Positions 1 to 35,018 of a stretch of 35,018 nt of DNA are shown here, piece after piece. The position numbers were made by a program, and so were the translations under genes. Each line of letters opens with the position of its first letter. Position 1 is the first letter of the stretch. Location of the stretch: contig CT868050.1 of assembly GCA_000165425.1 (NCBI GenBank), positions 186,001 through 221,018 on the forward strand, in the 5' to 3' direction. This DNA comes from Paramecium tetraurelia (lineage: Eukaryota). The notes under the pieces were generated by a model that worked only from the letters and a program-made list of their open reading frames with translations, searched no databases and was not told the origin of the DNA.

Positions 1-25
1 TACAAACCTAAATAAATAAATTTAA

Positions 26-349
26 ATGGATTTAGAAGACAACGACTTCTTGGCAGATGGCGACAATCGCAATGTGAGATCTCGGAATAAGAACAATAAT
101 AATAAGAGAAACAATATGGTAGAGACAGTGCAAAGAGATTAATAAAAATAAAAAAGGCAGGAACAATAACATAAAGACGAAGAATGGTCAGATGAAGAAG
201 AGAAGAAGAATAATGCCAAGAGGTTGTAACAGTAGGAAAAGAAATTAAAGCAAGCCTAGAAGCAATTAGAATTTAAGAAAGACGAGGAAGAAATGTAACC
301 AAAATTAAAGGGCAAAGAAAAAAGACAAGCTCATATACACGATCTATGA
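26..349 (+). CDS. Hypothetical small charged protein (107 aa), K/E/Q-rich
   Basis: Open in ciliate code from ATG26 (MDLEDNDFLADGDNRNVRS...) to TGA347-349 (...RQAHIHDL*). Confidence 0.7.
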
Positions 350-3020
350 TCATTATTTTAATAATATCAATTCCTTAATTTACTTTACAATGCCTTAAAC
401 TGCCAGACCATGCTCTTCCTGCTCTATCAATTGCTATAGAATGGAATTCTTAAACATGTCTTTAATTTTTATCGAGTCGGACTCTAATAGATAATATAGT
501 ATCTGTAACAAATGTTTGAGGTTCAACTGACTTTAATCCTTCTGAATCAAGAGTTCCAATAGTTATTTCCTAAACAATAGACTAAGTCCAAATTCTTTTG
601 GTAATACTTTAACTAGTGTTGGGTACATGGGAACAGTGTTATTTTTAAAATAAGCCACAAGAATGTCAATGTTTTTGCTTAGAGGGATGCGTTGAGTTTA
701 ATCTAATTCTATTAATTTAACAATTGTATCAAGTAACTTTGTGATATTTAGATTTGTTGTTAATAATCCAACATAAATGCTAATACCTCCATTTTCTTGT
801 AATTTTTATTTGCATCTTTCAGAAGATGTAGCTAATGAGCATAATATGCTAATAGCTGCCTTTTTCATAGAGATTTGGTTTTCTTATTCACTTGGCAATT
901 TAAATAATTCTAGCAATAAAGGAACGCCTTCATAAAGACACAATTCTTCTTATTTATCATGATTCAATTTGGTAAGATAAAATATAATTCTTAGAATATC
1001 TGCAATCATCGGCCCTTAACTTGGTAAGTCCTTCTTTAACAGGGTTAAGGCTCTAGGGATGATAGCGAATCCATCTAAATGTGGTTAAAGATTGGGTTCA
1101 GTGGAGAGATATCTAAATATTTTTATTGTTTTTAGAAGTGCTTATTCCTAATTTTAATTAAGGAAAGTGGCCAATCTGGTAATAACTTCTTTTTCGCAAA
1201 GGGATTGTTTAACTATTTTGTCGTCGCACTTTGCTAAGATCACTAAAATATTCAATGATTTGATCATTAAATTAACATCTATATTTTGAATTTGTTCAGC
1301 AATAAGCACTAGTCTATAAGTGATGAATTTGCTAGTTAAGAGTCTACTAAGATTTCTTTAACTTATAGTATTAAGATCGTATAGTAATATGATAGTGTCT
1401 AATGCTAAACCAATTAAGTCAATGTTATCAGAGATGTCTGATGTGTCAATTAATTCTAGGAGGTTATCCAATCCTCCAATTGAGAGAAGGTATCCTTCTT
1501 TGAAGTAGGTTAACTATCCCAAAAAATAGGCAGCTTCAACTCTTAGTTCTTTATGAAATTCAGATGAAGTGATTTATTGATAAAAGTTAGCTGCTCCCAA
1601 ATAACATGACAATTCTAATAATTAAGGATTCTAATCAACAACAATATTTATTAATTCAAATATCAATTTTAAAATTTATAAAGATTAGGATTAATCTTAT
1701 GAATTATTTTCACAATATAGTGGCATATATTTCTCAATAATTTCCAATAATGATGTTAAACCAGTATGAATGAAATATTCTTTACATTTATCATTGGGAA
1801 TAGTATCTTTTAACTATTCTAAAATTTTAATAATCTAAGAATTATCACTTTGTTCTGTTAATTAAGTGATTAGTTCATTAATTTCTCTCATACTTTTGCC
1901 ATCTTCATTCTAGCCCCAAAATCCATTTTACTTAATTTGATGACTGGTTCTTAATTTAAGCTATCTTAGTGAATCCAATTAAGAATCTCTCACAGCACTG
2001 CTTTTATCTATTTTTCTAGGTGATTAACATTGAACTAATTATGGTACTTACTCAATGAATGAGTCTGTAATAAATGTTCCGAAATTGGATTGATCTACAA
2101 TGTGATTTCTTATAGTATTTGTTACTTCTTCAGGTAGATTGGGGCCTTGAACTATATGCCAACTTTTAGTGATCCATGGATGTTTGAGCATAGTAGTGGC
2201 ATCATCCCTTAAAGTGGGATCCTTTTGGAAACATTGGATTAGAAAGTCTCTGCATTCGTTAGAGATTCCTTCAGGCAAGGGAGGACAATCTCTTTGGACT
2301 ATTTAAAACATTGCAGCATATTATAATCTATCGAAATAGGGTGGATTGCCTGTCAATAACTCTATGACTGTGCATCCAAGTGACCAGATATCACAGGATG
2401 TAGATAGATGTCCTGACATTTCTATTACTTCAGGTGCCATCCAATATGGAGTACCAACTATGTTATTACTTTGTGTCGTATCTTCAGATAAAGTTGTGGC
2501 CACTCCAAAGTCTGCCAATTTAACAGTACTTGATTATCTTATGATTAAAATTACCCATCTTTGGGAGTCAAAATATTGGCACCCTTTATGTCTCTATGGA
2601 CAATTCCTTATTAATGCAAATACTCCAAGCCTTTCAATACTTGTTTAACATAAATGGCTACCAAAGACTCTGGAAATGATCCAAACTTCTTTAGAATGCT
2701 TGCCAAACTGCCACTTTCGATGTATTCAAGAATGATATTTAAAAATTGATCAGTCTCTATACAATCGATGTATTTGACAATATTTTCATGTTTCAACTTC
2801 TTCAATAGATAGATTTCTTGTTGTAATGCTTTATACTGATCTTCTTTCAGTGTGGCTCTTGACACTTGCTTTATTGCCACAAGTGTTCCCTCTATTATTG
2901 TGTGTTTATTACTAATTCCAAATTCAATCCTTTGTACACAGTACCAATCGAACCTCTACCTAGCAAATCGCCTAGCTAGTAATTACCGATCTTCTTCATC
3001 TATCTAGACAATTGAGACAT
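350..3020 (-). CDS. STE-group Ser/Thr kinase, Cdc15/Cdc7(SIN)/MAP3K-epsilon-like, with N-terminal kinase domain and C-terminal helical (ARM-like) region
   Basis: [49 protein letters not shown] and GTPYWMAPE motifs. Short introns near 2891-2912 and 2529-2554. A long Leu-rich helical C-terminus ends ...[16 protein letters not shown] (TGA at 352-350). Confidence 0.9.
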
Positions 3021-3203
3021 TTAATATTATTTAATATATATATATATATAGAAGTGATTGTAAAGAAGCGTGCAGATACAAGATGCATGTAAGCTATCTT
3101 ATATTGAATAATGCCATTACATTAATGTGGCAAACGTAAAAAGGGGCACAAATATTGTAGATTGTGTGTCCAGAGTGTTATTTGCCATTTATTAATTTAA
3201 TTA

Positions 3204-3575
3204 ATGAATTTAATCCCTAACGAGCGCCAGGCTATAGAGCAGCTGAGAGAGGTCAGTGAATTGGAGCCCACTCAATTGAATTGGGGGAAAGACATACTGC
3301 TCTTCAATAGGAATCCCAATAGAAAGCGACGATCCACTACCAGAGAAGGGGAACAGAGGTAACGTCTGCCCCAAGTGAATAAGGTTCCCCTTAAGATGCC
3401 GCTACAGGAGATCTCGCTTAATCAAGACCAATCTACTCCCAATTATTCCAAACTACCACCCCTAATCAAATCAATCAAACCTCATACTGCGAAACCCAAT
3501 TACAATGGCATAATTCTTGGTGCCAATTTTGCACATTTTGAAAGACGGATACTTAAAAAAATCAATTTATCTTGA
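3204..3575 (+). CDS. Hypothetical basic protein (123 aa)
   Basis: ATG3204 MNLIPNERQAIEQLREVSELEP... reads through one TAA(Gln) into the track ORF 3375-3575 and ends at TGA. Confidence 0.7.
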
Positions 3576-3639
3576 ATTTTATACTACTAAATTATGTGTT
3601 TATAAATCCCACATTATATTTTAAAAATTAAACATAAAA

Positions 3640-6387
3640 ATGCAGCCACAATAATTCTTGGATTTGGTTTAATGTGCATTCTTCGAGAGCAATACACAAA
3701 GAAGTTAGGCAGAATAAGTACTACTCAAGTACAAGGATGAATGTCCTGATGAATTCATGGTCTATTGTGCCTAAGCATTCTCTAATCGCGGCATTTAGAA
3801 TCGCATTAGAATAGCTTGCAGTACTTTGGTAAAACGACTAGTGGGATTGATTGTAATAGTCAACTTCTATTGTAGCATCCTCCATCTAATTAAATTACTT
3901 GGTTGGCCTGTTCTTAACAAACTAAGAATGATGTGAAAATGAAGTTCATGGAATAGTTGATTGACCCTGAAAATGAAATTAGAAGATCTGCAGCCAATGT
4001 GAGTCTATCAAACTATCTATTAGACTATAAGTGAAATATGTGCCATAGAATTACCAAGACAAGAATGGCCAGATCTAATTGAACGATTGACAACAAACTC
4101 AAAGCACACTGATATCTTGATTAAGGTGTCAGCCATCATGACATTAGGTTACATTTGCGAAGCATTAGTACGAATCCTAATATCATTTAGAAAACTCATC
4201 AATCTTCAGGTATCTCTAAGAAAGACTCGGAAGTCATATTAATGGGAATTTGTGTAGGAATGGATTTGAATGAGTAGACTTTAGAAATTAGATTGACTGC
4301 AATAAAAGCCTTACAGGATTCATTATATTTTATGAACAACTTGTTTAAATAATAAGTATTTGCACTCACATTTAATTTAGGAAATCTTTTCTTTCGTGAA
4401 GAATTTGATATTGTCCAATGCTGTATGCAACATTCAGGAGATTAAACACAAAGCACTTTAATGTTTGATTGATTTTGTTAAGCAACTCTTCACATATTTA
4501 CCTGTCTACATAAATGAATTATTTTAAGCAACTTAGGCTTCATTTGAAAATCAAGGAGAAATTTCAATAGCAGCAATTGAAATCTGGAATACTATTTGTG
4601 CAGAAATGAAAGAAGAAATCATGTAGAATGGCAATCAATCGACACCTGAAAGTAATGCAGTAGATTGTTGTGTATAATTTTTTAAGAACAATTATGAAGG
4701 ATTCTTACTGCCATTCATGAGAAACCTCTTATTGGATTGTGGAGATGTGGATGATGAATATCAAGGATTGTCAGTCCCTGATTCATCTTGCAAAGGATTA
4801 GCATTTATAATTGATTTTGCTGGAGTCAAAACCTACGAATTAGTCAAAAACTTCATTTAAAACACTCTCTCACACTAGCAATGGGAATACAGAAAAGCCA
4901 GCGTTATGGCATTTGGTGCTTTGGCTGAAGTTCAAACCAAAGAAATAGAAATGCTCATTAAATCTGCTCTGAGTAATCTCTTCTCTTGTTTGGTTGATCA
5001 GAATTTCAAAGTCAAGAAGGCCACAGCTCAAACCTTGAGTAGAGTGGCTGAAAATTACCCATAATGCTTCCATGAACATGATTAAGCTAACCACATGTTG
5101 GCAACCTTATTGGATTAATTGAATAACAAAATACCGATTGTTTAACATCTGATATGGGTCTTTGTTTACCTCACAGAACAACTACAACTCTTTTCCATGA
5201 GTATATTTAACAGAGAGAAATTTAACATATTGTAACATTTGGCAAGCACATCAGTAAGAGCAGATATCAAGAATTCAGAAATAGCAATAATTGACACAGC
5301 TTTCATGGCTATTCTCAATATTATCTATAGTATCACTGATACAAAATCATGCAATGATTACTTGATTGAATTCTTTTAATAAATCTAACGATTAGAGAGT
5401 GGTACATAAGTACCTGTTGAAATTAAATTTCATTTAGAGATGGGATTGATGAGTGCCATGCATGGTTGTGTAGTGAGATTGGATGACTCAACAACTCCAG
5501 AATCTGTATTTGAATCAATCATGAAAACTCTATCAAATGTAGACTCGAGAGTTAAGAATGACTATTTTTATGTACTCTCAGGAATAGCATATGCTTTTAA
5601 AAAGAAATTATCCAAATATTCGTCTTAATTAATAGCGGAACTAAATAAACCCCTTTCTGAACCAGATGACATGGAGAGCTTTAAGACAGCATTGTTCTGT
5701 TTAGCAGATATTGCAAGAGCTATGGAAGAAGAGTTTGTGCCTTATATGAAGATTTTAAATTATTTCTTTGGCTTGATTTAGGTATAAAAAGTATACTAAC
5801 AATTAGAATCCCAATTTTAATAGAGAATTAAAATTATAAGTGTATAATGCCATTGCAGACATAATTTTAGGATTGAAGGATAAGTCTTTCCAATTTTTAG
5901 GTGATCTGAAAGAGATTCTCAAACTAGGATTTGCTGCGAGTATGGATTTGACTAAGAGTTAATAGAATGTGGATTAAGATTATGCAGAGAGATTAAAAGA
6001 GACGATGACTTCATTCTATACTTGTATTTTACACGCTTATTGTGAACCTAATGTGCCTAACTTTGATTTGAGAGACACAGTAGATTGGTTCATAATATTT
6101 TGTACTGATATGTGCAATCTAAAACTAAAACCCACAATTGTATAGACATATAAATTAAATGATAGGAATATGTTAGATTGACTTTGTGTTGTATATTTGA
6201 TTGTTCGCATTTCTTTTAGACAGTGCCAGAGATGAAAATAAAGTTGAAAGACTTCATTACAAGTGATTTTGTGATTGAATTGATCAGGAAGATGAGTCAA
6301 TACAATGACAAAGATTATCAGGAATGTGTTTCATTTGCCAAATAGTTACTAAATGACGTTTATGGATTTTAATTGAAATTGTATTGA
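3640..6387 (+). CDS. Importin beta (karyopherin beta-1-like) HEAT-repeat protein
   Basis: IBN_N-like start (RSQAEQVL), ICAIELPRQEWPDLI, AIMTLGYICE, AAIEIWNTICAE and WEYRKASVMAFGALAE match importin-beta motifs. Several ~22-27 nt introns (e.g. ~3853-3874, ~4356-4380, ~5782-5806). TGA at 6385-6387. Confidence 0.9.
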
Positions 6388-6408
6388 ATTAAATTAATTT
6401 GAATATTA

Positions 6409-6897
6409 ATGGGTAATGTATGTGAACCAAGAGAAGAACTTGAGTGGAATGATAGAACTATTTAACTTCAAAGACGTCTCGAACCAAGAATGTCAATATC
6501 GAGTCCTTATTATGCAAAACTGAAACAAATAGAATCTACATAACATTGTTTGTCTCAATCAGCTCAAGAAAAACAAATTCTCAATCTAGTAGATATTCGT
6601 TAATAAATTGTGTAAGAAATGCTTAATCATGTGGAAACTTGTGGTCATTAAGAATTAGTATCAGCATAAATAATGACTGAAACTCACAATTTCTCATCCT
6701 TTAATTGGATCAATGATTCGAATAGTCATTATGAAAGTTGGAATCCCCAAGATTGTCACACACTCTAAGAAACTACTTGTGATAGAGGAATCCATTTGAA
6801 TGAGTGTATGCGATTATGTTGTCTAAATTTGGAAGCATTTAAATATACAGAATAAGGTAGTGATTATATTTATGTTGCTTTTATTATGAAATATTGA
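6409..6897 (+). CDS. Hypothetical protein (162 aa) with putative N-myristoylation/palmitoylation start MGNVC
   Basis: Intronless ORF in code 6, MGNVCEPREELEWN...YIYVAFIMKY*. Confidence 0.75.
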
Positions 6898-6908
6898 TTA
6901 TACAATTA

Positions 6909-7888
6909 TCATTGCTTCTTTGAATTTGGAAAATACCATTCCTTACCAGGTGTGTAACCCAAAGTAGAATACAACTCTTTGCGTGTTTACATACTATAAA
7001 TCACTATATTTAATAATTTTACTTTTCAACTGAATTAACCTAAGACTCATCCTTCTTCAATTACTTCAAAAATCCATCAATAGCTTTACTGGCAATTCTT
7101 AATGTGGAAACAGGATAGATAACACAATTATAACCCATCTACTCAAATTCTTTTAATGAAATGTACGGAGTCTTTCCAAATTCTGTCATGTTAGCCAATA
7201 AGTAAATGTTTGGATTCTTCGACTTCAATTCCTTTGCCACAACAGCCATTTCTTCTTTTGTGTGTAATCCTTCAGGGAATATCATATCAGCTCCTGCATC
7301 CATATATGCCTTGCTTCTTTTGATACATTCATCCAATCCATGTGTTCCTCTAGCATCAGTACGTGCTATATTGGGGTTAAATCGATGCTTTACCACAAAT
7401 GACAAACTCTCCTCCACTGCATTAGATACTTGCATTTTTGGCTATTTAGATCTTCTTCTCCATAACATCAGATGGAACCAATTCCTTTCCATCCAAATGT
7501 CCACAACGTTTTGGGAACACCTAATCCTCAATATGAAGACCTGAAGCTCCATGTATGAAATATTCCCATACTGTTTTAGAACACATTTCTCCTTCTCCGA
7601 ATCCTGTGTCTGCATCTGCCAGAATCGGTAATCCTGAAGCTAGAGCCACATCCTTGATTGTCTTACAGAATCCATCCAAAGTTACCATACTTAAATACTA
7701 ATAACTAAATTGTACCCAATATCTGGAACTCCACTGGATGCAGTCACAGCAGCACCTGAAATGTACAGGGCCTCAAAACCATTATCTGCACATTGTCTAC
7801 CAGCCATACCATTGTATGCTCCTGGCATCATTAGACATTTCTAAGCTAATAGCTTTCTAAACAATGAGCAATTTTATTTAAATAACAT
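6909..7888 (-). CDS. prpB: 2-methylisocitrate lyase (PrpB-like; isocitrate lyase/PEP mutase family)
   Basis: PGAYN, YISGAA...GVPDIG, DADTGFG, HIEDQVFPKRCGHLDGK, ARTDA, AGADMIFPE and NMTEFGKTP motifs. Introns near ~7690-7715, 7366-7393 and ~6995-7022. Confidence 0.88.
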
Positions 7889-8028
7889 AATAATTTATTA
7901 TTCCAAATGAATTACCACTTATAAATTATAAAATATAATAAATTCTTCTTTAATTTTATATTAATCAATAACTTCTCCCCTAATAACATAATCTATATAA
8001 CGCTTTTTATTAATATTTAATTAACTTA

Positions 8029-8292
8029 ATGGGCTGTTCTGAATCTGTTCCCTTTAAATCATCTCTCACACAAAAATCACAATCAACCATAGATACACCC
8101 TCAACACTTGCTAAATATGTCGTTCCTCTCTCCTCATCTGCCTCCTTTGATAATTTTGACACTTACGAACTCGATGATTAAACCACATCCCATTATTATG
8201 ATGAAATTCAACAGAAAGTCATCACCATACCAAAATTACATTCCATAGATAAATCGATCATTTTTTAAAGAAGAAAGATGCTCAGCTTTTGA
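8029..8292 (+). CDS. Small hypothetical protein (87 aa), putatively N-acylated (MGCS)
   Basis: MGCSESVPFKSSLTQ...IPKLHSIDKSIIFQRRKMLSF*, open in code 6. Confidence 0.7.
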
Positions 8293-10043
8293 TTTATTAG
8301 AATATATTGATTTTATTTATTAGGTAACCAAACCTCTTTACATATTTATTGGTTCTTACTTATAATACTACTTACTCTTCATATATATTACGCTCATGAG
8401 TTCCTTGTGTGGTTTTATGAATATTATCAAGTCATCTTTAGTATTTATTACTCTTTACACTTAAATGTATTTACAACTCTATTATTAAATTGAATTCTAG
8501 AACATGATCTTTACTTAATACCTTTTATGGCTTTTTAATCATTGAATTAAAATTTACAGTACTTTTATAACACACATATAATATTAAAATCCATAATTTT
8601 ACAATTGTTTACTAATATAGCATTCTAACTCTATTTTCGCAGATCAAGTTCATCAACTATTTAGCAATCTGTCTTTTAATGAGAGGGCATTATTTGTTTT
8701 ATGATTTTTGACTCTCTATATCGTTTAAATCAATAGTAAATCATGAAAATAACTTAAATAATTCATTTATTGTTATGGAATGTTTACAATTATACACATC
8801 ATAGGTCTTCTTTTTATTTAAGCCAAGAATCTCTCTAGAAACTTTCAGATCATCTCCAAACTAACCAAACTGAAGAAATATTTTAAATTTATATCACTTT
8901 GAAGATTTGATACAACATAATTGAACATAGACCAAACAAGTTTTCATTTTTATGATATTATTCTCTAAATGTCTGTGGCTGTTCAAAAATTTACATCAAT
9001 TACTAAGACAACTATTATTAAAAGAAGAAGGGATTAAATTATGATATTCTTTCTTAACTATTGCTCTCAATAATTTTACATTTATAAATATAATCAAATA
9101 TCGACAACTTTAAAAGAATAACCTTTTGAAATTCAACCCTTACAATAGAAATCAGATATCTTAACATAAGTTTAGAATTAATTAATAATTGTAACGTTTG
9201 TAAATCTACGAAAGTTTTATAATTTAATTTATCAATTTTTTTACCCTGCCAACTACTTATGATTCTACTCATAACATATTATTTATGACTTCATCATCAA
9301 TATTAAATTGAATATACATGTTGTGAACATTTAAATGTTGAATGAATTAAGGAGCTCTAAAATCATTTGTAGTATTTGATAATCTATTTTCAAAAATTCA
9401 TTCTATTGGTTCAATACCTAGTTTTATTGTCTGTTATTTATCATTTGAATTATGAGAATTTCTATTGATTAATTGTTTCTAAAAGTGCAATAGTGAATTT
9501 AATAAAATAGAATATTATTTTTAATTTATGGTAATCAAGGATATTTTAAATTGGATACTCAATTAATTTAAGGCTCTAATTATTGGATGAAAAATGGAGG
9601 ATTTCAAATCTCAATCAAATAAATGAAATCAAATTTTTAATTGAGTTTTCCAAATGATTATTTTGATTATTAATATGTACTGAAACTTTAATTATATATC
9701 GATTTCTACCTAAAAATTTGAAAAATGTGCTGTTTCGATGTCATCACAACTTATGAGTTGATATTTGTAAATACAATATGATAATTGAAGATGTTTAAAA
9801 AATGGAAGTGACAGACAAATTGATTAATTTATATTCAATTATGATAAAAATTAAACGAAAAAATTTATTGAGGGTATTGAAATCTATTTTGTATATTCAC
9901 AGTTGAGAATTGAATATATAAGTCTCATATAATAAATATTTTTTACCCATTAATTCTTAATTTAAGAATTGATTAATCTTATAATGATGATCATATATAG
10001 GATCACTCGTGAAAGTAACAAAGAAGTGGGATATTTAAAAAAA

Positions 10044-10364
10044 TCATATTTTTTTCAAGTTAAAGAATGTTGGGTTAACCCACATTAAGTTAGGCCTTGA
10101 TGTAATGAGTTGTTTGGTTTGCTTTGAAATAGTAAGGGCGGGTTCATCCTTACTAAATTGGCATAGGACAATATCTAGATTGAATCTCACTCTTTTCTTA
10201 AGTTTTAGTTTATGATTGGGTTTGTGATAAATGAATTGGGAGGTTGATATGTCGTCTTTGGGCATAGATTCCGAATAGTAATCATCTAAGCATTCGAGAT
10301 CATCATTTGTTTGATTCTGATAATCTGAAATCGGGATCTAAAATATTGACTTTGGACCTATCAT
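10044..10364 (-). CDS. Small hypothetical protein (106 aa) with KKRVRF (RVxF, PP1-docking-type) motif
   Basis: Extends the track ORF 10044-10265 upstream in code 6 to ATG10364 (MIGPKSIFQIPISDYQN...). Confidence 0.7.
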
Positions 10365-10531
10365 TTGAAAATGATATATTTTTTTATGTTTCCAAATATT
10401 TTCTTTTGCTCTATATTAGATAAAATGAATATCTGCGAATATCTGATTAATTATTTAGGTTGTTGATATATAATTGACAATAAAACATGCATTGCAGTAT
10501 TTAAATAATAATAGTTAATATAAATATAAAA

Positions 10532-12524
10532 ATGGGCAATTGCAATTCTTATGATAAAATAACCTTATTGAGTGGAAGACTTAAGCAGATGAAATTGCTT
10601 ACTGACAGAGGAGACTACACTATCTATGAACACATCTAAGAGGAGAAATAATATGAATATTGGGTATGGAAGTCAGAACAAGACACTTTTGAAGAAGCTG
10701 AATTGACTGCTTAAGATTTTCAATCATGCGAATCAATAACCAAAATCTGTTATCACTCGAGAGGTTATATATCTGAAACCTTTACTAAACAATACATATT
10801 CGCCATGCTTATGGAACATCCTTCCTACAATTTATGGGAGTATTTAAATAGATAAAAAATACTCTCCTAAAATTAGATCATAAATATTGTAGTTAACATC
10901 ATAGAAGCATAAAGAATATTAAGAGATAGTTATTAATATTTGGGGTTCTAAAATATATATACGAAAGATGGGAATCACTGGATGCTTAAACCTTTCTAAT
11001 AAAAAAAATCTTTTGTGACCAATAATAAACAATTTGAAGGCTACCCAGCTCCAGAAGAGTTTATCAATACTAAATTTGATGTCGAAAGAGCTACTATTTT
11101 TGGTTTTGGGATGTTGTTGTTACATTTAATTTTAAGTACTTCTTTGCTCTAATTTAAACTTAGATAAAAGTAATCAGGATCTATATAAGGCATCTAGAAT
11201 TGACGAGAATGCTTTGAGCATTAGAATCCAAGAATTATTATAGAAGAAAAATTATGATCAAGAGTTCTTAAAAATAATTGTTTAGATGTTAAACATTGAT
11301 CCGAATTATAGACCTGATTATACAAAGTTAGTTATTTTATTAGCAATCAAAAACATTGGATTGTCCTCTCAATAATAGAATAAGTTGTCATAAGTTTTAA
11401 ATCAAAGTTAAAGCAGCAAGAAAAGTGGAATCCTTAATGGATTGGTGTCAGTGCCTCTAGAAAAAGAGAAATATATCATCAAATTACTTAACAGTCAATA
11501 ATAGATTTAAAAAATAGATGAAGAAATAGAGGAATCGATGAGTATTTATTTATTTTACTTATTTAGATTCTGCAAATAAATAAGTTGACGAAGTCATAAA
11601 TGCATACTCTGTTATTTATTATAATAATCATTAAATTTTGAATGAAGCCTTTGATTACAATGATTTTACAAATGTTATGAATTATGCAACTAGATATGAG
11701 GGATAAGTTAAAAATAAAAAGTATAAATATATTTAAAATAAAGAAAACATGGTCCAGGAACATTGTATTTATCAAACAATGAATATTTTTAAGGGAACTT
11801 TGTAAATGATTTGATAGAAGGTTAAGGGCAATTCTATACTCTCAATAAGAGTACAATAAGAGGAGTATGGAAGGCTCACAGACTTTAAGAGAGGCTATCG
11901 ATTTCTAGATTCAAACCCTTATTCTAGTAACATTAATAAATGAGTGATAAATGTAATGTGAGAACACAGGTTTAAAGTGTAGTAGATGATGTAGCTGAGG
12001 AAATATGTTATTCAAATGTTGCTCCGATATTTGATGCATCTACTTAGTTTCATTATGATAATAAATAATATAAATCACAATCGAGTGATCAAATTACATT
12101 TCATTCAACTGTAGATTTAAATAATCGCAGATAAGGTAAATCTCATAACTAATCTTAGGTTACATATCAAATGAAGAAGGAATGGTCATATATGCTGGCC
12201 TGTTTTGTGGTGATCTATATGATGGTTATGGAGTACTCAAGAATCTTAATCACGAATAGATTGATCTTGTAGATCATATGGATTTAAATGTAGCTGGAAA
12301 AGCATGGGTTAAATATGATGGCTAATTCAAAATGGGAAAGTACATAATTATAAATATAATTTAGAAAAAATGGGAATGGTACTCTACACTTTTCTGATAA
12401 GAGTATCTTTTAGGGAAAATTTTAAGATGATTAAATTTCTGGAATGGGATAATTTATTAATTCAAAAAATGAGGTGATAAATGGTAGATGGATAAATGGA
12501 TTATATCAATAAGAATCTAAATGA
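10532..12524 (+). CDS. N-acylated pseudokinase with C-terminal MORN repeats
   Basis: MGNCNS start. Kinase-like C-lobe (MLMEH, YPAPEE, IFGFGMLLL, MLNIDPNYRP) lacks HRD and DFG. MORN repeats include YEGQVKN..KHGPGTLY, FKGNFVNDLIEGQG and YAGLFCGDLYDGYG. Several short introns; TGA at 12522-12524. Confidence 0.8.
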
Positions 12525-13999
12525 TTTTTTTGACTCAATTTTGGATTTTATACTCTATATATAACATTTATTAAGATAATTAAGATATTTAACACAACAA
12601 TTGAAATCTAAGGGAAAGCGAAAATTAAAAATAAACTATTTTCTATCAAATTTGGAGATCTAGGGTAACCTTCTTGTTAAAGAATGCAGTTTATACGTTA
12701 GATTAATACCCTGTTTAGTTCGCTATCTAGAGACTTTAGAAGCAAAACTTTGATATCCATTTTGATATTATAATATTTAAATATATTTACACAGTTATAA
12801 ATTGATTTAATAGAACTCCTCTATAGAGTAATTCTAATAATTCAATTAATGGATTTTTGTTCATTTTTTCATTGATCCATTATTAGCAATTATTATTTAG
12901 TATTTTTGTAAATTGATTAATTTTATTCACTCTTAAATTGTATGGATCAATATAAGCCTGAATTTTAATCTTGAATTTTGATAAGATTTTCACATAAAAA
13001 TAATTTAAAAATGAAGTATTAAAGCTATACATTATATTTAAATCAATTCAATTTTATTTCTATTTATTGTCAATTAGCTTGCAAGAACCTAGAATTAGTT
13101 GAATCAATGTACAAGCTTAGGGAGTCTATATTTTCATACAACAATACTTTAAATTATAATTCTTCATTAATAATGTAAAAGTTTTTCATCTTTCTCTATT
13201 TCTGTTACAAAGGAATTTTATAAATACTATTTTTTTGAGTTCTTAAGAGCATTTCATTATTAGAATTTAAATAACCTTATCTTCCAACTGATAAATTATG
13301 GCTAATCGGTTAATTCTTTCATTTATAATTAAAATAAATTCAGGATTTGGTTCATCATATATATTTTACAATAATTCTTTGTCATTTTCAAAAATACATA
13401 TCTTAGGATAATATTGAATAATTGATAATAGATTATTCAATAGTAGGTCTGAGATCAATTTTTAATTTCCTTTATAAAAAATAAAGAAGTATCAGTAATT
13501 GAAGAAACAACTTATAATTTATAAAAATAAGGAAAATAATAAGATTTTTCTTCAGACTAATTAAAAGGAATTGATATTTCATTAGGTTTTCAATAAATTA
13601 TTCAATTATTATTGTCTAATCTTATTTGTTTGAACAAGAAAAGATTATAATGCAAGTCAATTTAAATCTAAAATTTAAACGTAAAATCATTTATCTTATT
13701 TTATGATTAGAAATATAAAGAAAGTGAATGTTTATGGGTAATAGTTCTGAAGTCAAATTGCTCTTCTTAAAACATGGTGAATTTCCTCCTCTTAAACAAA
13801 GAATAAAATAAGTTATCGAGTAAACTAGAGTAAATTTGACTCATTTTAAGCATAATGAAATTTTCTAATCCAAAAACAGAAAAAATAATCTTTACAATTT
13901 CGCTTATTTATCAAATCAATAACACAAATGAAAATAATATCATTTAAGGAAATACTAAATGAAATTTAATAGTTCTAAAGAAAAGAGAATTGAGAATTC

Positions 14000-16400
14000 C
14001 AGAATAATCATCAAGTTATAAAAAAATTATTATCATTCATAAATTTTTTAATTCACTATCAATTAAGATATTAATCCAAGTTTCATCTTTATTTTAATAA
14101 TAAGTCCTCATAATATGTTTAGATTTATAATGCTTTGAGGAATCCAATTTCATTATCCTATAAAATACTCTTTTCCTTTAGAATTTAAACTAAATGAAAC
14201 CATTTTCTGTGTTATATGTGGTTGAAAAAATCTATAAGTAGAATATCTGAATTATTCTTTTTATCCATTGAGTTTATTGGTCTGATTAAAGATAATATTT
14301 TAAGTTGTATTCCTCCCTTTTTAACAAATCCATTTTATTTATTTGAGACGTTTTCAATTAGAAATTAATCTATTTTATCATTAAGTCTAAACTCTGTAAA
14401 TTTATATAATGCACTAAATATAATAATAGGTCTCAATTGAGTATATTTGGAATTAATCTTGCTTCAAAAGTTTATTGTTAATATCCAAAGTACTTTGAAA
14501 TCATAAATTTTGAAACAATTGACATTTCCTGCATTTTCTTATTGCTCTATAAGAGATTTCATCCACTTTTATAACGTATCCATTCGACATGAGTTTTTAT
14601 AATTCTCAAACTGATATAATATTTAACTTTGGTAGCCTTGGTACCATAATTATATTATATGGAATCCTTTGAGATATGATATCCATCTATCTATAACATT
14701 GTCAAAGTACTAATCTTCCACTTATTAGATCATCATTCTGATTCAAGCAAAATTTCATTATTCCTCCTTCTTTTGAATTTGGATTTATTATTCTAATTTA
14801 TTTTAGCATTCTGTAGACCTATTTTTTATCTTTGCTTTCGAAATTTTAGGCTAAATATTGCATCATATCTCCTATAGTCTATTTCTTATATTTATTACTG
14901 GTATCCTTATTCTTTTTAAGTTATGACTCTTTTTTCCTTTAATTAATCTTAATATATTTATAAAAGTTTGTAAAATTATTCATCTTACTTTCCTCCTCTC
15001 TATAAAGTTCATATACTTTATTTATATCAGATTAAATTATATATTCTTTGTGATTATTAGTTTATTTAATATCAACTGTTAAAATTATTTTTGCATGATC
15101 AGATGTGTCTCTATGTAAGAGCTTATATGATTAACCAAATCTTGGAAATATATTTGTAGTTCATCAGTTTATAATTATTGTCATCTTTTCTTCTAAATAT
15201 TATATCATGGTCTTTAAGGACTTATAGAAAATTGTTAATACTGCCTTTCTATTATTGAAGTCACCACAAATAACAATTATCTAATTTCCTTTTAAGTTTA
15301 ATACATTGATATTTAGAGGTTATGTTATTAGAACAAAAACATTTAAATATTCCAAACACAACTCCTCCTGTCTTTATGTTTTTCCATAGTATTAATAATA
15401 TGTATAATTTGGACTATCATTTCATTTTCTTCCTTCTTGTTTCTTATAAACAAACAATGTGGCATTCTTCTTTCGTTATTTATTATTAAGTTTCATCTTT
15501 CATAGCACTTACATTCCAACTTAATATTTTTATTGTATGTTTAGTATGAATGCGGTTCCCATCAAATTTCATTTCATTCTCAATGTTTTAGGGACGGTAA
15601 ATTTGCCCCAGAATGTCGTGAGTACAACCCTGGCTCACTCATACTTATTCATCATTCCATCTATTAAAATATTACCTCTTTTATTAATATTCTTGATAAA
15701 TATTAAGATTATTATTATTTCTAATAAAAGGTCGATTTCCTTAGTTTTGCCTATTAGGATTTTGGTAGTTCTTTAAGGTCTCTATTATTAGTGATAATTC
15801 TGTTTATATTTATTCCTTTTGGCACTGACTCTTTTAATTGTTATCTCTTTGGATGATTTCTATATTTATTTAAAAAATTTGAAAAAAATTTTTTCATAGC
15901 AATTCATTCTGTATGAGCGNNNNNNNNNNNNNNNNNNNNNNNNNNNNNNNNNNNNNNNNNNNNNNNNNNNNNNNNNNNNNNNNNNNNNNNNNNNNNNNNN
16001 NNNNNNNNNNNNNNNNNNNNNNNNNNNNNNNNNNNNNNNNNNNNNNNNNNNNNNNNNNNNNNNNNNNNNGACCTAGAACATTCAAAGATATTCTTTCTTT
16101 TTATATGTCCATAAATTTATCTAGGTTAATTATATTTCTTGTCTGTTCAAGTGTAATTCTTGTGTAATTATTGGTATTATTTCACTTCTTCTTTCAATTT
16201 CGCTTCAATTTATTGATCTGGCTCGGCAACATGACTGCTATTTTCTTATTCTTCTTCTTCATCCTGAATTTCTCTTATTATTATACCTATGTTTTCATAT
16301 ATGTCTTATATTTCCTCTATTTTTTTCTCAGCCAGTTAATATTTCTCAATTTATTGTATTTATCAAACAATGAATATTATGAAGGGAACGTTATAAATGA
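14000..16400 (-). mobile_element. Decayed non-LTR retrotransposon (LINE-like): APE endonuclease plus reverse transcriptase, with upstream coiled-coil ORF1-like remnants; spans the N gap
   Basis: Minus-strand motifs in order. APE: IKILSWNV (~15530), HIVCLQETR (~15445), GGV, IIVICGDFN (~15265), TSDH (~15100). RT: FEARLIP, LRPIII (~14425), QNGF (~14335), LLIDF (~14235), degenerate IPQS (~14140). Many frameshifts and TGA stops; boundaries are approximate. Confidence 0.8.
15920..16069. other. Assembly gap (150 N)
   Basis: Run of n. Confidence 0.99.
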
Positions 16401-17147
16401 TTAAATGTAATTCTTAATTTTCATAAAGCGTACTCTGAATATGACAAATTTTCGAAAAAGGACCAAATTCAACAACAAATAATTTCTAATATGTATTTAA
16501 GTCTCCTCATAATTTTTCATGAAGTAATCAAAATTTATGTCAAATCAACCTGAGGAGAACTAATAAATGAGCGATAAATGAGATACAAGAGAATAGATTT
16601 TAGTTGAAGTAGATGATGTAGCTTAGGATTGCATATATATGGGATTTTAATTTCACTCCAAAGGTTGATGCATCTACTATATCTCAACATCGTCATGATC
16701 TCAATAATGGAATACCCAAGAATTTTAATTATAAAAGAAGATTCAATAAAATCTTCTATTTGCTTTAGTTGTAAATGTATAAAATCCTCACTACTTTATT
16801 TATTTACTTAAAATTTATAAATGCCAATTAATTTGATTATAATGTACTTTTCATTATAAGAATTCTACTATTTAAATAAATACAGAGTCTATGCTTTTAA
16901 AATGCAGTTGTTATAATGAATAACTAAATATTAGATTTATTGGAGTGTCATTTTTCAACTAGTGAATAATATTTTATATGGAATCAGTTCTAATTTAGTA
17001 TTTTAACTTTGTAGAATTGGTTATTTAAAAATAAAAATTTAAGGCTTCCTATTTGCATTTAATCATGTCCTCAGATAGTTTATTTATCATTTTTCATTAT
17101 TATTAAAATAACAAGATTATATAAATTAATTTATAATATATATTATA

Positions 17148-19736
17148 ATGCTTGAATATTTTAATAAATGGAAGAAGATAGATGACCTTCCTCCAATTGC
17201 TGATGAAATTAATTTCCAAGAAAATCAAAATATTTAACTATGTCAATAAAATATGAATCAAGTAATTAAGTAATAAGGCTAGGAGGAAAACGAAAATAAT
17301 TTAATATTTCTTGATCTAAAGGAGTTTGGAATTTAGGAATTACAAACAGAAGTCATAGAAATGTCTTAAATCATTGAAGAGTTCATGCAAAGGATATTCT
17401 AAAAATATTTGACATCTATAGATACCAATAATATTTATATGATAAATGAGGGAGGACTATTGGATAAAAAACACTAACTTAATTTTTATCATATTAAAAA
17501 CAATTCAATCATTAAATTCATAAAAATGAAATAGACCTATCCTGAAAAATGGATTATCATTATTAAAACTTTGACTGGAAAAACCTTAACGTTAGAAATA
17601 AATAATAAAGATATGTCTATTGAATAGTTGAAGATGTTAATACAAAATAGAGAAGGTATACCACCCGATTAATAAAGATTGATATTTGAAGGGATACTCT
17701 TATAAGATGGAAAAATGCTATGGGAATATAACATAGGACCTGAAAGTACTCTGTATCTAACCTTACGTTTAAGAGGTGGTTGTTTTCCTGGAAATGCTCC
17801 AATAAAACTTTTTAATGGAAGAACAAAAATAATAAAAGAGATTGAATTAGGTGATATTGTTATGTGTTATGATTTTGAATAAAAATAGTTTAAGTCGTCA
17901 ATAGTAGTTTTTAAGAAAATATCATCAGAAAAATAATAATTAATAGAAATTATAAGTGAGAATGGAAGTATTATTTGTACTCCTAATCATCCTATTTATA
18001 CTTAAACAGGATGGAAAGCGTTAGAACCACATCCAAATTTTTTTATTGAGAAATTAACTGTTACTGATCTTATATTTGATTCTAATGAAAGATTAGTAAA
18101 CATCCTCTAAATTAATTAACTAAAAGACACAGAAATTGTTTATAATATTACAACTTCATATCCAAATAACTTCATTGCTTTTGACTTCTTAGTACACAAT
18201 ATGAATAAAATATTCATTTAAATTAATGGGTTTAACGAAGAATTTGAAATACTACCTTATTTTTTAGTTTAAAATTTAAAAGTTATTATTGAAAAGAAAA
18301 AAGGAATACCTATGATTGATTAATAATTATATTATTAAGGAATACTAATGAAAGATCATTTTTCATTAGAAGATTATAAGCTATTACAAAATGGGACTGA
18401 ACCAGATCTGTTAATATTAAAAGTAATAAAATAATCTTAGAAATTGTAATATGAAATTAATTAGAATACAAATAGTGAAACATGTGTTTCAATAATAACA
18501 CATAATTCTTAATATCAATTATAAATTAAGAAGAATCAAAAAATAGGAAAGATAAAAAAAATATTAGAGTTTGTAGAATCTAGAGAATAAATAGAAAGAT
18601 CATTTATATTATGTAATGGAAAACCTTTACGGTCTAAAAATATAGACGAAAATAAAACAGATCTAGCAAATGTTTAAAGTATTTTCTTAATTGATTAACA
18701 ATCTGGAGGGATTTCTATGAGATTTACTTAAGAGATAAATGATCAGTAAGTTTAGACTGCATCTTAGCTAAAAGATTCTTTGTAGTGGTTAGGTAATCCA
18801 TAAATTAATGAATTTATTTAAGCAAATCTAGAAGAGATTAATGGGAATTAATAAAAAAAATATTATTATCAATAAATCCCCCTTCCCTGTATGATTGCAG
18901 TTAGATTATATACGTGTGACTTAATCTATAGAAAATTAAATAATGATTTAAGAACATCTGATTATAGAAGATGGAAGTAATACTTAAGATATTTAATGGA
19001 AGGTTTTCGACTTATGAAATATTATAAAGGAGTTGCATATCGTGGAATTAAAGATTATTAAAATACTACACTATATAAAAAGGGAAAGATTGTTTAATGG
19101 AGTGAAGTTACCAGTGTTTCATTAAATTATAAAATTGCATAACATTTCAGTAATAATAAAGGAATGATATTTAATATTTAACTAATAAGTGGCAAAGATA
19201 TATCCAAAATTTCAATTTATGAAGGAGAATAAGAATTAATAATGTATCCCTTTTCAACTTTTGTTGTTGATGAAGTTCAAATTAAACCAAATTAACCACA
19301 TATTGTAACAATGAGAGAATTACCTTTACCTAGATCGCATTGTGTGTTATTATGGGTCGATGACAATCCCGAAAACAATTTTAACTATGCTTACGAAGTA
19401 GAAAGATAAAACAACAATATTTCAGTTATATTTTGTACATCCACAAAAGATGCTATACTAATAATCTCAAAATATAACTGGATGATATATTTATCGGAAT
19501 CTTAATTTAGAGTTATTAGTGATATGGTAAGAATAGAAGATGGTAAACTGAATTATAATGCAGGGATAGAATTATTAATTCATTTATATTAAAAAATGAA
19601 ATACAAAAATAGAACTATCATATTTTGTGGAGATCAAAAGAGAGCTTAGGAAGAGTGCAGAAGTAGAAATATACAAGGAAATTTTGAAATTACTAATAAT
19701 GAACATGTTTTGAAATAGTTTCTTTAATTTAATTGA
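17148..19736 (+). CDS. BUBL-like polyprotein (862 aa): Ubl - ubiquitin-like(LRLRGG) - Hint/BIL - Ubl - Ubl(SGG) - ADP-ribosyltransferase (R-S-E) - receiver-like domain
   Basis: Single intronless frame in code 6 from ATG17148 (MLEYFNKWKK) to TGA19734-19736. Ub domain 17550-17780 (IKTLTGKT...EGIPPDQQRLIF...LRLRGG). Hint 17781-18200 (CFPGNAPI...CTPNHPIY...VYNI...FLVHN). ART motifs YRG 19038-19046, SVS 19113-19121 and EQE 19227-19235. Receiver-like LLWVDDNPENN from ~19347. Confidence 0.93.
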
Positions 19737-19775
19737 TAAATTATAATCATTTATTATTATTAGGATAAAGAATAA

Positions 19776-21313
19776 TCATTCAATATTAACTAATTAAGTT
19801 CGCTTTTTCTTAGAATAATTAAAATGTAGTTATGGCATTATATTATTATTAAATGGTTAAAGAATTTCTTCATTAAGTTCAAGATTGATACCTAAATTTA
19901 ATATTTATATAAAATAATACAATACTATTCTGCTTTTATTTCTTTGCATATGAGAAGCAAATAATTCTTAATTTTAAGAGTGAATTAATTTAGTTTCCTA
20001 ATATTAAAAGTTCCTTGTATTTTAATGATCTTCAATTAATTTTCCATAGATTCACCTTTAATAATGATTAATTCACTTGTTGAACTATCTAGAATACAAG
20101 CTAATAATAAATTAAATATTTTTGGAATTGTGTTTAAAAATATATCTGAGCCAACTAGTTAAATTTTTGATTTTGGATTACAAAAAGCTTAAATTTTAGA
20201 TACAGATTTCTTTAAACTTAAAATTTTTGATATCATTTATTTATTCCACATTTAAGTAATTTTATCTTACAGTTATATCTTATTAGCTAAATTATGGAAC
20301 TGATTATAATTAAAAGGTATATCTTCCTTTATTATTTTAATAAAAACAGTTAATAATTTTAGATATAATTGACTAACTTTATTGGCTTCCTAATTTTAAA
20401 TATGTAATTTTGATTAACTGGTTTGAATTAGGATAGTTGGTTGATTTCCAAAAAAGATAGAAAAATCAACTTAAATTAATTATTTATCAAACTTAACATT
20501 TAATGAATCATTCACAATTTCCAAATATTTTTAAGAGAATTCTTATAATTTATAAAATAAACACTGTTCTAAGGAGATATTGTCTACTTTGGCTTCTCTT
20601 AAAAAATTCATGACCTCAACTTATGATTGAATGGTTGGTGAAAATGTTGATGTTATACTTTAAAATTACAATTTTTCAACTTGATAATTGATTAAGATAA
20701 ACTTTTAATTGTGAAGAATCTATTTTAATATATTTTCCCATCTTTAATCCATTTTAGTTAACAGAAATTATGATCTTATTGCTTTATTATAAAAATAGAC
20801 AATAATAATTAATGATAAATTAGCTCCAAAGCCCAATATTATTGTAGTGATGTCAATACTAGGACTGTTTTATACTAGATGAAGTATTCTAAGTGAGTAC
20901 AATAAAATAATCGTCATTGTTGAATCTAAAAATTCAATTCCTAATATATTTATTATGTTAATGGCCATTTAATGTGCTCCTCTAAAATACATCGTTGGAG
21001 TATCTAAAAGTGGATCAAAGAAGATCACATAAATAGAAAAACAAATATTAATGTAAATAATTAATGCACGTTAGTGATATACGTTTTCGATATTAAAGAA
21101 TTTTGAAAGAGCTGTGAAAGCTATCATTCCAAGTGAAGGGTAAATGACTGCATAATTTTACATTATTAGAGCAATAGTTAGCTTGATGGACTAAAGCACA
21201 GTAAAAAATAGTAAGAATATTTTTAAATGAGTTCTTCTTCTTGGAGATTAATGCTCAAGTTAGTATTTCTATTCAATTGATTGATCTAGAAATTTTAATG
21301 TTACCTTATGCAT
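19776..21313 (-). CDS. Multi-pass membrane protein resembling the N-terminal sensor region of ciliate histidine kinases, without recognisable catalytic motifs
   Basis: MHKVTLKFLDQSIEQKYQ... then several hydrophobic helices and a soluble region. One intron at ~19892-19920 gives ...KKRTQLVNIE*. No H-box or G-boxes seen. Confidence 0.7.
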
Positions 21314-23323
21314 TCCTAATTATAAATATTTATTAAATTGTTCAATCAATTAGAAATTGTGAAATAAAATCAATTTAGTGATTTTAATTAAAATGATATA
21401 TTCATTTTGATATAGCTATATATGATATTCACAAAAAGGTTTTTGTTTTTTGTATTTGTCTATTTTATTTTCATAAGTTAATCTAAGAATTTAATTATTT
21501 ATTTTGCCTTAATTTCATCTAATGATTGTGAATAATTATATATAAATAATTTCGAAAACTTTTTAGTGTTTATTGAATATTTATTAGATTACATATTTCA
21601 TAATAATTGAATTGACCAAATGAAAACATATTACACAATTAAGATGTCAACTTTATGTTAGGCCTTTAGGGAGCTAAATTACAGACAAGTAAGTGTATCA
21701 TTTACCCTTCTATCATTTAAAAAAGTATCCACTTTTCCTTGCACTATGGATTTAATTTAATGAGAGATCAGCTTTCTTAATTTATGCAAGGTTCTCTTTT
21801 ATTCAAAAGAATATGATAATTATTAAAGAATAACAATCTTGAGTGCTTTCTTCTCTATTTATCAAAATAATTTATCTAAATTATGATTACCCACCCATTT
21901 TATACAAATTATACCTAAATTTGAGACTATCTTGCATTCAGATTTACAAGCATAGTTCCAAATTCCAAAATTTTCTTTTAGGCTACACTAATTAGAAAAT
22001 TTTACAAAATTAAAAAGTTGGAAACAGCCTCTTGATTTTGAATATATTTATTTTGGAAACAGCATCCAAAATACAGAAAAACCACAATTATAGTGAATCA
22101 TAAATTAGATACTAAACAAAGCCCTTATAAAATTATATAAAAATTAATTTCATAAATTACATATTTTGGTCCTTTATATAAGTTCTTAACTTTATTGAAG
22201 ATTAGGCTTATTCAATTCTTGCGAAGCATAGTCACAAAAAATAATATCTTTAAGGAAGAGGCGACCTAATTTTTAAACAGTTATTACCAGTATTTTTGAT
22301 GAAATACTGTATTTGAATTAGATTTGCTTTTAGTTAATATTACTATAAATTTATATTCATTAAAAGCAGATAAAATAAAAGGTCTAATTAATTGTTTCTC
22401 TTTTGACTTCTTAAAATTTTCCTGTTTTTTTAACAACTGAATTACATTTGGATTAAAATGAATTTTGATTATTAAATAATAATTATAAAAAATATCGCCT
22501 TTCCAAACGAAACTAAACCTTAACTCAAATATTACATTAAACTAAGACTTGAAAGAGCCAGAGGCTTTCATAAGTAATATTTAGTTTTTAAATTCTTGTT
22601 TTCTTTTCTTATAATCATAAATAAAAAAGAAGAAAAGCACAATTTACTGAAGAGTAGAAAATGAAATTAGAATTAAGAACTGCAGATAAGTACTTAAAAG
22701 CTTATCAAAATTAAATCCTAAAGATACAGGACTAATGTAAAACCCGGAGCTATTTTGCATCTAAGTTAATATTAATTGGGGAAATAATATTAAGGATAAA
22801 ATCAAATTAGTAATTAAATAGGATTAAAAATACAATAAAAGTATTTTAAGTAGGGATTAAAACTACATTTTCATAGTTAAGTATTTATAAATTCAAACAT
22901 TAAAAGCCATAATTAAAAAAAAAGTAAACGATCTGTTTTTTCACAAAAATTATATTGAAATATAAAATTGCATAACGTTTCAGTAGTAATATAGGATTGG
23001 TATCTAAAGTTCAACTCATAGTTTCTTATTATTGTTTCCCTCTCAATTATAGTATGAAATTTATCTGAAATCTGATCCATTTACAAATTTTTATGCTTGA
23101 ATCTTTTTTTGAAAATCACTCTAATTGTTAAGACCATTTATTAGAGTTAATGTAGGATTCCTGTTTGAATAGGTATCAAATACGTAATAATCTGTTATTA
23201 TTGATATGCGTGTGACCATTTTTGTACTATATTAATCAAGAATGATAATAAAAGTAATAAATTCAACATCTGAATAATTAGTTATCATATATAACTATTT
23301 TCTAATTGGAAATAAAAGATAAA

Positions 23324-24241
23324 ATGTTTAAATATTAACTACTTAATTAAATGAAGTAATATGAATAGTACTTGAAATGTTCATCAACAAGAAGTGCAAA
23401 AAAAAATACAGCGAAAGTTGGTTTCACACACCCAGAGCCATTCAACCAACATAAACACTTTAACTGATAATAAAATTTAATTAGAAACACATTAGAAACC
23501 TAAATGATAGATTAACCATGTACCTCCTTCAAAGAAGAGTTCAAAAAAATATCATCTAAAATTGGTAGTATTGTTACTCCTAGAAGTTATTTCCAATCTC
23601 CAATGCTATAAATTTATGAACATTAAGTTAAAGAATAGAAAACCAATGATATGCAGAATGAAAACACTTCTTTATAAGTAAGTTTTACTACAATCTCTAG
23701 TAAGAAATTGTAACTCTTCAACAGCAGATGCAAATTCAGAATGAATAAATTAAACATAAGGATATGGTTATTAAGAAATTAAACTTCACTATCTAATAGT
23801 ATCAAAAAAATAAATATAAATTAAAATGCTAGAGAATGAGTTAGCTCATAAAACTAATTAGATTTAACAATTCTCTAAGGTATTTCATTTCAATGATACA
23901 GCTAATTTATAATTTCTATCTCTCTAACTGCCATTACATACAGTATCCAAAATGAAATTTGATTTGTTATTTCAAAATAAGGAATTGTTAAATTATTAAA
24001 TCCTGTTCAATCCATGAGTCAAATCGTTGTACTTTGTTCGCGACACGAAGAACTTCCGATTGATCTCCTATTTAAATATAAATAATATGGATTGTTTGAA
24101 GAAGAATAGAAGATTAATGAGAAAGTAGAAGTCTTTGAATTGACCAAAGAAAATGGAAACTTGTTATCGAAAATATTGGATGATATCAAGAAACCTTTGA
24201 GAAGAATTCTTATCATCTCGTTGAAGGGTTTTAATTATTGA
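23324..24241 (+). pseudogene. Coiled-coil hypothetical gene, apparently disrupted (pseudogene or assembly errors)
   Basis: Coding-like frame from ATG23324 has an in-frame TGA at 23465-23467 and an apparent frameshift in the A-run near 23805. Canonical introns (e.g. 23678-23700). TGA at 24239-24241. Confidence 0.45.
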
Positions 24242-24303
24242 ACAAACATTGAATAAATATATTTACATTAGTTTATGATTATAAAATATACATATATCCT
24301 TAT

Positions 24304-25610
24304 TCATTCTTAAATCAGACTATCTGATTCCCATATATTTGAATAATCAATAAATAGAGTAGACTTATTAACACATTGCATACTTCCATATATTTCCAAT
24401 CCCAAAAAATACATTAATATGGGATAGATTAAGGTTACACACAATCCTAATATGATATGTCCGACCACTATGATTACAAGGTATGATTCATATTATTGTG
24501 GTTCAAAGTACTCCATCCCATACTAAACTGAAAATACCATTAAGTAAAAGATCATGATTCTGATAAAGAGAGTCAATCTTGTTCTGAATTTAGACTGCAC
24601 CTCATACAATCCTTCTTCATAGACTCCTCTGAAAATAACCAGTCCTAATTAATAGTTCTCTTTTGCTTACCCAACAATGCTCCTATGACAATAAAATATT
24701 AGCCATAGGAATGAGAAGTCGATCTCTAGAGGATGAATCCGGTTTCATCATTTAATTTTTCCAATCCATTCCTTACCCTACATTCCTAAACAGCATCCAT
24801 AAATTTATAATATAAATCAGAATTCTATGCATAGTAATTGCGGGAGTAGAAATCAGCTGATAAAGATAGTGTTAAAAATGCTAAAAACAAAGTAGCTGTA
24901 AAGAAGGTTAATTTGTGACTAGAATATTTGATATGCTTATAAAGGAATCTTAATTGTATTGATAGAATAATTACTTCTTTAGGTATTAATGCACAACATT
25001 CAGGTAAATCATATACATGCATAATGTAAATATGATGCCATAAACTACTTATCCAATAGAATGCACTCCTAGAATTACTCTGGATGAACAAACTATGAAA
25101 GCTATGATTGTGTAGAGAATTGCTTTAAAAAGTGGCACCTTCATTTCTTCTTCATTCTCAAAACGGTCAGCCTTATAGAGGGATATCATATAAGAGACAA
25201 TACAAATAGCATGACCTGAGGGTTTACCTAATTCTGCAATGCATTCTAAACTATAATAGAAGGGGAGATTACGTTTAAACATCTGTGTTGAACATATAGG
25301 GTCTGCCTTGATTATATACTTCTTTTAAAAACGCGTGTGTTCCTGTTAAAACACAACTGAATAAAATCAACAAAAGCACATCTAATTTCTTATTGAAACT
25401 CAGATATAGGTAGAGAAATATGATTTCGCATAGCAATAAAGAGGTACTCTTAATCAGATAGCTAAACTCAATAAACTAGGGATTCTTAATAGAAAAGATC
25501 AATTTGTAAGTGTATTAAAGTAATGTCTCATCGATGAAGAGATCCACTATTATGTAAATACCAAAAAGTATGATTCCTAGGATAGCGTTTTTCTTTGAAT
25601 TAAATTTCAT
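24304..25610 (-). CDS. PAP2-superfamily membrane phosphatase (G6Pase/S1P-phosphatase-like)
   Basis: All three PAP2 motifs are present: KEVYNQGRP, PSGH and SRVILGVHS. Multiple TM helices; short introns (e.g. 25251-25272, ~24950-24975). Confidence 0.88.
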
Positions 25611-25622
25611 TAATTTTAATAT

Positions 25623-26199
25623 ATGCAAACATGTGAATATTCTAAAATAAGTTCAAACTCCACAGGAATGAATGTCACTCTTCGAGATTTATTAGATTAG
25701 CCAATTCACACCAAAACAGTCAAAGTAATTGAAGTGTTCATTAGTAAAACTTGTGCACATCATATAAGATGAGGGTGATTATGTGTATAATTGTTATAGT
25801 GCTCTTAATGTTTAAAATTAAGGAGAATTATTGGAACTTTATAATAGATGGCCTGGATAAATCGAGGAGGTGTATATAAAATAAAATGATTTGATTGGAA
25901 TCGATAGTGTGCTCTACAATATTCGAAGTGATTTCAGGTAGGATCTACAGGTTGAATTGATTTAGTATGGAGTTTCTAATAAACGCACTTAGAACATAAG
26001 GATAAATATTATAAAAAATAAGGAAGAGCAAATTGCTGAATAAGTGGAGAATATTCCATTAGATCCTAAAATAATAATTGGACACAAAGAGAATGTGTTT
26101 AAAGTAGAGATGAATGATGGAAGAGTGAATGATATAAATTTTTTGGTTATGAAAAATCAATACCCTCATTTAGTAGTCTAATATTTAGAAAAATTGTGA
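25623..26199 (+). CDS. Hypothetical protein (~183 aa) with biotinyl/lipoyl-like N-terminal domain and chromoshadow-like C-terminus
   Basis: One 25-nt intron at 25744-25768. N-terminal part VKVIEVFINEGDYV...PGQIEEVYIKQNDLI..DSVLYNI; C-terminal PKIIIG...FKVEM...KNQYPHLVVQYLEKL*. The start could alternatively be ATG25668. Confidence 0.7.
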
Positions 26200-26255
26200 A
26201 TAGCTATTACCATTATTATATATGATGAATGCATTTATAAATAAAAATAATTATA

Positions 26256-28554
26256 TCATAAAGGATGGAATTTCTATTAGATGTAGTAAGAGAAATATTG
26301 GGTTTTTATTATTTATTTGAAAATTTCATCCTCAGTTGAATTTAGTGTCTTCTCTTATATTTGATCTAGGTTGATTTCACCATCAACTTCCGGAATCAAA
26401 GAAAGTAAATTCACCTAAATGTAAGTTTTAGTATCCTCTAAGATTTTTAAACTCAAATTCAATGTTGCTTCATTGTTATCTGCTAAATAATGTCCTGGAA
26501 CACTTTATTGACGTATTGATTAATAAGTTTGGAATAAATTATAAAATAAGGTAGTGTACATCTTACTCTCTGTTAGATTCTTAGCTAAATTAAAAAATCT
26601 GAGTTTGTTAGCATCAAAAAACAATACTTGAGGTTGTTCATCAAAAAATGTTTCATCATCATCAATACCCAGATTACGTAATCCATTATCGTGATCTTTG
26701 ACAATCCCACAAATAATTGGAACTGGAGAATCAAGGATTGGCATTAATTAGGCAGTCAAAGCATGAATAGTAGGGTGTATATGTTAAAAGGGTTGAATCA
26801 TGTGTGGTAAAATCATTCTATTGAATATCTACTATATTTACAATAATGAACTTAGTAAAGTGCGGTTTTAACTAATTATGCAGATATTTTACTCCAACAT
26901 CATATTGATTAATAGTATTAAATAATGTGGTAATTCTATATGCGATAACGCATATGAGATTGCCCATTCGATTTCGTAATTTTGAACATTTGCACTATGA
27001 ATGAGTTATGATTTTATTGGAGTTTGTAAAAATTAATAATTGCATTCACTTATAAACTTGGAGTTCTGTAATTCTGTTAAAAAATTAAATAGTTCAGGTT
27101 TGAATGACTATTATTGTTATAGAATTAATTTTTACTGTATAGAATGAATTATCAATATTTCCTAGAGTATCCTCAAATTCTGAAACCATTGAATAGATTT
27201 CTGCTTTTTTGTATTTTAATGTGTCTAGGTGTAAACAGCATAATTACTTATTATAATTTTGATGACTTCGATGAAGAAATCAATAATTGGAGCTTTAGTG
27301 ATGAAACAATAGGTTTTGGAGAGTGAATAAAAGTATTTCTTTTGTAATTTTGAGTTATTGTTGGAAACATTGTAATCATAAAAGTCAGGAACATCAACAC
27401 AGACACAATATAATTAATGGTGAATATTAGTAATTGAGATTAGATCACTGATATTATCTGTATTAATTTAAGTAGCATTATTAATAATTTTATTGTTATT
27501 AAATGTTTATTCTGATTTCATAGTAATTACATATGCTCCTGCTAATCTATCATAACTTTAACCGCCCATCAGAATTCTAAAATATATGTTAGATAATGTA
27601 CGAATTCAAATTACTCATGGATAGAGTCTTCTCTTCTAATTTGACTTTTAATCCATATGGATGTATTTATTAAGGCAATAATATTAATTATTCCTTATAG
27701 CAAGATGTAGCAGATGAATGTTGAAATAATATCTCAGGTTTTAAGTTGACTTCCCTCTTTTCTAAAATATTACTAGTGAGCCCATTTAAAGTTTGTTTAG
27801 AGACACTAATAATGATAAATTCTTCAAATAATGAATATTATTATTGTTATTCCTATTACAATGATTATTTTTATGTTATTAATTATGATTCCATAGCAAT
27901 AGGTTCCTAAAATAACTGCTATGAACTAAAATTTGATTCCTCTCCTTTACATTATTCCAATTTCTTCTTAGAGTATTTCTGTATTATCTAATCAACTTTA
28001 GATGCATTATCATAATTGTATTCCTGCACTTAAATTTCTTAGACCACAACTTAATGTAATTCATCCTCACTATATTTTCTAAGTTCTACCACCTCAGGAC
28101 TGATGACTTCATCCTGTTCGTTATTACATTTCTTGGGACTCAAGTTATTCATATGCAAAGTTGTCTTCTTTGTCTCAAAGATTCTTTTCCCTAATTTTGA
28201 TATACATTCAGACTACTTTATGGTTAAATTGTTTAGGCCACCTTCTTATATCGATCTAATGACACCGCACTATAGAATTCATCTTATTTCAAAGCTAACT
28301 TTGATTTTTAATATGAAATACTTGCAATTCAAATCGCAATTATCCATTTTCTTTTTTCAACTAGTCTATTTATTAATCTTTGTCTTTTAATTGTATTTGG
28401 TAATGTGATATTTCACGAACCAAATCGTAATTCTTTTAAACCAATCTTTCCTACTTATTAGAGTGTTGCTTACATTTTTGTCTTCTAACAACTTAATCTG
28501 CATTTTGTACTCATCCATATCCAATATCTAAGACACATATTATTTCGATTTCAT
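26256..28554 (-). CDS. DENN-domain protein (Rab GEF family) with N-terminal coiled coil
   Basis: uDENN-like LFEEFIII...PYG and cDENN-like IMLEQNICIISQNRTLLS and PILDSPVPIICGI. Several short introns; TGA at 26258-26256. Confidence 0.82.
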
Positions 28555-28613
28555 AATTTATATATATTATATATATATACTTAATATTATATATTTATAA
28601 TTTAACAGCTACA

Positions 28614-29591
28614 ATGTTTGCATCCACTCCTAAAATTAAAACATATTAGTCATTACTCTAAAATTCTATCTAACATAAACCCATTCAATAACCAATTTTC
28701 GCAGAATTAACTCCCTCTACACCATAGAAGTTTAATATGTTGAAGAATGTGAAAGTGCTCAATGTCCCATCTCAACCAACTGAGAATAGTTTTAGATCCA
28801 GCAATGCTAAAAGAATATTAACACAAGATAGTCCATAAATAAATAAGGAGAATTCTAATTTTAGACTTGATTAATCCTCAAGCTAAATTGAAATTTAACT
28901 TAAACATTACATGTAAGAGAACAAAAAACTCAATGATTTGGTTTCCAAATTAACAAAAGAAAAACAAGAATTACTTGATTAAATTAATAATACAGATTTT
29001 AATGTCATCAAATAGAGAGTAGAAAGATTAGAATCTATCATTGATCATTAATCAGATGAAATTGAGGATTGGAAGAATAAATATAAAGATGTATGTTAAA
29101 CTGATTAAACCACATCTATCATCCAAAATATGGTATCTCAATTTTATTATCTTAGGAAACATAAATAGCATCATTGCTTAAGGAAAATGAAAAGCTAAAT
29201 AACAATAATTTAAGCGAAATTAAAAAAATTGGGAGTTTAGAATAGATTATCAAAGATCTAGAATACAAAGTGGCTGATTAAAACAATTAAATTATTGCCT
29301 ATGAAGAAGAACGAATCATATACCACGAATAACCAAATAATACAATAAATTAAAATTTGTTAGAATATGTATAACTTATAGAAAAAGTATTATATATAAA
29401 ATCATTGATAGAATATCACAGATATGTCTTAATATGAACAGGATAATCAATAGAAATATGAAAATTTGAGGGAAGAATTTAACAATCTCAATTCCAAAAT
29501 GAATTAGATTAATTTTTAAACCAATAATGTAAATCAATTTGCTGAAATCTTAAAAGAATTGAGAAATAATATTAACAAATAGACCAAATGA
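28614..29591 (+). CDS. Coiled-coil hypothetical protein
   Basis: MFASTPKIKTYQSLLQN... heptad-rich (ENKKLNDLVSKLTKEKQELL, EIEDWKNKY). Introns at ~29133-29155 and ~29387-29411; TGA at 29589-29591. Confidence 0.78.
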
Positions 29592-29649
29592 TAATTATTA
29601 TATAACACTTACTTAGAAATCAAATTTAGTTAACATAAAGATTTATTGA

Positions 29650-30645
29650 ATTCAATATATATAGAGGAAGCCTTTGATTACTTTATAAGTTCTTTGGTTT
29701 ATTAGGGATATATCCTTCTAAGCTGTAAATGTTATAGAAGAAGTTCTTTATTATTTGGAGTATCTGCATATCCGTGGATTTTATTTTATTCAATTTATGT
29801 CTCTTTTATCCTATTTAATCTCAATAAATTTCTAATTACACAGACAATTGTGCTAAAATAGAAGCCCACCTCAAGAAAAATTATAATTGATTTAAAGTTG
29901 TCATACAGAGTTTTACTTCCTTTAAATTTGCCCCAATATTTAATCTTTAATTTTAAGCCCTTTGATTGATGTATTAAAAACAGAAGTTTGGTTTTATCCT
30001 TCTATTTCTCATAATCCTATTGATTTTGTGATTTTCTTACACAATTCTTGAATATATCATTTCTATTCTTCACTTTTTCAATACTCGACAAGAAAGTGTG
30101 AACTTATATAATCTTGTTCAATTTCATCAATTTTTGATTGTGTTTCTTTCACATGAATACTTTTTATTGCAGCCCAATGACTTGTTGCAATAATTCAAAT
30201 TTGATAGATTTTTAGAAAGGTAAAGAACTATTAAAAATTAAGATAGATATACACAGAGGAATATTTATTAAAAAATAATTCCATAGTTCTCTAATTTTTC
30301 TAGGATTTTATCAAAATAGCTTAAAGATCTTTTATTTGGTGTTATAATAAAAATGATATAATAATACGACTAACTTTATCAATTATAATTTTGATCATAA
30401 TAAAGTTCTCTTCTTTCTCTACGCTCCTATCTCTCTTGATTCTTATTTCAATATCTATTAACTCTCTGTTTAAGCTAAATATTCTGAGATTCATCATTAG
30501 ACTCCTTTATATACTAAACTTATTATAATTTTATTGTATAATTCTCTTTGCTCTTTTTAGATTTAATCTAGCCAACTAATTGGATCGATAAGTAAATTTA
30601 ATCATTAAATTTAGATAAATTGAGTTGCTCCACTTTTAAATTCAT
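29650..30645 (-). pseudogene. Probable decayed gene
   Basis: Coding-like minus-strand stretches from ATG~30645 with an intron-like 25-mer (~30228-30252). No single frame can be restored because of several TGAs and frameshifts. Confidence 0.3.
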
Positions 30646-30715
30646 TCGGGGTAATCAAAATTTTATTTTTATCCTTTTATCTCCTTATTAATTATATAAA
30701 AATAATTTAATATAA

Positions 30716-33158
30716 TCAAATAAACAATAGTTTAAGATCTTAGGAGGTTGGTGGCTTTTACAGAATTTTATCGGCACCAGCGCTAAGGCAATTTTGTTGA
30801 GTCTTCATATCATTAAAAGCAGTCAACATATAGATTTTAGTAGTTGGACTTATCCGTTTGATTTCATTAATGCATTATAACCCATTCATTCCTGGCATAT
30901 TGAAATCTAAAAATACAACGTCATAACGCTGTTTCAAAACCATATCTATTGCTATTTGCCCTCCAAAAGCAGTATCTACCTTATAGATTCCTATTTTTGA
31001 TAACTATATTTTTAATAACATATTATTAAACGACTCATCATCTACGATTAAGACTTATAATTTTTCTTTTTTATTAATTTTTTTATGGAATGGAGCAAGT
31101 TGGTTTGTACTAATCATATTCTTATATGGAGAATGCACTGATACATCATAATCTATGGAATCGACACTAAACTAATCTTATTATTAGTGATGCTATTATT
31201 TATCATAATTTTTATAAATGACGAATTAAAAAGTTGAACCAACTCCAACTTATGATTCTAGATAAATGTACTACAAAGGTCCTATGTACCCACACAGCTA
31301 CTTGCAGATGATCAATCCCAAACCAACACCATTTCTAACTTTTTATACTAATACTCTACTTGTTTGTGTTGTTATCATCATCATAAGTGGCAAAGTTTCT
31401 GAAAAGCCGTCTTTAAATTTCTTGGGTGATTCCACTTCCGCTGTCATAAACTGTACATAGAATTAACCTTTATTGATTTCGAATTAGAGGATCAACATCA
31501 ACTACTGATTTATTAATATTAATTTAATCCTTAACATTAATGCAAAATTTGCAAATATCCATAGGTTCATCAGAAAAGATAATGGATATTTTTCCTTTTG
31601 ATGTGAATTTGATGGCATTTGATAGTAAATTAAAGAGGACTTACTTTATTCTCAATGGATCATTATTTAAAATTTAAGTAGATTTTAGTATAGAGACAAT
31701 CTCTAGCTGTAGGTTCTTCTTTTGTGTTTATATACGAAATACATTTTTTACATCTTGAATCAATTATAAAATATCAAACTCACTAATGGCTAGCTTTAAC
31801 TTCTATTATTTAATTTATGAGAAATCTTATAAATCATTAACAAAGGATTGTAGTATTTATACGTTTGTTTAGCACATCTCTAAATAGTTGCAACAAGATT
31901 GTATTTTCTCAAGTATTTCTGGGTTAGTTTTCATTTCAGACAATTCATATAAACTATCTTATACTAAAGTTATCATAGATTAAACAACACCTATTGGATT
32001 CTTCAAATCATGACTAACAGTAGCCAAAACACTGTCTTTATATTGATCTAGCTTTTCAAGCTAAGATATTTTGATTCTATCTGTTATTTCAATCAAAGAC
32101 ACTACAAAACTCTTTTAGTATTTCCAAATACATGGAGATACTAAAATATCATAAGTTTAATGATGATTATTATACATTAATCCCGTTAATTTTAACGGCA
32201 GACTTTCTTGAAGTTCTTTGTCTTAAGAGTTACTCATATATTAATAGAGAATGTAATTTAAAGACTAAGGATTGTCAATCATATTGATTTACTCTCCTGT
32301 TGCTTTTAAATTATTTAAAATGAGTTCTTGAGTTAAATTAACTTTTAAATTGCATAAAGAAATATTGGATTCATTACAATTGATAATCTAAATTTGATTA
32401 ATTTTTTAGTAAATGCTTTCAATAGTAGCAAACTCCTTGTTACAAGCCTAATTGACAAATAGGACTTCAAATTAATCTTGCATATTTTAATCTGAATTCA
32501 ACTTAATAACAAACAAGTTCTATTGTAGGCTATGGTTAAGCACTACCTCTTAATATGAAAGATCATGACTGAAATTAAATTTCTCAAAAAAACAGATCAA
32601 TTTCCTTCTCTCTCTCAAATAAATACTAATGGATATTGCAAGAATAAATATCCATTCAAAAGGTAATAGGATCCAATCAAAAATATTATCAAAATACAAA
32701 TAAGTAAATTACATTATTGTAAAGTAACATATTAGGTATTTCTTGTTGTTTAAACTTTGAGTAACATACATATAATATAATTACACATATCCGTTAATCA
32801 TGAATTAATCAACATACAAACTTAAATAGATCAAAATTGTTACAACATGAATGATTTTCCAATAATCATTACATGTTGAGTTCCTTTAAATACTCCATAT
32901 CTATAGCAGACTTGACAATGGAAAAACTATCAGGATTTATGATTCAACAGACTAATTGTCTTTAAATATTGCTGAAATAGTCAAAGCTAATTCCAAAAAC
33001 ATTTTAAAGGTTTCTATGAAAATCATTGGGCATTTATTTAACTTTTTCTGGAAAGTTTTAAAACTGTTCTGAACATCCTAATCTCGGAAGTTTAGAGTTG
33101 CATTCAAAAATGCATTTTCAGGTTAGAGATTTCTTGATATTTACAATAAATACTTCAT
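30716..33158 (-). CDS. Membrane hybrid histidine kinase (TM sensor - HisKA - HATPase_c - receiver)
   Basis: H-box LATVSHDLKNPI, N-box NLLSNAIKFT, G1 DSGSGI, G2 GVGLGLIICKQL and GVGSTF. Receiver motifs LIVDDESFN, VFLDFNMPGMNG and KPP. TGA at 30718-30716. Confidence 0.92.
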
Positions 33159-33516
33159 CTGAGAGTGATTATATATTACTTAATTATAAATTATTTTTAT
33201 TTCATGTAATACCATAACTTTGAAGATATATTTACGTAATGCTTATTTGTTCAATATTAATCAATTTGAACTCCAAAAAATTTATAAATTTCATCATCAT
33301 TTCTATCAAATAAAAATGTTTGCTCTTTTTTTTGCTTCACTATTTTGCAGCATATCTTAACTTATTCTGGATAACGCCAGAAAGAGTCGATAATTTGGAG
33401 ATTTGAATTTATCAGTTTAGAATTTTATAATGGGTAATCTTTTGAATCATATATTTTTTAATCAAATTATCTAAAACTTTGTAATAAGTTGATGATTATC
33501 GAAGCCTAATTTCAAA

Positions 33517-33608
33517 GGGGGTTGGGGTTTGGGTTTGGGGTTGGGGTTGGGGTTGGGGTTGGGTTTGGGTTTGGGTTTGGGTTTGGGGTTGGGTTTGGGG
33601 TTGGTTTC
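33517..33608 (+). repeat. Internal telomeric repeat tract (GGGGTT/GGGTTT mix)
   Basis: Direct reading; the G4T2/G3T3 mixture is characteristic of Paramecium macronuclear telomeres. Confidence 0.97.
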
Positions 33609-33758
33609 NNNNNNNNNNNNNNNNNNNNNNNNNNNNNNNNNNNNNNNNNNNNNNNNNNNNNNNNNNNNNNNNNNNNNNNNNNNNNNNNNNNNNNNNNNNN
33701 NNNNNNNNNNNNNNNNNNNNNNNNNNNNNNNNNNNNNNNNNNNNNNNNNNNNNNNNNN
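33609..33758. other. Assembly gap (150 N)
   Basis: Run of n. Confidence 0.99.
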
Positions 33759-34341
33759 AAAAGATTGCAAAACTTTCAGAAAAAAGGTGTATGGTTTATG
33801 ATTTGTGAAAAAAAAGCTAAAAATAAGGCAATATTTATAATAAAGGCGAGGATATCACAATATTTTTATTTAGAAACTCTAAACGCACAGAGGTGAAAAA
33901 ATTGGGCCGAACAATTTTAGAGAATACATATTTCACCTGTTCGTGACAGAAAGGATGAGTTTAAGGCTTATATAATTCTTCTCCACACCTGATCGTTATT
34001 GTAGTAAGCCCTTAATTCAAATAAAATAGCCTCATCATTTTCTGAAAAAAAGAGATCTATTTTGCAAAATAACCTCGTTCTATCTTCAACAATTAATTAG
34101 GTCTCTAATGTTGAGACAATGGCTCCTTTCTAATATAATTTCAGCAGACGTCATTTATTTTACATTAAATATCTCTAATAAAAATCCTTCTTAAATTCAA
34201 CATCGCCTCAACTTGACGTCCATTATCTTAGGCTTTAAGATTCTAATAAATAAGATGTTTAAGCCTAATTTTAACTCTTTAGATTTTAAGTCAATCTGTA
34301 AATATGAAAATAATAATAATAATTGATATGTAAATTATGCA

Positions 34342-34963
34342 TCACTGTTAACGACCTCTACGGATAGCAAGCATAACGATATCCGAGTCATAATATACTA
34401 CATTCGAGAATCCTAAACATTCCTTAGTTACACTATCTATCTGTTCATCGCTCACTGCTTGTATCAAGTCAAGTTCTCCCATTAGTAAGTATTTGGCCTT
34501 GTTAAACTAACATTTTCTACTTAATAAAAAGTCCTTCTGTAGCCTTAAGTTCGACTATATTTATTCAAAATTAAATTTTAAGAATAATTTCAGTCATTAT
34601 CACTCTATGTTCTTAGGCAAACTTAATAAGTCTGTCTGGAAATATTTCCTACGAAGAATTATCTCGTCCTGGTCTTCTTCGATTGATTTAGCAAGGTGCA
34701 TGACCTCCTCAATTATTTTGATGTCTTTGAGAAGTTCTTCATTAAATCGACTTGACGACCATTGGCGAGCCATGAGATTAGAGTCGATCTCGAGCCTCTT
34801 TTCGATTTCCCTGCCACTCTGAGAGTCTTAGTCAGACTATCTTTCTTCGACAATAGCTTGGACTTACATTTGTTCTTGTTCCTTCTTTTATTAGCTTAGG
34901 GTTCTAAATATTTATCTTATCTCAGAACTCTCTACAGAATTTGATCTGCTTGATTTCCTTTCA
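34342..34963 (-). pseudogene. Gene fragment apparently truncated at its 5' end by the telomere and interrupted by a 48-bp TA-bounded insertion
   Basis: Minus frame is open from the telomere junction (ERKSSRSNSVESSEIRQIF...EIEKRLEIDSNLMARQWSS...LPKNI). An AT-rich insert carries two TGAs, then the same frame resumes (QSNLRLQKDFLL...AIRRGRQQ*). Confidence 0.55.
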
Positions 34964-35018
34964 GGGTTTGGGTTTGGGTTTGGGGTTGGGTTTGGGGTTG
35001 GGGTTGGGGTTTTGGGTT
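34964..35018 (+). repeat. Terminal telomeric repeat (GGGTTT/GGGGTT)
   Basis: G-rich strand runs 5'->3' to the end of the window. Confidence 0.98.

Follow-up and report, generated by a model that had tools for sequence, protein, structure and literature searches.

A BUBL-type gene of Paramecium tetraurelia that joins ubiquitin modules, an intein-like domain and an ADP-ribosyltransferase to a receiver-like domain

A long plus-strand frame in a 35,018-nucleotide stretch of Paramecium tetraurelia DNA (the window) raises the questions of whether it is a working gene and, if so, what a protein combining ubiquitin-like (Ubl), intein-like, ADP-ribosyltransferase (ART) and receiver-like domains might do. 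Translation with NCBI table 6 gave 862 residues followed by a TGA stop, in agreement with the single code 6 frame proposed by a first-pass annotation of this DNA. The frame is the open reading frame from the first ATG, and 58 TAA/TAG codons within its 862 codons are read as Gln. TGA occurs once in this frame, as its stop, versus 19 and 41 times in the other two plus-strand frames, and at the window TGA frequency of 0.0213 per position only ~6e-4 runs this long are expected by chance over both strands. The features of the gene are as follows.

17148..19736, plus strand: whole coding frame, 862 codons and a TGA stop, NCBI table 6 (ciliate nuclear code)
17295..17525, plus strand: degenerate N-terminal Ubl, residues 50-126, without a GG end (sub-threshold PF00240 match and predicted model)
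17550..17780, plus strand: ubiquitin domain ending LRLRGG, residues 135-211 (PF00240, alignment to human ubiquitin repeats)
17781..18200, plus strand: bacterial-intein-like (BIL)/Hint domain, residues 212-351, with Cys212 first, T278-x-x-H281, and H350-N351 last, then Met352
18201..18422, plus strand: Ubl after the BIL, residues 352-425, without a GG end (PF00240), counterpart of T. thermophila ubl5
18423..18440, plus strand: 18-nt segment GTA...TAG, residues 426-431 (VIKQSQ), excised as an intron in the public protein model
18477..18710, plus strand: Ubl-like domain ending QSGG, residues 444-521, directly upstream of the ART (predicted model and GG)
18711..19319, plus strand: arginine-type ART, residues 522-724, with a helical lead-in, R632, S656-x-S658 and E694-x-E696
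19320..19733, plus strand: CheY-like receiver-fold domain, residues 725-862 (AF2 fold, structure matches and conserved residues)

The locus at 17148-19736 is a real, transcribed macronuclear gene of P. tetraurelia. Transcription, which had been named as a check on the locus, is seen in three oligo-dT runs that contributed 46, 64 and 30 reads, all in a single orientation and confined to 17184-19724, and the flanks at 16821-17183 and 19725-20300 drew no reads in these runs. Cover is thin, with 140 reads in total and none over 18152-18514. A public P. tetraurelia protein model (P0002, 856 aa) matches at 100% identity but omits six residues, those of the 18-nt segment at 18423-18440; this site lies outside the read cover of the three runs, and its residues are present in all four Paramecium orthologues. 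The gene is thus not hidden, as had been suggested, since a public model exists and only the bacterial code misses it. The alternative that the frame is open by chance, or is a pseudogene in decay, can draw on the fact that long spurious frames are common here with only one stop codon, an example being a 310-aa frame antisense to the gene at 18214-19146; that reading is nevertheless refuted by the chance estimate, by five profile-supported domains in order with intact catalytic residues, by orthologues in four other Paramecium species, and by strand-consistent polyA RNA reads restricted to the frame.

By its sequence, the gene belongs to the ciliate BUBL class, whose genes resemble polyubiquitin genes and contain bacterial-intein-like domains. 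It is collinear with Tetrahymena thermophila BUBL1 over the ubl4-BIL2-ubl5-...-ART-C-terminal portion of the latter. Thirteen relatives were found among 982 candidates. BLASTP against BUBL1 (P0013, annotated as polyubiquitin and carrying the UniRef name NAD(P)(+)--arginine ADP-ribosyltransferase) aligned residues 140-843 with 415-1121 at 31% identity over 722 columns (E 7e-110), which bears out the BUBL assignment made in the first-pass annotation. The features of the class are found here: a Ubl ending in Gly-Gly precedes the BIL Cys, another Ubl lies directly after the BIL, and the protein is homologous to BUBL1. Starting at the ubiquitin that precedes the BIL and running to the C-terminus, the two proteins share the order Ub(GG)|Cys-BIL-HisAsn|Met-Ubl-Ubl(GG)-ART-receiver-like, and they have identical junction residues (GG|C...HN|M) and catalytic residues. 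They differ in that the Paramecium protein has one BIL and Tetrahymena BUBL1 two, and in that the N-terminal Ubl-Ubl-BIL1 block of the latter is represented in Paramecium only by the degenerate Ubl. The zinc ligands H48 and H125 of Tetrahymena are Ser and Asn in Paramecium. Parts of BUBL1 have been solved (BIL2 as 6TMM/6Y75 and ubl5 as 5N9V).

The combination of ART and receiver-like domain, put forward earlier as a possible novelty, is common to BUBL1 and its paralogues and is therefore not unique to the Paramecium gene. As a discovery the gene is ordinary, because it is annotated and its family has already been described and partly solved. As a shorter, single-BIL natural variant without the Tetrahymena zinc ligands, it is a useful comparison for BUBL chemistry. 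No ATP-free activation of ubiquitin by an intein-like domain is known outside the BUBL proteins.

The ubiquitin-like modules differ in how well they match the ubiquitin profile. The domain directly upstream of the BIL, described in the first-pass annotation as near-canonical ubiquitin, was recovered over residues 137-209 in a whole-protein scan (PF00240, E 5.7e-31) and scored about 76-77 bits for each repeat of polyubiquitin chains, with about 77 bits for the human repeats. Its LRLRGG occupies residues 206-211 and is followed immediately by Cys212, the GGC (G210, G211 and the Cys) being present in 12/12 relatives that have the region, and alignment to ubiquitin shows that Arg42, Arg72 and Arg74 are retained. 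The N-terminal Ubl had been called degenerate, a description consistent with its sub-threshold PF00240 match (E 0.0035, 17.5 bits versus a cut-off of 25.4) and with a predicted model of residues 50-126 in which a beta-beta-alpha-beta-beta-beta order, beta-grasp-like, appears at a pLDDT of about 73-84. TSP_NTD and MHC_II_alpha matches on the N-terminus in the Pfam scans were dismissed as chance. Both further Ubl domains that had been proposed downstream of the BIL are also upheld. The first of them matches PF00240 over residues 352-435 (E 3.4e-10) and is collinear with the domain of P0013 solved as PDB 5n9v. The second, at residues 444-521, has no Pfam match, and is recognized from the order of strands and helix in the predicted model (pLDDT 55-76) and from its terminal G520-G521, which is invariant in 13/13 relatives. 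Across the family, 14 of 31 proteins have a GG placed 200-207 residues upstream of the receiver-like domain, and together these counts favor the earlier suggestion that the GG before the ART is a candidate processing site.

Precedents for such a site exist in ubiquitin-eL40, ubiquitin-eS31 and polyubiquitin; in the ribosomal fusions, deubiquitinases cut after the GG of the fused ubiquitin. As in these precursors, a ubiquitin-fold domain ending in GG abuts another protein (G520-G521 and the ART), although the pre-ART domain is not recognized as ubiquitin by Pfam and cleavage here is presumptive.

The intein-like region had been annotated as a 140-aa Hint domain, and Cys212 to Asn351 indeed spans 140 aa. 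It passes the cut-offs of Hint PF01079 (E 1.9e-9, 37.9 bits versus 29.7) and Vint PF14623 (E 6.7e-8, 32.9 bits versus 27), and falls below those of Intein_splicing (22.9 bits versus 35.8) and PT-HINT (E 0.047, 14.4 bits versus 27.7). Comparison with the solved T. thermophila BIL2 (6y75_A) gave an end-to-end match covering 144/152 residues (E 2.7e-13). The catalytic residues are conserved among relatives (Cys212 in 12/12, T278 in 12/13, H281 in 13/13, H350 in 12/13 and N351 in 13/13), and the +1 position is occupied by M, V or L, Met352 in this protein, so that a splicing nucleophile is lacking. Ser260 and Asn333 occupy the positions of the reported zinc ligands of Tetrahymena BIL2, H48 and H125 (PMC8616854), and His is present at these positions in only 4/13 and 5/13 relatives, respectively; the ligands are thus not conserved, and zinc activation may therefore not apply here. 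Bacterial A-type BIL domains, which are described in a review (PMC7765530) as ending in His-Asn and cleaving while their flanks are not ligated, resemble this domain in their Hint profiles, N-terminal Cys, TxxH block and C-terminal His-Asn. They differ in occurring in variable surface or toxin proteins, whereas the domain described here lies between ubiquitin-like domains that fold independently, in a eukaryote.

How the precursor is processed is probably best explained, as a whole, by BUBL-type chemistry, in which the BIL drives activation and conjugation of ubiquitin and a Ubl-Ubl(GG)-ART-receiver piece is released. By homology to Tetrahymena BUBL1, the BIL would convert the peptide bond between Gly211 and Cys212 into a thioester, whereby the upstream ubiquitin, with the N-terminal Ubl still attached, would be activated at its C-terminus without ATP or E1/E2; attack by a lysine, either in the downstream Ubl or in a different protein, would then form an isopeptide conjugate, and cyclization of Asn351 would free the C-terminal part. 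A ubiquitin-specific protease may make a further cut in the released piece, after G521. Hint autoprocessing as stated in the first-pass annotation survives in part: the catalytic residues are kept, but for BIL2 of BUBL1 the reported reaction is an ATP-free transfer of the upstream Ubl to lysine via an isopeptide bond (PMC8616854), and not merely self-excision.

An unlikely though substantive alternative is that the protein is a plain self-cleaving polyprotein, the BIL only hydrolyzing both junctions to free a GG-ended ubiquitin-like protein for E1/E2/E3 and a separate ART module, with no direct conjugation. Such an outcome would resemble what bacterial A-type BIL domains with His-Asn mostly do, which is to cleave without ligating their flanks (PMC7765530), and it agrees with the non-nucleophilic Met at the +1 position and with the loss of the Tetrahymena zinc ligands. 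The only studied homologue, however, is reported to form isopeptide conjugates (PMC8616854), and its junctions, GG|C...HN|M, are the same as those of the Paramecium protein. The toxin or defense role suggested in the first-pass annotation fares far worse. It would have the Hint domain release an ART toxin against prey, symbionts or competitors in the manner of bacterial polymorphic toxins, where both R-S-E ARTs and Hint domains occur frequently (PMC3482391), and it could appeal to the weak similarity to PT-HINT. That similarity is below the cut-off, and the architecture with its ubiquitin modules is conserved across Paramecium and Tetrahymena. The neighbors are ordinary eukaryotic genes, with no immunity-like partner among them, and Pfam scans of the protein detected no secretion or trafficking domains. 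A toxin function is thus unsupported and very improbable.

The ART had been proposed as an R-S-E type enzyme, an assignment confirmed by PF01129 (E 6e-11, 42.5 bits versus a cut-off of 22.3) together with R632, S656/S658 and E694/E696. In an alignment to the Vis toxin (4xzj), its YRG, TSVS and EQE are in register with the Vis motifs, and among relatives R632 is conserved in 11/13, S658 in 13/13 and the ExE in 10/13. The domain is accordingly like R-S-E arginine ARTs (PF01129; bacterial Vis, C3-like) in its Arg, Ser-x-Ser and Glu-x-Glu motifs, and unlike them in being fused to ubiquitin modules and a receiver-like domain. It is predicted from these motifs to be an active arginine-specific mono-ADP-ribosyltransferase. 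In the Legionella SidE family, an ART domain ADP-ribosylates Arg42 of ubiquitin. The Paramecium protein is comparable in that ART and ubiquitin are physically coupled, that its proposed conjugation chemistry is independent of E1/E2, and that the three ubiquitin arginines are kept; in contrast to SidE, a Pfam scan detected no phosphodiesterase domain in it, and ubiquitin as the target of its ART is unsupported.

The C-terminal domain was called receiver-like in the first-pass annotation, and the predicted structure points to the same fold. Residues 725-862 have no match to Response_reg (PF00072) at E<=10, yet the AF2 model has a pLDDT of 95.3. Foldseek returned 14 matches at E<=1e-3, 13 of which bear the name of a receiver, response regulator or sensor kinase (best E 2.8e-4, TM 0.60). 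VIA-align superposed the model on the PorX receiver with Z 12.7 and an rmsd of 2.5 A over 113 residues, and receivers made up ~45/50 rows. Sequence comparisons are less telling: the best E of the family profile against PDB sequences was 0.051 (non-significant), and when the family was compared by hhalign with a canonical receiver that the window also encodes, the probability was a non-significant 4.8%. When 40 relatives were scanned with Response_reg, P0140 alone passed (37.9 bits versus a cut-off of 30.2), and six more were sub-threshold at E<=0.01; P0140 carries the invariant residues of the receiver-like family itself. Glycos_transf_1 (E 0.016) and DUF7034 (0.11) matches on the domain were dismissed as chance.

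The key residues of the domain are D738, D739, T766, D792, R795, E797, A805, G806, C827 and T849. Judged by their place in the predicted strands, D738 and D739 follow a strand at 732-737 and D792 ends a strand at 787-792. These acidic receiver positions are kept across the family (D738 in 36/37, D739 in 34/37 and D792 in 39/44), and the position after strand 4 (C827) is Cys in 32/44 and Thr in 9/44. Like the CheY-like receivers PorX (7pv7), HemR (4q7e) and Sln1 (8phx), the domain is therefore predicted to have a (beta-alpha)5 fold with Asp-Asp after strand 1, Asp after strand 3 and Cys/Thr after strand 4. It departs from them in its extra hairpin after strand 3, in the end of strand 5, where the receiver lysine is replaced (Thr, T849, in 23/34 and K in 0/34 at that column), and in invariants of its own, R795 (44/44), A805-G806 (44/44) and T766 (43/43), along with Glu797. 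It also remains below the Pfam receiver cut-off and almost always follows an ART.

Prediction of an ART-receiver complex gave a score of 0.70 versus 0.01 for the best control, a measure of model confidence obtained with two halves of one chain and without alignments. This mark is reached by 51/78 solved complexes and 2/108 mismatched pairs, and for eukaryotes by 39/65 and 2/126. At least 97% of contacts are shared between the prediction runs, in which the partner pLDDT is at least 87, and these runs place the putative interface at ART residues 601-604, 641-650, 652, 702 and 704 and at receiver residues 3-52. From these features we infer that the receiver-like domain may pack on the ART beside the ExE loop and gate its activity, through phosphorylation of Asp792 or through a ligand of the acidic pocket.

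With a probability somewhat short of even, the C-terminal domain could instead be a pseudo-receiver that never undergoes phosphorylation and is a fixed appendage of the ART, with a structural or substrate-binding role; its Asp-Asp/Asp/Arg/Glu pocket would then bind a ligand or substrate, e.g., a nucleotide or the side chain of a target. The loss of the strand 5 lysine, the invariants alien to canonical receivers and the non-significant sequence similarity are all compatible with this reading, as is the location of the predicted interface, which would comprise the alpha1-beta2-alpha2 side and the loop after Asp-Asp, next to F702 and near the ExE loop. Conservation of the three acidic positions argues against it, as does the passage of the Pfam receiver cut-off by one family member, P0140, and Paramecium encodes hybrid histidine kinases, one of them inside the same window. 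A domain that gates the ART as a working switch would link two-component-like signaling to ADP-ribosylation in eukaryotes.

Within the protein, conservation is highest in the receiver-fold domain, and the attachment of this domain to an ART may be the sole feature of the gene that is undescribed, as the open-access full-text literature searched contained no description of a receiver-like domain on ciliate ARTs. The domain was found in 191 protein cluster representatives, usually directly after an ART, with a foraminifer and an amoebozoan among the sources. One quite speculative and rather unlikely reading is that the pair constitutes a widespread, unnamed protist signaling cassette, present in ciliates, the foraminifer, the amoebozoan and many metagenomic eukaryote-like proteins, in which a phosphoryl or ligand signal, acting through a lysine-less, Arg-bearing receiver variant, switches arginine ADP-ribosylation; for BUBL proteins, the target could lie within the polyprotein itself, in its ubiquitin modules. 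Were this so, one gene would hold two E1/E2-independent ubiquitin routes, intein-type thioester transfer and ADP-ribosylation. For the distribution, the matches P0072, P0078, P0105 and P0122 (6-10 matched stretches) were treated as low-complexity noise, and P0072 and P0078 are still within the denominator of 50 used to count receiver-after-ART order.

Translated with the ciliate nuclear code, in which TAA and TAG (58 codons here) specify glutamine, the plus-strand frame at 17148–19736 encodes 862 residues and runs from the first ATG of its own frame to a TGA stop. The window is AT-rich (GC 0.21–0.35), and a chance open frame is scarcely conceivable, since the gene frame holds a single TGA, its own stop, whereas the two remaining plus-strand frames contain 19 and 41, and chance would supply only ~6e-4 frames of this length across the window. 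The gene had been described in the first-pass annotation as hidden from the ORF track, which holds only in the sense that a bacterial-code ORF finder breaks it; it is already annotated in the public P. tetraurelia protein model. The top match of residues 540–862 was this public macronuclear protein (856 aa, 100% identical), named NAD(P)(+)--arginine ADP-ribosyltransferase in UniRef, a match that identifies the window as P. tetraurelia DNA. The model and the frame differ solely in six residues, VIKQSQ (nt 18423–18440), which the model removes as an 18-nt intron. This segment (GTA...TAG) is in frame and free of TGA, 18 nt is under the usual Paramecium intron size, the six residues at the site are retained by 4/4 Paramecium orthologs, and the site falls within a low-confidence linker of the whole-protein structure model (pLDDT <50 at residues 428–443).

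Transcription was detected in three oligo-dT RNA-seq runs carrying the same species label, which gave 46, 64, and 30 reads on the gene, all in a single orientation with the first mate on the minus strand, denoting plus-strand RNA in most stranded libraries. All of these reads lie inside 17184–19724; none fell in 16821–17183 or 19725–20300, and no joints were seen in the three runs. Read cover is thin and is absent across 18152–18514, including the putative intron. The strand-consistent reads, confined to the frame, fit a low-level transcript matching it.

Whole-protein Pfam searches returned ubiquitin (E 5.7e-31), ART (1.2e-9), Hint (1.9e-9), and Vint (6.7e-8), all over their cut-offs, while Intein_splicing and PT-HINT fell under theirs. 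With the region-wise searches and the structure model below, every item of the domain list in the first-pass annotation was recovered, including the Hint and ART for which it had sought HMM support, with weaker evidence for the first and fourth ubiquitin-like (Ubl) domains. When regions were searched separately against Pfam, residues 1–136 gave a weak ubiquitin match (E 0.0035, 17.5 bits vs a cut-off of 25.4), residues 352–435 matched ubiquitin (3.4e-10), and residues 526–740 matched ART (6e-11); residues 436–525 had no match and residues 725–862 no credible one. Residues 137–212 scored ~77 bits against each of the human ubiquitin repeats and end in LRLRGG, followed by Cys212. In an alignment with Vis toxin, YRG of the ART falls on the R motif (R632), TSVS on S-x-S (S656/S658), and EQE on E-x-E (E694/E696).

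Units in the AlphaFold whole-protein model (13-sequence alignment, pLDDT 75.7)
residues 50–126, beta-grasp-like unit
residues 135–206, beta-grasp-like unit
residues 212–351, all-beta Hint
residues 353–426, beta-grasp-like unit
residues 444–515, beta-grasp-like unit, less confident
residues 521–724, ART
residues 732–859, (beta-alpha)5 domain

A homolog search with residues 540–862 found 13 proteins among 982 candidates. Over the stretch searched, orthologs from P. pentaurelia, P. sonneborni, and P. octaurelia are 67–76% identical, and those from several species of Tetrahymena 38–40%. The T. thermophila relative P0013, a 1142-aa "polyubiquitin", is collinear with residues 140–843 (31% identity, E 7e-110) and contains the solved BIL2 sequence, whose structure 6y75_A also matches the Hint domain described here (E 2.7e-13, 144/152 residues), as well as the solved ubl5 domain (5n9v, E 6e-47); P0013 is therefore the BUBL1 protein of the CASP14 target paper PMC8616854, a member of a family already described and partly solved. 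BIL2 is reported to be zinc-activated through repositioning of His69 (PMC8616854), a statement repeated in PMC9200820. The Paramecium protein has in common with T. thermophila BUBL1 the GG/Cys start, the block-B Thr-x-x-His, and the His-Asn/Met end, but it has a single BIL and carries a degenerate Ubl where the Tetrahymena protein has an N-terminal Ubl-Ubl-BIL1 block. With BIL2 numbered from its first residue, a numbering validated by His69 landing on the block-B histidine (H281 here), the BUBL1 zinc ligands H48 and H125 are replaced by Ser260 and Asn333. Histidine occupies these columns in 4/13 and 5/13 aligned proteins, all from Tetrahymena, and the alignment thus suggests that zinc control may be a Tetrahymena feature.

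The sole feature for which no description was found, within open-access full texts that leave the primary BUBL papers outside, is the receiver-like domain attached to the ART and its spread beyond ciliates. A model of this C-terminal domain (44-sequence alignment) reached pLDDT 95.3. Foldseek returned 14 PDB matches at E≤1e-3, 13 of them named receivers, response regulators, or sensor kinases (best HemR, 2.8e-4, TM 0.60), and an independent all-against-representatives structure alignment yielded the PorX receiver (Z 12.7, rmsd 2.5 Å over 113 residues) and receivers in ~45/50 rows. The Asp pair after strand 1 is present in 36/37 and 34/37 family sequences and the Asp ending strand 3 in 39/44; after strand 4, Cys (32/44) or Thr (9/44) is found. 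Unlike canonical receivers, the family has Thr in place of the lysine after strand 5 (23/34), a hairpin inserted after strand 3, and residues of its own, namely Arg795 (44/44), Ala805-Gly806 (44/44), Thr766 (43/43), and Glu797 (41/44). The sequence link to receivers is weak: residues 725–862 gave no Response_reg match in Pfam, 11/44 relatives matched it at E≤1 and 7/40 at E≤0.01, the family profile reached E of only 0.051 against PDB sequences, and hhalign gave a probability of 4.8% between the family and the canonical receiver of the same window. Among these seven, P0140, which bears the family signature, exceeds the Response_reg cut-off (37.9 vs 30.2 bits). Because a receiver fold is combined with a weak sequence link, the domain is termed receiver-fold and receiver-like; it falls outside PF00072 and is probably a divergent branch of the receiver superfamily.

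This domain is the best conserved stretch of the 13-sequence alignment, with W736-V-D-D-N-P741, N744, F762-C763, T766, R788, R795, E797, N802, G806, and T849 invariant (13/13) and D792 kept in 12/13. When its 138 residues were used by themselves in a full HMMER search, 191 cluster representatives came up at E≤1e-3, 70 of them at ≤1e-10. Partner domains were scanned in 50 of 150 listed matches, those of at least 220 aa among P0015–P0100. Pfam ART, ending where the receiver-like domain starts, was found in 34/50, ubiquitin in 19/50, and a Hint-type domain in 8/50, and 9/50 had no Pfam family; other partners were protein kinase (P0037), GTPase (P0040), MIB_HERC2 (P0027), and WW/C1 (P0068). Two of the 50, P0072 and P0078, resemble low-complexity noise. 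Species names are attached to members from Paramecium sonneborni, the foraminifer Nonionella stella, where P0027 pairs ART and receiver-like domains with MIB_HERC2 and ubiquitin, and the amoebozoan Mastigamoeba balamuthi, where the pair in P0068 is followed by C1 and WW domains. In two metagenome-derived BUBL-like relatives from one 58-kb contig (P0007 and P0009), the ART arginine is Phe/Leu and ExE is lost while the invariant receiver-like residues are kept, so conservation of the receiver-like domain extends to proteins whose ART looks inactive.

Complex prediction for the ART (526–724) and the receiver-like domain, run without alignments on chains that are halves of one polypeptide, gave a score, which is a model confidence, of 0.70 vs 0.01 for the best control. 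Calibration of the 0.70 mark gave 51/78 solved complexes vs 2/108 mismatched pairs and, on eukaryotes, 39/65 vs 2/126. The runs agreed in at least 97% of contacts, with partner pLDDT of at least 87, and placed ART strand 641–650/652 and F702/704 against strand 2, helix 2, and the post-Asp-Asp loop of the receiver-like domain. The models support a fixed two-domain unit whose acidic pocket would lie near the ExE loop.

It is likely that the protein works as BUBL1 does. By analogy with the Tetrahymena homolog, the Gly211-Cys212 bond would shift to a thioester, the activated ubiquitin C-terminus would be passed to a lysine, and cyclization of Asn351 would free the C-terminal part; plain hydrolytic self-cleavage is a rather unlikely substitute for this chemistry. 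Sequence and models further suggest that an arginine ART would be freed or positioned and modulated by the attached receiver-like domain. As to how that domain operates, a pseudo-receiver that is never phosphorylated is a real possibility, somewhat less likely than not. For release of the ART-receiver part, the earlier idea of a ubiquitin-protease site at the second GG, as in ubiquitin-ribosomal fusions, fits the alignment: G520-G521, which closes the Ubl-like domain ahead of the ART, is invariant (13/13), and a GG lies 200–207 residues ahead of the receiver-like domain in 14/31 family proteins examined, making it a candidate site. The toxin or defense role raised in the first-pass annotation is improbable.

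The neighboring genes are ordinary eukaryotic ones.

Neighboring frames in the window
353–3252, minus strand, protein kinase in split frames (Pkinase profile 23–137 in 2356–3252, 130–263 in 353–2725)
4336–5901, plus strand, importin-beta-like HEAT protein
7004–8065, minus strand, PEP-mutase-like frame
window neighbors, PAP2 domain frame and DENN domain frame
30719–31651, minus strand, canonical Response_reg receiver (E 9e-27), overlapping the histidine kinase frame
31206–33260, minus strand, hybrid histidine kinase (HisKA 1.2e-8, HATPase_c 9.9e-10)

The split protein kinase is consistent with a short intron, and the long region following its kinase domain had no Pfam match. A short intron or a change of frame probably connects the histidine kinase and receiver frames. 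This hybrid kinase, ~11 kb downstream of the ART-receiver gene, indicates that the organism has two-component parts; in a eukaryote, such proximity is no evidence for a functional link. A 626-aa stop-to-stop minus-strand frame (19637–21514) shares ~100 nt with the gene's 3' end; it had no Pfam match and no oligo-dT reads in 19725–20300, and might be spurious in part or else silent in the samples used. A spurious-type 310-aa frame lies antisense to the gene, and long chance frames occur with TGA as the sole stop. Possible assembly gaps or withheld stretches are two runs of exactly 150 N, at 15920–16069, ~1.1 kb upstream of the gene, and at 33609–33758.

Follow-up and report, generated by a model that had tools for sequence, protein, structure and literature searches.

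A ciliate BUBL-family gene of Paramecium tetraurelia with a putative type A BIL between ubiquitin and a ubiquitin-like domain

Within a 35,018-nucleotide stretch of Paramecium tetraurelia DNA (hereafter, the window), we identified a gene that we assign to the ciliate BUBL family, matching the ubl4–BIL2–ubl5–ART part of Tetrahymena BUBL1. Its 140-residue Hint domain is classified here as a type A BIL, situated at the would-be Gly76–Met1 bond of a polyubiquitin. We hold family membership and the predicted self-processing at the two junctions of this domain with high confidence; that the full chain of reactions ends, physiologically, in conjugation of the upstream ubiquitin is a reading that we favor more guardedly, by homology with Tetrahymena.

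Results

The gene is a transcribed nuclear ciliate gene

Under the ciliate code (translation table 6, in which TAA and TAG specify Gln), a single open frame encodes 862 residues, 58 of them Gln translated from TAA/TAG, and terminates in a TGA stop that is counted within the limits given in Table 1. The frame is readable under the ciliate code only; the table 11 reading produced short spurious frames and no long ORF, and was dropped in favor of the ciliate code. The product corresponds to the P. tetraurelia macronuclear protein GSPATT00036259001 (XP_001434522.1), with 856 of 862 residues identical; the sole difference is a six-residue gap representing an 18-nt segment that is an intron in the public gene model. 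The need to read TAA/TAG as Gln, together with the match to a macronuclear protein, marks this as a nuclear ciliate gene. Telomere-type G4T2/G3T3 repeats are also present within the window.

The gene is transcribed in the sense orientation. Raw RNA-seq reads from three of three runs were confined to positions 17102–19727, and all were oriented as for a transcript of the + strand, at a low transcript level. Raw RNA reads gave zero coverage over the 18-nt segment, and one contig of run X2, whose RNA nature is a guess, crossed it unspliced.

Table 1 Features of the P. tetraurelia gene, in positions of the window
Feature	Coordinates	Strand	Basis
Whole gene	17148..19736	+	Table 6 ORF; match to GSPATT00036259001 / XP_001434522.1
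Degenerate N-terminal Ubl, ~aa 63-125, without terminal Gly-Gly	17334..17522	+	Pfam and hhalign
Ubiquitin domain, aa 135-211, ending LRLRGG; putative N-extein/donor	17550..17780	+	Pfam ubiquitin, E 5.7e-31
Hint domain assigned as type A BIL, 140 aa, aa 212-351, without endonuclease insert	17781..18200	+	Pfam Hint and Vint; BIL2 match; AF2 model
Cys212, putative BIL Cys1 nucleophile, adjoining Gly211	17781..17783 (TGT)	+	Sequence; alignment
Block B, Thr278-Pro-Asn-His281 (T-x-x-H)	17979..17990	+	Sequence; alignment
His350-Asn351 / Met352, predicted C-terminal splice junction with non-nucleophilic +1	18195..18203	+	Sequence; alignment
Ubl2, aa 352-425, without terminal Gly-Gly; counterpart of Tetrahymena ubl5	18201..18422	+	Pfam, hhalign, alignment to P0150 ubl5
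18-nt in-frame GT...AG segment, VIKQSQ	18423..18440	+	Removed as intron by public gene model
Probable third Ubl, aa 454-521, second Gly-Gly (G520-G521), shortly before ADP-ribosyltransferase	18507..18710	+	hhalign
NAD:arginine ADP-ribosyltransferase, aa 582-718	18891..19301	+	Pfam PF01129 above cut-off
C-terminal receiver-like (CheY fold) domain, invariant WVDDNP motif	19302..19733	+	AF2 and Foldseek; alignment

A Hint domain abuts the Gly-Gly of ubiquitin

The domains are arranged in the order Ubl – ubiquitin(GG) – Hint/BIL – Ubl – Ubl(GG) – Arg-type ADP-ribosyltransferase (ART) – receiver-like domain. The sequence-only reading had described a Gly-Gly/Cys boundary at 17781, a block B CTPNH and a terminal VHN followed by Met at 18201, and each of these was recovered in the translated frame. 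Cys212 directly follows LRLRGG (aa 206–211), the point at which the Pfam ubiquitin match stops; CTPNH spans aa 277–281 (nt 17976–17990); and VHN (aa 349–351, nt 18192–18200) precedes Met352 (ATG, 18201–18203). Pfam Hint (PF01079, E 1.9e-9) and Vint (PF14623, E 6.7e-8) both scored above the cut-off and both begin at Cys212, while PT-HINT (PF07591), the nearest Pfam model to the BIL type, reached E 0.047 and 14.4 bits against a cut-off of 27.7 bits. The closest solved relative of the domain was BIL2 of T. thermophila BUBL1 (PDB 6Y75/6TMM), matched over residues 2–139 at E 2.7e-11. An AF2 model of Ub–BIL–Ubl2 (mean pLDDT 83.1) presented an all-beta BIL that superposed on 6Y75 with a target-normalised TM of 0.89–0.90 and an rmsd of 1.7–1.9 Å, and its top single-domain structural matches were BIL2 and mini-inteins.

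According to PMC4031507, type A BILs carry Cys1, block B and a C-terminal His-Asn, with no Cys, Ser or Thr at +1. The Paramecium domain shares all of these features, as well as the lack of an endonuclease, with type A bacterial BILs: a Hint fold without an endonuclease, C212, T278/H281, H350-N351 and Met352 at +1. The earlier proposal of an A-type BIL is thus borne out at the level of motifs and predicted fold, and the Pfam scores, together with the junctions retained among Paramecium relatives (see below), indicate a domain match beyond chance.

The donor ubiquitin, whose first residue is Trp135 (nt 17550), shows 64% identity with canonical ubiquitin across 75 residues. It carries Ile in place of K48, Pro in place of K63, Leu in place of K29 and Arg in place of K33, and retains Arg42. 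It is preceded by a 134-aa leader containing the N-terminal Ubl, for which Pfam ubiquitin fell under the cut-off (E 0.0035) and an hhalign comparison between the family and ubiquitin profiles gave a probability of 97.2% (E 2.8e-11). Downstream of the BIL, Ubl2 matched ubiquitin by both Pfam (E 3.5e-10) and hhalign (99.4%); its position equivalent to ubiquitin K48 is Gln397, and none of its lysines was found to be conserved throughout the homologues. Residues 454–521 probably form a third Ubl. This segment had no Pfam match, was aligned to ubiquitin by hhalign with a probability of 55.6% (E 1.2e-4) and both C-termini in register, and keeps its terminal GG in 10 of 11 homologues.

The C-terminal half contains the ART and receiver-like domains. 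PF01129 matched at E 1.2e-9 to 1.2e-10 (38.3–41.6 bits against a cut-off of 22.3 bits), and the region includes R632, S656-x-S658 and E694-Q-E696, which we take to be the catalytic R-S-E motifs of Arg-type ARTs. The last domain was modelled by AF2 with a mean pLDDT of 90.1. The best Foldseek matches listed from the PDB were all receiver domains or response-regulator/sensor proteins (best E 3.3e-4, TM ~0.6), and no Pfam Response_reg match appeared at E up to 1. The Asp of its 'SDMVR' segment is Asn in the Paramecium relative P0124, and ESM Atlas feature matches, all below 0.9, provide a lead only.

The junctions and catalytic positions are conserved

A homologue search with aa 130–520 was dominated by polyubiquitins (2515 matches among 8000 candidates), its one useful row being the P. 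tetraurelia protein named above; Hint-only word searches returned 6–7 proteins, and an exhaustive HMMER search was required to reach Tetrahymena. When 18 ubiquitin-flanked BILs, drawn from 13 proteins, were aligned, Cys1 and the terminal Asn were each present in 18/18, the block B His and the penultimate His each in 17/18, and Gly-1 in 16/18. Met occupied +1 in 13 of the 18, and Cys or Thr in none. Among the best matches more widely, Cys stood at 261 of 262 BIL N-termini.

The GG/C junction was intact in all seven Paramecium relatives with a covering model (P0123, P0124, P0125, P0126, P0129, P0203 and the identical P0065); in P0128 the gene model is garbled at this junction and the residues are unreadable. 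HN/M was retained in 6/6 Paramecium relatives that reach the second junction, with HN/L in P0128. In P0124 and P0125, the upstream Ubl has strongly diverged and GG/C is nevertheless retained. Cys1, the block B His and His-Asn are intact in the window protein, P0123, P0124, P0125 and P0129, and the same four positions are intact across the Tetrahymena and environmental homologues. Two paralogues appear degraded, one without block B (P0203) and one with the garbled model (P0128), and P0126 is truncated.

Colinearity with Tetrahymena BUBL1

The window protein is colinear with T. thermophila XP_001012667.2 (P0150, "polyubiquitin") from the ubl4 of the latter through to its C-terminal end, with 34% identity across 748 aa (E 8e-122), and the second BIL of XP_001012667.2 matched the crystallised BIL2 of BUBL1 (6Y75/6TMM) at E 2e-83. 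Homology to the founding BUBL1 protein, BIL2 included, is seen in sequence and in the superposition of the model. As expected of a BUBL protein, one ORF holds a BIL/Hint domain (aa 212–351) flanked by Ubls (aa 135–211 and 352–425), with the Gly-Gly of the first adjoining Cys212 and the second beginning straight after H350-N351. Both proteins have a ubiquitin RGG abutting Cys1, a BIL of ~140 aa with T-x-x-H and His-Asn, a +1 Met that opens the next Ubl, itself without GG, and a further GG-ended segment, after which come an Arg-type ART and a C-terminal domain common to both.

The two nevertheless differ in several respects. Paramecium has a single BIL, whereas Tetrahymena has two; lacking an upstream BIL to free the donor N-terminus, the Paramecium donor ubiquitin therefore retains its 134-aa leader, and the predicted donor is a 211-aa leader-ubiquitin rather than a free 76-aa Ubl. 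Unlike its Tetrahymena counterpart, this donor is without K48 and K63. Moreover, the reported zinc ligands H48 and H125 of Tetrahymena BIL2 are replaced by Ser259 and Asn333, and the zinc-ligand positions are non-His in 6/6 aligned Paramecium BILs. Zinc is reported to switch the block B His of Tetrahymena BIL2 to an active pose; because the BIL2 zinc histidines are missing here, activation of the Paramecium BIL may differ or be absent, and it would be expected not to depend on zinc.

Discussion

Homology with type A BILs and with Tetrahymena BIL2 predicts every step of the following route. Cys212, aided by Thr278 and His281, would undergo an N-to-S acyl shift that places aa 1–211, comprising the leader and the ubiquitin, in a thioester at Gly211, and Asn351, aided by His350, would cyclise and release a Ubl2–Ubl3–ART–receiver fragment starting at Met352. 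Since +1 is Met, a branched ester is impossible, and an amine would resolve the thioester instead. The acceptor might be a lysine, either in Ubl2 or in a different protein, which would yield an isopeptide like that reported for Tetrahymena BIL2. It might instead be the alpha-amine newly exposed on Met352, with a linear splice product as the result; this would follow the route described for type A BILs in PMC4031507, where thioester formation and Asn cyclisation lead to attack on the thioester by the liberated amine. Hydrolysis would be a side reaction, and the outcome would be Ubl conjugation without ATP, E1, E2 or E3. We consider this full chain, with conjugation as its physiological outcome, somewhat better than an even prospect. 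Its closest support is the colinear Tetrahymena ubl4/BIL2/ubl5, for which PMC8616854 (section 2.4) reports an isopeptide at Lys formed independently of ATP, with both ubl5 and a Ras GTPase as partners to which ubl4 is conjugated. The sequence-only reading had likewise proposed an ATP-free Ubl-Gly thioester resolved by an amine, a proposal that this homology supports; because the BIL2 authors report the same chemistry, it had re-derived a published mechanism, and the idea of conjugation is sound yet not new.

Several observations weigh against the conjugation chain: Ubl2 has no lysine conserved throughout, the zinc ligands are missing, the donor is a 211-aa leader-ubiquitin, type A BILs mostly cleave (PMC4031507), and two paralogues (P0203 and P0128) look degraded. 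The main alternative, which we regard as possible though doubtful, is a built-in protease: the thioester at GG/C would be hydrolysed and Asn cyclisation would cut at N/M, so that a leader-ubiquitin and a Ubl2–Ubl3–ART–receiver enzyme are freed, a deubiquitinase-like task as for ordinary ubiquitin fusions, with no conjugation in the cell. The statement in PMC4031507 that cleavage products dominate fits this alternative, as do the loss of ligands tied to the activated splicing pose of Tetrahymena BIL2, the lack of a Ubl2 lysine conserved throughout and the absence of K48 and K63 from the donor. Against it, isopeptide conjugates have been reported for the homologous BIL2 of Tetrahymena (PMC8616854). 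Furthermore, a protease could dispense with an exact Gly-Gly, yet this is retained in P0124 and P0125 despite their diverged upstream Ubl, and the +1 Met and the directly adjoining Ubl are conserved as well.

An extension of the conjugation chain, which we judge improbable, would make the protein a self-arming enzyme and not a dispenser of ubiquitin. The BIL would ligate the leader-ubiquitin in cis to the remainder of its own protein (Ubl2–Ubl3–ART–receiver). With the receiver-like domain as a gate, the Arg-specific ART might then act on ubiquitin or Ubls, for example at Arg42, and the conserved second Gly-Gly before the ART might serve as an extra processing or conjugation site. If this were true, a single protein would unite two ubiquitin chemistries, both independent of E1, and place them under the control of a phospho-relay. 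The Legionella SidE family offers a partial parallel, attaching ubiquitin without E1 or E2 and carrying an ADP-ribosyltransferase in the same polypeptide. SidE uses NAD to ADP-ribosylate Arg42 of ubiquitin and employs a phosphodiesterase, with no thioester, and Pfam found no phosphodiesterase domain in the window protein; the resemblance is only a lead to a possible role of the ART.

It is very unlikely that the Hint domain is an inert, decayed relic within an uncut multi-domain ADP-ribosyltransferase. The defects of P0203, P0126 and P0128 and the low transcript level would suit such decay, but the four catalytic positions are intact in the window protein, in four Paramecium relatives and in the Tetrahymena and environmental homologues, and the model retains the BIL2 fold. 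An ordinary selfish intein that splices tracelessly out of a polyubiquitin gene deserves almost no credence: although inteins too have the Hint fold, Cys1, T-x-x-H and His-Asn, +1 is Met and not Cys/Ser/Thr, the 140 residues hold no homing endonuclease, the domain lies between two complete, independently folded Ubls instead of inside one fold, and the same site is occupied in Paramecium and Tetrahymena along with the ART and receiver-like domains. Assignment as a canonical class 1 intein was rejected on both the +1 nucleophile and insertion within one host fold.

To our knowledge, nature offers no example other than the BUBL proteins of a Ubl being charged through a Hint thioester in place of E1/E2. 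The BUBL hypothesis was reportedly proposed for ciliates by Dassa, Yanai and Pietrokovski in 2004; Chiarini et al. are said to have worked on BIL2 of Tetrahymena BUBL1 in 2019 and to have tested the hypothesis with this BIL in 2021. Because the concept has been published together with its in-vitro demonstration for Tetrahymena BIL2, no new principle comes from the window. What it offers is a comparison: GG/Cys1, T-x-x-H, His-Asn/Met, a GG-less Ubl, a GG-ended Ubl, the Arg-type ART and the receiver-like domain are kept between Paramecium and Tetrahymena, and the BIL upstream of the donor, the histidines that bind zinc and donor K48/K63 are not. The role of BUBL proteins in vivo could also be studied in Paramecium, which joins Tetrahymena as a genetically tractable ciliate. 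Judged by title and the start of the abstract, none of the literature matches listed was a paper on this family; PMC2677866 cites Dassa 2004 and carries no text about its content.

Other Hint systems place the predicted chemistry in context. The C-terminal Hint domain of Hedgehog shares the fold and the first step, a Gly–Cys thioester resolved by an external nucleophile, although its sequence matches were weak (E 0.011–0.12). Hedgehog lacks cleavage at a C-terminal Asn and uses cholesterol as the nucleophile, held by an extra sterol-recognition region that is absent from the Paramecium protein. Type A BILs were reportedly studied by Amitai et al. (2003), Dassa et al. (2004, JBC) and Aranko et al. 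(2013). Bacterial BILs occupy variable stretches of proteins that are secreted or resemble toxins, and they frequently occur as tandem copies, whereas the N-extein in Paramecium is ubiquitin, whose Gly-Gly would lend the BIL thioester a biological meaning. The best matches to the Paramecium BIL include many tandem HN/K(G)G/CF arrays without ubiquitin.

A BUBL gene in Paramecium

Given that the bacterial genetic code yielded only short frames in this region, the ciliate nuclear code (TAA/TAG = Gln) was adopted instead. One plus-strand frame then stayed open between 17148 and its TGA stop (19734-19736), encoding 862 aa, with 58 TAA/TAG codons translated as Gln. The product matched Paramecium tetraurelia XP_001434522.1 (GSPATT00036259001; automatic UniProt name 'NAD(P)(+)--arginine ADP-ribosyltransferase') at 856/862 residues. 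The sole mismatch was six residues, VIKQSQ, encoded by an in-frame 18-nt GT...AG segment (18423-18440) that the public gene model splices out as an intron and that is retained in one contig of uncertain kind. Three oligo-dT RNA-seq runs placed 45, 64 and 30 raw reads on the gene (from about 1/3 to 2/5 of each run), all confined to bins between 17102 and 19727; flanking bins held zero raw reads in the sampled portion, and 18112-18515, which includes the 18-nt segment, had no raw read coverage in the three runs. In all gene-mapped raw reads, the first mate lay on the minus strand, the usual sign of plus-strand RNA.

Combining Pfam, profile-profile (family alignments against the ubiquitin profile) and structure-model results, the domain order is therefore Ubl, ubiquitin (GG), bacterial intein-like (BIL) domain, Ubl2, Ubl3 (GG), ADP-ribosyltransferase (ART) and a receiver-like domain.

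Features of the 862-aa protein and the evidence for them
Feature	Residues (aa)	Position (nt)	Evidence
Leader Ubl			Pfam on protein pieces, E 0.0035 (weak ubiquitin signal); profile-profile, 97.2%
Ubiquitin	135-211	from 17550	Pfam, whole protein, aa 137-209, E 5.7e-31
LRLRGG	206-211		
Cys212	212	17781-17783	
Hint	210-291		Pfam, whole protein, E 1.9e-9
Vint			Pfam, whole protein, E 6.7e-8
Block B CTPNH	277-281		
VHN	349-351		
Intein_splicing	to 351		Pfam, E 8e-5, under its cut-off
Met352	352	18201-18203	
Ubl2	355-415		Pfam on protein pieces, E 3.5e-10; profile-profile, 99.4%
Ubl3 (probable)	454-521	18507-18710	Profile-profile, 55.6%, E 1.2e-4, C-termini in register
ART (PF01129)	582-718		Pfam, whole protein, E 1.2e-9
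Receiver-like (predicted)	last 144	19302-19733	Structure model, pLDDT 90.1

The closest solved relative of the 140-aa Hint domain was the 'BIL2 domain from T. thermophila BUBL1 locus' (6Y75/6TMM; E 2.7e-11, residues 2-139), followed at E 0.001-0.1 by a VWA-associated Hint, inteins and hedgehog. An AlphaFold2 model of ubiquitin-BIL-Ubl2 (12-row alignment, pLDDT 83.1, pTM 0.65) placed the BIL on 6Y75 with a target-normalised TM of 0.89-0.90 and an rmsd of 1.7-1.9 Å at 30% identity. Furthermore, the 862-aa protein was colinear with P0150 (T. thermophila SB210 'polyubiquitin', XP_001012667.2) over the stretch between ubl4 of P0150 (aa 391) and its C-terminus, with 34% identity across 748 aa at E 8e-122, and the second BIL of P0150 matched the 6Y75 chains at E 2e-83. 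The Paramecium gene is a new, uncharacterised member of the BIL-ubiquitin-like (BUBL) family. Literature searches found no text on it; Dassa 2004 reportedly referred to ciliates as a group, Paramecium possibly among them.

The ubiquitin-BIL junction

The sequence-only reading had described a ubiquitin domain whose LRLRGG directly precedes the first Hint cysteine, a block B CTPNH, and a terminal VHN followed by Met; each element was present in the ciliate-code frame exactly where it had been placed. By homology, Cys212 would form a thioester with Gly211, and Asn351 would cyclise and free Met352. The thioester could be resolved through attack by a lysine, yielding an isopeptide, by the Met352 alpha-amine, yielding a linear product, or by water. 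In T. thermophila, BIL2 separates ubl4 from ubl5 in the polyubiquitin locus, where it forms a lysine isopeptide that conjugates ubl4 to ubl5 and to a Ras GTPase; the reaction is ATP-independent and zinc turns block B His69 to the catalytic pose, as reported by the BIL2 structure's authors in a CASP14 target paper (PMC8616854 section 2.4) and restated in PMC9200820. For type A BILs, the minireview PMC4031507 gives the route as thioester formation, Asn cyclisation and attack by the released amine; cleavage products predominate. The earlier proposal of a ubiquitin thioester enabling ATP-free conjugation is supported through homology to the experimentally studied Tetrahymena junction, and its interpretation restates the published mechanism.

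The reactive residues were conserved across 18 aligned ubiquitin-flanked BILs from 13 proteins. Excluded from this alignment were the truncated P0126, P0128 with its garbled N-half, P0213, whose model splits the BIL, the fragment P0173, and P0160's truncated second BIL. Cys1 and the terminal Asn were found in 18/18, block B His in 17/18 (the block is missing in P0203), the penultimate His in 17/18, Gly-1 in 16/18 and Gly-2 in 14/18, and the +1 residue was Met in 13, Ala in 2, Ser in 2, Lys in 1 and Ile in 1. The P. sonneborni proteins P0124 and P0125 retained the GG|C ending despite an upstream Ubl far diverged from ubiquitin. A few Paramecium paralogues appear decayed: block B is absent from P0203, P0126 breaks off within the BIL, and the N-half of the P0128 BIL is garbled in its model.

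With the Hint domain by itself as query, an exhaustive HMMER search returned 1512 proteins at E <=1e-3 and 134 at E <=1e-10. Across 154 re-scanned Hint-containing proteins (the best 150 plus Paramecium homologues), Cys started 261/262 BILs and His-Asn ended 234/241, with +1 residues of Lys (136), Ser (17), Met (14), Cys (13) and others (61). Many were tandem BIL arrays without ubiquitin; in P0130, P0131, P0134, P0138, P0139 and others, the BILs follow head to tail with linkers (HN|K(G)G|CF) of just one to five residues. Ubiquitin was also present in 16/154, including proteins from P. pentaurelia, P. sonneborni, P. octaurelia and T. utriculariae, P0150, and P0136, a EukProt entry labelled Nonionella stella. 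P0136, from a foraminifer transcriptome set, has three ubiquitin-BIL repeats with junctions GA|C, KG|C and QG|C and Ser or Ala at +1; either the family is not confined to ciliates or this entry reflects contamination.

Differences from Tetrahymena BUBL1

Whereas Tetrahymena BUBL1 carries an upstream BIL, the Paramecium protein has none, and the donor would therefore be the 211-aa leader-ubiquitin. The donor ubiquitin is 64% identical to ubiquitin, with K48 replaced by Ile and K63 by Pro; the Ubl2 site matching K48 is Gln here and Lys in four Paramecium relatives. The BIL2 zinc ligands are given as H48 and H125 in the text of PMC8616854 section 2.4 but as H125 and H148 in its figure legend. Ser259 and Asn333 (BIL positions 48 and 122) align to Tetrahymena H48 and H125, and no Paramecium BIL in the 18-BIL alignment has His at either position.

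C-terminal domains

With the protein scanned in pieces, aa 432-521 and the last 144 aa had no Pfam match. The segment assigned to Ubl3 is probably a third Ubl, judging from its profile similarity, and its terminal Gly-Gly (G520-G521) was kept in 10/11 homologues. This second Gly-Gly directly precedes the ART domain, with no Hint after it, and could be a deubiquitinase-type processing site. ART was also found in 7/10 ubiquitin-BIL homologues scanned. The last 144 aa were modelled as a five-stranded alpha/beta domain, for which all best Foldseek PDB matches listed were receiver domains or response-regulator/sensor proteins (best E 3.3e-4, TM ~0.6). The model thus predicts a receiver (CheY-like) fold, conserved from Paramecium to Tetrahymena behind ART. 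Its WVDDNP motif was invariant (11/11 sequences); one paralogue has Asn in place of the putative phospho-acceptor Asp.

Surrounding region

Telomere-type G4T2/G3T3 repeats occupy 34966-35018, the window's 3' end, and, internally, 33520-33608, adjoining a run of N (33609-33768); they suggest that a macronuclear chromosome ends here and that the internal repeats mark a telomere-addition site or a scaffold join. A second run of N, an assembly gap (~15919-16071), falls upstream of the gene, within AT-rich intergenic sequence. Two adjoining minus-strand ORFs (30716-33215) with HisKA and HATPase_c, then Response_reg, probably belong to a single hybrid histidine kinase gene that a small intron or frame break divides. 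Other neighbours are ordinary by Pfam: a protein kinase split over two ORFs (350-3117, minus), an importin-beta-like HEAT protein (4606-5904, plus), a PEP-mutase-family enzyme (7001-8062, minus) and a DENN-domain protein (26256-27569, minus).
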